Assembly: GCA_963827275.1 (NCBI GenBank)
Contig: CAWHAA010000010.1
Span: forward strand, 1-64,000
Reading direction: 5' to 3'
DNA: 64,000 bases
Source: an uncultured Spirochaetota bacterium
GTDB lineage: Bacteria; Spirochaetota; UBA4802; UBA5550
Position numbers and translations under genes: made by a program. How positions within the stretch are numbered: the first letter of the stretch is position 1; the number at the start of each line of letters is the position of its first letter. Positions 1 through 64,000 of this stretch are shown one piece after another. The notes beneath the pieces were generated by a model. The model did not search any database and had not been told where the DNA came from. It saw nothing but the letters and a program-made list of their open reading frames with translations.

Positions 1-265
1 TATTAATAATCCCAATATACCATCATAATTAGTCTTTATGATACAGTATCAATATATGATCGATAAAATAAACAAGATACACTTCAAGAGTCGACCTTGT
101 ATATTTTTAATGCATTGCATACTGTTGAAAGTAACTTTCAAATAATTTTATCAAATATTTATTCCCGATTTACTAATAATAAAACCAATTCAAAATAATT
201 GAATGGTTAAAGAAACCCTTATCAGTCGGGAACAGAATGAGTTTTAAAGTATGCTACAAAGATAA

Positions 266-320
266 ATAAGGATCGGGTCAGAATGACCCAACATAAGGAT
301 CGAGTTGAAATGACTCACAC
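266..320 (+). repeat. Two tandem 27-28 bp imperfect repeats, each with an ATAAGGATC leader and a small hairpin
   Basis: ataaggatcgggtcagaatgacccaac (266-292) and ataaggatcgagttgaaatgactcacac (293-320); stems GGGTCA/TGACCC and GAGTT/GACTC. Confidence 0.6.
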
Positions 321-377
321 AAGGAGGCTCCTGTGCCAATAACAGGCCATTTTTGAAATGACCTGACAGGTCCACTG

Positions 378-602
378 ATCATAACGGTTTCTTTTCAATG
401 TCGGCGCCGGCATTGTCGTATTGTCGCATGGCGAGTAATCCATGCGCTAAGAGGCATAACCTCTTGTATGTTCTTTGAAAAAGTGAACCGCTAAATCGAA
501 TTCATGCAAAATGTCTTCGGACAATTTCGCTCATAAGATGGTGCGGGATAGACCCCGTGATTTTTTTGTAATCCGGCGGGCAGAATGAATTATGTTATAG
601 AT
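378..602. other. Long imperfect palindrome with attC-like ends and internal hairpins (attC-like site or structured RNA)
   Basis: Left end ATCATAAC..TTCAATGTCGGCGCCGG pairs with right end CCGGCGGGCAGAATGAA..GTTATAGAT; internal stems CGCATGG/CCATGCG, AAGAGG/CCTCTT, TGTC-TTCG-GACA, GCGGG/CCCGT. Confidence 0.5.
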
Positions 603-777
603 ATATAATATTATTTGTTGATAATCACTACGATGCCAGATCGAGTATAGCTGTCTCTGACTGTGGCTCATAAAAGGGTTGTTTGATATTTATAAGTAAT
701 TATAATCAAATTATTTGAGAAAAAAAACAGCTATTTTAACTATTATTAGTTAAATTTTTTTTATTTTTTCTGATCCA

Positions 778-884
778 CTATCCAGATCATGAAATCCAGC
801 AGGATATCATCGACAACCTGGTTCGAGTACTGTCTTCCCGTGGGAGCATGAGGCGCTTTTCGAACTCCGGGAAGCGCCTTTTTT
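778..884 (+). repeat. Cassette-boundary repeat copy 1 (71-bp arm + GAGCA core + terminator hairpin)
   Basis: Arm 778-848 matches copy 2 at 65/71 and copy 3 at 68/71 positions by manual alignment; it ends GGTTCGAGTACTGTCTTCCCGTGGGAGCA. Confidence 0.95.
851..884 (+). terminator. Rho-independent terminator-like hairpin (part of the repeat)
   Basis: AGGCGCTTTTCG-AACTC-CGGGAAGCGCCT followed by a T run. Confidence 0.8.
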
Positions 885-932
885 CTTTGTATTAGATTAT
901 GTGATGATTTTGATGACTGTATCGGGCAGGGA

Positions 933-1277
933 TTAGTCTATCAGAGAACGTACTTTTGCGATCAATTCATCCATCGTCTCTCCATCTAAACAATCAATGT
1001 ACTCTGCATTGCGAGTTTTCCAATCCAGGCTTTTAATCTGGTCTGAGAGAATTACACCATTGATTTCGGATTTTGATTGAACAGAAACTTCAAATGGATA
1101 ACCTTTTACCTTTGACGTTATTGGACAGAAAAGTGCGAGATTTGTTTTGGCATTATATGTCTTGGGAGAAATCACCACTGCCGGTCTTCTCCCACGCTGT
1201 TCATGCCCTGATTGTGGTGTAAAATCCAGCCACACCATGTCTCCTCGCCCGGGAATATATGATTTTGACTTTACCAT
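933..1277 (-). CDS. mazF: PemK/MazF family endoribonuclease toxin
   Basis: YIPGRGDMVWLDFTPQSGHEQRGRRPAVVISP...CPITSKVKGYPFEV...LSDQIKSLDWKTR, typical of MazF. Confidence 0.95.
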   Translation of the reverse strand: MVKSKSYIPGRGDMVWLDFTPQSGHEQRGRRPAVVISPKTYNAKTNLALFCPITSKVKGYPFEVSVQSKSEINGVILSDQIKSLDWKTRNAEYIDCLDGETMDELIAKVRSLID

Positions 1278-1510
1278 GATTCATTACCGGTTGAAGCGCC
1301 GCTGTCGGTCTCTGAATGGAGATTCGTACGCTTAATGCCCCGCAGCAGGTCATCAAGTTTATATTGTTTTTTTACCGGCTTAACAACCAACGATTCATTG
1401 GTCACTTTTATATCCGCTACTGTGCCATTAGTTATTCCAGCATCTTTGGCATATGAGGATGGGATTCGCATGGCCAGGCTATGGCCCCATTTTTGTATTT
1501 TAACCTTCAT
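1271..1510 (-). CDS. mazE: AbrB/MazE family antitoxin
   Basis: KIQKWGHSLAMRIP AbrB-type N-terminus, YKLDDLL and GNESW C-terminus; overlaps the mazF start. Confidence 0.95.
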   Translation of the reverse strand: MKVKIQKWGHSLAMRIPSSYAKDAGITNGTVADIKVTNESLVVKPVKKQYKLDDLLRGIKRTNLHSETDSGASTGNESW

Positions 1511-1525
1511 GGCGTTACCTATATG

Positions 1526-1569
1526 TTATGTATCTTCTTTGAAGATACATAATCTTATCAGTCAGTCAA
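1526..1569 (-). promoter_or_regulatory. mazEF sigma70-type promoter with an overlapping palindromic operator
   Basis: Minus strand TTGACT-16 nt-TATCTT; perfect 12-bp inverted repeat TTATGTATCTTC-ttt-GAAGATACATAA (1526-1552) covers the -10 box. Confidence 0.75.
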
Positions 1570-1620
1570 GTATTTATTTTTTAAAAAGCATAATACTTTC
1601 ATTATTTATAATAACCTTCC

Positions 1621-1727
1621 CTATCCAAATCATAAAATCCAGCAGGACCTCATCGATAACCTGGTTCGAGTACTGTCTTCCCGGGGGAGCATGGGCGCTT
1701 TTCGAACTCCGGGAAGCGCTTTTTTTT
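1621..1727 (+). repeat. Cassette-boundary repeat copy 2 (arm + GAGCA + terminator)
   Basis: Arm 1621-1691, then hairpin GGGCGCTTTTCGAACTCCGGGAAGCGCT and a T run (1693-1727). Confidence 0.95.
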
Positions 1728-1762
1728 ATTTGTTTGTTTACTGAAGGTAGGTAAGCTATAGT

Positions 1763-2089
1763 TTAAGTAAGTGATTCGATTTTCTTTCTCAAATCCGGGA
1801 CCTGGTTTTTCACCACGTCCCACACGACCTTGTAATTCACCCCAAAATAATTATGGATTAGCATGTCTCTCATACCCGCTATTTTCTTCCATTCCACATC
1901 AGGATATTGTTCCTTAAATTCTACTGGAAGGTTTTTAACAGCCTCCCCTATAACTTCAAGGCTCCGCACAAAACTACGCCGAAGGTTTTCATCTTCTATA
2001 AAAACAGCATAATCAAGGCCTGAGGACTGGCGCATGAGATAATCAGCTTCCTCAATGATATGCAGCAAATAAGCCTTATAATTTTTCAA
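1763..2089 (-). CDS. HepT-like HEPN (DUF86) RNase toxin
   Basis: R-X4-H motif RDMLIH(NY), RSLEVIGEAVK, WKKIAGMR; directly downstream of the MNT gene. Confidence 0.92.
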   Translation of the reverse strand: MKNYKAYLLHIIEEADYLMRQSSGLDYAVFIEDENLRRSFVRSLEVIGEAVKNLPVEFKEQYPDVEWKKIAGMRDMLIHNYFGVNYKVVWDVVKNQVPDLRKKIESLT

Positions 2090-2393
2090 TGAACCTGACC
2101 TCTTTGAGGACAGACGGTGCGATGTGCGGACTCAACATGTCAACTGTTATCAAATCCACATTTTGATGCAGAAGAGAAGAAAGCTCATCCGAAAGGGATG
2201 TAACCGTATCAAAATATCCTTTATAATTCACTCCAAAAGACTTTTCATCGAATTCAACAAGCAGGTCAATATCGCTGCCCTTTTTTTCTTCGCCACGGGC
2301 ATACGATCCAAAAAGACCGATTTTGCTCACATGGTGCTTTTTTAATAGTTCATTGTTTTTCTTGAGAATTTCAAAAATTGTGCCGGTCGTCAT
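2076..2393 (-). CDS. MntA-like minimal nucleotidyltransferase antitoxin
   Basis: GLFGSYARGE...SDIDLLVEF (GS-X10-DXD); start chosen at ATG 2393, although the ORF extends to 2426. Confidence 0.92.
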   Translation of the reverse strand: MTTGTIFEILKKNNELLKKHHVSKIGLFGSYARGEEKKGSDIDLLVEFDEKSFGVNYKGYFDTVTSLSDELSSLLHQNVDLITVDMLSPHIAPSVLKEVRFIEKL

Positions 2394-2519
2394 TATCGTT
2401 CCCTTGAATATATTCTTTTTGAACATTATTTATCATATGACAACCATAAACGTAAAGCAAAAATTTGATGGAAGCGGATAAAATACATATTATTAAATTA
2501 TTCGATATTTTCTATTCCA

Positions 2520-2590
2520 CCATCCAGATCATAAAATCCAGCAGGATATCATCGACAACCTGGTTCGAATACTGTCTTCCCGTGGGAGCA
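2520..2590 (+). repeat. Cassette-boundary repeat copy 3 (left arm only, ends at GAGCA)
   Basis: 68/71 identical to the copy 1 arm; followed by unrelated sequence instead of the conserved hairpin. Confidence 0.95.
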
Positions 2591-2733
2591 AAAAAGCAGC
2601 AATTACCATTGCTTCCTTTTATTTCTTCGGATATATCAAAATTAGTTCAAAAATCTTGAAATTTCTTAAATATCCTTATTGCCGATAGTTCCTGTTCGAC
2701 CTTCAGTCTGAAATCTGTCACAATAATATTCAA

Positions 2734-3255
2734 TTACTTACAAACAGTCGAAAAACTGAATGTGCTGTCTGAAACATTTACACTAAGACCATCGGCATCA
2801 TTAAAGTTGCTGATTGAGATGCCGGTATATTTTATGCAATCTTCCAAGAAATCCGTATTTGGGTTTACAATGATCTGATCACTATTTACGCTGCTTGTAC
2901 TAAACGTGAATGCACAATTGCTTGCTTTAAAGCTAATAGCGTCAACCTTAATCGTCCCGACCGTGGAACCATCCAAACTGCCGCTCATGGTTATTATAAT
3001 GTTTGAATCTCCATAGATCCATATTCCGCTTTCGCAAGTGGGTCCCCCCATCATGAAACAAGGATGCAAATGTGAAAATGTAATATTTGATATTTCGAGA
3101 GGAGATTTTGAAGCCGTAAGTCCCGCGGTATACCCCGCGTTATATCCCAGGAGAAAATCGCTCTGCTCCTTTTTACTATCACTAGTATTGTCGCAATATA
3201 AAAATAATAACATACAACTAATTAATATACCATATGCCGGCTGAACATATTTCAT
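2734..3255 (-). CDS. Hypothetical lipoprotein
   Basis: Signal peptide with spirochaete-like lipobox LLFLY-C; Ser/Thr-rich beta-type body with several Cys. Confidence 0.7.
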   Translation of the reverse strand: MKYVQPAYGILISCMLLFLYCDNTSDSKKEQSDFLLGYNAGYTAGLTASKSPLEISNITFSHLHPCFMMGGPTCESGIWIYGDSNIIITMSGSLDGSTVGTIKVDAISFKASNCAFTFSTSSVNSDQIIVNPNTDFLEDCIKYTGISISNFNDADGLSVNVSDSTFSFSTVCK

Positions 3256-3588
3256 AACTGTATCCCTGATAGTAATGTGGAATTGTAATATTTATTTCAA
3301 AATTACGCACTTTTTAAAAAATATGGTAACCTGTCATACATGAACGGCGCTTCTCGATCATGTAACGTGCTTCTTTTTTTTAATTTTTTTGGGACTTGAG
3401 GAAAAATTAACCTATGGTAGAATAGCCTCCTCAATTTTTCCATTTTTATATCATTAAGACTTTTTACCATCTACCGCAATGGAGAGCGGAACAACCTTCG
3501 CATAAGTCAGGATGTTTTATTTGACATCTCCTAAAGTAATGTTATAATCAAGTCAAGTTATAAATTTTGCTCTAAATCGTCTAACAGG

Positions 3589-3631
3589 GTGTGAGCATGG
3601 GCGCTTTTCGAACTCCGGGAAGCGCCTTTTT
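3589..3631 (+). repeat. Cassette-boundary repeat copy 4 (right half only: GAGCA + terminator)
   Basis: GTGTGAGCA-TGGGCGCTTTTCGAACTCCGGGAAGCGCCTTTTT; the left arm is absent. Confidence 0.92.
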
Positions 3632-3961
3632 ATTTTGAAATCCATAAAGAACAAGTGAGTCCACAAGAATTACTGCCACAGGCGTCACCCTGCACTATCA
3701 TTCCATTCCCACTGCCCGATTTCCCTGAATTATCATTGACAATTAGATACATCATACATTTATATTATGCATGCATAAATTCTTAAATCATTCCTTGATA
3801 GAATTACAGATAAAACCCGTCCATCCGAAGATAGTGCTTTTTGAAAATATGGCAACATCCCTCATTGAAAATTAATTTACAATTATCGCACCCGTATTTA
3901 TAGTTTTGTTGCAAGCAGTCGTAGTTTTAATTTAATCATGATACCATGCAGAGGAAATACC

Positions 3962-4816
3962 ATGATCAAGAAAGTATTGATTGCTCTTTCAGTAAGTGTT
4001 GCCGTTTGCGGTCTGCTTATAGGATATGTAGTGTATCAAGCAAAAAAAGTACCTGCCAATAATGTTGATGCAACCTTAAAGACGACCACCTGTAATGATA
4101 AAAAAATCACGGTTTGTCTCGGCGACAGCATCACCCACGGCGCCGTCAGCTTTGACTATGTAGGGATGCTTTCCGTGGACCCGGAATTAAAAGAATTCAC
4201 CTTTGTCAATGAAGGGATTAACAGCAGACTGGCATATAATCTTTTACAGATTGTCGGCAGGGTCGTAGCGCTGAAACCCCGGCATGTTTTCATATTGATA
4301 GGCACCAATGACCTGAAGGCAACGCTTTCTGACAAGGAATACAACCGCTATAATGAATTATGGGACCTTCCACAGAAGCCGACAAAGAAATGGTTTGCCG
4401 GTAATTATAAACAACTGGTTTATGCCCTTAAGACAAAAACAGATGCGAAGGTCGTGTTGATATCCATACCGCCGCTTGGGGAAGATATTGAAAGCGCGCC
4501 GTTTAAACTCGCTGCTGATTATTCACGATTGATCAAGGAGATAGCGGTTGAAATGAAGGTTTCCTATCTACCGTTCAACGAGATACTTACCGCCGAACTT
4601 GTCAGGAGGAGAAAGAAAGTCGCGCTGCCCTACTCGGATGATCCCTGGTTTATGTACACGGCAATTTTAAAGCACTATCTTTTTTGTAAAGACTGGGATG
4701 CCATCTCTGATAACCGTGGTCTGCAATTTTTGACTGACAATATCCACCTAAATTCAAGATGCGGAAAGATACTCGCGGCAAAGATAAAAGAAGCCCTGTC
4801 TGCCTCCGGCACATGA
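3962..4816 (+). CDS. SGNH/GDSL hydrolase with an N-terminal membrane anchor
   Basis: CLGDSITHG, VNEGINS, LIGTND and DNIHLN blocks; GAGGA RBS before ATG 3962. Confidence 0.92.
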   Translation: MIKKVLIALSVSVAVCGLLIGYVVYQAKKVPANNVDATLKTTTCNDKKITVCLGDSITHGAVSFDYVGMLSVDPELKEFTFVNEGINSRLAYNLLQIVGRVVALKPRHVFILIGTNDLKATLSDKEYNRYNELWDLPQKPTKKWFAGNYKQLVYALKTKTDAKVVLISIPPLGEDIESAPFKLAADYSRLIKEIAVEMKVSYLPFNEILTAELVRRRKKVALPYSDDPWFMYTAILKHYLFCKDWDAISDNRGLQFLTDNIHLNSRCGKILAAKIKEALSASGT

Positions 4817-5278
4817 CCCTTTATTACAGCCTTCGATTATTTCCAGACATCCTTCCACCTCTTCGGTTCCACCGTGGTCACGCTACTCATTACCGCCCGA
4901 ACATTCTTCCTCTTAATAACAAAAAACAATATCACTGAAACATACGCTCCACATATTCCTCACTATGATCATTAATTGAGAAATTCCGACTAACGGGAGA
5001 GAATCCGGGATGAGAAGCAGTGTATCCGGCATGCAGCTTTTTCTCACCGGCGTTTCTTTAATCATGATTAAGGAATAAAATTTCATTTTAAAATCATGAT
5101 TAAAGAAGATTTGCCGCTTTGCTCTTGGTATAAATAATAAAACGACCGCACAGACGGTTTTTAAGCGAGTGGCGTGAAATCCGATCCGGTGGGATTCATC
5201 GCAGAACATCTTATCCGGATGTTTCATCGCTCAGGTTGAGGATTTCGGAAATCATTAATCAGGCAGGGGGTTAATTAT

Positions 5279-6842
5279 ATGAACAGTTCATTGCGCGCGA
5301 GCAGCAGCTGGAGCCTTATACGCTTTATTGCTTGTATTAATCACTGGCTGTTTCTTGATTTCTGAAAGCGTTCCCGTGACCCTGGAGCGTCAAACGGCCC
5401 AGGGGACCATCGTCGGGCAGCGTCATTCACATAACGGGTATGAATGCCAGCGTTATCTGGGCATTCCGTACGCCAAGGCCCCGGTTGGCGACCTTCGCTT
5501 CAGGCCGCCTCAGGACCCCGATCCATTTGAAGAAGGCAAGCATGAGGCCTTTGAATACGGATCGATGTGTCCCCAGCTCGTCATGGGGCAGGTCAGCGGC
5601 GACGAAGACTGCCTCTTTCTCAATGTGTGGACGCCGCGTGACGCGAAGCCGGGAGATCGTTACCCGGTCATGTTCTTCCTCCATGGAGGGGGCAACAACC
5701 TCGGGAGCGGCAACCAGGCCCTTGGTGATTTCGTTGGCATGGCCGAGGAAGCCAACGCCTTAAACGACCTCAACTACTTTTTCGATCAGCTGAAAAAGAT
5801 AACCACGCTCGATGAACCCATCTATCAGGGGAATTATCTTGCAGCAAGGCATAACGTTGTACTGGTCACCATCAATTATCGCCTTGGTCCGCTGGGGCAT
5901 CTCGCCCATCCCGGCATCGGCGAAGGAAGCGGTAATTTCGCGTTCCTGGATATGCTCAAGGCGCTGCAGTGGGTAAACCGATCTATCGCAAATTTCGGAG
6001 GCGACAATGGCAATGTCACCATATTCGGAGAGTCGTCAGGCTCCTGGGACACATGCGCACTCTTGAACATGCCGGCAGCAAAGGGACTCTTCCATAAGGC
6101 CATCATGGAAAGCCAGTCCTGCCTCTCCCGCACGATTGAGCAGGCCGAGGGATATGCAACGCCGTACATCAAGGCCGCCAGTTGCAGCGGCGCGACCGAT
6201 ATCGGCACATGCCTCCGCAATGCGGACCTGGAAGACCTTATAACCCCGATGTCCAATATATACGCCCTGCACCCACCATACGGGTTCATGCCGTATATCC
6301 CGGCGGTGGACGGAACAATCTTCCCGAAGCATTTCGCCGAAGCGATTGCCTCGGACCAGTTTAACCATGTGCCGGTCATCATCGGCAACAACGAAAGCGA
6401 ACTTGTCATCCCAATCGCGACCGATATCGGTTTTAATATCCCCCTTGATGCGAACCTGGACATTTTCTCCGCGTACCTCAAGGCTCCCGTATACCAGTAC
6501 CGGTTTGACCATCATCCGCTGAGCAACCTGATACCGGTCATCCACATGTTCGAATTGCCGTACGTATTCGGCGCAACAGAGGACCTCTTCGGCCGTCTGA
6601 ACAGGGAAACAGCGGTGGAAAACATCGTGAGCGCATACTGGACCCGCTTCGCGCGTACGGGAGACCCGAACGGCAGCGGTCAGGCCTACTGGCCTCCCTA
6701 TGACCGCGCGACACAGCGGTATCTCAGGCTCAATGCGTCTCCGTCGGAGGACGCCGGTTCCATTATTATCAACGAGTATAACAGGCTCCTGGCGGGACCG
6801 GCGCTCAGCCTGATCATGGGGGAGCAGATCGTCTTCTGGTAA
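5279..6842 (+). CDS. Type-B carboxylesterase/lipase, probable lipoprotein (5' end apparently frameshifted)
   Basis: YLGIPYAKAPVGDLRF, EDCLFLNVW, HGGG, NYRLGPLG and the GESSG nucleophile; the main ORF is 5328-6842 and ATG 5279 is out of frame by +1; lipobox LITGC. Confidence 0.9.
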
Positions 6843-6898
6843 TTGGGCCTTTAATGGGGATGGATTCTAAAAAGTAAAAATTCCATCCTGATCGCTTT

Positions 6899-7102
6899 TC
6901 AGAACTCTTTGCCTCTGCCGTCATTACAGGGCTCATCTTCATCACTGTTGCGTGCCATCTCAGGGTGGGACGTCGAAGTACAATGCGGAAGGGGCTCGGC
7001 AATCATTTCTTCACCACAGCACACCGGAGCCTTTTTGCCTTCAGTATATTCGGCGGTTTTGTTGCAGAGCGTGCAGCGGTAGATTATCTCTTTTGTTTCC
7101 AT
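6899..7102 (-). CDS. Small Cys-rich protein with a desulforedoxin-like metal site
   Basis: YRCTLC...APVCCGEEM; GGAGA RBS upstream. Confidence 0.65.
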   Translation of the reverse strand: METKEIIYRCTLCNKTAEYTEGKKAPVCCGEEMIAEPLPHCTSTSHPEMARNSDEDEPCNDGRGKEF

Positions 7103-7157
7103 TATTTTCTCCAGGGTACCGGCAGTTTTTTATTTCGACTGATTTATAAGGACATTT

Positions 7158-9140
7158 TCACAGGATATCGATGACAAGGAGGGTTATGTCATCGCTGAAA
7201 GACGGCCCGCCCCTCTTCCATCTATGGAGGTCTGCGATAAGTGTGCGGGAAAATTGTGTCGCGTTCAGGTCTTTATTCCTGGTTATAAATTCTTTAAACT
7301 GGTCGGTGCCATACAGCTCACCGTTGCTGTCTCTACATTCAGTAATCCCGTCCGTGTAAATAATGATCCTGTCATTGCCGGACAGCGGGAAGGTGCGCGA
7401 TCCGGTTGACTTTGCCGGCAGAGTGCTGATGCAGGGGCCCTTCGTGCTTAGTTCCACAAGATCGCCGCTGTTTCTCTTGTAAATAAAAATGGGAAGATGG
7501 CCGGAATTGGCAGTGACCAGCTGACTGTTTTCGACATCTATGATAGTATAACAGGCGGTTACAAAGGTATTTTTGAGCTCTTTTGCAAGTATCATTCTCA
7601 TGCCATCAATTACCTTTTCGGGGTCATTCGCATGGGGTATCTGCAATGAAAACGCAATTTTCACCATGGACGCCACCAGCGCCGCGGGGAAACCGTGCCC
7701 TGAAACGTCACACATCAGCACGCCCATTTTATTTACGCCCAGCGTATGATAATCGTAAAGATCGCCGCCCATCTCGTCGGCAGGTATGTATTCAATGTGG
7801 CTGACAATCCCCTCGATCACCGGGTCCCTGCCGGGAAGCAGCGCCCCGTGGATCCTTTTTGCCATATCGAGTTCATTTGAGATGCGGTCACGCTCCTGCT
7901 TCACTCTGTTATAGCGGTCGCCAAGCCCGAGAGAAAGCAATACAACTTCGATGGACGTACCGAAGTGCAGTATGTAATACGTAAAAGTATTAAGAGGCAC
8001 CACCGCAATTGATCGCAGGAGGAAAACTGTGCCCGCAAAGAACATCACTGACCATGCAGCCATATAATAATAGGCAGGCCTGTATCCCTGGCGCATGATG
8101 ACGGCGCCTGCAATAATGATGACCGGTATCATGACCATGGCGAGAGCGACGCCGATTTTAATACAGGTGGTATAATCAAGATACAGCGGGCAGGTGAGAG
8201 ACAGCAGGCCTGCTATTTTAAGGGCCTGCATTATCGCATGGATGCGCGGGGCATTGTGCCTGGTATCGAGATAGGACTGCGAAAACTGAAAAATCGAAGC
8301 AATGAGAAAGGCCTGCGTCAGCGAGATGAAATGCACCGGCGGCGGGTCTTGCAGATTGGAGAGCGCCAGGTAGAGATAGCCGTTTTGCCCGAGCTGGAAC
8401 ACCCCCATTGCCAGGATGTATATTATGTAATAGAGATACGAAACGTCCCGTACCGATAAAAAAAACAATAGATTAAAAAGGAACATTACCAGCAGGAACC
8501 CGTAATATATACCCAGAATATACTGCTCTGAATATATATAGCGGTAAAATTCTTCAGGAGATCTGAGTATCAGCGGAAATTCCATGCGGTCCATGTTCCG
8601 GAATTTCATGTACAGCGTCCTGGTGGCGTCTGGATCAATATGAATCTCAAAAATAAAATTTCTATGGTGCATGTCCCTTTCATAAAAGGGGTATAGCGTG
8701 CCATAGGTTTTATTAACTACCACCTTTTCATTTTCAACAATAAATAAATCAATTGAATCCATCAGGGGATAGTTCAGCTCGAGAAGCCATTTCTTCCTTT
8801 CCGTACAACGTGATACAAGCGGGACCCGTACCCAGTACACCGACGGGGTAAAGCCGAAACTGGGGTTCGGTGCCTTGCTTTTTTTAAACTTGCTTATAGA
8901 TCCCGGTGACATCACGTCTGCTGCCGCAAGGCTGCCGGCCGGGTCTTCAAGGATATAAATATGCGTGCCCAGATGAATTACATCCGTATCATCCGTTAGA
9001 GTAACGGGTTCGGCGGCTAATGGCAAAACAGGGAGGCAGAGAAATAAAAGCAGACAAAACAAAATGATCGAGTATTCTTTACGCGTGTTAGCGTGATTAA
9101 CGTATCTGCGTGTTATGCTTTCAAGTTTATCACACATCAT
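7158..9140 (-). CDS. 7TM-DISM sensor fused to a SpoIIE/PP2C-type phosphatase
   Basis: DISMED2-like FGFTPSVYWVR...LELNYPLMDSID, a seven-TM region, GGDLYD, CDVSGHG, YTDGITE, DDITL. Confidence 0.93.
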   Translation of the reverse strand: MMCDKLESITRRYVNHANTRKEYSIILFCLLLFLCLPVLPLAAEPVTLTDDTDVIHLGTHIYILEDPAGSLAAADVMSPGSISKFKKSKAPNPSFGFTPSVYWVRVPLVSRCTERKKWLLELNYPLMDSIDLFIVENEKVVVNKTYGTLYPFYERDMHHRNFIFEIHIDPDATRTLYMKFRNMDRMEFPLILRSPEEFYRYIYSEQYILGIYYGFLLVMFLFNLLFFLSVRDVSYLYYIIYILAMGVFQLGQNGYLYLALSNLQDPPPVHFISLTQAFLIASIFQFSQSYLDTRHNAPRIHAIMQALKIAGLLSLTCPLYLDYTTCIKIGVALAMVMIPVIIIAGAVIMRQGYRPAYYYMAAWSVMFFAGTVFLLRSIAVVPLNTFTYYILHFGTSIEVVLLSLGLGDRYNRVKQERDRISNELDMAKRIHGALLPGRDPVIEGIVSHIEYIPADEMGGDLYDYHTLGVNKMGVLMCDVSGHGFPAALVASMVKIAFSLQIPHANDPEKVIDGMRMILAKELKNTFVTACYTIIDVENSQLVTANSGHLPIFIYKRNSGDLVELSTKGPCISTLPAKSTGSRTFPLSGNDRIIIYTDGITECRDSNGELYGTDQFKEFITRNKDLNATQFSRTLIADLHRWKRGGPSFSDDITLLVIDIL

Positions 9141-9429
9141 GCGGTGTATCTCATAATAAACCGGTTTACTTTCAATGAAAGTACGCCTTCACCGGTACCG
9201 TCCGATACTACAGAATGGTTTTATCATTACCAATCATGATATCACAATTCCGGGCCGCCTGTCCACTGTTTTTTATGTTACGATTCGTACCGGGAGACCC
9301 CGGGCAGGAGCGGCTACGGCCATGATCCTTACTTATTATGGAAAAAGAAGATGAAAACAAAAATAACTATACGTTTCGATGCGCATCTATACAATGACAG
9401 CGATTTTATGAACAGGTTTTTTTTGCAGT

Positions 9430-10585
9430 ATGACAACAAACAATACGCCGTGTCTGCTTTCATTCATCCTTTCAGCACTCCTTCTCGCTGCCGCCTGCGA
9501 CGATGCCGGGGGGAAGAACCCCTACCTGATCTATACCGGCAGCAACACCGCCATGAAAATCATCTGGCAGATGAAGGGTACCCATACCTGCACGCTTGAA
9601 TGGGGCACCCGGGAGGGCCTCTACACTGCAGGCCAGGCGACCATCGCCGGAACCGGCGGTCATGCGAGGCTGCGACTTTATTCTCACACACTCGCGGGCC
9701 TTCGTCCGGGAACGAAATATTACTACCGCGTCGCTGGCGGGGACCTCATCCGTACCGGCTCTTTTTACACCGCGCCGGCGGCTGACGCGGCCAGCGTGAG
9801 GTTCCTGGCGTTCGGCGATACCCGTTCCGCGACAACTACCCATGACAGGGTCTGCGCCGGCGCGATGAAAAACTTCACCGACGACCCTGGCACGACCTAC
9901 CAGACCATGGTCATCGGCGTGGGCGACCTGACCTCCGATGGGAATTCCGAAGCCAGGTGGAGCGGCGAATACTTCAACCATGGCCTTGCAGACGCACAGA
10001 AGCTGCGTGCCAGCATGCCCTGCATCCCGCCCATGGGCAATCATGAGAAACCGGGGCATACTCTATAAGAAATACTTCCCCTTCCCTTTTGCGGCACACC
10101 GCTACTGGTCGTACGACTACGGCCCCCTCCACGTGACCGTTGTCGACCAGTATACCGCGTACTCTCCCGGAAGCGCGCAATACCGCTGGATCGAGCAGGA
10201 CCTCGGGAATTCGGGCAAAAAGTGGAAGATCATCTCCCTCCACGAGCCGGGCTGGTCGTGCGCAAGCTCACGGCCGCTTCAAGGCCACGCGAACAACCGT
10301 GACGTGCAAAACTACCTTCAGCCCCTGTGCGTGAAATACGGCGTATCCCTGGTGATTGCCGGCCACAACCACTACTACGCCAGGGCCGAGGTCGACGGGG
10401 TCACGCACCTGACCACGGCAGGCGGCGGCGCGCCCCTCTACACGCCGCGGCGCGGGGAGCCGAACGTTGTCATTGCAGTAAAGTCATATCACTACTGCAG
10501 GTTCGAAATTATCGGAACGAGGCTGACCGGCGAGGCAGTGACGCCTGACGGGACCGTCCTCGACAGGTTCACTATTTCGAGATAA
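9430..10585 (+). CDS. Purple acid phosphatase-like metallophosphoesterase with an FN3-type N-domain (+1 frameshift near 10050; pseudogene or assembly error)
   Basis: Lipobox LAAAC, FGDTR, VGDLT and MGNHE in ORF 9430-10068; SLHEP and IAGHNHYY in ORF 9938-10585. Confidence 0.85.
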
Positions 10586-10639
10586 CGGGATAGCCGGATA
10601 AAGCCGGAGTAGTGCCGGCTATGGAAGGTGGCCCGGGGA

Positions 10640-11647
10640 TTAAAAAATATAGCTCAGGCAAAGATTGACGCTTCGCGACTGGGGGTTAAAAAAGGGATAG
10701 GCGACAAGTTCACCCGGCGACTCGTCTGACCCGGCGTTAACTATCGTAATGCCGACCGTGTCTTTTTTCCGCGTATAGCTGTATCTGCTTGAACGGTGCC
10801 TCACGATCCATTGCCCGACAAAATAACCCAGGGATGCCCCCCAGATTATATCTGATACGAAGTGCTGTTGATTATACATAAGGTTAACGGCATAATATGC
10901 CCCGAGGACATGGCTTATAATTCTCAGCACCCAGCTGTCAAAGTATTCCGCCGCAACTGTTGTCATTGTATAAAGAGTGGCTATATGGCCGGAAGGCGTA
11001 CCATAGGGAAAAAACTCCAGGCTGCGCCCCGGTCCATGGATAATTCCCCTGCCTCCTCCCTGGGGGGGGCCTTCGCGTCCCATCATGAGCTTGAACGAGA
11101 CATGGTAGAACTGGGTAACGCCGATGGCTTCGAGCGTCAGCGATATGTATTCCAGGAGCTTGTTGTTTTTAAAAATCAATCCCGATCCATAAAATATAAG
11201 ACCCCATGAGGCCACGATGCCCGTCCATGCCGTTGTATCGATATGTGGGAACACGTATTTTAAATTTTTTTCCCTGACACCTCCCACCCATTGATGGATC
11301 CGCGTATCAGCAGATACGCCATTAATGGGGATCATGAAAGCGGCGGTCGATGCGATTATACCCCCGGCAGTCAGCCAGTCATAGTTGTCCCAGTCAACAA
11401 AACTCATCGAGCAGGATAGTATGCTTGTCCATATCCTGGGATATAACCACATGTTCTGATAGCGGTATTTGTCGGAGTGGAAGGGATTGAACCTGCCGGC
11501 TTCAACAGGGAGCGGCGCTGTAACTGCAGTATCTGATTTACGGATTTCATCCGGATATGCGGCGCCGGGAAAGATAATACAAATCAATATAACTATCAGG
11601 GAGCTTTTAACAATAATGTTATTAATACATCGCAACATGGTTATCAC
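10640..11647 (-). CDS. PAP2 family phosphatase
   Basis: KLMMGREGP, PSGH and QHFVSD motifs; hydrophobic segments. Confidence 0.8.
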   Translation of the reverse strand: MITMLRCINNIIVKSSLIVILICIIFPGAAYPDEIRKSDTAVTAPLPVEAGRFNPFHSDKYRYQNMWLYPRIWTSILSCSMSFVDWDNYDWLTAGGIIASTAAFMIPINGVSADTRIHQWVGGVREKNLKYVFPHIDTTAWTGIVASWGLIFYGSGLIFKNNKLLEYISLTLEAIGVTQFYHVSFKLMMGREGPPQGGGRGIIHGPGRSLEFFPYGTPSGHIATLYTMTTVAAEYFDSWVLRIISHVLGAYYAVNLMYNQQHFVSDIIWGASLGYFVGQWIVRHRSSRYSYTRKKDTVGITIVNAGSDESPGELVAYPFFNPQSRSVNLCLSYIF

Positions 11648-11885
11648 GTGACCTCCTATCAGTACGGGATGGCCCGGACAGGCCTATTTGTCAAGCTGAA
11701 GTTGGATGGCCTAACACACGTAATCCGCTATAGCGGGATACGTTCCGGGCACACGGCCACGCGGTCTTGTACGCCGGCCAACGCCGGCGAGGATCCCAAT
11801 AAAATCTTGACAGTTGCATCTGTTTTTTTACAGAATGACAACGATATCGCTCGTCGCAGCATGCAAAATCAAGGATACAGTCAGT

Positions 11886-12731
11886 ATGGCCGGTAAAAAA
11901 TATTCATGTTTTTTGTTACTATCAATGATATGCGCCATCACCACGGGGAATCTCCTTGCCGGCGGGATGGAAGAAAAGAGGGATGAGAAAAAGAGATCGC
12001 CCTTCTTCGTGAACCTGAAGATCGACATTCCCGTAATCGCGATGGGCACGCTGGTGGCCACATCAGTGCTCATGCTGGAAGACAGTCTCCCGAAGGGGCA
12101 TCAATCCGACCTGAAGCCCGGACGCGTCAATGTCCTGGACCGGCCTGTCATCGGCTATAACTACCGCAGGTGGGGGATCGTCGGGGACATCGGCACCGTT
12201 GCGATACCGGCGGCCATGTTATGCATGAGCTTCGCGGAGCTCCCCGAATACGGATGGCGCGGAGTGCTGGAGGATTTTCTGATCGTCGGGGAGGCCATCG
12301 CCGTTTCCTCGATGATGAACGAAATCGTCGCCTGCGCGATGCCCCGCCCGCGGCCGTATATGTACAAACCGTACACATGGTACCGGGACGCGCGGAAATC
12401 ATCCTGGGACTGGCGCTCATTTTATTCAGGGCACGCCGGTTCCTGCTTTGCCGCCTCCACCGCGTTTTCCTATCTTTTCACCATGAGACATCCAGACAGC
12501 CCGTGGGTGCCCGCTGTCTGGACCATCTCCCTGGCGGTATCGTCACTGGTGGCCATTTCGCGGCCCCTTGCGAGCCAGCATTTCTGGACCGATATTATTA
12601 TCGGTGCGGCAATCGGGTCCGCGTGGGGCATCCTGATTCCCGTTCTTCACGAGCGGCCTACTGAAAAAGCGCCGGGCGACGTACAGTTCGTCTTTTCACC
12701 AAGCGTCGCGGGTGCGATCTGCTATTTCTAA
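11886..12731 (+). CDS. PAP2 family phosphatase
   Basis: PRPRP, SFYSGH and SRPLASQHFWTD motifs. Confidence 0.88.
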   Translation: MAGKKYSCFLLLSMICAITTGNLLAGGMEEKRDEKKRSPFFVNLKIDIPVIAMGTLVATSVLMLEDSLPKGHQSDLKPGRVNVLDRPVIGYNYRRWGIVGDIGTVAIPAAMLCMSFAELPEYGWRGVLEDFLIVGEAIAVSSMMNEIVACAMPRPRPYMYKPYTWYRDARKSSWDWRSFYSGHAGSCFAASTAFSYLFTMRHPDSPWVPAVWTISLAVSSLVAISRPLASQHFWTDIIIGAAIGSAWGILIPVLHERPTEKAPGDVQFVFSPSVAGAICYF

Positions 12732-12738
12732 CTACGGT

Positions 12739-13584
12739 TTAAAAAAACCTGATACCGGCGGTCAGATGCAGCTGGACGATATGATTGTTGTTAATGTTAT
12801 TAAAATTGGCCATCTTTGTGGGGATGACGGCGCCGTCTTTTACGGCAATGACCTCACGGTACATCTTTGCCAGGACCGTTACCTGAAGATACCAGACCGT
12901 CTTGTCGTTAAAGGCATTGAACATGTTGCCGATTGAGACCCCGAAGACGGGACCGTCACTCTGGAAACGGTCCCTGCTTCGCGTCCATACCGAGTCCGGC
13001 AGGCAATTGAGCCAGAAAATGCTTTCACTGTATCCGGCGGACAATAATTGCACCACAAGGGAGTCCGGCACATTCTTGATCCAGTAGACGCTTACCCCGT
13101 ATCCGACCAGTAATCGCAGGTAGGGGTTCAGGAGATCGGTACGCTTCACGAAAGGAAACCGGACATTCAGCGACAGATAGAACGATGAATCCCACAGGTG
13201 GGCATCTATGCCTGTTATTTTATTCAATCCATATGACACCGGAAGGATCCCGGTGTAATCGTACACCGTCAAATCCTCGAAATAGCTGTAATTGATAAAT
13301 CCTCCCAGCTCAATGCCAAACGCGTCATAGGCCCAGTACCCAAGGTTGACAAAAAGATGGCACCCCCCGTAACTCCAGGTTGATTTTTTGTTTGTTATGG
13401 AGACTGATTCCGAAGGACCGATACCGGCCAAAAAATACGGGCCGTCGTACCATTGCTTCGCCGCGAAATGGCCGTCCCGTTCCAGGGACGACGGCATGGC
13501 GCTCATGGCTTCAGCTTCTTCCCCGGACGCGGCCGGGGCAAACGCCAGGAGGACCATAAGGGTGATGAAAATGGTGCTTTTCAT
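12739..13584 (-). CDS. Hypothetical exported protein, probable outer-membrane beta-barrel
   Basis: Signal peptide, amphipathic aromatic-rich strands, C-terminal LHLTAGIRFF. Confidence 0.6.
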   Translation of the reverse strand: MKSTIFITLMVLLAFAPAASGEEAEAMSAMPSSLERDGHFAAKQWYDGPYFLAGIGPSESVSITNKKSTWSYGGCHLFVNLGYWAYDAFGIELGGFINYSYFEDLTVYDYTGILPVSYGLNKITGIDAHLWDSSFYLSLNVRFPFVKRTDLLNPYLRLLVGYGVSVYWIKNVPDSLVVQLLSAGYSESIFWLNCLPDSVWTRSRDRFQSDGPVFGVSIGNMFNAFNDKTVWYLQVTVLAKMYREVIAVKDGAVIPTKMANFNNINNNHIVQLHLTAGIRFF

Positions 13585-13594
13585 ATGACAGTCC

Positions 13595-14308
13595 TTAAAA
13601 ACGAATGGCAAACGAATATCCTACTCCTGTTGTCGTAATGCGGGGCGATGAAACCACCTCGTAACTAGAAAAAGGAAGCAGGGCGAATGGATTCAGAATA
13701 TACCCGAGGACATGGGCAAAGGTGCAGTTGGTACTCAGGAGCGCCAGGCTTATATATTCCACCGTTATCCCCAGCAGCGTTCCCAGCATCGGCGTCTGGA
13801 AGAGGTCCTGGAAGCTCGGTTTTTCTGTTATCGTTTCTATGGTAAATTCAAATACGAACTGCGAGATAAATCCCCACAGGAAGGCCATGCCCTTTGAGTA
13901 TCCCCGGGACCGGTAAAAAAGATAATACGACATCCCGGCTACGGAATGCATGATAATGTTGTAATAATAGCTGTCCAGGTCAAAATGAGGCTGGTACATG
14001 TTGGTGTACCAGTTCTTGAACGAGCCCACCTGCTGGATGGTGTCCCACTGAAATACCAGGTAATACGCCCACTGCGCGGTATATACCACTCCCAGGTTGA
14101 GGAACATCTCCCCGACCCCCACGTCGCCGCGTATCACATGGCGGAACTTGATTCTTACTTCCGCCTTGTCGGCGGTGTTGTCCGCGGGAATGTCCCGGGG
14201 CGATTTTTGTTCCTGAGCAACTCCCGGTTCCGCCGGGGCAGTCATGGGCCATGCCATCATCGGTGTAATGACGATCATGAGCAGGGTAAAAGATAGTAAT
14301 CGGTGCAT
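13595..14308 (-). CDS. DUF3943-like exported/outer-membrane protein
   Basis: FDLDSYYYNIIMHSVAG...YRSRGYS...EFTIE...EKPSFQDL..TP pattern; C-terminal F. Confidence 0.75.
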   Translation of the reverse strand: MHRLLSFTLLMIVITPMMAWPMTAPAEPGVAQEQKSPRDIPADNTADKAEVRIKFRHVIRGDVGVGEMFLNLGVVYTAQWAYYLVFQWDTIQQVGSFKNWYTNMYQPHFDLDSYYYNIIMHSVAGMSYYLFYRSRGYSKGMAFLWGFISQFVFEFTIETITEKPSFQDLFQTPMLGTLLGITVEYISLALLSTNCTFAHVLGYILNPFALLPFSSYEVVSSPRITTTGVGYSFAIRF

Positions 14309-14432
14309 ATCTGTTTTACATCACGCGATTGATGGATGAATATACCTGCATGAGTAACGATACCTCCATATGGCAACCCATTTTGTCAACAAGAAATGCT
14401 CGCCGGTTCGCGCCGCCGCAGCCTGGCCCATC

Positions 14433-14466
14433 AAAAAACAGGGGCCGCGCTTGCAAGCGAGGCCCC
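14433..14466 (-). terminator. Terminator downstream of the acyl-CoA ligase gene
   Basis: GGGGCC-GCGCT-TGCA-AGCGA-GGCCCC stem with a T run on the minus strand. Confidence 0.75.
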
Positions 14467-14491
14467 CGCATATTCAGCCATGTTTTAACCG

Positions 14492-16309
14492 TTATTCCTG
14501 GGCACCGGTGTACATGCCTTCGATTTCCTTCGCGTACTTTTTATTGATAATTGGGCGCTTCACTTTAAGTGTCGGGGTAAGCTCTCCGCTTGCCTGGCTC
14601 CATTCGGCATCGAGGAGCGTGAACTTCCTTATCTGCTCGACGCGTGCGTAGCTCTTCATGTACTCCTTGATCTCCGCTTCGATCAGCGCGTAGACCTTGT
14701 CGCTGGCGATCAGGTCCGCATTGCCGGTGAAGGCGACCCCGTTTTTCTTCGCCCACTTCTTCAATTCCGCGAAGGCGGGCACGATAAGAGCGGAAAGATA
14801 TTTACGGTTGTCCCCGATGATCGCGACCTGTTCTATATAGAGGGATGTTTTCAGGGAATTCTCGATGTTCTGCGGTGAAATGTTTTTCCCGCCGGAGGTG
14901 ACGATAATGTCCTTGATCCGTCCCGTGATGGACAGGTAGCCGTCTTCGTCGATAATGCCGATGTCCCCGGTCCTGAAATATCCGTCTTTTGTGAAGACTT
15001 CTTTCGTGGCCACGGGGTTCTTGTAGTAGCCCTTCATGACCTGGGGCCCCTTGAGGAGGATCTCCCCTTCGTCGGATATCTTCACGATGGTGTCCTTGAG
15101 CGCGGGACCGACGGTGCCGGGCTTGATCCGGCGGGGCCTGTTCACGTTGGTCACCGGGGTCGTTTCGGTCAATCCGAACCCTTCATATATCTTCAGGTCA
15201 AGGCCGAGGAAGAATTTCAGGTCAGAAACGCCGAGGGGCCCGCCGCCCGAGATCGCGAATTTAAGCTTCTCAAGTCCAACGGCCTTTTTCAATTTTGAGA
15301 GTACAAGCTTGTCGGCCAGCTTGTACTGTAACCCGAAAAGACCTGTCCGCGGCGTGTTCGTGCAGTTATAGGACACATTTTTTTCAGACATTTTCTGGGA
15401 CCAGTTGAAGAGGGCCTTTTTTACCGGGGACGCGTCCATGAACTTCGACAGAATGGCCGAATGGACCCTCTCATATATGCGGGGGACGCTGATCAGGATT
15501 TCAGGTTTTATCTCAACCATGTTTTCCTGAAGGGTTTTTGAGACATCCACAACAAATGCCACCCTCGATCCCATGTATATGGGCGCATAATATCCGACTG
15601 TCCTTTCAAGCGCATGCGAAAGCGGGAGAAATGAAAGAAACGTGTCCTTGTCGGTAAGTATGCCGGTAAAATCCTCGAGACTCTGCTTCACGTTTGAGAT
15701 GAAATTGTGGTGCGTGATCATGACGCCCTTGGGGTTGCCGGTCGTCCCGGAGGTGTAGATGAAGGTCGCCAGGTCCTGCGGCTTGATCGCTTTCAATCGT
15801 TTGTTGAAATCCACTTTTTTCGTGTATTTCGCGCCAGTGCCGTAGACCTGCTCCATGGGAACGATGTTTTTCTTTTTCACGTTAACCGGGTTAAATACGA
15901 TTATCTCTTTGAGCTTGGGAATTTTTTTCCAGGCCTTCATCACCCGGTCAAGATGGTCGGCCGAGCTTACAAAGCAGATCAATGAATCCGAATCGGCAAG
16001 TATGAACTGGGCTTCATCCGAGGAATTGGTGGCATAAATCGGAATATCCACGGCCCCTATTGATAGAATCGCGAGGTCCGCAATCCACCACTCGTAGCGA
16101 TTTTCAGAGAATATCGCGACCTTGTCTCCTTTTTTTATCCCCTTGGAGAGAAGATAGTACGCAACATTATGGACCATCTCGTTCATATCGTTCCATGATA
16201 TGTCGACATACGTTCCATCTTTCTTGTAGGCCACGCAGGCCCTGCTCCCGTACTTTTCAGCCTGGTTCTGAAAAACCGCCGGCATGTTTGTTTCTTTAAA
16301 TTGAGCCAT
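14492..16309 (-). CDS. fadD: Long-chain fatty acid--CoA ligase (AMP-dependent)
   Basis: IYTSGTTGNPKGV, EGFGLTE, FRTGDIG, GRIKDIIVTSGGKNISPQ, ELTPTLKVKR. Confidence 0.93.
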   Translation of the reverse strand: MAQFKETNMPAVFQNQAEKYGSRACVAYKKDGTYVDISWNDMNEMVHNVAYYLLSKGIKKGDKVAIFSENRYEWWIADLAILSIGAVDIPIYATNSSDEAQFILADSDSLICFVSSADHLDRVMKAWKKIPKLKEIIVFNPVNVKKKNIVPMEQVYGTGAKYTKKVDFNKRLKAIKPQDLATFIYTSGTTGNPKGVMITHHNFISNVKQSLEDFTGILTDKDTFLSFLPLSHALERTVGYYAPIYMGSRVAFVVDVSKTLQENMVEIKPEILISVPRIYERVHSAILSKFMDASPVKKALFNWSQKMSEKNVSYNCTNTPRTGLFGLQYKLADKLVLSKLKKAVGLEKLKFAISGGGPLGVSDLKFFLGLDLKIYEGFGLTETTPVTNVNRPRRIKPGTVGPALKDTIVKISDEGEILLKGPQVMKGYYKNPVATKEVFTKDGYFRTGDIGIIDEDGYLSITGRIKDIIVTSGGKNISPQNIENSLKTSLYIEQVAIIGDNRKYLSALIVPAFAELKKWAKKNGVAFTGNADLIASDKVYALIEAEIKEYMKSYARVEQIRKFTLLDAEWSQASGELTPTLKVKRPIINKKYAKEIEGMYTGAQE

Positions 16310-16662
16310 TTGTAACACCCCTGATAATAAATATCATGTAACTGTTTAAATCATTCAGCAGGCATCAATGACGCCTGTCCTGTTTTGTATATTTATATTA
16401 TAAATTGCTCTGGATACCACGGTAGATGCCGGGCCTTTTCTGAAGTGACCCAGGTCTGATCGGGCTTCATGCAACAGAATAATGTGTATACGACATACTT
16501 TAAACCGCTGGAAAATGGTCAAGAAAATTATTTTTGACTATTAAAAGTAAATTATAACGACCGGTAAATTGCACCATAGCAAAGACTTTGTGTATTATGA
16601 AATTTCAGGCAGACCCAATGAACGACGTGGCAAGATGTGAAGGAAAAGCAGGTATGTGGTGT

Positions 16663-16962
16663 TCAGTCAAGGGCGTTATTGAAGTACGCGCGGTGGGCAT
16701 CACAGCGGCACTTTTTGTCCCATGGCTCCGAACACCGGCTGATGAGCGCAATCCTCTCGTTACCCGCCTGCTCGGAGAGCGGTCCAGAGAGGCGTAGTGT
16801 CTCTTCACCGGTAAAGTTGTCCCGCCAAATGGCAACGGTATACGCACGGCAAACAGGGCAGAGGTAATAGACGTCAGTGTATTCATCGCCCATGACACTG
16901 CCGGATATCGATGCGATACGCTCCTCTTTCAGAAAGGCCCTGTTGCAGGTTATGCATTTCAT
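16663..16962 (-). CDS. Small Cys-rich putative metal-binding protein
   Basis: CxxC...CxxC...C-x7-CxCxxH in 99 aa. Confidence 0.7.
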   Translation of the reverse strand: MKCITCNRAFLKEERIASISGSVMGDEYTDVYYLCPVCRAYTVAIWRDNFTGEETLRLSGPLSEQAGNERIALISRCSEPWDKKCRCDAHRAYFNNALD

Positions 16963-17022
16963 AATCAGCCGGTACCGCCGCGCTCACCGCGCGGGACGGC
17001 CTCCTCCCTCACCCGCGCCCGG

Positions 17023-17385
17023 TCATTTGAAAAATCCGTCGCGGAATCCGGCCGCCATGGCAATGGACAGTCCGACGAGCAAGAACCCCCAGGCGCCCAG
17101 CACGACTGCCTGCTCGTGCGCCTGGATGAACTTCACGAGGAACAGCCCCTCATTGCCGATTTTGACCTGCATATAAACAAAAAATCGTACCGCGAGAGGC
17201 ACAATGGAAAAACCCATAATGCAGAACAGGATAAAAGAAATTATTTTGACCGCAGACATCCCCCGCGGGCCGATCGCTTCCTTAGTCAGCATCCCGGTCG
17301 ATTCGAGTATGTTCCCGATCACTGCCGCCAGGACGAAGATCACGAATACTGAAATAAAAAGCACCAGGAATATTTTTATGTTCAT
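17023..17385 (-). CDS. Hypothetical membrane protein (about 3 TM)
   Basis: Three hydrophobic segments. Confidence 0.7.
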   Translation of the reverse strand: MNIKIFLVLFISVFVIFVLAAVIGNILESTGMLTKEAIGPRGMSAVKIISFILFCIMGFSIVPLAVRFFVYMQVKIGNEGLFLVKFIQAHEQAVVLGAWGFLLVGLSIAMAAGFRDGFFK

Positions 17386-17482
17386 TGGCCTTCCCCGAAA
17401 AATTTATGCTATGGAAGCGTATTTTTATTTATTTATCAATTATTTTTTTCTTCAGGACGCTCAGGGAACGTCATGACAGCAT

Positions 17483-17513
17483 AAAAAAGCGGGGGCCTGA
17501 GGTCAGCCCCCGC
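17483..17513 (-). terminator. Terminator downstream of the large lipoprotein gene
   Basis: Minus strand GCGGGGGC-tgacctcag-GCCCCCGC-TTTTTT. Confidence 0.85.
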
Positions 17514-17567
17514 AATCATGTTTAAAAATATGCACCGTTCCCTGAATGTATTGCCCGTGAGTATGTC

Positions 17568-20500
17568 CTAATTTGACTGGAACCCATAGTGATCATAGAT
17601 CATCTGCAGGCCTTCCGCTGACGGCGCTACTCCTATAACATCACCCATCTCCAGCAGCATGGTTCCCAGCGTTGAATAGAATTTCGTATTGGGCGCGTTC
17701 AGAAGGTCGCTGTCAAGCCACCGCGACAGGTCCCTCAGAAAATCGCCGCTGGAATAGGGATTGATGGATACGGTATCGACGATCCAGGGGACCAGCGCTC
17801 CCTCCGCGGTCGCATTCTTCATCGCGGCAAGGAGATTCAGGTACGTCTGTCCCTTCGTATCACCCCCTTCCGCCGCGTAAAGGCCCATCTCGGTATCGAT
17901 GTTCGGAAGCGCGACCGTCAGGATGTCGAGGAGCATCGCATAGGATGCATCGCCCTGTACCGCCCACCGGTCGCTCCCATCATCGAAATAGGCCAGCAGC
18001 TTGGCGAGGGCGTACTGCAGCCCCTTGACCTGGGCCGCATCAACGCGGTGCTGCGCCATCACGTCAATGATGTCAAAGAGATGCTCGGAAACGCAATACG
18101 GCCCGTTCCTCAGCACAAACTTGCCCAGCAGGTCCCGCACATCATCCACCAGCTCCGCACAATCCGTCCAGTCTACCGCCCCGCCTGACGCGTAATTGTC
18201 GTCCGTATCATGATACTTGTTGAGCCCCTCGTCGGCCGCTTCGCCGATCACTTTATTCAGAATGTCGTCAAGGTCCAGGTCGACATATTTCGAGCCATCG
18301 TCTATGCGGGGACGTTTCTGGAACCGCCACTCAGGCGGATCAAGCTGCTTGATGCGGGCCATGGCGCCATTGCTCAACTGCTCGTTGATCAGGGTGCCCC
18401 TGCCCTTTGCGCCCTTCATGCCGGTCGTGAGCTGTTCAAGCGCGACGCTGATCCTGTCGATGGCCTTGCCGCTCTTATCTGTCAGCTTCCATTCCCTGGA
18501 CGTTTCTGTGACGGCAGGCCGGTTGGGATATTCCGGGTAGGCGACAAGCCGCGCAATGAGCCCGTCCGCACGCTGGCCCCTGTTCGACCTGGTCGGGCTC
18601 GTGTCTGAATCCGCCAGGACGGAAAATAACGTCGGTATATCCGCCGGCGTATAGTATTTCTGCGCCTTCCAGGAACCCATCCACGCTGTTTCAGGCGGAA
18701 TGGCCTCGGCCTGGTTCTTATAGATGTCCCAGTCTGATACCAGGGCACGCGCGTGGGGGATTAAATATTCTGATTCATACACGGAATTGCCATACCCGTA
18801 AACCCGTGTCTGCCAGCTGTTTTTTGCCACGCCCGTGCCGCCGATATCATAATTGAAGTAGAGCAGCGGTTTGACGATCCAGTTGAGGCCTTCAAGCGTT
18901 TTCAGGAGCGCGTTATTGTAATTGGTGATGCTATAGTAGTAGGACCTGTCAAACAGGGGGGCCAGCATTGTTACGACCAGCGGCATCAGGGCATTCCTCT
19001 TTTTCCATATATCGTCCGATGTCGAGAACCCCTCGTCGCTGGTGCCGTCGGGATTGGAAATATTCTTTGATCCCATCAGATAATGCTGGTAATTGGTGCC
19101 CCTGGTCACCAGCGGGCTCCGCGGGAAGGCAAACCGGCTGATTGCATAGATGTTATGAGCCAGCGGCGCGGGAAGCCCGCCGCCTTTCCCGAGGATGTCA
19201 AGGTACACCTGCGCGGAAGTCGCTTTTGTCAGGCCGATGGTATCGGTGATCCATGTTCCCACACCGAGGAGCTTGACATACAATTCGTGCCGTATCGGCG
19301 TTGCCATTATTATGAACCGGTAGTCGCCTGCGATGTTCGAACTGCCGCTGGTGTTCGCCTTGGCCCATACGGTGTTGGCGCGGAATTTCCGCGCCGCGCC
19401 GAAGCCCGAGAGCCCGTTCGCCTCCAGCACCTGGTATACCGCGCTTTCAATCCCGGCTTTAATCGGGAAGTCATCACAATCGATGGCCGGGAAGTATTTC
19501 TTTATAAGGGAGCAGAGGACAGGCGGTTCACCCGCCGCCCACAACGGCAGTATAAACACGATTTTTTTCTCGTTCTGGAGCCAGAGGAAATTCCTGAACA
19601 TCGCCTCTTCCTGGCTGGCGCAGCCCCTGCCGGCGTAATGTTCCTCGACAATCTCGGAATAGGTGCGGCACCGCGGGCCGTCAGCGGTTGAAGCCTCCAC
19701 TGTCGGGCGTCCGAGATAGTCCCTGGGTCCTTCCTTCTCGATCGGGACATAGTATTTCCGATCCTCTCCCTTACCCAGGTGCTCCTGTTCGATCATGTAA
19801 TAATCAGTCTTGAATGTGGCGTGGTACCTGTTTTCCCTCTGGCCGTCGCCGTCGTCATCTATGTCATCGCCACCGTCAGGCGGATAAAAATATTTTCCGC
19901 TGCCGTCCATGAGGGCGTACACCCGGCCGTCCGGCCGCAGGTATTTCCTCCCGGTAAAACCATTGATTGTCGCGGTCGGGGCCGTAGGGTCCTTAAAGTA
20001 ATACGGGCCCTCCCCTTTCCAGCAGGTGCGGATAATCGCCGCGAACGCGAACGAGGTCATGTCTTTAAACGCTTTTCCGTTGGGCGAATAGGGCATGTAT
20101 CCATCGATGACATTGCCGCCGTCGCCATTTACGTTTCCTCCGTTCAGGGCCTTGCCGACGCCGAAATCCCCGACGATGGGCCCGGTTAAAAATTTCGACG
20201 CCTGGTAATTCAGGGAAAACGCGAATTTGTATCTGTCCCTTTCCGCGATGGTGAAATTATTTTTGCTCCTGTACGTCCGGGTCCTTCCCTTGTTCACCAC
20301 GTCCTGGCCCACAGTCTCGAAACCGAGCTCATAGTTTCCCACCCCGGCCAGGGGGTTCTTCTGCGACTGGATGGAGAAGAGGACGTCGTTGAGGGTGACG
20401 TATCCGATCTGCTTCCCGTGGCCGTGCTCCCGCAGCACCGTCCCGTACGGATCATAGGTATCATTCTCTTTTACCTCATTGGCGTCCGCTTTGTGCTCAT

Positions 20501-21830
20501 ACCCGTAGTTCACCCCAATGCAGCCCAGGTAAAGAAGGTGTTCAAGCATGCTCGCGGAAAGCGCTTCGGAGTCGGACCGCCTGTCTCGGCCGAACATGTC
20601 GACGCGCAGCAGGTCATATATGGATTCCTTGATCTGCGCGGTATCCCAGTTGATATAGCATTTTTTCACGGTCTTGAGAAATTCTGCGATCGTGTAGCCT
20701 TTTGAGGTTATGCCGTCGCGATAGCCGAACGAAGCGCGCCGGTCGTCACGCAGCAGCTGGCCGCCCATTCCGGTGAGCAGCTCCCGCAGTGTCACGCTTA
20801 GATCCGCATCTGAATAGAGCTGTTCGCTGCTGGTGTTGTAGATGCCGGTGTCAACATTGGTGTTGTTGGTCTGAAGCGCTCCATACGTCTTGCCGCCGGG
20901 AGTAAAATAATTGGACATGTTCCAGATGAGCTTTTTAATGATTTCCTTGTCGGACACGGCATCATCGAGCGTATCGAAGAGGTCATACATCGTTTCCCGG
21001 TCAACCGCCTCGCCGTACAGAAGGTCGAACATGCCGGTAAGCAGATAGTTCACGCCCCTGGCCGAATTGCCGAGACCGGAATTGACGCTCTCCCCCGGCT
21101 GCATGTCGGTATAATCGATTTCGAGCGAGTCGAGTCCCGGGTCCGCCCCGGTATGCACCCACATCGGGTAATCAGTCATGGCCATCATCGGCGCGGCAAG
21201 GTCCATCAGGTCGGCAAAGGTGTCCCTGAACTCCGGGCCCTTCAGATCGTCCATGAGGTCGCCCATGGTATCCTCGATCTCCGCCGGGCTTTTCGTAAGA
21301 AGGTAGTTGAGGATGATCCGGGTCATGCCCATCACGCTCGCGCCCACCTTCGGCGCGCCGCCTTCGACCCCGGTGGTGACCTCATCGAGCAGTGAGTAAA
21401 AATTATTCACGAGCGTCACGGGATCATCTTTTGCGAAAAACGAATCGATCGGATCACCGGCGTTATTACCGCTGTGGCCGTACAGGCGCTGGTCCGTGTC
21501 GATCATCACCCGCAGGGTCTGCTTCAGGTCCTCGAGAAGCCCCAGGCCCGGATCATCGGCCCGTTCAAGGAGGTATGAAAGGATGTGCATGAATTCCGCG
21601 CCAGTGGGAATATCCTCCTTGAGCATATCCGCCATCAGCGTGTTGCCCCTGTTGCCGGGTACGCTGTCCCATGCCGCTTTCAATGCGGGATAATCGTCAA
21701 ACAGGTGAAAAATATTGAATGGGGCGTCCGGATCGTTGGTCTGGAAATCAGGGATTTTCGCGTTTGAGCAGGAGAAGATGACAAAGGAAATAAAAATCAG
21801 TAATCCCTGCAGGACTCTTTTTGTGAACAT
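17568..21830 (-). CDS. Very large (1420 aa) hypothetical lipoprotein
   Basis: Lipobox VIFS-C at residue 21; uninterrupted 4.2-kb ORF; no catalytic motif recognised. Confidence 0.85.
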   Translation of the reverse strand: MFTKRVLQGLLIFISFVIFSCSNAKIPDFQTNDPDAPFNIFHLFDDYPALKAAWDSVPGNRGNTLMADMLKEDIPTGAEFMHILSYLLERADDPGLGLLEDLKQTLRVMIDTDQRLYGHSGNNAGDPIDSFFAKDDPVTLVNNFYSLLDEVTTGVEGGAPKVGASVMGMTRIILNYLLTKSPAEIEDTMGDLMDDLKGPEFRDTFADLMDLAAPMMAMTDYPMWVHTGADPGLDSLEIDYTDMQPGESVNSGLGNSARGVNYLLTGMFDLLYGEAVDRETMYDLFDTLDDAVSDKEIIKKLIWNMSNYFTPGGKTYGALQTNNTNVDTGIYNTSSEQLYSDADLSVTLRELLTGMGGQLLRDDRRASFGYRDGITSKGYTIAEFLKTVKKCYINWDTAQIKESIYDLLRVDMFGRDRRSDSEALSASMLEHLLYLGCIGVNYGYEHKADANEVKENDTYDPYGTVLREHGHGKQIGYVTLNDVLFSIQSQKNPLAGVGNYELGFETVGQDVVNKGRTRTYRSKNNFTIAERDRYKFAFSLNYQASKFLTGPIVGDFGVGKALNGGNVNGDGGNVIDGYMPYSPNGKAFKDMTSFAFAAIIRTCWKGEGPYYFKDPTAPTATINGFTGRKYLRPDGRVYALMDGSGKYFYPPDGGDDIDDDGDGQRENRYHATFKTDYYMIEQEHLGKGEDRKYYVPIEKEGPRDYLGRPTVEASTADGPRCRTYSEIVEEHYAGRGCASQEEAMFRNFLWLQNEKKIVFILPLWAAGEPPVLCSLIKKYFPAIDCDDFPIKAGIESAVYQVLEANGLSGFGAARKFRANTVWAKANTSGSSNIAGDYRFIIMATPIRHELYVKLLGVGTWITDTIGLTKATSAQVYLDILGKGGGLPAPLAHNIYAISRFAFPRSPLVTRGTNYQHYLMGSKNISNPDGTSDEGFSTSDDIWKKRNALMPLVVTMLAPLFDRSYYYSITNYNNALLKTLEGLNWIVKPLLYFNYDIGGTGVAKNSWQTRVYGYGNSVYESEYLIPHARALVSDWDIYKNQAEAIPPETAWMGSWKAQKYYTPADIPTLFSVLADSDTSPTRSNRGQRADGLIARLVAYPEYPNRPAVTETSREWKLTDKSGKAIDRISVALEQLTTGMKGAKGRGTLINEQLSNGAMARIKQLDPPEWRFQKRPRIDDGSKYVDLDLDDILNKVIGEAADEGLNKYHDTDDNYASGGAVDWTDCAELVDDVRDLLGKFVLRNGPYCVSEHLFDIIDVMAQHRVDAAQVKGLQYALAKLLAYFDDGSDRWAVQGDASYAMLLDILTVALPNIDTEMGLYAAEGGDTKGQTYLNLLAAMKNATAEGALVPWIVDTVSINPYSSGDFLRDLSRWLDSDLLNAPNTKFYSTLGTMLLEMGDVIGVAPSAEGLQMIYDHYGFQSN

Positions 21831-22083
21831 GGCTTTTCTCCCTTTTTTATATGCAAGGATATAACAAGACGGAGAACTGGAACAGGCGCCAGAAACATGG
21901 AGTGTATGGATGAGCGATTGGTAAAATTCCGATAGTGTGTCATATTTTTTGTTACTACTACATATGACACAAATGTCAATAAAAAAAAACCGGTTGGACG
22001 GTCGTTAATTTATTGAACAAAGATCAAGGTCCCAATATATGATCAACAAGAATCAGAATGCATAGTTATTCCATAAAAAATCA

Positions 22084-22761
22084 TTACTTTAAAAATTTTC
22101 CGGCCTCGTCATTCTGGACGCCAGGATTTATTTTCATCATCTGTCGTATCAGTTTCTCCCTTGCGCCCTCGGTGCCAATGCGGTACGCGCCGGTCATCCG
22201 GTCATACCCGAACTTGTTTTCGCTCGACGAATATACGCCGACATGCCAGCCGTATGGTTCACCGGACCTGCCGCGCTTTCGGGTGAAGCTTCGTACCGTT
22301 ATATAGGTCTGCATCTGTAAAAGGGTCAGAGCCCCTTCGAACCCCTTTTCGCCGTCCTTTGAAAAGCCTGCCAGTGATTTAATACTGTACGATGGAATCA
22401 ACGGCTGTTTGTCAAACAGCGACATGATTTTCTTACACTTATACGAAGCCTTGCCGTCCTCGTAGCGCGCGTCAAAGTCATATCCATCGCGCCGGTAGGA
22501 GGAAAAAAAAGGGAACCACGCCTTTGACACGAACCCAGCCCTTCCCCTGAACAGTTTGCCGTACGCTATGCAGGGGTCCTCGGAAAGCCGCATGCGCCAT
22601 GACCAGGGATCTGTTTTTTCATTCCCCGTCCACCAGGACCTGCCGCGGGTGATCTCCCTGACGGAAAAGCCCTCTATCTCATTTTCAAACAGGGGTATGA
22701 AACCAATTTCCATGATGAGCTCCCTGAGCTCGTCGCACGATGTAATCGAGAGATGTTTCAT
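22084..22761 (-). CDS. Conserved hypothetical protein, AlkZ-related winged-helix type
   Basis: GFIPLF.NEI.GFS, DPWSWR, AYGKLF.GRAGFVS..WFP, LQMQTY, PYGW pattern recalled for this family. Confidence 0.6.
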   Translation of the reverse strand: MKHLSITSCDELRELIMEIGFIPLFENEIEGFSVREITRGRSWWTGNEKTDPWSWRMRLSEDPCIAYGKLFRGRAGFVSKAWFPFFSSYRRDGYDFDARYEDGKASYKCKKIMSLFDKQPLIPSYSIKSLAGFSKDGEKGFEGALTLLQMQTYITVRSFTRKRGRSGEPYGWHVGVYSSSENKFGYDRMTGAYRIGTEGAREKLIRQMMKINPGVQNDEAGKFLK

Positions 22762-22819
22762 GACATGGGTACACCGGGCTGGTTGAAATGAATCCCATTC
22801 CGTTCCGGGGCGACCGGCA

Positions 22820-23473
22820 TCAGTTCCCCGGGTACCCGACCGTCTGGGCGAGGAGTATCTCCTGGCTCGATTTCAGCTTCATCGCGTGCCCGAGTGCCTC
22901 TTTATCAATGAACCCGCGGATCACCGTTGACAGGCCCTCGGACGCGCAGAACAGATACACGTTCTGGCCGATAAAGCCGGCGTCAGCGCCTGCATAGACC
23001 AGTTTTTCCTCCCTGGTCAGGCCGGCGGCGCCTGACATGTCCGCGACATAGACGAGATTAAGCGCCGCCTTGTTGACAAAAGCCTGCCTGCCGGTAAGGG
23101 GGCGTATGTCCCTGCCCAGCACCAGCTCCAGAGAATGGCCCGCCGGGTTATACCGGTATACGCCTTCTTCCAGCACGGCGTATAGTGCAATCTCCTGCTT
23201 GTTCATGGCGCTCGGCGCGGTGCGCTTGCCCGATTCAGGGCGGTTGATCCCACCCGCGGCCCACAGGAGGTTTGACAGCACCTGGTCAGGAAGTTTTTTC
23301 AACGAGAACGTCCGGGACGACTGCCGCTTGTTGAGCGCAACCATGAGCGGCATGCCGCCGGTGCGCGACGGAGGAAGGAGCTTTATCTCTTTACGCGCTT
23401 CAGGATACAGCGGTTGATTTGAGAGGGCAAGAATCATGAATGAGGCCGCAAACAGACCGATCGTTTTTTTCAT
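22820..23473 (-). CDS. Nitroreductase family protein (SagB/ThcOx-like) with a signal peptide
   Basis: ALNKRQSSRTF, LLWAA.GINR, RTAPSA.N.Q, DAGFIGQNVYL. Confidence 0.9.
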   Translation of the reverse strand: MKKTIGLFAASFMILALSNQPLYPEARKEIKLLPPSRTGGMPLMVALNKRQSSRTFSLKKLPDQVLSNLLWAAGGINRPESGKRTAPSAMNKQEIALYAVLEEGVYRYNPAGHSLELVLGRDIRPLTGRQAFVNKAALNLVYVADMSGAAGLTREEKLVYAGADAGFIGQNVYLFCASEGLSTVIRGFIDKEALGHAMKLKSSQEILLAQTVGYPGN

Positions 23474-23703
23474 ATATGAAACCTCCCTGCATGCTAATCA
23501 TTATCGTATCGAAAAAATATTACATCGTCAATATCTTTTTAAAACCCCCGCCGGCACAGGTATCCGGGATGGAATAAAAAAGGTTGATTTTTACAGACCA
23601 GGATAGAGGGATTGTTCCAGGAACCGCCTGTTTGCTTATCACCGGTCGCCGGGACATGGCATCACGCAGACGACCCTCTGCCGGGAGGTCCCGGGAAGCA
23701 TAC

Positions 23704-24240
23704 ATGGAACAGTACAGAAACCGCATCAACCGGTGCCAGCCCGGACACGGCGCCTCCTGCTCACTCTGCTGCGGCAGCCACAATTACACGCTCGGGCAGG
23801 ATGAGATTGAAGAGCTGTTCATTGCACGCGGGCGCGCACAGGCAGGCTACCCGCTACGCCACCAGGAAGAATCAACCGGGAAGAAGCTGTTTGAAGACGC
23901 GATGCAATGCTCCCACCTGGGGATGGACCCTTCCGAACCCGGGGTCCTTCGCTGCATGATTTACGACGAGCATGACCGGGGCGACGCGGTCGAATCGTTT
24001 TTCAACGGGACATGCAAAACATTCTACTGCCCCGCATGGCACGAGCTTACCGACCGCCAGGTGCTGTTCGCGGCACGCCTCATGGGCGACTGGTACTATT
24101 ACAGCCTCTTCATCAACCACGTTGAATCGGTCATGGATATCTGCGCAAGATATGACGATCCCGGCGACGTGCCGGATGACGAGCTTTGCGCGCTCAAGGA
24201 AGAGCTGTTCGAGATATTTATCGAGGAAGACGGCAAATGA
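23704..24240 (+). CDS. Cys-rich hypothetical protein (possible Fe-S/Zn binding)
   Basis: CQP...SCSLCCG, QCSHLG, CMIY, CKTFYCP. Confidence 0.7.
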   Translation: MEQYRNRINRCQPGHGASCSLCCGSHNYTLGQDEIEELFIARGRAQAGYPLRHQEESTGKKLFEDAMQCSHLGMDPSEPGVLRCMIYDEHDRGDAVESFFNGTCKTFYCPAWHELTDRQVLFAARLMGDWYYYSLFINHVESVMDICARYDDPGDVPDDELCALKEELFEIFIEEDGK

Positions 24241-24265
24241 CCGGCCGGCGCGATGCCGCGCCGCG

Positions 24266-25774
24266 TTACTTGTAGAGGAGCTCCCCTTCATGGGTCTGCG
24301 TGCACATGATAATCCTGTTCCTCCTCTTTTTCGCCTTGTAGAGCGCGGCGTCAGCCCTGTTGATGATATACTGGGCGTTGACGTCGAACTTGTTGATCTG
24401 CGTGACGCCGATCGACACGGTGACATTCCGCTTCTTCCCGTTCCATGAAACCGTCAGCTTGTGTTCGCACTCGAGGCGTATGTTTTCAAGAACGTCGTAG
24501 ATCCTTGAATAATTGGCCGAACGCGGAAAGATGATGATAAATTCCTCACCGCCGTACCTGACGGGGATGTCAGTGGTCCTGATGTTCCGCTTCATGATCT
24601 CAGCGAATTCACGCAGGACCCTGTCGCCGACCGAGTGCCCGCCCCAGTTGTCGTTCACGTCCTTGAAATGGTCAAGGTCCAGCAGGGCAAGGTAAAGCTC
24701 GTAGCTCATCTTCGAGTTCTCGAAGTAGTAGCAATCGACCCATTCGCCCGCATGCTTGACCGATTCCGTGGAGAGTATATTCAGCTTCTTGAGCTTCGCA
24801 AGCGTCTTGTCGTACAGGACCTCGTCCCTGGTCTTGAACTTTGCGAAGTACTGGCTCCGCACGATCGGGGCCGCGACGCCCTCCGACTTCATTATTATCT
24901 TCAAAAGATTGGCCTCGGCCGCGCCGAGCCGCATGAACAGGTCCATGCTGTTGAATTCCTCCGAGAGGCGCTCCAGGAGAAACTTCCTCGAGTGAAGTCC
25001 TGTCAGCGCGTCCTTGATCGCCAGCTCCTTGTTCTGTATTTCGAGGATGCACTTTTCCAGGAGCCGCTTCGTGATGAGGATCTCCGATTCTATGCGCCGG
25101 TTGAAGTCATTCTCCTTTTCCGCGGACTTGTAAGGATACCTCCCTATCGTTATCCTCCCCAGCTTCCGCTCCGGCAGATCAATGTCCTCGAGGCTGTAAT
25201 TGTAGATATTGCTCCTGTCGAACAGGAAGCTCGCCGAGTCCTTCTGCGCCTTTCTCCTGTTGATATGAAGGAGGTTCTTGAGGTCTTCGGTGATCCCGTT
25301 GCAATGGATGTAGAGATACGTGCAGTGCATGTCGTTCATGAAAAAGCTCTTGATGTTCTTGCCGTACTCGTGGAGCTTTTCCAGGCCGGGGGGATAATCT
25401 ATATCGATATCGATGAAGCGGGACTTGTATTTGTTATACTCCAGCTCGGCGAGCAGGTTTACCGAGGTCTCGGCCGATAACTGGTAATTGCGATGGAACC
25501 CCTCGATCATCTCATTCAGACCTGAGATCTGGTCCTGGAGCGCCCCGATCCTCTTTTTAAAAATCTTGTTCTGGTTGAAAATATTTTTAAACTTTTCCTT
25601 TTCAAGACGCGTCTTGTTCCTGAAGTTATTGTATCTTCCCAGCAATTTCTGGTATTTCAGCTCTTCACGCTCGACAAGGCGCAGCAGGTTCTCAACTTTT
25701 TTCATTACCGACACGCCCTGTACGGCCGTGTGAGCGGTTTTTTTCGAATTTTTTTTCTTTATATTGAATCTCAT
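24266..25774 (-). CDS. Diguanylate cyclase (GGEEF) with an N-terminal coiled coil and an insertion in the catalytic domain
   Basis: DALTGL, DLDHFKDVND, GDRVL, RTTD I-site, RYGGEEF, VTVSIG, ADAALYKAK. Confidence 0.9.
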   Translation of the reverse strand: MRFNIKKKNSKKTAHTAVQGVSVMKKVENLLRLVEREELKYQKLLGRYNNFRNKTRLEKEKFKNIFNQNKIFKKRIGALQDQISGLNEMIEGFHRNYQLSAETSVNLLAELEYNKYKSRFIDIDIDYPPGLEKLHEYGKNIKSFFMNDMHCTYLYIHCNGITEDLKNLLHINRRKAQKDSASFLFDRSNIYNYSLEDIDLPERKLGRITIGRYPYKSAEKENDFNRRIESEILITKRLLEKCILEIQNKELAIKDALTGLHSRKFLLERLSEEFNSMDLFMRLGAAEANLLKIIMKSEGVAAPIVRSQYFAKFKTRDEVLYDKTLAKLKKLNILSTESVKHAGEWVDCYYFENSKMSYELYLALLDLDHFKDVNDNWGGHSVGDRVLREFAEIMKRNIRTTDIPVRYGGEEFIIIFPRSANYSRIYDVLENIRLECEHKLTVSWNGKKRNVTVSIGVTQINKFDVNAQYIINRADAALYKAKKRRNRIIMCTQTHEGELLYK

Positions 25775-26052
25775 GCCATGCGTGTCGCGTTACCATCAGA
25801 AGTAGGAGATGCCCCCGGGGCCTCTCCCCATACTCAATATCGGTCATGACGAGCATAATGTCATTTAATTTCTTTATCAAGCTCTTTATTTTACATATAT
25901 CCTTTCGAAACACACCACCCTTTCGCCACGTGATAAGCCAGCGGGGGCCTGTGAGTATCACGGACGTACCGGCAAAAAGGTATTGACATTTGTCGAACCG
26001 TCATCACTATATATTTATTATTCCATACAACATCCTATCGCCGGATACATAT

Positions 26053-26613
26053 ATGACACCCAACGATGAAAAGCTGACTCATCCGACGAACGCCTTCTGG
26101 GGCAACATCTTTTCCCGTTTCAAAATCGGCAAAGAGATATCCAACGCGGAGGTCCTGAAGCTCTGCCCGGTATTCCAGCACCTCACCGTCAAGGAGCTGC
26201 GGAAGGTGTCCGCCCTCGTGTACGAGCGGCGGTACCAGACCGGGGAATATCTCTTCGAGAAGGAACAGCCCGGGACGGCCATGTTCATAATCAAGAGCGG
26301 TCTTGTGAAAATCGTGGTCCCCGGGCGCACTGACGAGGAAGTCGAGCTTGCCACGATCAAGCCGGAGGATTTCCTGGGAGAGCTTGCCCTCCTCGACGAG
26401 ACGCCCCGCTCCGCCTCGGCGAAGGCGGTCGAGAAGACCGAGGCCCTGGCTTTTTTCCGGGAAGACCTTAACGCGATGCTCGAGACCAATCCCGTCATCG
26501 CCAGCAAGATCTTCCGCGACCTTGCTATAATAATAGGACAGCGCCTCAAGATGTCAAACGAGCAGCTGTACCTCAGGAGCATGGAAGATGCCGGCCGGAC
26601 TGAACAGGCGTAA
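26053..26613 (+). CDS. Stand-alone cyclic nucleotide-binding domain protein
   Basis: MFIIKSG.V, FLGELALL..PRSASA phosphate-binding cassette; no C-terminal HTH. Confidence 0.9.
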   Translation: MTPNDEKLTHPTNAFWGNIFSRFKIGKEISNAEVLKLCPVFQHLTVKELRKVSALVYERRYQTGEYLFEKEQPGTAMFIIKSGLVKIVVPGRTDEEVELATIKPEDFLGELALLDETPRSASAKAVEKTEALAFFREDLNAMLETNPVIASKIFRDLAIIIGQRLKMSNEQLYLRSMEDAGRTEQA

Positions 26614-27901
26614 GACCGACAGCACCATCGTGATCCGCACCGGCCTGCGCAGGCAGACAAGGAGGGTCATATTCACCATTACGGCCATCATCGCGGTCCT
26701 TACCGGCGGTTTCCTTGTCTGGTCCCTCAGGCCGCTCTTCCTGCCGATCATCGTCGGCATGCTGGCCGCGTACATCTTCGCGCCGCTCCTTGGCTTTTTC
26801 ACCAAGCGTAAAGTCCCGCGCGCCGCGGGCATTTTGCTCCTCTTCGGCCTTTTCCTGCTGGCCGGCGTTGTCATTGCCAAGCAGGTTGGCGCCATTATAC
26901 CCGGCGAGCGCGACCGGCTCGTCCTTCAAACGCGCTTCCAGTACAAGCTGAATGAAAAATACAGGAATTTCATGGGCCTCGAGGCGCAGGGCGATAAGGG
27001 CAACATGGTGTATACCTATTTCGGCGCGGATTTTGACCGCTTCATGGAAAATATCAATTCTTATCTCTCCCTGAGCGAGGAGGACAGCGCGCTGTTCCTC
27101 CGGTACTGCGAAGGCTACCGCGGGAAGGCGCCCATCGAGGAAAAATACTACGACTACTTTCTCAAGAACAGGGACGCGGCGAACGCCAGGGGAGACAACA
27201 TCGGCGGGATGATCAAGGACCGAAAAACAAAGGCGCGCGTGGATGCGCCGAAGCAATCGCGCTTTACCGCGTTCATGGACGCGTTCACGCTCTGGATCAT
27301 CACGCCGTTCGTGTTTCTGTTTCTCCTCATCGACGACGGCGAGATACGGCGCTTTTTCGTGGGGCTGGTGCCCAACCGCTACTTCGAGGTGTCGCTCGCC
27401 GTGGTGGACAAGGTCAACAAGGCGATCGGCAATTATCTCCGGGGCATCCTTATCGAGTGCTCGCTGGTGGCGATATGCTACAGCATCCTGCTCACGCTCA
27501 TCGGGTTTGAGTTGAAAATGGCGGTACTCATCGCGATCCCCGCCGGTCTCGCGAACGCGATTCCGCTCCTGGGCCCGGGAATCGCCCTTGTCATCGGCTC
27601 GGCATACGCGCTGATAGCCGAGAACGCAAGCTCCATCATACCGTTTATCACGACCGACAACCTGATCGTGGCCTTCGCCCTCTGCGTGGTCCTCGTCATG
27701 GCGCTTGACAACGGCGTGTTCCAGCCGGTGGTACTCGGGAGCGCGGTAAAGCTCCACCCCCTCGCGGTGTTCCTCGGCATAATGAGCGGATCGATGCTCT
27801 TCGGTTTCGCCGGTCTCATACTCGCCATACCGGCCATCGTGGTGGTCAAAGAGATGGTCTATACCCTGTTCAGGGAGTTGAAGGAATACTATATAATCTG
27901 A
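26588..27901 (+). CDS. AI-2E (PerM) family transporter
   Basis: AYIFAPL, NYLRG, NAIP.LGP, QPVVLG..VKLHP, G.ILAIP. Confidence 0.88.
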   Translation: MPAGLNRRKTDSTIVIRTGLRRQTRRVIFTITAIIAVLTGGFLVWSLRPLFLPIIVGMLAAYIFAPLLGFFTKRKVPRAAGILLLFGLFLLAGVVIAKQVGAIIPGERDRLVLQTRFQYKLNEKYRNFMGLEAQGDKGNMVYTYFGADFDRFMENINSYLSLSEEDSALFLRYCEGYRGKAPIEEKYYDYFLKNRDAANARGDNIGGMIKDRKTKARVDAPKQSRFTAFMDAFTLWIITPFVFLFLLIDDGEIRRFFVGLVPNRYFEVSLAVVDKVNKAIGNYLRGILIECSLVAICYSILLTLIGFELKMAVLIAIPAGLANAIPLLGPGIALVIGSAYALIAENASSIIPFITTDNLIVAFALCVVLVMALDNGVFQPVVLGSAVKLHPLAVFLGIMSGSMLFGFAGLILAIPAIVVVKEMVYTLFRELKEYYII

Positions 27902-27910
27902 ACGGCCCTG

Positions 27911-28177
27911 CTATGCCGTCGGATCTTCCCCGCCCCGGCGTAATTTTCCCTTTGTCTCTTCAGCGAAATTTTTTGCGCGATCGCCGAGATCTTTGGCCTT
28001 GGCGCTCATCTTGACATACTCTGATTTCGCGTCTTCCGCCATCTTGTCTGAAAATTCCTTTATGTCGCCGCGGAGTTCCTTGCCGGGCTTTGGCGCGAGC
28101 AAGAGCCCGGCTATCGCGCCCACCGCCGCGCCTATGATAAACCCCAGCAATGTCCCGCCACTGTTATTGTTGCTCAT
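27911..28177 (-). CDS. YtxH domain protein
   Basis: GFIIGAAVGAIAGLLLAPKPGKELR. Confidence 0.92.
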   Translation of the reverse strand: MSNNNSGGTLLGFIIGAAVGAIAGLLLAPKPGKELRGDIKEFSDKMAEDAKSEYVKMSAKAKDLGDRAKNFAEETKGKLRRGGEDPTA

Positions 28178-28541
28178 TGTTCCTCCTTTTAAACCTGCTG
28201 ATCGCCTTGTATCCCAGAAGAAGCGCCGGGATGAGTGCGAGCAATTCAGGCTTTCCCGTCATATTGATATTGGCGGCCTTCAAGGCCCTGCTGACACCGG
28301 TGGCAATGGTCCGCGTATTGGCCACGATGCTGTCTATGCCCTCAAGCTTTCCCTCCACGTTCGCGCTGATGTTTTTCGCGTTCTCGACCAGGTCCCGCAC
28401 CTCCGTTGACGTTTTCTGCAGATCCGCCAGGAGCGCGGTGAGCTCCCGGATGGCGGGCACCAGCACGATGACAATGGCCAGGAAGCCCGATGAAAAGGCG
28501 AGCGCGACGATGAAAATGATTACCTGTGTTGCTGTTTCCAT
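28164..28541 (-). CDS. DUF948 (YtxG/YoxC-like) protein
   Basis: N-terminal TM plus coiled coil; overlaps the ytxH-like gene, the usual pairing. Confidence 0.7.
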   Translation of the reverse strand: METATQVIIFIVALAFSSGFLAIVIVLVPAIRELTALLADLQKTSTEVRDLVENAKNISANVEGKLEGIDSIVANTRTIATGVSRALKAANINMTGKPELLALIPALLLGYKAISRFKRRNNEQQ

Positions 28542-28583
28542 GTCGTTATACTGGACTACCTCGTCGTAAAAGTCAAAGCTTTT

Positions 28584-29948
28584 TTATCGCGCCGATCCAT
28601 GCCCTTCTCTCCCCTCTTCCCGCATGTCCCGCATCCCGGCGGGGGCCTGTTTACCGGGCCGTTTCAGCGTCATGACCAGTGCCATGCTTGCCAGGTTCAG
28701 CGCCGCGAATATGAGATATGCCGCGTCGTATGAACCGGTGATATCGAAGCTCCATCCCATGATCGGGTATCCGATGAAATTGATGCCCACGACAATGCCG
28801 ACATACCGTGCAACGGTCGGATATGCCTCCCTGCCGTAATACTCCGCGATCATGACCGGCTGGGTGGACACAACGCCGCCCATCGCGAAGCCATATATAA
28901 TGATAAAGATTATGACAACAGGCAGGGAGGGAGCAAGCAGCCCCGTGCACAGCCCCGCCGCGTTCATGAACATGAGTACGGCAACCACATGTTTCGACGG
29001 GAACCTGTCGCACACCAGGGCCCACAGGTACTTGCCGGCTGTGCCCACAAGCGCGGTCGCGGCCATGAAGCGCATCGCGGTCACCGCATCGAAGCCGAGA
29101 TCGCTGAAGCGCGGCTTGAGCTGGAACATCACACCGAGGACGGACGCCATGCTCAGCCCGTAAGCCGTCCCGATCGTCCAGAAGGCGCGGTCCCGCGCCA
29201 CCATGGAGATTGTCCAGTGCGGCGGCCGCCCGGCGGCTGCCGGTGCCGCGTCTCCGCCCACGCCGCGGAACGGCTCCTCGTCACGCACCGTGCCGGCACC
29301 GTGCCTTGCGCCGTCAGGCAGCAGCCCGTGGTCTTCGGGCCGCGTGCGCACTAAGAACCAGGAGAGCGGCGCCGCCAGGAGGATCCCGGCGCTTACCAGC
29401 AGGAACGCGGTCAGGATCCCGCTGCCATTGATGATCGCGAGCGCCGCTGCCGGCATCACCACGCCGGAAAGGGAAACGCCCGCGGTGGCAATGCCGAGCG
29501 CGTTGCCCCGCCTGAGGACGAACCAGTTTCCGACCATGGTCGCGGTGACGATCCCGCTCATGCCGCTGATGCCCAGGAAGAGGAGCATGAAGAGAAGGTA
29601 AAAAGCCCACAGGCTCGACGTGACGCCCATGAGCAGGAACGAGACGGCAGTGATGACGGCCGATGCCGTGACCAGGACCCTCGGGCCCGTGCGCACAACG
29701 AGCGTACCGTACAGCAGGACACCGAAAAGGTTGACGATGTAGCCGAGCATCGGGGCGATGTTTATCTCGGCCCGCGTCCACCCCCGCAGAGAGCAGAGGG
29801 GCTCGATGAAGGCGTTGAATATGTAAAAACCGGTGCCGGTGCCGAGGAAATTGCTCACAAAGGCGACCGCTACGATGTACCACCCGTAATAGATCCCGCG
29901 GTCACGCCTGAACAGGGCGGGCAGCGGGACAGGTTTCGTGTCATCCAT
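28584..29948 (-). CDS. MFS transporter (OFA/monocarboxylate-like)
   Basis: YYGWYIV, NWF..RRG.ALG, PEDHGLLPDG; about 12 TM. Confidence 0.9.
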   Translation of the reverse strand: MDDTKPVPLPALFRRDRGIYYGWYIVAVAFVSNFLGTGTGFYIFNAFIEPLCSLRGWTRAEINIAPMLGYIVNLFGVLLYGTLVVRTGPRVLVTASAVITAVSFLLMGVTSSLWAFYLLFMLLFLGISGMSGIVTATMVGNWFVLRRGNALGIATAGVSLSGVVMPAAALAIINGSGILTAFLLVSAGILLAAPLSWFLVRTRPEDHGLLPDGARHGAGTVRDEEPFRGVGGDAAPAAAGRPPHWTISMVARDRAFWTIGTAYGLSMASVLGVMFQLKPRFSDLGFDAVTAMRFMAATALVGTAGKYLWALVCDRFPSKHVVAVLMFMNAAGLCTGLLAPSLPVVIIFIIIYGFAMGGVVSTQPVMIAEYYGREAYPTVARYVGIVVGINFIGYPIMGWSFDITGSYDAAYLIFAALNLASMALVMTLKRPGKQAPAGMRDMREEGREGHGSAR

Positions 29949-30858
29949 CCGTTTGCCCCGCGCCCCCTCCTTTCCTGAACCACGGGACGAGCGCCGATAC
30001 CGTCCGCTGCCGCGCTGCGAATCCCGGCCTGCTGGCGAGCATCCGCTTTTCCATCATCGGGATACTGATAAAGAGGAACATGGCGGTCATTGCGAGCGGG
30101 CCGGCGACCGTCCACCAGTACGATGCGTCAGCCGACAGGGAAAAGAGGAACAGTCCCCACCAGAACGACACTTCCCCGAAATAGTTGGGATGGCGCGAAT
30201 AGGCCCAGAGGCCGGCGGACATGATCGATTCCCGGGGAGGGCGTGACGCGACAAAGGCGCGGAGTTGGTTGTCCGCAACCGCCTCGATGACGATGGCCCC
30301 GCCCGTGACAATCAGCGCAAGGAAATCAAGCGCCGCAATCCCCGATCCCGCAGATGTCATGACAGGGTACAGGGACAGGCAACCGGCAAACACCATCAGT
30401 GTCGGAAACAGGTGAATGCCGAAAAAGCTGATGGCCCAGTACCCGGACCTGGAAGGCCCCCTGAAATTCACGTACCGCCAGTCCTCGTGGGAGAGCCCCT
30501 TCCACTGGCGGTACCAGTTATGGGTGAGCCGTGCTCCCCATGCCGTCACAAGGACAATCACCACGACCTGGCGTATCGAAAGGCCGCCGGTAAAAGGGCA
30601 TGCCCAGAACAAGATGATCGGAAGCGGTGCCACGCTCCAGTAGGGGTCATACATGCTCGAGTTATTGAAGGCGAAGCTGAATGCGAAGATAACGACGGTT
30701 GCGATGCAGTCGGCGATCAGGGCGGTGAGTATATCCGACCCGGCGTCCAGGGTCCAGACCGATGCCGCCGCGGCGCAGAGGGCTGTCGAATACGCCCCTA
30801 TGCAGATGAGAGTCGATCTTGTTTTGTTAAATCCCGGATCAGAAGCTGTGTTCGTCAT
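29941..30858 (-). CDS. DUF1295 / steroid 5-alpha-reductase-like membrane protein
   Basis: NSSMYDPYWS, EDWRY, ADNQL, GLWAYSRHPNYFGE; start uncertain (ORF extends to 30882). Confidence 0.9.
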   Translation of the reverse strand: MTNTASDPGFNKTRSTLICIGAYSTALCAAAASVWTLDAGSDILTALIADCIATVVIFAFSFAFNNSSMYDPYWSVAPLPIILFWACPFTGGLSIRQVVVIVLVTAWGARLTHNWYRQWKGLSHEDWRYVNFRGPSRSGYWAISFFGIHLFPTLMVFAGCLSLYPVMTSAGSGIAALDFLALIVTGGAIVIEAVADNQLRAFVASRPPRESIMSAGLWAYSRHPNYFGEVSFWWGLFLFSLSADASYWWTVAGPLAMTAMFLFISIPMMEKRMLASRPGFAARQRTVSALVPWFRKGGGAGQTDG

Positions 30859-31022
30859 GGCGTACATCCTTGAATTTTTCAAGGGGTATCGTACATGGTC
30901 GAAGTTTTGTCAATACTAATTACACTTTGGGATTCGCCCTTCAGGAATGGATTGGACGATCCGGCCCCGTACCCTCTGTGACCGCATTACGTGGCCCCGG
31001 GTTTGGACCGTGGTTGCCGTAG

Positions 31023-31050
31023 AAAGGCCGGCAGTGACCCGCCGGCCTTT
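31023..31050 (-). terminator. Terminator-like hairpin
   Basis: AAAGGCCGGC-8 nt-GCCGGCCTTT just downstream of the 64-aa gene. Confidence 0.65.
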
Positions 31051-31063
31051 ACGGTTTCAGGCG

Positions 31064-31258
31064 TTACGGGACCCGTTTGATCGTCTTGTCGGCGATCATA
31101 TCCTTAAACTCGGCGAGGAGGGCTTTCTCGAGGTTGTCGATTCTTCCGTCCTCGAGCGCAATATTGTAGATTTCTTCGTATTCCGCGTTCGTCACCACGT
31201 GGTCTTCGATCGCTTTCTTGATCACATCGGCAAGCTTCAGACCGTTTTTCGTTACCAT
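31064..31258 (-). CDS. Small acidic helical hypothetical protein
   Basis: AGGAG RBS; D.VVT.AE / DG.ID..E repeats. Confidence 0.75.
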   Translation of the reverse strand: MVTKNGLKLADVIKKAIEDHVVTNAEYEEIYNIALEDGRIDNLEKALLAEFKDMIADKTIKRVP

Positions 31259-31383
31259 CTAGTATTCTCCTGAAACTCTCCGGAGGCATCCGCCCCGCAT
31301 GAGTGTGATTGCCGGAACTTTCTTCCGGATGTAACCAGATTATTTACCGCCGCCGGTATTGTCAATTTTTTTTATACATCGCC

Positions 31384-33522
31384 CTATTTCAGGAAGACCC
31401 GTGCGTCGACGATCGACACGCCCTTCCCCTCCGGATGGATGATGATGGGATTCAGGTCGATTTCGTCTATCGCGTCAACTCCCGTCAGCAATGCCGATAC
31501 CCGGCAGACGCACTCGGCAAGGGCGGTGACATCGAGAGGCGGCCTTCCGCGGTAGCCGTTGAGCAGCGGGAACGCCTTCAGGTCTTCAAGCATATCACGC
31601 GCCTCGCTTTCCGTCACCGGGGCGATCCGTATCGACCTGTCCTTGAAGATCTCGATGAAGATGCCGCCGAGCCCCGCCATCACGACAGGACCGAACACGG
31701 CGTCACGCCTGCCGCCGACGAAAAACTCCTCCCCGGCGGACGCCATCTCCTGGACAAGGAAACCGTCTATCGCCACGGCCCCGCTCTTTATTTTCGGCGA
31801 GATGCGTATCGATTCGACGGCGTCGCGAAGCTCTTTCTGCGAGGCGATATTCAATTTTACCCCCCCGACATCGGTCTTGTGTGACGCGTCGCGCGACAGG
31901 AGCTTCACGGCGACCGGGTACTTCAAGGTAACGCCGGCGGCTTCACCCGCATCTGTTATTACCGCGCCCCTGACCGGCTGCATGCCGGCCGCCGCGCAGA
32001 TGGCCAGCGCCTCGTGCGTGAGCGGCTGGCGCTTCTCGCGCGCGCAGAGGTCCCGCACGGCGCCGATCGCGGCCGTGTCAAGCCGGTACGCGGGCGGGGT
32101 CCCGCGCCCGTCCCGTTTCCTTTTTCCGTTGATGTAATCGAGCGATCCGCGGAGCGCGCGCACCGATTGCATGGCCGAGCTGAAAGTCGGGTACGGATGG
32201 TTCATGCTGATATCGGCGACTTCCGCCGCCTCGGAGATCAGGGTGACGGCGACCGGCCTGCGGTGCTTCTGGACCAGATCCCTGACCCCGTTCAGGAACG
32301 TACGCGACATCTCTGCTTCATAGCTTGACTGGTAGAGGTGGTTGAAGATGATGCCGTCGATCCCATCGATGGCCATCGTCTCCTCGAGTATCTTCGTGAA
32401 GATCGTGTAATCGAAGATCTCGCCCAGGTCGAGCGGGTTCTGGTGGGCGATGACCCTGGTGTTGTATATCGAGCGTATCTTCTCGAGAAATTCCGCTGAA
32501 AAATCAACGAGCTCGAGCCCGTATTCGGCGCAGGCGTCAACCGTGATGACCGCGTGGCCGCCCGAGCGGGAGAGGACCGCGAGCCGCGGTCCGCGGAGCG
32601 GCGGCAGCTTGAGCGCCTTCGCCGCGACGATCAGCTCGTCCTCGCTGTTCACGCGGATCATGGCGGCCTGCCTGATCGCCGCGTCCACCACGTCGTCGTT
32701 CGACGAAAGGGCGGCGGTGTGCGACTGCGCCATTTTCGCCGTCATCGGGTACCGGTTCGACTTGAAGACGATGACCGGCTTGGGCGATTTCATCGCCGCC
32801 TCGAAGAAGGCGCGCCCGCGCGAAAACCCCTCGAGGTACATGAGGATCGATTTCGTGCTGGTGTCCTGGATCAGGTACTCGAGAAAATCTACCTCGTCAA
32901 GATCAAGCTTGTTCCCGACCGCGATGAATTTATTGAAGAAGACATTGTTCTCCTTGACGATACGCAGCAGCGAGTCTCCCACCCCGCCGCTCTGGGTGAC
33001 GATCGACACCGAGCCGCTTTTGATCCCCTCGCCCTTGAAGATGGCAAACGGCATCATCAGATGGTGCTTCGCGCAGATGGTCCCGATGCAGTTCGGGCCG
33101 ATGATCCGCATGCCGTTTTCACGCGCGATCGACATCACCTCATTCTCGAGTGCGCTGTCGCGCGAATACTCGCTGAACCCGCCCGATTCTATGACAATGT
33201 ATTTTATTCCCTTGCGGGCGCACTCACGCATCATCCCCGGCACCGTCCCGGCCGGGGTGATAATGATCGCGACCTCGGGTGTTTCGGGCAGGTCGGCCAC
33301 GCTGGCGAAGACCGGCACGCCTTCAAGCTCGCCGGCATCCTTGCCTACGCCGTACAGCCTGCCCTTGAACCCGATATGATGGTTGTTTAAAAGTATAATC
33401 TTGCCGAGGTTGAGACGCTTGATTGAAACACCGATAACGACCATGCTTTCAGGATAGAAATACGCGTCAAGGCTGTGCTTTTTGATGATTTTGTGATCTT
33501 TTTTATCGTGGGTAGGGTTCAT
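31384..33522 (-). CDS. ADP-forming acyl-CoA synthetase (fused alpha/beta)
   Basis: CoA-binding N-domain, SGGFSE, IIGPNC.G, TQSGG, SHTAAL phospho-His, NPLDL, ATP-grasp SHKTDVGGV and DLNP. Confidence 0.92.
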   Translation of the reverse strand: MNPTHDKKDHKIIKKHSLDAYFYPESMVVIGVSIKRLNLGKIILLNNHHIGFKGRLYGVGKDAGELEGVPVFASVADLPETPEVAIIITPAGTVPGMMRECARKGIKYIVIESGGFSEYSRDSALENEVMSIARENGMRIIGPNCIGTICAKHHLMMPFAIFKGEGIKSGSVSIVTQSGGVGDSLLRIVKENNVFFNKFIAVGNKLDLDEVDFLEYLIQDTSTKSILMYLEGFSRGRAFFEAAMKSPKPVIVFKSNRYPMTAKMAQSHTAALSSNDDVVDAAIRQAAMIRVNSEDELIVAAKALKLPPLRGPRLAVLSRSGGHAVITVDACAEYGLELVDFSAEFLEKIRSIYNTRVIAHQNPLDLGEIFDYTIFTKILEETMAIDGIDGIIFNHLYQSSYEAEMSRTFLNGVRDLVQKHRRPVAVTLISEAAEVADISMNHPYPTFSSAMQSVRALRGSLDYINGKRKRDGRGTPPAYRLDTAAIGAVRDLCAREKRQPLTHEALAICAAAGMQPVRGAVITDAGEAAGVTLKYPVAVKLLSRDASHKTDVGGVKLNIASQKELRDAVESIRISPKIKSGAVAIDGFLVQEMASAGEEFFVGGRRDAVFGPVVMAGLGGIFIEIFKDRSIRIAPVTESEARDMLEDLKAFPLLNGYRGRPPLDVTALAECVCRVSALLTGVDAIDEIDLNPIIIHPEGKGVSIVDARVFLK

Positions 33523-33606
33523 AGCTGTACACTCATTGAATAAATGTTCAATAAATACACTATAAATTCATATCCTGACCTGTCAAGTATAAGCGCGTCT
33601 GAAAAA

Positions 33607-34551
33607 TTATTTATTGCCTATCACCAGCTGCCACGCGGGATCTGAAAGCGGTACGACCGTTATATCCGTGAAGCCCGCGTCATTGAGCCATCCGGTATAT
33701 TCCTCTCGCGAATAGATGTCTCCCAGGGGGCTCTGGGTGACCATATGCAGGGCGAGGGTCGCACCGAGATAGCTTTCCCCGCGCAGGTTGTCAAATATCA
33801 CGATGATGCCGTGGTCAGCAATGTGCTCGTGGCACATCCTGATAATCCCGGCATTGTCCGACGGCGACTGCCCGTGGCAGAGGTTCCCGAGGAAGGCGAT
33901 GTCATAGGTCCCCGCGGGGAGCGATTTCGTTGCGTCCCCCTCCGCGAGCTCGATCCCCGGCAGGCCGGTGAGCTCGTCCCGCGTCACCGCGATCGCTTCC
34001 GGAAGGTCATAGACGATCGTGCGCACGTCGTGCAGGGCGAAGAGCCGTGCGACGGTACCCGGCGCGCCGCCGATGTCCGCCGCGACTTTCGCGTGCGGGC
34101 AGCGCTCAAGGCAGAGGTCCACTATCTCCGGCGCGACCTGCTTCTTCCAGGGAGAGTCCATGCCCTTTATGAAATCGACCATGGAAAAGCCTTCATAGCT
34201 CGCGAGGTCAGGTTTTCCGTTTTTTAAAACATACGGGAGCGAGCGCCACGGGTTTATGAGGTAGAGCAGGAAATTCCAGAAATCACCCTCGTACCCGGGG
34301 CCGCCGGCGTTGACGAGGCGCTCGCGGGCATCGTCCGTGACATTGTAGGCGCCTCCCGAAACGGTGCAGTACCCCATCTCGACCAGGGCCTCGAGCAGCA
34401 CCCTCGTCACCCGTGCGTCGAAGTCCATACGGCGGGCAAGGCCCTCCGCGGAGTCCGGCACGCGGGCGAGCTCGGCCAGCACGCCGAGCCGGTGCGCAAT
34501 CCCGACAAAGATCGTCTCTTCCATGGCCCGCTGTAAATCGCGTAGTTTCAT
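33607..34551 (-). CDS. SAM-dependent O-methyltransferase (dimerisation + methyltransferase domain)
   Basis: ADIGGAPG, YDLPE, GD, LGNLCH. Confidence 0.88.
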   Translation of the reverse strand: MKLRDLQRAMEETIFVGIAHRLGVLAELARVPDSAEGLARRMDFDARVTRVLLEALVEMGYCTVSGGAYNVTDDARERLVNAGGPGYEGDFWNFLLYLINPWRSLPYVLKNGKPDLASYEGFSMVDFIKGMDSPWKKQVAPEIVDLCLERCPHAKVAADIGGAPGTVARLFALHDVRTIVYDLPEAIAVTRDELTGLPGIELAEGDATKSLPAGTYDIAFLGNLCHGQSPSDNAGIIRMCHEHIADHGIIVIFDNLRGESYLGATLALHMVTQSPLGDIYSREEYTGWLNDAGFTDITVVPLSDPAWQLVIGNK

Positions 34552-34692
34552 CTGATTGTTCTCCGTTACCGTACTGACATCGTCTCCAGCTACTGCGAAC
34601 GGTGATGGCGCTCATTGTCAATTATTTTATCCTCCAGCCGTTGAAAGATTGCTTGACATTCGCGCGCCCGGAGCCCTTTCTATTCAGTCATT

Positions 34693-35850
34693 ATGGACCT
34701 TTCCCTTTCAAAATCCCAGCTGATGATCCGCACAAACATGCGCAAGTTCGCGGCCGACGTGCTCGATGAGTGGGCCAATGTCCTTGACCGCGACTCGAAG
34801 CCCCTGCCCGCCGACGTCGTAACGGAGATGGGCAGGCTCAACATCTGGGGCATACAGGCGCCGGAGCGCTTCGGCGGCGCTGGTCTCGACACCGTCAGCT
34901 ATTCCATCGTGATCGAGGAGATATCACGCGTGAGCGCCGCGGTCGGCCTCGGCGTCACAGTGCACAATTCCGTCTGCCTCGCGCCGCTCCTGAAGTTCGG
35001 CACCCAGGAGCAGGCGGAACGGTTCGCCCCCGACCTTGCGACCGGGAAGAAGATCGGCGGCTTCACCGTGACCGAGCCGCAGGCCGGCTCCGACGCCTCT
35101 TCCATACAGACCAGGGCGGTCCCCGACGGCGATCATTACGTCATCAACGGCCAGAAGGCCTTTGTCACCAACGGCGGCATCGGCGACCTGTTCCTCGTGG
35201 CCGCCTCCCTTGACCCCGCGAAAAAGTCGAAGGGCATCGCCATTTTTATCGTCGAAAAGAGCATGGAAGGGTTCGAGGTCGGCAAGATCGAGGACCTGAT
35301 GGGGATGCGCGGCAACATGGTGTCAGAGCTTATTTTCAACAACGTGCGCGTACCGAAAGAAAACGTCCTGGGCCGGCCCGCGGACGGCTTCAAAATATCG
35401 ATGCAGACCCTCGACATCGGCCGCATCGGGATAGCGGCGCAGGCCCTCGGCATCGGGACCGCGGCCTACGAGGCTGCCGCCACCTACGCCATGGAGCGCA
35501 AGCAGTTCGACCGTCCCATCGGCACCTTCCAGGCCGTCTCCTTCATGCTCGCGGACATGAAGACGCACCTTGACGCGTCGCGCCTGCTGATATACCGGGC
35601 GGCGGACCTCAAGGACAGGGGCCGGCCCTATTCCACCGAATCCGCCATGTGCAAGCTGTATGCATCTTCGACCGCCATGCAGGTATGCATGCAGGCGCTC
35701 CAGATCTTCGGCGGCTACGGCTACGTGAAAGACCTCCCGGTCGAGCGCTTCTTCCGGGACGCGAAGATCACCGAGATATACGAGGGGACCTCCGAGGTCA
35801 TGAAGATCATTATCGGCAACGACATCATCAGGGAATTCAACAGGTTTTAG
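34693..35850 (+). CDS. Acyl-CoA dehydrogenase (butyryl-CoA dehydrogenase-like)
   Basis: TEPQAGSD, NGQKAFVTNG, GRIGIAAQALG, RKQF.RPI, QIFGGYGY, RDAKITEIYEGTSE. Confidence 0.95.
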   Translation: MDLSLSKSQLMIRTNMRKFAADVLDEWANVLDRDSKPLPADVVTEMGRLNIWGIQAPERFGGAGLDTVSYSIVIEEISRVSAAVGLGVTVHNSVCLAPLLKFGTQEQAERFAPDLATGKKIGGFTVTEPQAGSDASSIQTRAVPDGDHYVINGQKAFVTNGGIGDLFLVAASLDPAKKSKGIAIFIVEKSMEGFEVGKIEDLMGMRGNMVSELIFNNVRVPKENVLGRPADGFKISMQTLDIGRIGIAAQALGIGTAAYEAAATYAMERKQFDRPIGTFQAVSFMLADMKTHLDASRLLIYRAADLKDRGRPYSTESAMCKLYASSTAMQVCMQALQIFGGYGYVKDLPVERFFRDAKITEIYEGTSEVMKIIIGNDIIREFNRF

Positions 35851-35854
35851 CCCC

Positions 35855-36646
35855 ATGCTCTCCATCATCGCATGCATAAAGCAGGTGCCCGACACGCAGA
35901 AGGCGCTCTTCGACCCGAAGACCGGCACCATCGACCGCAGCGGCGCCGGCAACATCATGAACCCCGACGACCTGCACGCCGTCGAAATGGCCCTCTCCAT
36001 CCGGGACCGGTACGGCGCCCGCGTCACCGCGCTCACCATGGGCCCGCCCCAGGCGGAGGACGTCCTGAGCGAGGCCTATGCCCTCGGCGTCGACGACGGC
36101 GTGCTCATCTCCGATCCGCGTTTCGCCGGGTCCGATTCTCTCGTCACGAGCAACATCCTCTCGCGCGCCATCACCAGGCTCGGCCCGTGCGACATCGTCG
36201 TCACCGGCTGCGAGGCCATCGACGGCAACACGGCCCATGTCGGGTACCAGCTCTCTGAATTCCTCGCGATGCCCCTCATGACGCAGATACACAAGTTCTT
36301 GATCGACGACGGGTACGCCGTCATAGAGCGTCTCTACGGCCACGAGTACCAGAAGATCCGCGTCCGCCTCCCTGTCCTGCTCAGCATGGGGAAAAACAGC
36401 AACCGGGTGCGCATCCCGCGCCTGGTCGACATAAAGGATTCCGGTGAAAAGCCGATATCGCTCATGACCATGAACGACATCGGCGGGACCGAAGGGGAAT
36501 ACGGCGCCGCCGGGTCGCCAACCGTGGTGATCAAGACCGAGATCTTTTCGCACAAGCGCGGACGCGAGGTATTGGCGGGCGGGATAGACGACAAGGTGGA
36601 CGCGCTGGTCCACAAGCTCAAAAAACAGAACATTTTACGGTACTGA
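35855..36646 (+). CDS. etfB: Electron transfer flavoprotein beta subunit
   Basis: CIKQVPD, MNPDD, TMGPP.A, D.RFAGSD, AIDG.T..VG, GSPT.V. Confidence 0.93.
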   Translation: MLSIIACIKQVPDTQKALFDPKTGTIDRSGAGNIMNPDDLHAVEMALSIRDRYGARVTALTMGPPQAEDVLSEAYALGVDDGVLISDPRFAGSDSLVTSNILSRAITRLGPCDIVVTGCEAIDGNTAHVGYQLSEFLAMPLMTQIHKFLIDDGYAVIERLYGHEYQKIRVRLPVLLSMGKNSNRVRIPRLVDIKDSGEKPISLMTMNDIGGTEGEYGAAGSPTVVIKTEIFSHKRGREVLAGGIDDKVDALVHKLKKQNILRY

Positions 36647-36649
36647 CGC

Positions 36650-37693
36650 ATGAAAGGCAACCATGGCAATATGAACGGATGTTCCGGGGACGTCTGGGTC
36701 TTCACAGAGATACAGGACCACGAGCGGCTGCTCGACGGCGCGCTCGAGCTCCTTACCAGGGGGCGCGATATCGCCGACTCGCTCGGGTCGAAGCTCTGGG
36801 CCGTCGTCTTCGCCCTTGACGCGGAGCAGTACCTCCCCGAGGTTGAGCGCTACGGCCCTGACGTGATACTCTACTGCAGCGACCGCGGCCTGAAGCACTA
36901 CGACAGCCAGGTCTTTCCCGACATGTACACGTCACTTATTGAAAAGCACCGCCCCGCGATCGTACTCTTTCCCTCGACGGAAGCCGGGTCCGACCTGGCG
37001 CCCCGGCTCGCGCAGCGCTTTGCCACGGGCCTTACCTCGCACTGCACCGGCCTCTCGGTCGAGCGCTTCGAGGAATACGGCCGTTCTCTCCTGGTGATGC
37101 AGCGGCCCGCCTACAGCGGCAACGCCATCGCCACGGTGATCTGCCCCCGCACCCTGCCCCAGATGGCCACGGTGCAGCAGGGTGTGTTTGACAAGAAGGA
37201 ATCAGCGCGGAGAGCGACTGCAACCATCAGCCTGCCGTTCGAGTATGATGTGAAAAAACTCAAGATAGCGAGCCTTGAGGCGCCGGTCCGATGGGACAAG
37301 CCGAAGGTCCCGCTCGAGCAGGCGGGCGTCGTCATAACCGGAGGTCGCGGCCTCGGGTCAAAGCGCAATTTCGACAAGCTGTTCGAGCTTTCCGGGCTTC
37401 TGGAGGGAGAGGTGGGGGCCACGCGGGTGCCGGTTTTCAACGGGTGGTGCGGCGAGGAACGCATGATCGGCCAGACGGGCAAGACAATACGCCCGCGCCT
37501 GTATCTCGGGTTCGGGGTCTCCGGGCAGATACAGCACACCGCCTCGATCGTGGACTCGGAGATCATCGTATCGGTCAACACCAACCGCGACGCCCCGATA
37601 ACCGCCATATCAGATTACGTGGTCACGGAGGACGCGGGCATGTTCCTCACGAGGCTCATAGACCGCCTGCGCGGGGAAAAACGCGTGCAGTGA
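36650..37693 (+). CDS. etfA: Electron transfer flavoprotein alpha subunit
   Basis: GGRGLG, GATR, IGQTGKT, GVSGQIQH. Confidence 0.93.
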   Translation: MKGNHGNMNGCSGDVWVFTEIQDHERLLDGALELLTRGRDIADSLGSKLWAVVFALDAEQYLPEVERYGPDVILYCSDRGLKHYDSQVFPDMYTSLIEKHRPAIVLFPSTEAGSDLAPRLAQRFATGLTSHCTGLSVERFEEYGRSLLVMQRPAYSGNAIATVICPRTLPQMATVQQGVFDKKESARRATATISLPFEYDVKKLKIASLEAPVRWDKPKVPLEQAGVVITGGRGLGSKRNFDKLFELSGLLEGEVGATRVPVFNGWCGEERMIGQTGKTIRPRLYLGFGVSGQIQHTASIVDSEIIVSVNTNRDAPITAISDYVVTEDAGMFLTRLIDRLRGEKRVQ

Positions 37694-37701
37694 CCCGTCA
37701 G

Positions 37702-38877
37702 CTACCGGCGCACCACCATCGCGACCGCTTCCCCGCCGCCAAGGCAGAGCGTGGCGAGGCCGAGGTGCTTGTCCCGCCGTTCCATCTCGTAGAGCAGCGT
37801 CACCAGGACGCGGCACCCGCTCGCGCCGATCGGGTGCCCCATGGCGACGCACCCGCCGTTCACGTTGACCCTGTCCCAGTCGAGCCCGAGCTCCCGAACC
37901 ACCGCGACCGAAGACCCGCTGAACGCCTCGTTGATCTCAACGAGATCGAGGTCCTGTATCGATATCCCTTCTTTTTTCAGGCACTTTGGCACCGCGTAGA
38001 TCGGGGCCACGAGCACGTACTTCATGTCGATGCCATGGGAGGCCTGCGCCCCGACCGTGGCCCTGACCGTGCAACCGAGCTCCTTCGCCTTTTCCCGCGA
38101 CATCACCACCACGGCGGCGGCGCCGTCGCTGATCAGCGAGGCGTTCCCGGCCGTGGTGATACCGCCCTCCTTGAAGGCGGGTTTCATTTTAGATAGCTGC
38201 TCGTATGAAGTCTCCTGGGGGCACTCGTCCGTGTCGAACGCGACGGTCCCGCCCTTCCGCTGCGGTACCATGACCGGCACGATCTCGTCCTTGAACCTGC
38301 CCTCCCTGATCGCCGCGAGCGCCCGGCGGTACGATTCGGCGGCATGCCGGTCCTGCATTTCCCTGGTTATGCCGTATTTTTCCGAACAGAGCTCGTTGGA
38401 TATCCCCATGTGAAAATTGTTGACGATGTCCCATATCCCGTCATGGACCATGTGGTCCTCTATTTTGCCCGTGCCCATCCGGTAGCCGAACCGCGCCTTT
38501 TCCAGGTAATAAGGCGCCATGCTCATGCTCTCCATGCCGCCCGCAACAACAACGTCAGCGTCGCCCGCAGCTATCGCCTGGGCGGCAAGCATGACCGCCT
38601 TGAGCGACGATCCGCACACCTTGTTTATGGTCAGGGCGCCGACTTCCCACGGCATGCCCGCCATGATCGCCGACTGTTTGGCGGGGTTCTGGCCGTAGCC
38701 GCAGGGGAGCACGTTTCCCATGATCACCTCGTCGACGTCCTCCTTGCGTATGCCCGCCCGCTGTATCGCCTCTTCGATCACGATTGCGCCGAGCTTCGTC
38801 GCGCCGACGTTCGAAAGCGTCCCGTTGAAGTTCCCCAGGGCCGTCCTGCAGCCGCTTACAATCACTGTATCTTTCAC
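37702..38877 (-). CDS. Acetyl-CoA C-acetyltransferase (thiolase)
   Basis: INKVCGSS, NEAF, GHPIGASG, LCLGGG. Confidence 0.96.
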   Translation of the reverse strand: MKDTVIVSGCRTALGNFNGTLSNVGATKLGAIVIEEAIQRAGIRKEDVDEVIMGNVLPCGYGQNPAKQSAIMAGMPWEVGALTINKVCGSSLKAVMLAAQAIAAGDADVVVAGGMESMSMAPYYLEKARFGYRMGTGKIEDHMVHDGIWDIVNNFHMGISNELCSEKYGITREMQDRHAAESYRRALAAIREGRFKDEIVPVMVPQRKGGTVAFDTDECPQETSYEQLSKMKPAFKEGGITTAGNASLISDGAAAVVVMSREKAKELGCTVRATVGAQASHGIDMKYVLVAPIYAVPKCLKKEGISIQDLDLVEINEAFSGSSVAVVRELGLDWDRVNVNGGCVAMGHPIGASGCRVLVTLLYEMERRDKHLGLATLCLGGGEAVAMVVRR

Positions 38878-38920
38878 GATCTTCCCCCAGACTGATTATA
38901 ATATTCTATGATTTCCCGCA

Positions 38921-39688
38921 CTACCTGGGCGCCATGCGCAGTGCGCCGTCAAGGCGTATCGTTTCACCGTTGATCATCGTGTTGGCAATGACATGGAGCA
39001 CCAGGCCGGCGTATTCATCCGGCTTCCCCATGCGCTGGGGAAACGGCACGCTCTTCCCGAGAGACGCCTTCACCTCTTCCGGGAAAGCCGCCATCATCGG
39101 CGTATCGAAAATTCCCGGGGCGATCGTGACGTTACGTATCCCGTTCGACGAGAGGTCCCTCGCTATTGGAAGGGTCATTCCCACGATGGCCGCCTTGGAC
39201 GCGGCGTAGGCAGCCTGGCCGATCTGGCCATCGAACGCCGCGATCGAGGCGGTGTTGATGATGACGCCCCGCTCGCCGTCTTCGTTCGGGGTGTTCTCCG
39301 TCATCTTCGCCGCCGCGAGGCGGATCGCATTAAACGTCCCCGTGCAATTGATCTTCATGACGCGTTCAAACAGGGCCAGGTCCATGGGCCCCTTTTTCCC
39401 GACCGTTTTGGCGGACGCGGTTATCCCCGCAGCATTGACGAGGACGTTTATTCTTCCGAAAGCGGCAATGGCGGCATCCACGGCTGTTGCAACGTCTGCT
39501 TCGGACGTGACATCAGTTTTGCAGAATATGACCTTATCGCCGATCTCCCCGAGAAGCTCCATCCCGCCCGCCTCGTCCAGATCGAGGATGGCAACGCTGC
39601 CGCCGCTGGTCCCGATCGCCCGCACGACCGCTGCGCCGAGGCCGGACGCGCCTCCCGTCACCAGCGCGCATACTTTGGATATGTTCAT
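38921..39688 (-). CDS. 3-hydroxyacyl-CoA dehydrogenase type II (SDR, HSD17B10-like)
   Basis: TGGASGLG, ERGVIINTASIAAFDGQIGQAAY.ASK, NGETIRLDGALRM. Confidence 0.95.
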   Translation of the reverse strand: MNISKVCALVTGGASGLGAAVVRAIGTSGGSVAILDLDEAGGMELLGEIGDKVIFCKTDVTSEADVATAVDAAIAAFGRINVLVNAAGITASAKTVGKKGPMDLALFERVMKINCTGTFNAIRLAAAKMTENTPNEDGERGVIINTASIAAFDGQIGQAAYAASKAAIVGMTLPIARDLSSNGIRNVTIAPGIFDTPMMAAFPEEVKASLGKSVPFPQRMGKPDEYAGLVLHVIANTMINGETIRLDGALRMAPR

Positions 39689-39823
39689 GAGGCCCCCCCA
39701 CGAAAAAATTGAGCTATCACAGCGCATCTGATATTTTTTGTCAATAATTTCTGGCGGGAAAATTAACGCATGCCGGGGACAGGGGTGAAGGCAGGCATGC
39801 AGCCCGTATGCGGCTCCATACAG

Positions 39824-41041
39824 CTATTTTGCGGGATGGGGGGCGATATTCCCCCTGTCGTCGGTCTTTACTACGTAATAGTCGGTCAGGCTCGCGGGCC
39901 AGTCTTCAAGCTTTCCCGCCAGTATGAATCCGCCGTCATGGGCTATGGCAAAACAGTTCAGCAGGATATTGAACCGTCCCGCGCCGTAAAATTTTTCCCA
40001 GAGTTTGTTGCCCCGGGCGTCAAGCCTGAGGAGCATGTAATGGTTGCCGGCTGCCCCGATCCTGGTGCCGCCGCAGATAATGCCGCTGTCCGCCGTTTCA
40101 TAGCACGCCCGTACCGAGCAGCTTTCCGCGGTGCCGTAGTTCTTTTCCCAGAGCCGGTTCCCGTTCGCGTCCAGGCGGATAACGAGAAAATCGTGCTCCG
40201 CCCTCCCGGCCGTTATCGACGAGCTTGCCGCCACGATGAGCCCGCCGTCCGCTGTTTCGGCCGCATACCGGCCCGCGTCCTGACCCGCGCCGCCAAAGGT
40301 CTTGTCCCAGGCGACCTGGCCCTCGGCGTCAAGCTTCATGACCCGAACGTCCTGGTTTGTCTGGCCGCCCTGGCCGTAGGCCTGGCCGTGCCTGACCCCG
40401 GCAAGGACAAATCCGCCGCCCCGCGTCGTCGCAACGCCCCCGGGGGTGAACCCGTCGAGGTCCGCGGCAACCTTCTTCACCGACATGACGTTCCCGTTCT
40501 TGTCCACCACAAGCATGAGCGATTTGCTGTCGCCGCGTCCCAAAAGGAGCGCGGCGATGTTTCTGTTCGCCATCTCAGCTACCGCGAGAATGCCGGTCGC
40601 GTTATTGAGGTCGTATTTCCTGTCCCATATGACCTTCGCCGAATCATCGATCCGCGTGAGGCCGAGGGAAAAATATTTTTTACCGCCGAAGATAAACCCT
40701 TCGTCAAAGGCCGCGTTGAACACCCCCGGGTACGCAGTGTAGACGTTCCTGTCCCCTGCGGGGAACCGTATCCAGCTCACGGAGCCGCTTTTATCGAGCT
40801 TGACGACGGACATGCCGCACGGGTCATCATCGCCGTTGGCGCAACGCGCGTCGCCGGATATGATATACCCGCCGTCCTTCATGACGAATATCCTGGCCGG
40901 TAGGTCCTCGGTCTTTCCGCCGGCCTTTTGCTCTGTCCCGAATATCTTCTGCCAGGTTACGAATTCAGGCTGCGCGTACAATATGACGGTGCTGAAGAGT
41001 ATGACTGCCAGTACCCGTACTGTTTTTATTCTTATGTGCAT
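39824..41041 (-). CDS. Exported beta-propeller repeat protein
   Basis: Signal peptide; repeated KLD..G...W.K.(F/Y)G and DGG.I..G units. Confidence 0.8.
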   Translation of the reverse strand: MHIRIKTVRVLAVILFSTVILYAQPEFVTWQKIFGTEQKAGGKTEDLPARIFVMKDGGYIISGDARCANGDDDPCGMSVVKLDKSGSVSWIRFPAGDRNVYTAYPGVFNAAFDEGFIFGGKKYFSLGLTRIDDSAKVIWDRKYDLNNATGILAVAEMANRNIAALLLGRGDSKSLMLVVDKNGNVMSVKKVAADLDGFTPGGVATTRGGGFVLAGVRHGQAYGQGGQTNQDVRVMKLDAEGQVAWDKTFGGAGQDAGRYAAETADGGLIVAASSSITAGRAEHDFLVIRLDANGNRLWEKNYGTAESCSVRACYETADSGIICGGTRIGAAGNHYMLLRLDARGNKLWEKFYGAGRFNILLNCFAIAHDGGFILAGKLEDWPASLTDYYVVKTDDRGNIAPHPAK

Positions 41042-41201
41042 CTGATCCTCTGGAGCGCTGGGTATCCTTGGGATATACCTCATTAATTTCATTTACTGTC
41101 AATGATATTATGGGGAAATTGCGCTGCCGGCGCGGTAAAGAGAGAGTAATGGCGGGTTCACACAGTCCGGCCGGCCCGTAAATCGCCGGCCGGCCGCTCG
41201 G

Positions 41202-43013
41202 TCATATGACGTACTTCTCTGACCGCTTTCGCTCCAGCGCCTTGAGCATGCGCTTCCTCATACGCACGCTCTTCGGGGTCACCTCGAGGAGTTCGTCATC
41301 GTCTATGTACGCTATCGCCTGCTCCAGTGAAAAGAGGCGCGGCGGTATGAGGCGGATCGCTTCGTCTGATCCCGATGCGCGCATGTTGGTGAGTTTTTTC
41401 GTCCTGCAGGGGTTCACCTCCATGTCGCTCTCCCTGCTGTTTTCGCCGATTATCATCCCTTCATAGACAGGAACGCCGGGCCCGATAAAGAGGGTGCCGC
41501 GCTCCTGGAGGGTGTCCAGGGCATAGGCGTTTGAAAGTCCGTCTTCCATCGCGATCAGCACGCCGCGGTTTCGCGAGGGAATGGCCCCCTTGAACGGTTC
41601 ATACCCTTCAAAAAGATGGTTAAGGATGCCGGTGCCGCGCGTGTCGGTCAAAAATTCCCCGCGGAAGCCGATAAGTCCCCGCGAAGGCACTTTCAGCTCC
41701 AGCCTGGTGTACCCGTCGTTGCCCTGCACCATGCTGACCAGCTCGGCCCGCCGCTTGCCCAGCTTCTCGATCACCACGCCCGAATACTCGGCGTCAACGT
41801 CGATTAGGGCCATCTCCATCGGCTCGTGCTTGACGCCATTGACCTCGTGGTATATGACCCGCGGCCGTGAGACCTGGAATTCGTACCCCTCCCGCCGCAT
41901 GTTCTCTATCAGTATTGAAAGCTGGAGCTCGCCGCGGCCCTTTACCGTGAAGGAGTCCTTGTTTTCGGCCCTCTCTATCACGAGACTCACGTTGGTTTCA
42001 AGCTCCTTTTCCAGGCGTTCCCATATATGCCTCGACGTTACGAGCTTGCCCTCCTTCCCGAGGAACGGGGAATCGTTTACCTGGAACGTTATTGAAATTG
42101 TCGGTTCGTCGATCTTAATCGCGGGGAGCGCCTTCGGGTCGTCGCCGCCGGCCAGGGTGTCGCCGAGGTCGATCTTTTCAAACCCGGAAAACGCGACGAT
42201 ATCACCGGCAGAGGCCTCGCTGATCTCCGACCTCTTCAGGCCGCGGAACTCGAACAGCTTCGTTATCTTGCCCGTTACCGTCCCCCCCTTCTGCTTGATG
42301 AGCGTGACCTCGTCCCCGGCCCGCATCACGCCGTGGTGGATCTTTCCCGTGCCGATCTTGCCGATATAGTTGTCGTACTGCACCGCGGACACCAGGAACT
42401 GGAGGTCTTTGCCGGGGTCCCCGCCCGGGGCGCGCACGTGCTTGATGATCGTCTCGAACAGGGGCACCATGTCGGTATACTCGTCATACAGCGCGTAATG
42501 CGAATCCCCGTTTTTTGCCGAGGCGAAAACGACGGGAAAATCAAGCTGCGCGTCGGACGCGTTGAGCTCGACAAAAAGGTCGAAGACCATGTCGACTACC
42601 TGGTCGGGGCGGCTGTTGGGCCTGTCGATTTTATTTATCACAACGATGGGACAGTGCCCGGCCTCGAGTGATTTTTTCAGGACGTATTTCGTCTGCGGCA
42701 TCGTGCCTTCAAACGCATCGACGACCAGGAGCACCGAGTCGACCATGTCGAGAACCCGCTGGACCTCGCCGCCGAAATCGGCGTGCCCGGGCGTATCCAC
42801 GATATTTATCTTGTAGTCCTTGTATGAAAAGGAGGCGTTCTTGGAGAATATCGTTATGCCTCGCTCTTTCTCGAGGTCATTGGAGTCCATGATCCGCTCT
42901 TCCACCCGCTCGTTCGTGCGGAAGGTGCCCGACTGCTTCAGCATGGCGTCAACGAGGGTCGTTTTTCCATGATCGACATGGGCGATAATCGCTATGTTCC
43001 GTATTTTTTCCAT
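41202..43013 (-). CDS. typA: Translational GTPase TypA/BipA
   Basis: [42 protein letters not shown]. Confidence 0.98.
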
Positions 43014-43205
43014 CTGTCATCCGTATCGGCGTGTAATAACGTGCAGAGTACTGCCGGTAGGCGTTTTTACAGGCGGGGGTGCTGTTTGCAAGCTAATTTT
43101 TTACAATATCGAAATTCTCGAGAATGTTGCTGTCGAATTTTGGATCGGGGGGCATCCTGGCGAGCAGGCGGCAGGAGGTCGCTGTTACCGATTTCCATGG
43201 GAAGA

Positions 43206-43936
43206 GGCTTTGACCCTGATTAATCCTGAAGTTAATTAAATATAATATGATGCTCTGACCCCCCGTTTTTTTTTAATGTTCCTCCACCTCCAATCGTATA
43301 CCTCTACAGGAGGAAGCATATGCCACGACCATTACGCACTATAGCCCAGGGATTCACCCATCACGTATTCAGCAGATGCCATGGGAAAAAAAATCTTCTG
43401 CTTGGTAAATATGGGAAAAAGTATTTCATAGAATCAGTCAGGGAGTGCCAGGAGAAATATGATTTTGAACTCATCGCTGCAGAGATTGTTGCCAATCACA
43501 TTCACCTTGTCATTAAAACGAACCTGGATAAACAGACAATTTCCCGAATAATGCAGTATATCAAGGCCAGAATTGCGGAAAAATACAACAGGGCCATGGG
43601 ACAGACAGGCGCCTTCTGGAATGAACGCTTCGGTTCTAGCGTTATTGAGGAAGCGGATAATCCAGAGGATTATTTGTTATGGCTGTTATGGTACATTGGC
43701 TACAATCCGGTACGAAAGGGCCTGTCGAGGAATCCACGTTCGAACGATATCGGGTTCATAAACTGCTATCTGGACAGAAATCATGTGGCACCTATAAAAA
43801 TTACCCTTCATGAATTCTTTTATAAGCTTGGAAATACCTTTGAAGAGTGTGTGAAAGAGATTCCTGTTCTATGAAGATGCCTATCTTAAGAGATTAGCGG
43901 TGTATTTTGATTGAGAGGGTTGAGAGGGTCAGAGCC
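43206..43936. mobile_element. RAYT locus bounded by inverted REP-like motifs
   Basis: GGCTTTGACCCT (43206-43217) and GCTCTGACCCCC (43252-43263) upstream; AGGGTCAGAGCC (43925-43936) inverted downstream; AT-rich relative to the flanks. Confidence 0.7.
43320..43914 (+). CDS. REP-associated tyrosine (HUH/Y1) transposase; the C-terminus probably continues in the +1 frame
   Basis: MPR..R, HHVFSR, NHIHL (HUH), GAFWNERF.S, YI.YNPVRKG; the ORF stops at 43874 and the +1 frame reads KRFLFYEDAYLKRLAVYFD to 43914. Confidence 0.88.
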
Positions 43937-43948
43937 CCTATAAACGAT

Positions 43949-43984
43949 AAACGGAATGAACCAAAAACGGAATGAACCAAAAAC
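43949..43984 (+). repeat. 16-bp tandem duplication
   Basis: AAACGGAATGAACCAA x2 followed by AAAC. Confidence 0.9.
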
Positions 43985-44006
43985 TCTTGTTTTATTCAAT
44001 TACTCC

Positions 44007-44885
44007 CTACAGACCCCTCGCACGCTCCGACCGGAGCGCCGATAAGTCTTTCGAATCAAGCACAGAGTTTATGGTAGCGAGCATTTTCGCCCTGTCCCTC
44101 TGGAGGGTGCCGTTTATGGGCAGGTAGTTCGACGCGTGTATACCGACAAACTTCAGGTTGTCGATCGTCAGGTTCTCAAACAGGACTTTCATCTCCTCGA
44201 GCGTCTCGAACGGATCGGGCACCTGGAATTCGCCCCGCTCGATATGGCGGTAGAGGGTCGTGCCGGGTACCGGGGTGACCGTCAGGGCAGCGAGGTAGTG
44301 CGGCTTCATTTCGTTGGTAATCTTCGCCGTGGCAAGGGCGTGCTCTTTCGAGCGCGGGCCCCTGCCGGCGATGCCGAGCAGGATCATGGAGGAGAGATTC
44401 ATCCCAGCCTGGACGAGGCTCTGACCCGCACTGAGCATCTCGTCGTAGGTGACGCCCTTGTTGATCTCTTTCAATACGCGCTCGTCGCCGGTTTCAACCC
44501 CGAGATACGCCTTGGCAAGGCCGGCCTCGCGCAATTCAATAAGCTCCGAAATACTTTTTGAAAGCGTGCTCTGCGGGCCCACGTACGCGCCCACATGGCG
44601 CAGCGAGGGAAACGCCAGCTTCAACTCATTTAATATTTCAAGCAGGACGGGTGTCTCTATGGCAATTGCGTCGCCGTCGCAGAGGAAGACCTTTTCCACG
44701 TCGCCGAACTGTTTTTTCGCCATCCGGATGTCTTCTTTAATTTCATCAAGGCCGCGGACGCGGTACTTCTTGTCTTTGTACATCCCGCAGAATGTGCACT
44801 TATTATGCGAGCACCCGACCGTGCACTGAAGCAGGTAGCTGTTCGCCTCGCTGAAAGGCCTGAAGATGTTTCCTTCGTACCGCAT
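44007..44885 (-). CDS. Radical SAM protein
   Basis: CSHNKCTFC (CX3CX2C), FLCDGDA, YLGVETG. Confidence 0.93.
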   Translation of the reverse strand: MRYEGNIFRPFSEANSYLLQCTVGCSHNKCTFCGMYKDKKYRVRGLDEIKEDIRMAKKQFGDVEKVFLCDGDAIAIETPVLLEILNELKLAFPSLRHVGAYVGPQSTLSKSISELIELREAGLAKAYLGVETGDERVLKEINKGVTYDEMLSAGQSLVQAGMNLSSMILLGIAGRGPRSKEHALATAKITNEMKPHYLAALTVTPVPGTTLYRHIERGEFQVPDPFETLEEMKVLFENLTIDNLKFVGIHASNYLPINGTLQRDRAKMLATINSVLDSKDLSALRSERARGL

Positions 44886-45523
44886 TATGCCCTTGTACCG
44901 GACGCTTGTTGTGCCATCTCCCTGCCCCTTTCAAACGCCGCGAGGTTGATGTCAACGCGGTCCGCCTTCATGGTCTCTGCTATGACTCGCCTGAAATCGC
45001 CGGTATCGAACGGGACCACGCGCGCAGCGGCCAGCGCGCCCATCATGATGACGTTGCCCAGGATCGGCTGGCCGAACTTCATGGCCTCGTCCGTCGCGTC
45101 TATGAACACGACATCGTTTGTAAGCTCCAGCAGGGCATCGCGTAGTCTCTCGACCGGGGGATAAACCATGTCGCCGGCTATGACCCCGACCGGGAATATC
45201 GGCCGGGTGTTACTGATGATCTTCACCCCGCTGTTCCCGTACGTGGCCATCACCCGGACCGCCTCGGCAGGCTCGAGTGCCACCACCACGTGAGCCTGGC
45301 CGGCGGGGATCTGCGGGCTCCATGCCGAGGTTTCGGATATGCGCAGGTGGCTCATGACGGAGCCGCCGCGCTGCGACACGCCGAAGGTCTCGCCGATGGT
45401 CACGAACAGTCCCTTTCGGGAGAGTGCGTTGCCGAGCATGCGGGAGGCCATTACGTTGCCCTGCCCGCCCACACCGGTTATAATGATATTGTATGGATCG
45501 TTCAGCAATACGGATTTCGCCAT
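44885..45523 (-). CDS. iorB: Indolepyruvate:ferredoxin oxidoreductase beta subunit
   Basis: GVGGQG, ETFGVSQRGGSV.SHLRI, N..MMGAL, N..AF..G; TGATG overlap with iorA. Confidence 0.92.
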   Translation of the reverse strand: MAKSVLLNDPYNIIITGVGGQGNVMASRMLGNALSRKGLFVTIGETFGVSQRGGSVMSHLRISETSAWSPQIPAGQAHVVVALEPAEAVRVMATYGNSGVKIISNTRPIFPVGVIAGDMVYPPVERLRDALLELTNDVVFIDATDEAMKFGQPILGNVIMMGALAAARVVPFDTGDFRRVIAETMKADRVDINLAAFERGREMAQQASGTRA

Positions 45524-47457
45524 CACACCGCCTCCTCTTTCCGTATGGCGCCGGAAGGGCAGATGGAGGCGCACACGCCGCACCCTGCGCAGATCACCTC
45601 GTCGATCACCGCAGCCTCTTTCTCGGCGTCCCACACGAGACCCGGACAGCGGAACACGCGCGTGCAGAGACGGCTGCAGCCGCACCGGTCGCCGGTGCAG
45701 ATGGCCTGGTCCACGGAGACGCGGTACTTTTTCTTCCCCTTTTTCTCCGGTGAGAGCGCGCACATCTGGCGCATGATCAGCACCCGCGCGCCCTTTTCGT
45801 CCATGAGCCGGAGCAGTGTCGCCTGGGTCGTCTCGACCTCGAAGGGATCGGCGTATTCCACCGTCGCGCCGAGCGACCGGCAGAGGGCGGCCGGGTCCAT
45901 GGGGGGCACGTTGCCGCCCATGGCGTCCTCCGCGGTGCCCGGGTGCGGCTGGAACCCGGTCATGGCGGTCCCGCTGTTGTCGAGAAGAACGAATATCACG
46001 TCTGACTTGTTATGAATTGCGTTTATAAGCGCCGGAATGGCCGCGTGGAAGAACGTGGAATCGCCGCATACCGCCAGTATCGGCTGTTCCATGCCGAACC
46101 TGGTGAGCTTGCCGAACCCGCTCGCGATCCCGATACCCGATCCCATTGAATGCGACGTCTTCGAGGTGTTGAAGCCGCAGGGGAGCAGGCCGAGGGTATA
46201 GCAGCCGATGTCGCCGCACACGAACCCCCGCCGGTTGTCGATTGCGAGCGCGTTGTGCAGGTCCCAGAACGAGGCCCGGTGCGGGCATCCGGGACAGAAC
46301 GTGAGGTCCCTGACCGGGGCCATCTCCGCAGCGATCGCCTGCGCCCGCTTCCTGAAGCTGTCCGGCATCGCGTCATAGTCGATGCCGAGTATCGTCTTGA
46401 CCGCGTTGACCACGATGTCGGGGTTCATCTCTCCGGTCATCGGCACGGTCCCGTCATTCTTGCCGTGGAACTTCTTGACGCCGATCTCCGCCGCCATCTC
46501 GGCGGCCAGTATCTTCACGTTCTCTTCCAGGAACGGGAGGACCTCCTCGATAAAAAGGATGGAGCCGGAACGGGAGAGGTTTTTCCGTATCAGGTCCGGC
46601 GGCAGCGGCCAGGTGGTGCCGATCTTCAGTATCCCCACCCGTTTGTCCGCGCCGAGAAGGCGGACCGCCTCCCGCGAGTAGAGGTTGCAGGCGCTGCAGG
46701 TAACGATCAGGAGCTCCGGCTTTTCCGGGCCGGTATAGGTATTGAAGGGCGATTTTTCAAAGAGCGCGACTGCCTTCTTCAGCTTCTGCTGGAGCGTCAC
46801 ATGGTGCGGCGGCACCGGCATGGTGACCACCGGGCCGGAGGCGGGATCGCCGGGGACCGCATCAAACACAAAGCGTGCCGTGTGCCCGGTGCCGGGCAGC
46901 CTGCCGATCGTGACGTTCCCGCTCGCGTGGGAGAGGCGCGTGACGCTCCGCATCATGACCAGGAGACCGAGCTCCTCAGAGAGCTCGAAGGCCCATTTCG
47001 TCATTGCGAGCGCTTCCTGGAAATCCCCCGGCTCAAGGAGCGGCAGCTCTATCATCTTCGCGAAATGCCGCGATTCGCCCTCGTTGATGCTGGAGAGCGC
47101 GCCGGGATCGTCGCAGTGTACAAGGACAATGCCGCCGCGGGTCCCGGAGAGGGCCACGTGCAGCAGAAAATCGGACGCCACGTTCACGCCGTTCTGCTTC
47201 ATGGCGCATATCGAGCGGAGACCGGCGATCGACGCCGCGAATGATACCTCCAGCGCGACCTTTTCGTTCACGGACCACTCGACGTATATGTTCCTTTTTT
47301 CCGACGCCTTTGAGAGGTTTTCTATTATTTCGGACGAGGGGGTGCCGGGGTACGCGCTCGCGACGCTGACGCCCGCCTCGAGCGCGCCGCGCACGATCGC
47401 GTCGTTCCCCATCATCAGGTACCGCGTCCCTTCTTTTTCATCAAACAGATACGACAT
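45523..47457 (-). CDS. iorA: Indolepyruvate:ferredoxin oxidoreductase alpha subunit
   Basis: YPGTPSSE, NEKVA.E, FCPGCPHR, GDIGC, GDSTFFH, DN..TAMTG.QP, C-terminal ferredoxin. Confidence 0.94.
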   Translation of the reverse strand: MSYLFDEKEGTRYLMMGNDAIVRGALEAGVSVASAYPGTPSSEIIENLSKASEKRNIYVEWSVNEKVALEVSFAASIAGLRSICAMKQNGVNVASDFLLHVALSGTRGGIVLVHCDDPGALSSINEGESRHFAKMIELPLLEPGDFQEALAMTKWAFELSEELGLLVMMRSVTRLSHASGNVTIGRLPGTGHTARFVFDAVPGDPASGPVVTMPVPPHHVTLQQKLKKAVALFEKSPFNTYTGPEKPELLIVTCSACNLYSREAVRLLGADKRVGILKIGTTWPLPPDLIRKNLSRSGSILFIEEVLPFLEENVKILAAEMAAEIGVKKFHGKNDGTVPMTGEMNPDIVVNAVKTILGIDYDAMPDSFRKRAQAIAAEMAPVRDLTFCPGCPHRASFWDLHNALAIDNRRGFVCGDIGCYTLGLLPCGFNTSKTSHSMGSGIGIASGFGKLTRFGMEQPILAVCGDSTFFHAAIPALINAIHNKSDVIFVLLDNSGTAMTGFQPHPGTAEDAMGGNVPPMDPAALCRSLGATVEYADPFEVETTQATLLRLMDEKGARVLIMRQMCALSPEKKGKKKYRVSVDQAICTGDRCGCSRLCTRVFRCPGLVWDAEKEAAVIDEVICAGCGVCASICPSGAIRKEEAV

Positions 47458-47486
47458 TGCGCCACTCCTTTCTCCGCACTCAGCCA

Positions 47487-48587
47487 TTAACAGGATTTCG
47501 TATCGATCCTGATCGCCGCGCGTCCGCCCTCGGCGGGCGACTTTACCAACTTTTCCTCGCGGCCCTTCTTCAGCGCGCGCGCCTTCTTGTTGCCAGCGGC
47601 GCTGTTCAGGTGCTCCAGGTTTTCCACCGGCATCCCGTCGACTTCGAGGTAGCCCTCTTTCACGGCCCCCTCCACCATCGCCCGGCCCCGCTCGGTCCGT
47701 ATGACCAGGGTGTTCCATTCCGCGCTTCCCTCGAACACGCCGACGGAGACATCGGTGAATTCCGCCGTCATGTCAAAGCAGTAATCGCACGCGTTCGGCA
47801 CGCACTTCCTTACTTCATCGAGCGGTATGTCGATCCTGCCCGATTCGGTATAGACTTCCATCACCCCGGCAGGCGGGGGCGGTATATCGAATTTGCGTAT
47901 CGCGCTGATGTCGGTTTTTTCAGCCAGGAGGTCGCGGAGCGACCGGTAGTCGAGCGCCCAGGTGCAGAAGAGACCCGCGACGAAGCCGACCGGATCGGTG
48001 AAGTCCTTTTGTTCCATGGGGTTGGCGCGCATCTGCGCAAGGGCAAGCGCCTGGCACGGGGTCAGCACAAGGCCCAGGTTGCGGCGCCCCTCCCGCACCG
48101 CCTCGTTGAACGCGGCGAGCGTCGGTGCGGCGGTGTATTTTGATGAGGCAAACCCCGCCACGGCGCCCGGATCAGTCACGATCACCGGCACGGGAAGGAG
48201 CCCCTCCCTGCCGGTAAGGACCGCGGCGTCGATCTTCTTCGACCCGAGCGCGTAGGTCATGAGCGCCGTAACCGTACCCCCCGCCTGGAAGTTCGCCCGC
48301 CCCGCCTTCTTTCCCGCGCGCGATCTCTTCACTGAAAGATGATGCCCGATCGGCGCCATCGAATACGGCGCGCCGAACATGCGGCGGGAAACCTCGTCGA
48401 GGTCAACCTCTACCTTGGGACAGTAGGCAAAGCAGCGGCCCTCTTCCTGCGTGCAGGGGAAGAGCATCGCCGTCTTTCCGTTGTATGTTTTAAAGTAGGG
48501 GCAGAGGGAAACGCATGCCCCGCACCCGATGCAGAGGTCCCTGTCGAGCACCTCCGCGCGCAGTTCGCCGGATCCCGATATGATCAT
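47487..48587 (-). CDS. FrhB/FdhB family protein (F420 hydrogenase beta-like) with an N-terminal ferredoxin
   Basis: CIGCGACVSLCP, QAGGTVT, SSKY, TPCQ, GLFC, C..C.D.TAE..DVSVG. Confidence 0.9.
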   Translation of the reverse strand: MIISGSGELRAEVLDRDLCIGCGACVSLCPYFKTYNGKTAMLFPCTQEEGRCFAYCPKVEVDLDEVSRRMFGAPYSMAPIGHHLSVKRSRAGKKAGRANFQAGGTVTALMTYALGSKKIDAAVLTGREGLLPVPVIVTDPGAVAGFASSKYTAAPTLAAFNEAVREGRRNLGLVLTPCQALALAQMRANPMEQKDFTDPVGFVAGLFCTWALDYRSLRDLLAEKTDISAIRKFDIPPPPAGVMEVYTESGRIDIPLDEVRKCVPNACDYCFDMTAEFTDVSVGVFEGSAEWNTLVIRTERGRAMVEGAVKEGYLEVDGMPVENLEHLNSAAGNKKARALKKGREEKLVKSPAEGGRAAIRIDTKSC

Positions 48588-48708
48588 CGCGCACTTCCGG
48601 CCGCGGGACGATACCCGCCTGTATTCAGCATAGCCATATCACCATCGAAGTATAACGCCGCGCGGGGTCAATAAATTATTCGCGCTGGCCCGATTTTTAT
48701 TGCTGCCG

Positions 48709-49860
48709 TCACATTGCCTTTTTCAGCACCGCGAGAAAGTCTTTCGCTTTCACCGGGACCATGTTGCTCCCATGGCAGGGGTCCAGTACCGCTTCACCGC
48801 TGATCCTGGCCGCATCGGAAGCGGGAATATCATATTTCGAGAGCCCGGGTTTTATCCCTACCTTCTTTACAAAAGCCCGGCAATTTTCCGAAAGACTTCC
48901 TTTATCGATGCTGCATTCGGCGAACAGTGCGTTTACTTTTTTTATCTTTGTTTTCTGCTCTTTCGTGAGCTTCGCCTTTTCAAGGAAGGCCATGGAATCA
49001 GGCAGGAGCAGCGCGTTGGCAAGCCCGTGATGCATGTGATACAGGCTCGAGAGCGGGTGCGCCATGGAGTGTACCATGCCAAGGCCTTTCTGGAACGCAA
49101 CCGCGCCCATCGATGAGGCGATCTGCATCTTTTCGCGTGCGTCCAGGTCCTTGCCGTTTTTGCACGCGGCCGGGAGCCATTTCATTACAAGCTCCATCCC
49201 CTGCAGGGCGATCCCATCGGCCATGGGGTGGAACATGCTTACGAAATACGCCTCAAGGCAATGCACGAACGCGTCCATGCCGGTGGCAGCGGTCAGGAAG
49301 GGCGGCATCCCCGCGGTGAGCTTAGGCTCAAGCACCGCGATGGCGGGAAGCAGCTCAGGATGGAAGATGATGGTCTTCCTACCGGTGTCGCGCAGGATGA
49401 TGACGCCGGAGCGCCCCACCTCGCTCCCGGTACCGGAGGTCGTGGGTATCGCATACAGGGGCGGCATCGGTCCCTTGATGTAACGGTCTCCCCCCTGGCA
49501 GTCGTCATAGCGCGCCATGGGCGGGGGGTTCGCGACCATGACCTTGATGACTTTTGCAACGTCAAGGGGACTTCCGCCGCCGAGGCCGATAATGCTGTCG
49601 CAGTTCCCGGTCCGGAAGGCGATAACCCCCTTTTCAACATCCTCCTCGACCGGGTTCGGGTGGGTATCGGAAAATATATCAAACTCGATGCCCGCGGCGG
49701 AAAGCTCGGCCGTCACCTTCTTGACGATGCCCGCCTTTTCAAGGACCGCATCGGTCACGATGAGCGCCTTCCTGTGTTTTTTTTCCTTGAGCCGCTTCGC
49801 GAATTCGGCAAGCGCCCCCTGGCCGAGCAGTATTGTTGTGGGATAGTTGTATTGTACCAT
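48709..49860 (-). CDS. Iron-containing alcohol dehydrogenase
   Basis: GGGSPLD, IPTTSGTGSE, DAFVH..E, HSMAH, HHG. Confidence 0.95.
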   Translation of the reverse strand: MVQYNYPTTILLGQGALAEFAKRLKEKKHRKALIVTDAVLEKAGIVKKVTAELSAAGIEFDIFSDTHPNPVEEDVEKGVIAFRTGNCDSIIGLGGGSPLDVAKVIKVMVANPPPMARYDDCQGGDRYIKGPMPPLYAIPTTSGTGSEVGRSGVIILRDTGRKTIIFHPELLPAIAVLEPKLTAGMPPFLTAATGMDAFVHCLEAYFVSMFHPMADGIALQGMELVMKWLPAACKNGKDLDAREKMQIASSMGAVAFQKGLGMVHSMAHPLSSLYHMHHGLANALLLPDSMAFLEKAKLTKEQKTKIKKVNALFAECSIDKGSLSENCRAFVKKVGIKPGLSKYDIPASDAARISGEAVLDPCHGSNMVPVKAKDFLAVLKKAM

Positions 49861-49942
49861 TGTGGTTGCCTCGTTAAAAATCCTTTATCGCTCTATATTA
49901 TATATGGCTCAATTTATTCAACGATTTTTTATTATTGCAGGC

Positions 49943-51229
49943 CTACACATCCGACCTCCCCCTCCTCGACCGCAGCCACAATAAAAGCGTCAGCACCGCG
50001 CTCACCGAGGCAACGCACACCAGCATAAAGAGCACCGGGAAGAGGCTCCGGTCATAGCGCTGGTACATCCAGCCCACCAGCTGTTCCTGGAATATCGGCC
50101 CGATCGACCCCATGCCGTTGATGATACCCGCGGCGGCGAGCGCACCCTTCTTCGATCCGACGTCGATAGCGCCCGCGCCGGAAAGGAGCGAGTCCGGCCC
50201 GAACAGCATGAACCCGGCAAAGCCGATCGACACGGTGAACAGGACAAGACTTTTCGATCCAGAGTAATACATCATGAAAAAGGAGAGGGTCATCATGCAG
50301 ATCATGATGAATGAAAGAAACGATCTCCTGCCTTTGAATACCCGGTCGGATATGAACCCGCTCGCCATGACCCCGGCAAATCCGCATATATCAAAAACCG
50401 TTGATAGGTAGCCGGCGTTTGCCTGGGTCATGAAAAAATTCTTGTTCAGGAACCAGGGGAGCCAGCTCCAGAGAGCGTACCGGAGGAACTTTATGCAGAA
50501 GTATATAAGCCCCATGAGCGCGATGGTCGTGATGGTGTCGCGATCCCATCCCTTCGATTCTCCGTTTCCGCCCGTGTGTGCCGCCCCTTCGTCCCCGTCT
50601 TCAATCGCCGGCAGCCCGGCGTCTTCCGGCCGGTTCGGGTGGAGGAGAAGTATAAGGAACCATATGGCAAGGAGCACCACCGCGCCGCCGAAGAAGGACC
50701 ACCGCCAGCCCATCGTGCCGAGGAGGTATGACGCAAGGAGCGTCGCGGCGATCGGCCCGGCCTGGTAACAGGTGGACCAGAGGCCGAGGACGCTGCCCCG
50801 CTCCCGCCTCCTGAACCAGTGCGCCAGGCTCCCGATGCACCCGGGCCACCCGGTGCCCTGGGCCAGGCCGTTCAGCGCAATCCAGAGCATCACCGTCTGG
50901 AAGCTGTTTGCCGCGCCGAAAAGGGCTGTGCTGGCGATCGAGATTCCCGTGCCGGCGAGCAGGAGGAGCTTCGGCCCCAGCTTTTTCCCGAAATAGGCGC
51001 TGGCGAACTGGCCGACCATGTAGGCGACGAGGTACGCGGTGCCGAGATTTGCGACGTCCGTGGCCGAGAGAGTGAGCGCGTCAGCGATACCGGCCTTGGC
51101 CACGTAAAATGGCTTGCGGCAGAAATAATACCCGGCGTAGGCGAGCCAGGTGGCGGCCAGTATCCTGACCTGCCACGGGCGGTAGGGAGAGGCGCCTCCC
51201 GTTTTTGCCGGAGCGTCGGCCTGCGGCAT
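49943..51229 (-). CDS. MFS transporter, organophosphate:Pi antiporter (GlpT/UhpC-like) family
   Basis: YAGYYFCRK, QGTGWP, WF...ERG...G.WST, AG.ING.GS.G. Confidence 0.88.
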   Translation of the reverse strand: MPQADAPAKTGGASPYRPWQVRILAATWLAYAGYYFCRKPFYVAKAGIADALTLSATDVANLGTAYLVAYMVGQFASAYFGKKLGPKLLLLAGTGISIASTALFGAANSFQTVMLWIALNGLAQGTGWPGCIGSLAHWFRRRERGSVLGLWSTCYQAGPIAATLLASYLLGTMGWRWSFFGGAVVLLAIWFLILLLHPNRPEDAGLPAIEDGDEGAAHTGGNGESKGWDRDTITTIALMGLIYFCIKFLRYALWSWLPWFLNKNFFMTQANAGYLSTVFDICGFAGVMASGFISDRVFKGRRSFLSFIMICMMTLSFFMMYYSGSKSLVLFTVSIGFAGFMLFGPDSLLSGAGAIDVGSKKGALAAAGIINGMGSIGPIFQEQLVGWMYQRYDRSLFPVLFMLVCVASVSAVLTLLLWLRSRRGRSDV

Positions 51230-51235
51230 GGACGG

Positions 51236-53107
51236 TCACACCGCCCAGTCCAGCCCCAGCTCAAGCATTTTCTTTGCGGTGGGGTTCCCGGTTGTTTCGT
51301 CCCATCCCATGAAGCCGTAATACTCATCTTTCATCCTGGCGAAGTCGCCGCGGTCGACGTGGCGCCCCTTGCTGGGCCCGTCCGGGAGCGGTTCGAACAG
51401 CCGTTCCGGCAGGACGTCCTCGCGCTTTGTGAAGCCCCGGCGCGCGTTGATGTGGCGCATCATGTTGATGCGCCGCTCCCCGACCTTCATGAGCTCCCAC
51501 ATGGTCATGTGCCATCCCGCGGCATAGGTGACAAGGTCCTCCAGGTCGCGGTAGGAAAAGAGGCTGCCCGGGCCCCAGCAGAACATGCATAGGACGAGGG
51601 AATCGAGGAGGCTGTAGTATATCTGAGAGTATGCCGTCATCCGCACCTTGTTCGCGCCGGTTGAGGGCGCGTCCTCCTGGCCGAGGATCCCGAGCCCCAT
51701 GCTCGCCTCCGACTTGCTTGCCAGGAGCCAGTCATGCTCCGAGGACATGTGGTCCGGACCGATGGGGCAGACCGCGTACATGATCGCGAGGCTCGGTTTT
51801 ACCTGCGGCATGTGCACCGCCAGGCCCGCGCCCTTTATGTTGATGGCATACGGCCGGGTCTGTTCCCCGAAACGCCGTATCATCGCCTCGAAGCCGTCGG
51901 CGCAGGTATCTCCGATCCCTTCCCGCGATGCGATCGACTCTATCAGCCAGAACAAGGCCTCAGGATCGCCGAACGCGAGCTTTTTGCCGCCGGTATCAGT
52001 ATCCTTTATGAGGCCTTTTTCCATGCTCTCGAACAGGTATCCCGCCACACAGCCCATGGTGATGGTGTCGATCCCGTAATTATTGCAGAGCTCGTTCGCC
52101 TTCGCCACGGCCGCGGCATCGGTAATATCGAGGTTGGAACCGAGAAGGCCCAGTGTCTCGAATTCGGGGCCGCCGAGGGAATCAGAAAGCCGGTACGGCG
52201 CATCCGATTTCACCCGCTTCCGGCACGACACCACGCACCCGAAACAGGATGCCTGTCCCGCTCCAATCTGCGGTTCGTAGGTGGAGCCGTCAAGCTTCAT
52301 GTAGTCGGGGTGCCATCCCCGTGAGTAGTTCCGGGTCGCAAAATTGCCGCCCTCTGCCTGGAACTTCACCACGCCGGGAGTGCCGTATTTTTTTAGCGTC
52401 TCAGGGAACCCCGAGCCCGGAAGGCGGCCGGCCCCGGTTTTGGCCAGCTCCTTCATCGCTGCGGGTTCCGCGAAGGAGACCTCGCCCGTACCCTTCACCA
52501 CCACGGCCCTGAGGTTCTTGCTCCCCATGACCGCGCCGATGCCCGCCCTGCCGAAAGCGTCGTTGGCGTCCGCCATCACATTGGCGTAGCGCACAAGTTT
52601 TTCTCCGGCCGGGCCGCACTGCATGACGCTCAGGCTCTTATCACCGTGCTTCTTCATCAGCAGGGCGCGCACCTCTGATACAGGACGCCCCCGGAGCTCC
52701 GCGGCGTCCTGGATGGAGACCGCCCCGTTTTCGACCAGGAGGTACGACAGCGACGGCGCCCGCCCCTCGATGACAATGGCGTCATACCCCGCCCGCTTGA
52801 TCATGGGGCCGATGCTCCCGCCGGCCTGGCTGTCAGCCGCCATGCCGGTGAGCGGCGAAAGCGCCGTGACACAGCAGCGGCTCACCCCCGACACCGCGGC
52901 CCCGGTGGCGATCCCCGGGGCTATGGTCATTATGTTTTCCGGCGACAGCGGGTCCGTCTTCGCGCCGGTATTTTTTAGAAGGAAGTATGATCCGATTGCG
53001 CTCCCGCCGAGGAACATGCGGTAAAAATCCCCTCCGGGGTGCAGCACCTCGGTCTTTCCCGTGGTCAGGTCTATCCGGAGTATGGCGTCATTGAATCCGT
53101 GGTTCAT
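51236..53107 (-). CDS. aor: Aldehyde:ferredoxin oxidoreductase (W/Mo-pterin AOR family)
   Basis: SPLTG, AGYDA, GPAGE, GRAG.GAVMGSKNLRA, C..C...C, GPEFET, GIDTI. Confidence 0.93.
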   Translation of the reverse strand: MNHGFNDAILRIDLTTGKTEVLHPGGDFYRMFLGGSAIGSYFLLKNTGAKTDPLSPENIMTIAPGIATGAAVSGVSRCCVTALSPLTGMAADSQAGGSIGPMIKRAGYDAIVIEGRAPSLSYLLVENGAVSIQDAAELRGRPVSEVRALLMKKHGDKSLSVMQCGPAGEKLVRYANVMADANDAFGRAGIGAVMGSKNLRAVVVKGTGEVSFAEPAAMKELAKTGAGRLPGSGFPETLKKYGTPGVVKFQAEGGNFATRNYSRGWHPDYMKLDGSTYEPQIGAGQASCFGCVVSCRKRVKSDAPYRLSDSLGGPEFETLGLLGSNLDITDAAAVAKANELCNNYGIDTITMGCVAGYLFESMEKGLIKDTDTGGKKLAFGDPEALFWLIESIASREGIGDTCADGFEAMIRRFGEQTRPYAINIKGAGLAVHMPQVKPSLAIMYAVCPIGPDHMSSEHDWLLASKSEASMGLGILGQEDAPSTGANKVRMTAYSQIYYSLLDSLVLCMFCWGPGSLFSYRDLEDLVTYAAGWHMTMWELMKVGERRINMMRHINARRGFTKREDVLPERLFEPLPDGPSKGRHVDRGDFARMKDEYYGFMGWDETTGNPTAKKMLELGLDWAV

Positions 53108-53155
53108 ATCGGTCCTCGCTGGAAATAAATGTTGTGCGGCACGCGATCATTATTT

Positions 53156-54781
53156 TTAAAATATAAAATCCGTCGACAGGAAATTCGACTTCTTCTCCCG
53201 TAAAATCTCGGTGATGATCTTCTTGTTCTGGTCGGTCTCCTTGATCGCCACAAGGGTGCGTATGGTGAACACCCTGAGCGCGTCGGTGACAGAGAGCGTC
53301 CCTTCCGCGCTGTCTTTCCGTCCCGTGAAGGGAAAGGTGTCAGGACCGCGCTGGCACTGGGCGTTGATATTCACGCGGCAGACCTGGTTCACCAGGGTGT
53401 CGATCAGCCTGGCGATGGCGCCCGGGTCGTTGCCGAATACCGCCACCTGCTGGCCGTAATTTGAGTTGACCACGTATTCCAGCGGCTCTTCGACCGATTC
53501 ATACGGGACGACCGGTATCACCGGCCCGAACTGTTCCTCGTGGTATATCTTCATCCGGGCGTTCACCGGGTAGAGTACGGCGGGGAACATGAAGGTCTGG
53601 TTCACGAGGCCGCCCGTTTCGTTCACGACCAGCGCGCCGTGCTCCTTCGCGTCCTCGATGTAGCCCTTCATGTGCAGGATCTTGTCCGGTTCCGGGAGCG
53701 GCGTCAGGGCGACCCCCTTGTCCCAGGGCATGCCGGGAACGAGGGACACGATCTGATGGTTCAGCTTCTTCAGGAATTCCACCACGATGTCTTTATGGAC
53801 GAATATTATTTTTATGGCGGTGCAGCGCTGGCCGTTGAACGACAGCGCGCCGGTGACGCATTCCTTTACCGCGAGGTCGAGGTCCGCGTCCTTCAGGACG
53901 ATCCCCGCGTTCTTCGCGTCGAGCCCCAGCACGGAGCGAAGACGGTGCGGCTTGGGGTGCTGCTTCTTTATGATGTCCGCCACCCTGCTCGACCCGATGA
54001 AGGCGAGCACGTCCACCTTCCCCGATTCCATGAGCGGGCCCACCACCATGGCGCCGTCGCCGTAAATGGTATTGACCACGCCCTTCGGGAACGCCTCTCT
54101 GAACGCCCGCAGCAGCGGGCGGTGCAGCAGGACGCCGATCTTCGGCGGCTTGAAGAGTATCGTGTTTCCCATGAGGAGCGCCGGGATCAGGGTGGTGAAG
54201 GTCTCGTTGAGGGGATAATTGAACGGCCCCATGCACAGGACAACGCCGAGCGGGGCGCGCCGCACCTGGCCGATAATGCCTTCTTTAATTTCGAAGCGCG
54301 ACCCGGCGCGGTCAAGCTCCTTGAGCGCATCGATAGTAAACGATATATACTCGACCGTGCGGTCGAATTCCTTCGCGCTGTCTGCATACGATTTCCCTAT
54401 CTCCCACATCAGCAGGTTCACTATCGCCGCGCGCTCTTCCTTCATCATGAAGGTGAATTTTTCGAGGCAGGCGATCCGCCCGCTCACCGTAAGGGCCGGC
54501 CACGGCCCCCTGCCGCTGTCATAGGCGGCGACCGCCGCGTCAAGGGCCTCCAGTGATTCCTTCGCGGTGAAGAGCGGGTAGCTGCCGATCGTCTGGCGCT
54601 CAACGCCCTTATCGGTTTTCAGGCATATCGGGGAAACGACGTCCTGCATCGGGCCGTTCCAGACGCGGATCTCCCCGTTCACGAGATACTCTTTCTGCAC
54701 GATGGGAAACGCGGGCAGGAATTCCGCCGGGACCCCTTTTCTTTCCGGGAATATCGATCCGATGTTTTCCCTGGTGGCCAT
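53156..54781 (-). CDS. gapN: NADP-dependent non-phosphorylating glyceraldehyde-3-phosphate dehydrogenase-like ALDH
   Basis: GPFNYPLNE, FIGSS, LGLDAKN, FNGQRCTA, EEQFGP, FPFTGRKDS. Confidence 0.85.
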   Translation of the reverse strand: MATRENIGSIFPERKGVPAEFLPAFPIVQKEYLVNGEIRVWNGPMQDVVSPICLKTDKGVERQTIGSYPLFTAKESLEALDAAVAAYDSGRGPWPALTVSGRIACLEKFTFMMKEERAAIVNLLMWEIGKSYADSAKEFDRTVEYISFTIDALKELDRAGSRFEIKEGIIGQVRRAPLGVVLCMGPFNYPLNETFTTLIPALLMGNTILFKPPKIGVLLHRPLLRAFREAFPKGVVNTIYGDGAMVVGPLMESGKVDVLAFIGSSRVADIIKKQHPKPHRLRSVLGLDAKNAGIVLKDADLDLAVKECVTGALSFNGQRCTAIKIIFVHKDIVVEFLKKLNHQIVSLVPGMPWDKGVALTPLPEPDKILHMKGYIEDAKEHGALVVNETGGLVNQTFMFPAVLYPVNARMKIYHEEQFGPVIPVVPYESVEEPLEYVVNSNYGQQVAVFGNDPGAIARLIDTLVNQVCRVNINAQCQRGPDTFPFTGRKDSAEGTLSVTDALRVFTIRTLVAIKETDQNKKIITEILREKKSNFLSTDFIF

Positions 54782-54815
54782 GTCATCACCTCGCTGCAGG
54801 TTGAATAATGAGCGC

Positions 54816-56111
54816 TTACTGCTTCCCGTACCGGACCGCTTCCAGTATGATCTCGGAGTAGGAGGGGTGCACGAACATGCACTCCTCTATCTCATCGGTC
54901 CGTATGCCGCGCGCCACGATCAGGGCAAGCTGGTTCATGATTTCGGCGATATCCTCCCCGACCGCGGACGCGCCGATCACCCTGCCCGTTGAAGATTCCG
55001 CGACCAGCTTGACAAAGCCAGTGTCCTTCCCCTCCATGACCGCCTTGCCCAGGGCCTTGAAGAAATACCGGTACACGCGGCAATCGATATTCTTCCCGTC
55101 CGCCTCTTTTTTCCCCATGCCCGCGCTCCCCACCTGCGGGCTGGAGAAGACAAGGCGCGGCATCGCGGCATAATCGATGTGCGGCGCCTTCCCGGTCGCG
55201 AGGTGCCGCACCGCCGCCTCGGCCTCGCGCGCCGCGGTATAGGCAAGCATCGGGGTGTCGATGCAGTCGCCGGCCGCGTAGATGTTCGCCGCCGTTGTGC
55301 GCAGGGCCCGGTCAACGGTGATGAACCCCTTATCGTCGACGGCGATCCCCGCCGCGCCGCAGGAGAGCGACGCCGTGTTCGGCCTGCGGCCCGTTGTTTC
55401 GAAGATGACATCGTACTTCTTCGTCATCGGGGCATCCGCCTGGATCGTCGCCTCCCCGTCGGGGGATATAACCGATATCCCGCTCTTCGCGTACACGTTG
55501 ATCTTCCTTTTTTTGAACTCGCGTAGCATGACCCGGACCGCCTCCTCGTCCTCGCCGAGAAGGGGCGAATCAAGCATTTCCACCAGATCGACCTGCGAGC
55601 CGACGGATGCAAGGAACGACGCGTACTCGCACCCCACGACGCCCCCGCCAATGATCAGCGCGCTTCCCGGCGCCTTTTCAAGATTGAATATCCGGTCTGA
55701 TGGATACACGTTGGGAAGATCGAAGATCCTTTTCGGGGTTGATCCGGTTGCGATGATGAAGTGTTGTGCGGAGACGGCCTCGCCGCCGGCAATGATTTCG
55801 GTGTTTGACCGGAACGATGCGTCCCCCCTGATGGTCTCTATGCCGAGCGATTGTATCCGCGCGCGCAGGCCCGTGCGTATCTGCGCCACGCGCGTCATCA
55901 CGAGTTCCCGCAGGGCTTGGTACGCCATTCCCGCATGGGCATGGTAGATCAGGCCCTTCAGCGGGATGCATCCTTCGTTCAGGCACACACCGCCGAGCCG
56001 CTCCGGGTCCCGCTCCACGATCGCGGTTTTTAAATTAAATTTCCTCGCTTCGAAGGCCGCCGTGTACCCCGCCGGCCCCGAGCCTATGATGACCAGATCA
56101 TATTTGTTCAC
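54816..56111 (-). CDS. lpdA: Dihydrolipoyl dehydrogenase (GCS L protein)
   Basis: GSGPAG, GGVCLNEGCIP, GGGVVG.E, AAGD, HPSYSE; GTG start overlaps the lipA stop. Confidence 0.9.
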   Translation of the reverse strand: MNKYDLVIIGSGPAGYTAAFEARKFNLKTAIVERDPERLGGVCLNEGCIPLKGLIYHAHAGMAYQALRELVMTRVAQIRTGLRARIQSLGIETIRGDASFRSNTEIIAGGEAVSAQHFIIATGSTPKRIFDLPNVYPSDRIFNLEKAPGSALIIGGGVVGCEYASFLASVGSQVDLVEMLDSPLLGEDEEAVRVMLREFKKRKINVYAKSGISVISPDGEATIQADAPMTKKYDVIFETTGRRPNTASLSCGAAGIAVDDKGFITVDRALRTTAANIYAAGDCIDTPMLAYTAAREAEAAVRHLATGKAPHIDYAAMPRLVFSSPQVGSAGMGKKEADGKNIDCRVYRYFFKALGKAVMEGKDTGFVKLVAESSTGRVIGASAVGEDIAEIMNQLALIVARGIRTDEIEECMFVHPSYSEIILEAVRYGKQ

Positions 56112-56959
56112 CTGTCGCTCCTGTATGTGTCCGCCATGTATGAGCTCCGCACATAGGGGCCGCTCTCCACGTGGGAAAAGCCGAGCGCGAGCGCCTCCTC
56201 CCGGTACGCGTCGAACATGGCCGGCTCGATATACTCGCGCACCGGCGCGCACCCGCCGCCGGGGCGCAGATACTGCCCGAGGCTCAGGTAATCGCACCCG
56301 GCGCGCCTGAGGTCGCGCATCACCGCGGACACCTCTTCGCGGGCCTCCCCCAGCCCGAGCATCATGCCGGACTTGGTCCGCAGTGCGGGAGAGAATGCTC
56401 TGGCGGTTTCGAGCACCTTCAGGCTCCGTTTATAGTCGCATCCTTTCCGCACGGCATAGAGCGAGGGCACTGTTTCAATGTTGTGGCCGAAGATATCCGG
56501 CCCCGCGCCGGCGACAATACCGATAGCGTCCGCATCTCCCCTGAAGTCCGGCACCAGCACCTCCACGGTGACCGCCGCGTCATGTGCGCGCAGCCCGCGT
56601 ATGACGCCCGCGAAGAGCGAGGCGCCGCCGTCCGGGAGGTCGTCCCTGGTAACGGAGGTTATGACCGCGTGCCTGATTCCCATCCTCCGCACCGCTTCGG
56701 CCACGCGCCCGGGCTCAGCTGCATCGGGCAGCCCCGGTGCGCCGTGTTTCACAGCGCAGAAGGAACACCCCCTGGTGCAGACGTCGCCCATGATAAGGAA
56801 CGTCGCCGTGCCCCGTGAAAAGCACTCGGCGATGTTCGGACAGCGCGCTTGATGGCACACCGTGTGCAGTCCGAGCCCCCGCAGCATCCCCTCGGTCCCG
56901 TGCATGGCGCGGAAATCGATTTTCTTATTAAGCCATTGCGGCCGTGTCTGCCTCATCAT
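56108..56959 (-). CDS. lipA: Lipoyl synthase
   Basis: CHQARCPNIAEC, CTRGCSFC, TSVTRDDL.DGG, VRSSY. Confidence 0.97.
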   Translation of the reverse strand: MMRQTRPQWLNKKIDFRAMHGTEGMLRGLGLHTVCHQARCPNIAECFSRGTATFLIMGDVCTRGCSFCAVKHGAPGLPDAAEPGRVAEAVRRMGIRHAVITSVTRDDLPDGGASLFAGVIRGLRAHDAAVTVEVLVPDFRGDADAIGIVAGAGPDIFGHNIETVPSLYAVRKGCDYKRSLKVLETARAFSPALRTKSGMMLGLGEAREEVSAVMRDLRRAGCDYLSLGQYLRPGGGCAPVREYIEPAMFDAYREEALALGFSHVESGPYVRSSYMADTYRSDR

Positions 56960-57761
56960 CCTCCGCCCTGCCCTCCATGTTCCAGCGGTCGCTCAGGTAC
57001 CTTTTTTCCATGATCGTGCGCACCTCCTTCATCTCGTCCCCGTCGAGGTCAGCAGGATCGAGCTCCCAGCCAGTCGAGAGGACAAACGCGTCCTTGAGAC
57101 GCGCGATGACCCGGTCCTCGTTATTCGTATGGCCGGTGGCCCTGTCGAGAGAGGTGAAATTGCCGAAATCGACCGGTGCGGAAAAGCAGGAGCGTATCGT
57201 TTTCTCGTCGATGTCGAGGGGAATGGAGCCGTGCTGGAAAATACTCCCCCCCGACCTGCGCTGCGCGTTGCCGCCGATCTTTCTTCCATCGATAATAATG
57301 TCATAGTTTTCGTTTGCTGAAAAGCAGAAGTCCGCGCGGCGCCCGGCGGCGCGGCGGACACTCGATTCCATGGCAAACTGGGCCGGCAGGCCCATCATGC
57401 GGTACAGCCTGATGATGATTTTATTCATCGTCTCGAACGATTCGCTCACCGAGAGCGGCCTTCCGTCGATGTCCCTCTCGCCGCAGGCGAAGGAATAGGT
57501 CACCTCACGGTCATGGAATATCGCGCCCCCGCCGGTGATGCGGCGCACGACCGCGACACCGTTTTCCCGGCACGCGCCGATGTCAAGGCAGGATGACGGC
57601 TGGTACCTTCCCAGGGTGATCGACGGCGGGGACCAGCCGTAAATCCTGAGGAACGGCCGGCGGCAGCGCACGTGCCACGCGTACAGGAATTCATCGATCG
57701 CCATGTTCTCATGGCCGCTCCGGGGCGCGCAGGAAACGAGCCGGGCCTTCAGCGGTTGCAT
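56928..57761 (-). CDS. Lipoate--protein ligase / octanoyltransferase (LplA/LipM family)
   Basis: NMAIDE, RRITGGGAIFH, GRKIGGNAQ, FQHGSI. Confidence 0.92.
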   Translation of the reverse strand: MQPLKARLVSCAPRSGHENMAIDEFLYAWHVRCRRPFLRIYGWSPPSITLGRYQPSSCLDIGACRENGVAVVRRITGGGAIFHDREVTYSFACGERDIDGRPLSVSESFETMNKIIIRLYRMMGLPAQFAMESSVRRAAGRRADFCFSANENYDIIIDGRKIGGNAQRRSGGSIFQHGSIPLDIDEKTIRSCFSAPVDFGNFTSLDRATGHTNNEDRVIARLKDAFVLSTGWELDPADLDGDEMKEVRTIMEKRYLSDRWNMEGRAEDDEADTAAMA

Positions 57762-59194
57762 GTCAATTTCAGTTCCCGTGCCGCCCTGGTCTCGTCCGGC
57801 CGGGAGACGGGCGTATTGTTCGGGGCGTTCTTGAGACGTCCGGGATCGGTCTCGGCCAGGCCTGCTATCTCGATCATGGCGTCAATGAATTCGTCGATCG
57901 TCTGCTTCGACTCTGTCTCGGTCGGCTCGATCATCAGCGCTTCGTCGACGACGAGCGGAAAATATATCGTGGGCGGGTGGAACCCCCGCTCGATCAGCGC
58001 CTTGGCGATATCGATGGCGTGCACGCCGTTTTTCTGCACCTGCCGCTTCGCGGAGAAGACGCATTCATGCATGCAGACCCGGTCATAGGGCAGGTCGTAA
58101 TACGGCTTGAGCTTCGCCCGGATGTAGTTGGCGTTCAGCACCGCCTTCTCTGAAACATCGATAAGCCCTTCTTTTCCCAGCATCATGATATAGACGCAGG
58201 CGCGCACCAGCACGGCAAAATTACCGAAAAACGACGCCAGTGCGCCGATGCTCCGGTCCATGCCGGAGTCGAGGTAATACCTGCCTTCCTTCGTGCGGCC
58301 GACTACCGGCGTCGGCAGGAATTCCGCGAGCCTGCCGGACACCGCGACGACACCGGCCCCGGGGCCGCCGCCGCCGTGCGGCGTGGAAAAAGTCTTGTGT
58401 AAATTCATGTGCACGATGTCAAAGCCGATATCGCCGGGCCGCGCCTTCCCCAGGATCGCGTTCAGGTTTGCGCCGTCGTTGTAGAGGATCGCGTCGTATT
58501 TGCGCGCAATCTCGACGATCTCGCGTATCTGCGGGTGGAACAGGCCCAGGGTGTTGGGAAGGGTCAGCATGACGCCCGCCACCCGGTCATTCATGGCGTC
58601 CCTGAATTTTTCCAGGTCCATGCCGCCCTCCCGGCTGACCGGTATCGAAATGACCTCGTAGCCCCCCATTGCCGCGCTGGCGGGGTTGGTGCCGTGCGCC
58701 TCGTCGGGGACGATGACGTACTGCTTCTTGTTCCCCTTGCTCCGGTGATAGGCCGCCATGAGGAGGATGCCGGCAAGCTCGCCGTGCGCCCCCGCGTAGG
58801 GCTGGGTCGTCACGGCCTTCATGCCGGTGATCTCTGCGAGAAAGACTGAGAGGGTGTGGATGAGCTCGAGCGACCCCTGGACCGAACCCTCGTCAATGTA
58901 CGCCATAAGCGGGTGCACCGATGCGAACCCGGGGAGCGCGGCCATCGCTTCGTTCACTTTCGGATTGTACTTCATGGTGCAGGAGCCGAGCGGATAGAAA
59001 TGGGTGTCCACCGAAAAATTGAGCTGGGACAACCGCACGTAATGCCTGACCACGTCGAGCTCCGACACCTCGGGGAGGCCGGTATCGGTTTTTCTCAGGT
59101 ACCGGTCGCCGATCTTCCTGGCTGCCGCCTCGTCCGCCGCGCCCATGTCGACACCGGTCCTGCCCGGCACGCTCTTTTCAAATATCAGTTTCAT
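57749..59194 (-). CDS. gcvPB: Glycine dehydrogenase subunit 2 (GcvPB)
   Basis: MKLIFEKS, YPLGSCTMKYNP, AGAHGE, HGTNPASA, NLHKTFSTPHGGGGPG, MIEPTETESK. Confidence 0.96.
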   Translation of the reverse strand: MKLIFEKSVPGRTGVDMGAADEAAARKIGDRYLRKTDTGLPEVSELDVVRHYVRLSQLNFSVDTHFYPLGSCTMKYNPKVNEAMAALPGFASVHPLMAYIDEGSVQGSLELIHTLSVFLAEITGMKAVTTQPYAGAHGELAGILLMAAYHRSKGNKKQYVIVPDEAHGTNPASAAMGGYEVISIPVSREGGMDLEKFRDAMNDRVAGVMLTLPNTLGLFHPQIREIVEIARKYDAILYNDGANLNAILGKARPGDIGFDIVHMNLHKTFSTPHGGGGPGAGVVAVSGRLAEFLPTPVVGRTKEGRYYLDSGMDRSIGALASFFGNFAVLVRACVYIMMLGKEGLIDVSEKAVLNANYIRAKLKPYYDLPYDRVCMHECVFSAKRQVQKNGVHAIDIAKALIERGFHPPTIYFPLVVDEALMIEPTETESKQTIDEFIDAMIEIAGLAETDPGRLKNAPNNTPVSRPDETRAARELKLTCNR

Positions 59195-60526
59195 GACAGC
59201 ACCTTCCGTGCGGCGGACACGAACCGGTCGATATCGCCGGCCGATCTTTTTTCCGTTGCCGAGACGATTAGCTGGTCCGGCCTGTCTCCGTAGAAGAGCG
59301 ACGCGGGGACGCCCGGCGGCAACGCCTTCGGCGAGCATCTTCTTGGCGAATTCGCGTGCCGGTCCGGGAAGGACGACCGTGAATTCATTGAAGGTCCTCG
59401 CCTTGATAACGTCGATCCCGCGCACCTTCCGCAGCGCCTGCCTGAGATCTTCGGCGCGCTCCATGTTCATGATTGCAGCCGTCCTGAAGCCTTTCCTGCC
59501 AAGGAGCGACAGGTATACCACCGCCCTGAGCGCGCAGAGGGCCTGGTTGGAGCATATATTAGAGGAGGCCTTTTCCCTGCGTATGTGCTGCTCGCGGGCC
59601 TGCAGCGTGAGAACGTACGACTTTGTGCCGTTGCGGTCGGACGTCTCGCCGACGATCCTGCCCGGCATCTTGCGCACGTACCTCCTGTCAACCGCCATGA
59701 GCCCGAGGTAGGGGCCGCCGAACGACAGCGGCATCCCCAATGACTGTCCCTCGCCCACGGCGATATCGGCCTTCATCTCGCCCGGGCTTTTTAAAACGCC
59801 GAGCGACAGCGGGTAGAACGAGAGGATGCTCACGATGTCCTTCTCACGCGCCTGCGAGAAGAGGTCCTCGTAATCGTCAACGGTCCCGAAAAAATTGGGG
59901 TTCTGCACCACCAGCGCCGCGACGGTATCGTCCAGCATGGATTGCAGCCGCTCCCTGTCGGACGACACTTCCTTGCAATCGATCTCGATTATTTCAATGT
60001 CAATGTTTATCGCGTAGGTCTTCACGATCCGCCTGAAGAGGGGATTGACGCCGCCGTCGATGACGACCCTCCTCCTGCCGTTCGCCCGCACCGCCATCGC
60101 GATGGCCTCGTAGAGCGCCGTGCCGCCGTCGTAGAGGGAGGCGTTCGCGTAATCAAGCCCGGTGATGCCTGAAATCATCGACTGATATTCGAATATGGAG
60201 CGGAGCGTGCCCTGGGACGCCTCGGGCTGGTAGGGGGTATAGGCGGTGACGAATTCCGAGCGCGAGGTGATAGCGTCCACCGCCGCGGGGATGAAATGGT
60301 CGTAATAACCGCCCCCGACGAATGATACGCAATCGGTCCTGTTGCGGCCGGCCAGCCCGGTGAAATAGGCGGTGGCCTCGTTCTCGGTCATGCCGGCCGG
60401 GAGTTCGAACGACTTCGGTGCCAGCGCGGAGGGAATATCGGCGAACAGCTCGTCAACCGAGGCGACGCCGATCTCGCCGAGCATCTGCCGTGTTTCGTCT
60501 CCGGTGTGCGGTGTAAAGATCGCCAT
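59191..60526 (-). CDS. gcvPA: Glycine dehydrogenase subunit 1 (GcvPA); a +1 frameshift near 59313 reads through into gcvPB
   Basis: TAYTPYQPEASQG, NASLYDG, FGGPYLG, LTLQAREQHIRREKA.SNICSNQ; the canonical tail (LIVSATEKRS..DIDRF) lies in the shifted frame ending at 59191. Confidence 0.93.
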
Positions 60527-60528
60527 GG

Positions 60529-60921
60529 CTACTCCAGGCCGCCCGCGTATTCCCTGTACTGCGCCGCGGTCATGAGGTTTTTTGTCTCCGCGGGATCGGC
60601 AAGCTCGATCTCCGCGATCCATCCGTCGCCGTAGCAGGACTGGTTGATCAGCTCGGGCGCGTCATCGAGCGCATTGTTGAAGGCCCTGATCGTGCCGGAA
60701 AGCGGCGCGTATATGTCGCTGGCCGCCTTGACCGATTCTATCCCGGTCAGGAAATCAAACTGCTTCACCGCCTTGCCGGCCGGGGTCGGATCGACATAGG
60801 TGATGTCGCCCAGCTTCTGCTGCGCGTAATCGCTGATACCCACCCTGGCGCGGTTCCCTTCGACTTTCGCCCATTCATGTTCCTTCGTATAAAAATACCC
60901 ATCCAGCACGGTGATCTTCAT
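60529..60921 (-). CDS. gcvH: Glycine cleavage system H protein
   Basis: EHEW, GISDYAQ..LGD, ESVKAASD lipoyl-Lys, N..CYG.GW. Confidence 0.96.
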   Translation of the reverse strand: MKITVLDGYFYTKEHEWAKVEGNRARVGISDYAQQKLGDITYVDPTPAGKAVKQFDFLTGIESVKAASDIYAPLSGTIRAFNNALDDAPELINQSCYGDGWIAEIELADPAETKNLMTAAQYREYAGGLE

Positions 60922-60927
60922 CTCCCT

Positions 60928-62025
60928 TTATACCTCCGAATATTTGATTGATGTCTGTTTTATAAAGGGCACCGGCTCGATCTTCGCCCTGATGACGCCC
61001 TTTCCCGTATCGATATCGATGTCTCCGCCCGCGGCGGCCACCGCCGCGTCAACGTAGCCCATGCCGATCCCCCTGTTCAGGTGCGGCGAAAAGACCCCGC
61101 TGGTCACGAAGCCGGCATCCGCGCCGCCGGCCAGGATCCTGTTTTCATGGCGGGGCGTCCTCCTGCCGTCCACGGTAAATCCGATCATGCTGCGGCGCAC
61201 GCCCCGCTTCCGCTGTTCGATGAGCGCCGCCTTCCCGAAAAAATCCTTCTCCATGTCGAGGAAGCGGTCCATACCCGCGTCAAACGGCGTTGTTGTTTCG
61301 CTCAACTCGCTTCCATATAATGGGAGCCCCATCTCCAGCCTCAGGATGTCCCGCGCGCCGAGCCCCGCCGGTTTCACCGCAGGGTGCTTGAGCAATAGCT
61401 TCCAGAGGTCAACGCCCCTGTCCCGGTCGATATACACCTCGAAGCCAAGCTCGCCGGTGTAACCGGTCCTGCTGACGATGTACGAGCCGCCGAGAAAATT
61501 GAACCGGTCGAAGCCGTAATACGCGAGCTTTTTCACGCCGTCGCCCGCGATTGATTTCATGACATCGAGGGATTTCGGCCCCTGCACGTCGATCTTCACC
61601 GTCCGCGAGGATATATTTTCAATTGATGCGCCGGGCGAGAGCCGCGACGAGATAATGCGGTAATCGCGCTCTTCGCCCGCGGCGTTGACCACCAGCATCC
61701 ATTCGCCGTCAGCGATACGGTACGCGATGAGGTCATCGAGCACCATCCCCGCGTCATCGAGCAGGAACCCGTACTTGCACCGCCCTGTCTTTATTTTGAG
61801 CATGGGGATGGTGACCGCCCGGTCGATCGACGCCTGCCCCGGCGCCTCTTTCACCACGAACTCTCCCATGTGGGAGATATCGAAGATGGAGACGGCGGAG
61901 CGTGTGTGTTTCGCCTCTTCGAGGATGCTGCCGTAATGTATGGGCATGTTCCAGCCCGCGAACGGCGCCATGAGCGCGTTGAGGGCGGCATGTTCTTCGG
62001 CTATCGGGGTATTTCTAATTTCCAT
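60928..62025 (-). CDS. gcvT: Glycine cleavage system aminomethyltransferase T
   Basis: FAGWNMP, FDISHMG, SRTGYTGE.GFE, GLGARD.LRLEMG. Confidence 0.96.
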   Translation of the reverse strand: MEIRNTPIAEEHAALNALMAPFAGWNMPIHYGSILEEAKHTRSAVSIFDISHMGEFVVKEAPGQASIDRAVTIPMLKIKTGRCKYGFLLDDAGMVLDDLIAYRIADGEWMLVVNAAGEERDYRIISSRLSPGASIENISSRTVKIDVQGPKSLDVMKSIAGDGVKKLAYYGFDRFNFLGGSYIVSRTGYTGELGFEVYIDRDRGVDLWKLLLKHPAVKPAGLGARDILRLEMGLPLYGSELSETTTPFDAGMDRFLDMEKDFFGKAALIEQRKRGVRRSMIGFTVDGRRTPRHENRILAGGADAGFVTSGVFSPHLNRGIGMGYVDAAVAAAGGDIDIDTGKGVIRAKIEPVPFIKQTSIKYSEV

Positions 62026-62057
62026 TCCACGGGTCCCGTCTTTTCTTGCGGCGAAGG

Positions 62058-62600
62058 CTACTGGTACGTCTCGGCCGCGTCGATTTCGATATCTATGTCC
62101 ATCCGGTCGGCCAGCTTCTCCAGCTCCTTTCGCAGGGAGGAGAGCTTTTCGCCGACCGGCACGTTGATGATGCACTTCATCCTGAATATCGGCGCGCCGC
62201 TCAGCGGCGCGTTGGTGACGCGCGTCTCCATCGATTCGATGTTGATGTTCCGCTTGTGCAATATCCGCGTGATTTCATGCACGATGCCCGGATGGTCCAT
62301 GCTGGTCGCGGAGAGGCGGTGCGGCATCGAAGGCACCACCATCCTTTCCCGCGGCGCGAGGGTTGGCTTGACCTGTATTGAAAGGCCGGTGCTCTTTTCC
62401 AGGGCCGGCAGGTCGCCCCGTATCCGCTCCGCCACGTCGGCATCGCCGGAGGCGAGCAGGATCACGGCGAACTCTCCCCCGAGGACCGCCATGCGGCTGT
62501 CTTCAATGTTTATCTTCGCCGCAGTCAGGAACGCGCTGATTTCATCGACCAGACCCGGTCGGTCATGGCCGATTGCGGTGAGGACTATATATGTGCTCAT
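62058..62600 (-). CDS. GcvR-like tandem ACT-domain protein
   Basis: IGHDRPGLV, NIEDSRM..LGGEF, DHPGIV; first gene of the gcv run. Confidence 0.9.
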   Translation of the reverse strand: MSTYIVLTAIGHDRPGLVDEISAFLTAAKINIEDSRMAVLGGEFAVILLASGDADVAERIRGDLPALEKSTGLSIQVKPTLAPRERMVVPSMPHRLSATSMDHPGIVHEITRILHKRNINIESMETRVTNAPLSGAPIFRMKCIINVPVGEKLSSLRKELEKLADRMDIDIEIDAAETYQ

Positions 62601-62842
62601 TGTGCCGCCTTATATACAAATGCCGGATTTTCATCGGAAAAATCGATGCATCACACAATTAACGCTATAAATTACTTTTAAAAAAAACAAGTTAAAATTC
62701 TTATGTCGTATGATTTTTTTAAAAAACGCCCCCCGGACATCATCTCCCGACAAATTACTTTACAAATTTGATGCAACGGGTAGCATCTATCGGGATGAAC
62801 AACCGCACGTCCCGGGCATATTGATTGCGCGAGGTAATGATC

Positions 62843-64000
62843 ATGATTAACACTCCCCCAAAAGGGATGCTCACCCTTTCTCAGCTCAAGGAAAAAGCTG
62901 CGGCCGGAGAGATCGAAACCGTCATCGCCGCGTTCCCGGACCTGTATGGCCGCCTTTTCGGGAAAAGGATCGCCGTGGATTTTTTCCTGGACCAGGTGGC
63001 AGGCTCCGGGATGCACGCCTGCAATTACCTCTTCACCACCGACATGTCGATGGACCCTGTCCCCGGCTACCGGTACGCGAACTGGGACTCCGGGTACGGC
63101 GATTTTCACTGCGTGCCGGACATGCCGACCCTCAGGCATGCCTCCTGGCTCGACAGGACCGCCCTGGTCCTCTGCGACGCGCATGAAGAGCACTCCGGAT
63201 CGCCCACGCCGGTGGCGCCGCGTACGCTTCTAAAAAAACAGCTCGCGTCCGCTGCGGAAGCGGGGTTCCTTCCCGTCGGCGCGTCCGAGCTCGAGTACTA
63301 CATATTCAACGAAACCTACGAAAGCGCCCGCGCAAAGCAGTACCAGGGCCTCAAACACTTCGGGGCATACATAGAGGACTATCACATACTGCAGGGCACC
63401 CGCGAGGAGCCGCTCAACGCCGCGGTGAGAAAGCATCTCGCGGAGAGCGGTATCCCGGTCGAATTCAGCAAGGGGGAATGGGGGCCGGGCCAGCACGAGC
63501 TGAACATCCGCTATGCGGATGTGCTCTCCATGGCGGACAGCACCTGCCTGTACAAGCAGTGCTTCAAGGACATCGCGGGGAGCATGGGGCTTGCCGTCAC
63601 CTTCATGGCGAAATTCGACGAACGGCTCGCCGGATCAAGCTGCCACATGCACCTGAGCCTGTGGGACCCGGCAGGAAAGAAGAACCTTTTTTCCGGCAAC
63701 GAAAAGACCGGGCCGGTGATGGGATCCATGCAGTTCCGCTGGTTCCTGGGCGGATGGATCAGGCACGCGCCGGAGCTGATGCCGTTTTACGCCCCGACGG
63801 TCAACTCGTACAAGCGCTACCAGTCCGGGTCATGGGCGCCGACCGCGCTCGCGTGGAGCTACGACAACAGGACCGCGGGCTTCAGGATCGTCGGAACGGG
63901 AGAATCGCTCCGCATAGAGACGCGCATACCCGGCGCGGACATCAACCCCTACCTCGCCTATGCGGCGGCGATCGCCTCCGGCCTCGACGGCATCCGCAAA
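62843..64000 (+). CDS. Glutamine synthetase family protein (gamma-glutamyl-amine ligase-like), truncated by the window end and therefore absent from the ORF track
   Basis: Manual translation: FPDLYGRLFGKR, GYGDF, SELEYY, KGEWGPGQHE, TFMAK, GSSCHMHLS, NSYKR, DNRT, RIETRIPGADINPY; GAGGT RBS. Confidence 0.93.
   Translation, partial: MINTPPKGMLTLSQLKEKAAAGEIETVIAAFPDLYGRLFGKRIAVDFFLDQVAGSGMHACNYLFTTDMSMDPVPGYRYANWDSGYGDFHCVPDMPTLRHASWLDRTALVLCDAHEEHSGSPTPVAPRTLLKKQLASAAEAGFLPVGASELEYYIFNETYESARAKQYQGLKHFGAYIEDYHILQGTREEPLNAAVRKHLAESGIPVEFSKGEWGPGQHELNIRYADVLSMADSTCLYKQCFKDIAGSMGLAVTFMAKFDERLAGSSCHMHLSLWDPAGKKNLFSGNEKTGPVMGSMQFRWFLGGWIRHAPELMPFYAPTVNSYKRYQSGSWAPTALAWSYDNRTAGFRIVGTGESLRIETRIPGADINPYLAYAAAIASGLDGIRK

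Follow-up and report, generated by a model that had tools for sequence, protein, structure and literature searches.

Toxin-antitoxin cassettes between predicted serine recombinase junctions: a probable minimal variant of tandem islands with cis-mobilizable elements in an uncultured Spirochaetota bacterium

What kind of element sets small gene modules one after another between almost identical repeats? The question is raised by the start of contig CAWHAA010000010.1 (here C10) of an uncultured Spirochaetota bacterium (assembly GCA_963827275.1, here G000), whose first 64,000 nucleotides form the window analysed. An earlier note had described an integron-like array in which a recombinase stacks cassettes at a tRNA 3' end. 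Taken overall, this interpretation is supported, and our verdict is that the array represents a new, minimal variant of the known tandem islands of large serine recombinases (LSRs) with cis-mobilizable elements.

Results

The repeat described by the earlier note is real. A repeat search of the window returned a 96-nt family with three copies (753, 1596 and 2495; spacing 843 and 899) and a 44-nt terminator family, also with three (845, 1687 and 3593); full arms start at 774, 1617 and 2516, and terminator arms at 846, 1689 and 3595. The first two copies of the reported ~107-bp repeat, at 778 and 1621, are 92.5% identical by BLAST across 107 bp (778-884 and 1621-1726), but the third, at 2520/3589, is split in two. 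The units of 843, 899 and 1007 bp, from GAGCA to GAGCA, were measured at the sizes originally given. The features are the following:

1..773, no strand assigned: right end of a larger island, non-coding, truncated by the contig start (similarity to G016 and L088)
774..848, plus: Junction 1, element (P) arm, with a 45-bp left part and a 21-bp core at 819-839
846..884, plus: left arm common to the cassettes (T-arm), with a terminator hairpin at 850-880
933..1277, minus: MazF/PemK toxin, cassette C (PF02452, E 1.5e-28)
1271..1510, minus: MazE antitoxin, cassette C (PF04014)
1617..1691, plus: Junction 2, P arm, predicted crossover 1687-1688
1689..1726, plus: cassette F T-arm, terminator 1693-1721
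1763..2089, minus: HEPN (HepT-like) toxin, cassette F (PF01934, E 4.4e-26)
2076..2426, minus: MNT antitoxin, cassette F (PF01909/PF18765, NTP_transf_2/Polbeta)
2516..2590, plus: Junction 3, P arm, predicted crossover 2586-2587
2591..2625, plus: native-type tRNA-Asn terminator (B' arm), different from the T-arm (likeness judged by eye)
2734..3255, minus: putative lipoprotein, 173 aa (hydrophobic N-terminus and Cys, by eye)
3589..3632, plus: Junction 4, GTGTGAGCA and T-arm only, with no recombinase-side arm before it (terminator-family repeat)
3595..3803, plus: start of a decayed cassette A, a BrnT/DUF4258-like module (similarity)

The left end of the window is 68% similar (144-703) to the right end of a 37-kb LSR island of the relative G016, just inside the island junction, and 82% similar (400-848) to L088. 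Window position 1 is the first base of C10, so the sequence to its left is unreadable. The minus strand of Junction 1 reads GRQYSNQVVDDILLDFMIW, the LSR tail, and from the site symmetry the crossover dinucleotide would be GA at 844-845, followed by GCA, which corresponds to tRNA nucleotides 73-75. The T-arm hairpin is derived from the LSR-coding arm and is 2-3 nt shorter. Junction 3 is probably the distal attR of the array; the arm that follows it looks, by eye, like the DNA next to the empty tRNA-Asn genes of G008/G013 and like the final junctions in G015, G016 and L088. The remnant at Junction 4 matches cassette A on G000 contig C6 and in G011 at 76% identity along 67 bp, and was also aligned to cassette A of G015. 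A tRNA search of the window found none, and Rfam gave nothing credible on 1-6000.

The claim that each unit carries one self-contained minus-strand module is borne out by Pfam for MazEF and MNT-HEPN, but not for the lipoprotein unit, which lacks a P arm and is not a clean cassette. The interior of this unit has no DNA match in 16 genomes of the genus, and its ORF has no Pfam or PADLOC match, the sole lead being a 0.78 Atlas match. The MNT antitoxin probably starts at the ATG at 2393; its L089 homologue has 105 aa.

Searching the whole of G000 with the repeat gave 9 matches (best non-self E 1e-42): four at the start of C10, four at the end of C6 and one behind tRNA-Trp on C5. The repeat is thus neither a chance similarity nor dispersed through the genome in the manner of a REP or MITE, every match being at one of two tRNA loci or where C10 begins. 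Neither is it a CRISPR repeat, as had been stated, the units being gene-bearing and 843-1007 bp long instead of short, even spacers. Three of the C6 copies are full and lie directly behind a tRNA-Asn (C6:307876-307949) that ends in ...GGGGGAGCA. The tRNA with a matching end that had been predicted near the array is therefore present on C6, which presumably adjoins C10: synteny fits in G013 and G008, is loose in G010, uninformative in G001 and a misfit in G016, and the two contigs could come from two strains. In run X5, one contig connects a copy of the tRNA-Asn 3' end, by way of a unit of ~1.3 kb, with window 774-881. The same run covers the flanks but neither cassette F nor the greater part of the lipoprotein unit; as no single contig spans the interval, we draw nothing from this.

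The G000 assembly has a break and a misjoin at the array and contains MazEF twice, which could point to an assembly artefact or to simple tandem duplication followed by decay. The same junctions and cassettes, however, recur in 11 metagenome stretches and, within the genus, in 10 of 16 genomes, and the two MazEF units are only 90.8% identical (110 of 115 MazF positions, including the stop, agree with the C6 copy). We regard this explanation as highly improbable, and independent assemblies largely refute it.

The array is not an integron. IntI (TIGR02249) has six matches in G000, none above the cut-off and none near the array; the RYYYAAC...GTTRRRY motif pair of attC is absent at all four junctions; and the arms fold no better than shuffled sequences (z 0.89 and 0.32). 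The repeat is thus no attC palindrome, as originally noted, and the label "integron-like" is a misnomer. Integron cassette arrays consist of short single-module cassettes, rich in toxin-antitoxin systems and variable in order. The present array shares all these traits, but in place of IntI and attC it has double-stranded serine-integrase sites.

Judged by its sequence, the repeat is instead the element half of an LSR site. An LSR (Resolvase and Recombinase) lies directly behind tRNA-Asn in four relatives, G016, G007, G014 and, interrupted, G009, and the combination of Resolvase, Recombinase and zinc-ribbon protein at the element end is found in these same genomes. The enzyme has 565 aa with the invariant residues Y29/R31/S33 and C303/C305/C325, and the 3'-terminal part of its gene contains the attP. 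After integration of an island, the gene is antisense to the tRNA and reads into it; the alternative tail is found in the repeat, which forms the far arm. A recombinase near the array, as had been predicted, is therefore seen at tRNA-Asn in relatives, but no LSR or resolvase is present in the G000 assembly, which is 92% complete and broken exactly at the array. A conserved 62-aa ORF abuts the LSR start and is a candidate directionality factor. A sister system occupies tRNA-Trp, with its own LSR and PIN/HigBA cassettes, and six stretches with partial flanks around His/Arg LSRs of other genera contain no repeat arrays.

The repeat had been taken for a mimic of a tRNA T-loop and acceptor strand with extra bases. 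Its link to tRNA-Asn holds, but it would really be a serine integrase attP half-site that also codes for the enzyme tail. Counted from the presumed site centre, the T-loop motif is displaced outwards by 5 bp relative to the tRNA (-24 in 31 of 32 junctions against -19), in Asn- and Trp-type arms alike. We attribute this to the 5-bp shift of the outer binding motif between attP and attB of serine integrases, described in excerpts of PMC3783163. A right-hand motif ends at +23 in 10 of the 17 tRNA|LSR junctions (the other 7 are without it) and at +20/+21 in all 16 T-arms. Native B' arms are motif-free and P|P'-type junctions exist in G007, G009 and G016; the B'-like spacing of the T-arm may therefore be incidental.

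The reverse strand of the repeat encodes the LSR C-terminal tail under protein-level constraint. In a six-frame test of 24 arms, which are not independent of each other (excluding the degenerate last arm of G011, an arm of G015 that has lost 1 bp, and the incomplete arms of G001, G010 and G014), constraint appeared in the LSR frame only, where 25 of 32 variant codons are synonymous or conservative and no new stop arises; for cassette arms alone the figure is 19 of 24. The plus-strand frame HPDHEIQ..., considered as a gene remnant, is unconstrained, with 5 new stops in 32 variant codons. Six of the seven LSR matches were examined and none is a full-length LSR with an arm-type tail; four have a tRNA-derived tail and two end early.

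In G016 a single contig carries, in order, tRNA, LSR, the 37-kb island, repeat, HigBA cassette, repeat and native terminator. Recombinase-less, att-bounded units in tandem with an autonomous element, the arrangement of CIMEs (accretion), occur in G016, G009 and G014. A natural filled/empty pair is given by G011, where the tRNA is followed by cassettes B-E-A, and L082, a stretch without the left end and LSR of its island, where the island end is followed by the same cassettes. The two show 0 mismatches over 5,898 bp from a shared 11-mer, with the island precisely present or absent. Contig C1 of G016 was rejected as an excised circle: its ends do not overlap, and its sequence is that of the tRNA-Trp region in a variant form, 93-96% identical.

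Six toxin-antitoxin cassette types, of about 0.8-1.3 kb each, occur across the genus. The comparison between relatives that had been proposed shows that content and order both vary, with A/B and B/E order conflicts among 10 arrays. The 60-bp arm identity is nearly the same for equal cargo (0.87) as for other pairs (0.88), whereas the 20 bp of cargo adjoining the arm tracks the cargo (0.56 vs 0.34). Arms therefore do not travel with their own cargo, which points to exchange within the repeats.

This uncoupling would also be expected if the LSR moved big islands only and the cassettes were decayed island ends whose order changes through slippage or homologous recombination at direct repeats of 21-70 bp (core with internal core). 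Cassettes A, B, D and E are each bracketed by two copies of the 21-bp core, junctions without the 125-bp piece between the cores exist in G009 (twice), G015 and L087, and no circle was seen, all in keeping with that explanation. Two observations argue against it: in G007 and G009 the joint between a cassette end and an LSR-coding arm falls exactly on the crossover, and cassette P arms keep the LSR-tail frame stop-free and conservative, a pattern that recent copying from islands would match too. On balance, we think it unlikely.

Cassettes could also excise and integrate individually, as 0.8-1.3 kb circles with the LSR acting in trans, as a functional analogue of integrons whose internal second site is maybe an orthogonal exchange point. 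Cassettes B and F are indeed found immediately behind tRNA-Asn (F in L089, 88.6% identical to window 1675-2590) and A behind a tRNA 3' copy; orders conflict; and the internal site combines P (-24) with mirror-tRNA (+19) geometry in 18/18 rows, with some sites represented by two assemblies, and forms an inverted repeat when folded (z -3.5). However, the first position is also explained by island excision, and the cassettes have like-type junctions at both ends, which according to excerpts of PMC3783163 are poorly recombined by serine integrases without a directionality factor. The circular junctions that had been anticipated did not appear: contigs of four runs contain no circles or skipping joints, and viral contigs have 0 core matches. 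Individual mobility is thus even less likely than decay of island ends. The stacking of small cassettes by a recombinase stands as the overall reading, but not the independent insertion of each, which island carriage fits equally.

Discussion

The account that we consider probable is that the cassettes are passive and recombinase-less, have attR-like junctions and are carried by adjoining LSR islands (accretion), with additional repeat-mediated exchange. The 565-aa LSR would insert islands of defence type into tRNA-Asn(GTT) at its final bases, with crossover at tRNA nucleotides 71-72, and the repeats would be its att junctions. The 0.8-1.3 kb units would be cis-mobilizable, each made of the shared terminator arm, one toxin-antitoxin module and a P arm. 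If the left arm common to the cassettes derives from P' by shortening and acts as B', tRNA|T-arm would be a reusable attB and each P|T-arm junction an alternative attR, such that the adjacent island could excise alone or with one or more cassettes. On the circle, the P arm of a co-excised cassette would supply the recombinase tail; re-insertion elsewhere would permute cassette order, and exchange via the 21-70 bp repeats would reshuffle further. The order conflicts are compatible with co-excision with a neighbour, and the toxin modules may favour retention. The account explains the movement of existing cassettes, not the entry of new cargo into them.

A more daring proposal sees a counterpart of integrons here, a dedicated lineage of minimal toxin-antitoxin cassettes on which a serine recombinase acts in trans. 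Their left arm would have changed from attP- to attB-type spacing, keeping the tRNA site reusable, the internal second site with a different central dinucleotide would serve cargo swaps, and each cassette would donate the C-terminal tail on excision. We consider this doubtful, if a little less so than the decay of island ends.

Stacked islands are already known from staphylococci and Dehalococcoides, and the array is a miniature form of them. In excerpts of PMC3146451, the LSR DsiB of the Dehalococcoides ssrA islands is encoded on the reverse strand beside attL, in a gene that overlaps attP/attL and gives a state-dependent C-terminus; tandem islands are marked by direct repeats, and 15 islands without integration module are proposed to be cis-mobilizable elements. 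All these features have their likeness here. The present system differs from what is described there in targeting the last bases of tRNA-Asn/Trp, in having one LSR with a 62-aa upstream ORF instead of DsiA/DsiB, in its small units (0.8-1.3 kb, a single toxin-antitoxin module each), which have a common dedicated left arm and a second site in their interior, and in the protein-level conservation of the alternative tail.

Streptococcal CIMEs (1.2-13 kb) and microCIMEs (130-220 bp, similar in size to the 125-bp piece) are, in excerpts of PMC7563491 and PMC5704250, also recombinase-less, keep their att sites and undergo site-specific accretion, standing in tandem next to an autonomous element and usually on its side away from the target gene. 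Their carriers are conjugative or mobilizable ICEs/IMEs, whereas no relaxase/T4SS match was found in the subset of island proteins scanned with Pfam, and here unrelated cargoes share one arm scaffold and are shuffled across species. SCC composite islands likewise contain direct-repeat-separated tandem units, some without recombinase genes, but they target orfX and their psiSCC units are larger (cited as 2.6-28 kb; excerpts of PMC9430635); their Ccr enzymes are serine recombinases (excerpts of PMC3146451), in contrast to the single 565-aa LSR at a tRNA, whose gene overlaps its own att site. Phage-type integrases (LI/A118) share the 5-bp shift (excerpts of PMC3783163), but here B' is unconstrained and the scanned island proteins include no phage structural gene. 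We found no published description of the Spirochaetota system in a search that had most subscription journals and supplements outside its reach. The broad architecture being already known, the surprise is moderate.

Such units are missed by island catalogues, since TIGER/Islander by design drops islands <2 kb and requires an integrase (PMC12424338). The native, filled, empty and cassette junctions, together with the natural filled/empty pair, are ready test substrates. The locus bears on the way in which a directional serine integrase can use a site again once it is occupied, and on whether a state-dependent C-terminal tail regulates an LSR, a question left open for DsiB in excerpts of PMC3146451. 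It suggests how single toxin-antitoxin modules can come to stand in a row of changing order through a serine recombinase that targets a tRNA.

Repeats and units of the window

The repeat and the three units that it separates were found where the earlier note had placed them; the full arm of the third repeat is also present, but this repeat is split, its bare terminator arm lying apart. Unit 1 carries MazEF, unit 2 MNT-HEPN and unit 3 an orphan protein of 173 aa. The first base of the window is also that of contig C10, and the window includes the following features:

144-703: similar to the right-hand end of an island in a relative
2516-2590: full arm of the third repeat
3303-3470, strand opposite to the promoter below: small decayed ORF
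3521-3548 (+): sigma-70-type promoter, perfect (12/12), extended -10, directed at the terminator
3589-3632: bare terminator arm
3599-3627: terminator; the RNA predicted from promoter to terminator is about 75 nt

A large serine recombinase behind tRNA-Asn

The repeat is present in 10 of 16 genomes of the same genus and in 0 of 24 others. Four genomes (G016, G007, G014 and G009) have the gene of a large serine recombinase (LSR) immediately behind tRNA-Asn, oriented towards the tRNA and running into it: the enzymes of G016 and G007 have 565 aa and a tRNA-derived tail, that of G014 has its stop just inside the tRNA end, and that of G009 is interrupted. On its reverse strand, the repeat keeps the LSR frame, with the alternative tail GRQYSNQVVDDILLDFMIW (window 839-783). 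Among 24 arms this is the only frame under constraint: of 32 variant codons, 25 show synonymous or conservative changes and none is a stop (nominal p 2e-4, for arms that are not independent). Compared with the tRNA, the T-loop-like motif of the arms, Asn- and Trp-type alike, is displaced by 5 bp away from the 3' end (31/32 junctions). The shift corresponds to the 5-bp offset between attP and attB that is described for serine integrases (PMC3783163); from symmetry, the crossover would fall at tRNA nt 71-72. No LSR was found in the assembly that contains the window, G000. Related LSRs occur at 12 further loci, ten of them reading into tRNA-His, -Arg or -Trp.

Defence genes of the restriction-modification and helicase types make up the 37-kb island of G016, together with genes for SSB and HTH proteins. 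In G014, the island of the Asn LSR includes, besides this enzyme, a tyrosine recombinase together with a restriction-modification system of type I (L031:10394-11233). A conserved ORF of 59-62 aa, for which Pfam gave no match, abuts the LSR start (L055:493-681; L050:8002-8190; L052:14750-14929; L028:2765-2944) and is a candidate directionality factor. G013 has a tailless Asn-type LSR (501 aa) in tandem with a different LSR reading into tRNA-Asp (L052:14919-18313); the tRNA-Asn of this genome is empty.

A sister LSR at tRNA-Trp is associated with PIN and HigBA cassettes arranged alike, and this system is also represented in G000. There, a PIN toxin-antitoxin unit stands behind tRNA-Trp, and after it come a Trp-type arm and the 3' remnant of an LSR gene, 84 codons long (L002:7099-8276; C5:457098-458275), with parallel arrays in G001, G008 and G016. 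The 22.8-kb contig C1 of G016 (L036/L120) was considered as a circle, which was ruled out: it is a strain variant, 93-96% identical to the tRNA-Trp island region on the main contig.

Probable position of the window in the array

Directly behind tRNA-Asn(GTT), the end of contig C6 of G000 carries three further full repeat copies and a partial one, which enclose a BrnT/DUF4258-like pair (weak match), MqsRA, a second MazEF and HigBA-HigA. The contig breaks within a truncated arm and continues with sequence of 66-74% GC (L001:16266-17144), probably a misjoin or foreign DNA. Synteny with G008 and G013 places the conserved part of the window 15-23 kb behind their tRNA-Asn; in the same comparison the agreement is loose for G010 and absent for G016, and G001 gives no information. 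In run X5, one contig connects a tRNA-Asn 3' copy with window 774-881. The C6 and C10 repeats could belong to two co-binned strains instead of one array, but the synteny with G008 and G013, the X5 contig and the likeness to an island end make it very likely that the window represents the distal portion of the tRNA-Asn array.

Ahead of the true tRNA-Asn on C6 there are seven tandem partial copies of about 78 bp (L001:11320-12318; C6:307319-308317), in which a 17-nt hairpin replaces part of the anticodon arm. Behind the tRNA, an 87-aa GIY-YIG gene ends in a further partial tRNA copy with a hairpin, and the cassette array adjoins this copy. Copies of this kind are also present in G001 and G013. 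These copies and the GIY-YIG gene are a system separate from the cassettes.

Cassette types and orders

All-against-all comparison gave six cassette types.

Cassette types, and orders counted from the tRNA side
Types: A; B, MqsRA; C, MazEF; D, HigBA-HigA; E, RelE-type HigBA; F, MNT-HEPN
G000, contig C6: A-B-C-D
Window: C-F
G011: B-E-A
G007 and G009: E-B
G015: A-C-D
L087: B-A-D
G016: D'
G014: C
L089: F first

The pairs A/B and B/E each occur in both orders, and therefore loss from one ancestral row does not explain the arrays. From a common 11-mer onwards, G011 and the stretch L082 agree in all of 5,898 bp; to the left of the 11-mer lies the tRNA in G011 and an island end in L082. This pair suggests that a tRNA followed by a cassette left arm behaves as an empty site. 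In G008 and G013, tRNA-Asn has no array.

Proposed mechanism

The cassette left arm (T-arm) is a shortened LSR-coding arm whose terminator stem has undergone compensatory changes. The motif ends at +20/+21 in 16 of 16 cassette left arms and at +23 in 10 of 17 LSR junctions (the other seven have no motif); that is, the spacing of the T-arm appears shifted towards attB. If the T-arm acts as B', the target-side arm, ordinary serine-integrase chemistry would be enough: islands would integrate at tRNA|T-arm and excise by themselves or together with the next cassettes, and upon joint excision the P arm of the cassette, the element half of the junction, would provide the tail of the enzyme. Such events would account for the permuted orders as well as for the constraint seen in cassette arms. 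Several observations speak against a pure LSR model: arms and cargo are not coupled, the 125-bp piece that separates two 21-bp cores is missing from four junctions, the cassette of G016 has a +24 arm, the motif is absent from the native B', and neither viral contigs nor the contigs of four runs showed a circle. Homologous exchange among repeats probably contributes. Types A, B, D and E also contain an internal second site, composed of a P-type half, a CA centre and a mirror copy of the tRNA half.

Comparison with known systems

The array is not an integron, and the earlier label 'integron-like' does not fit it. In the Dehalococcoides ssrA islands, as in the LSR system here, the gene for the integrase overlaps its own att site, and units without the module have been proposed to be cis-mobilizable (PMC3146451). 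Streptococcal CIME accretion (PMC7563491, PMC5704250) and SCC composite islands (PMC9430635) work in a similar way. The present array differs from these in its very small size, with one toxin-antitoxin module per unit, its common left arm, its internal site and its conserved alternative tail. The literature searched contained no description of this Spirochaetota LSR cassette system. The existence of a junction array of an LSR with shuffled toxin-antitoxin cassettes is well supported.
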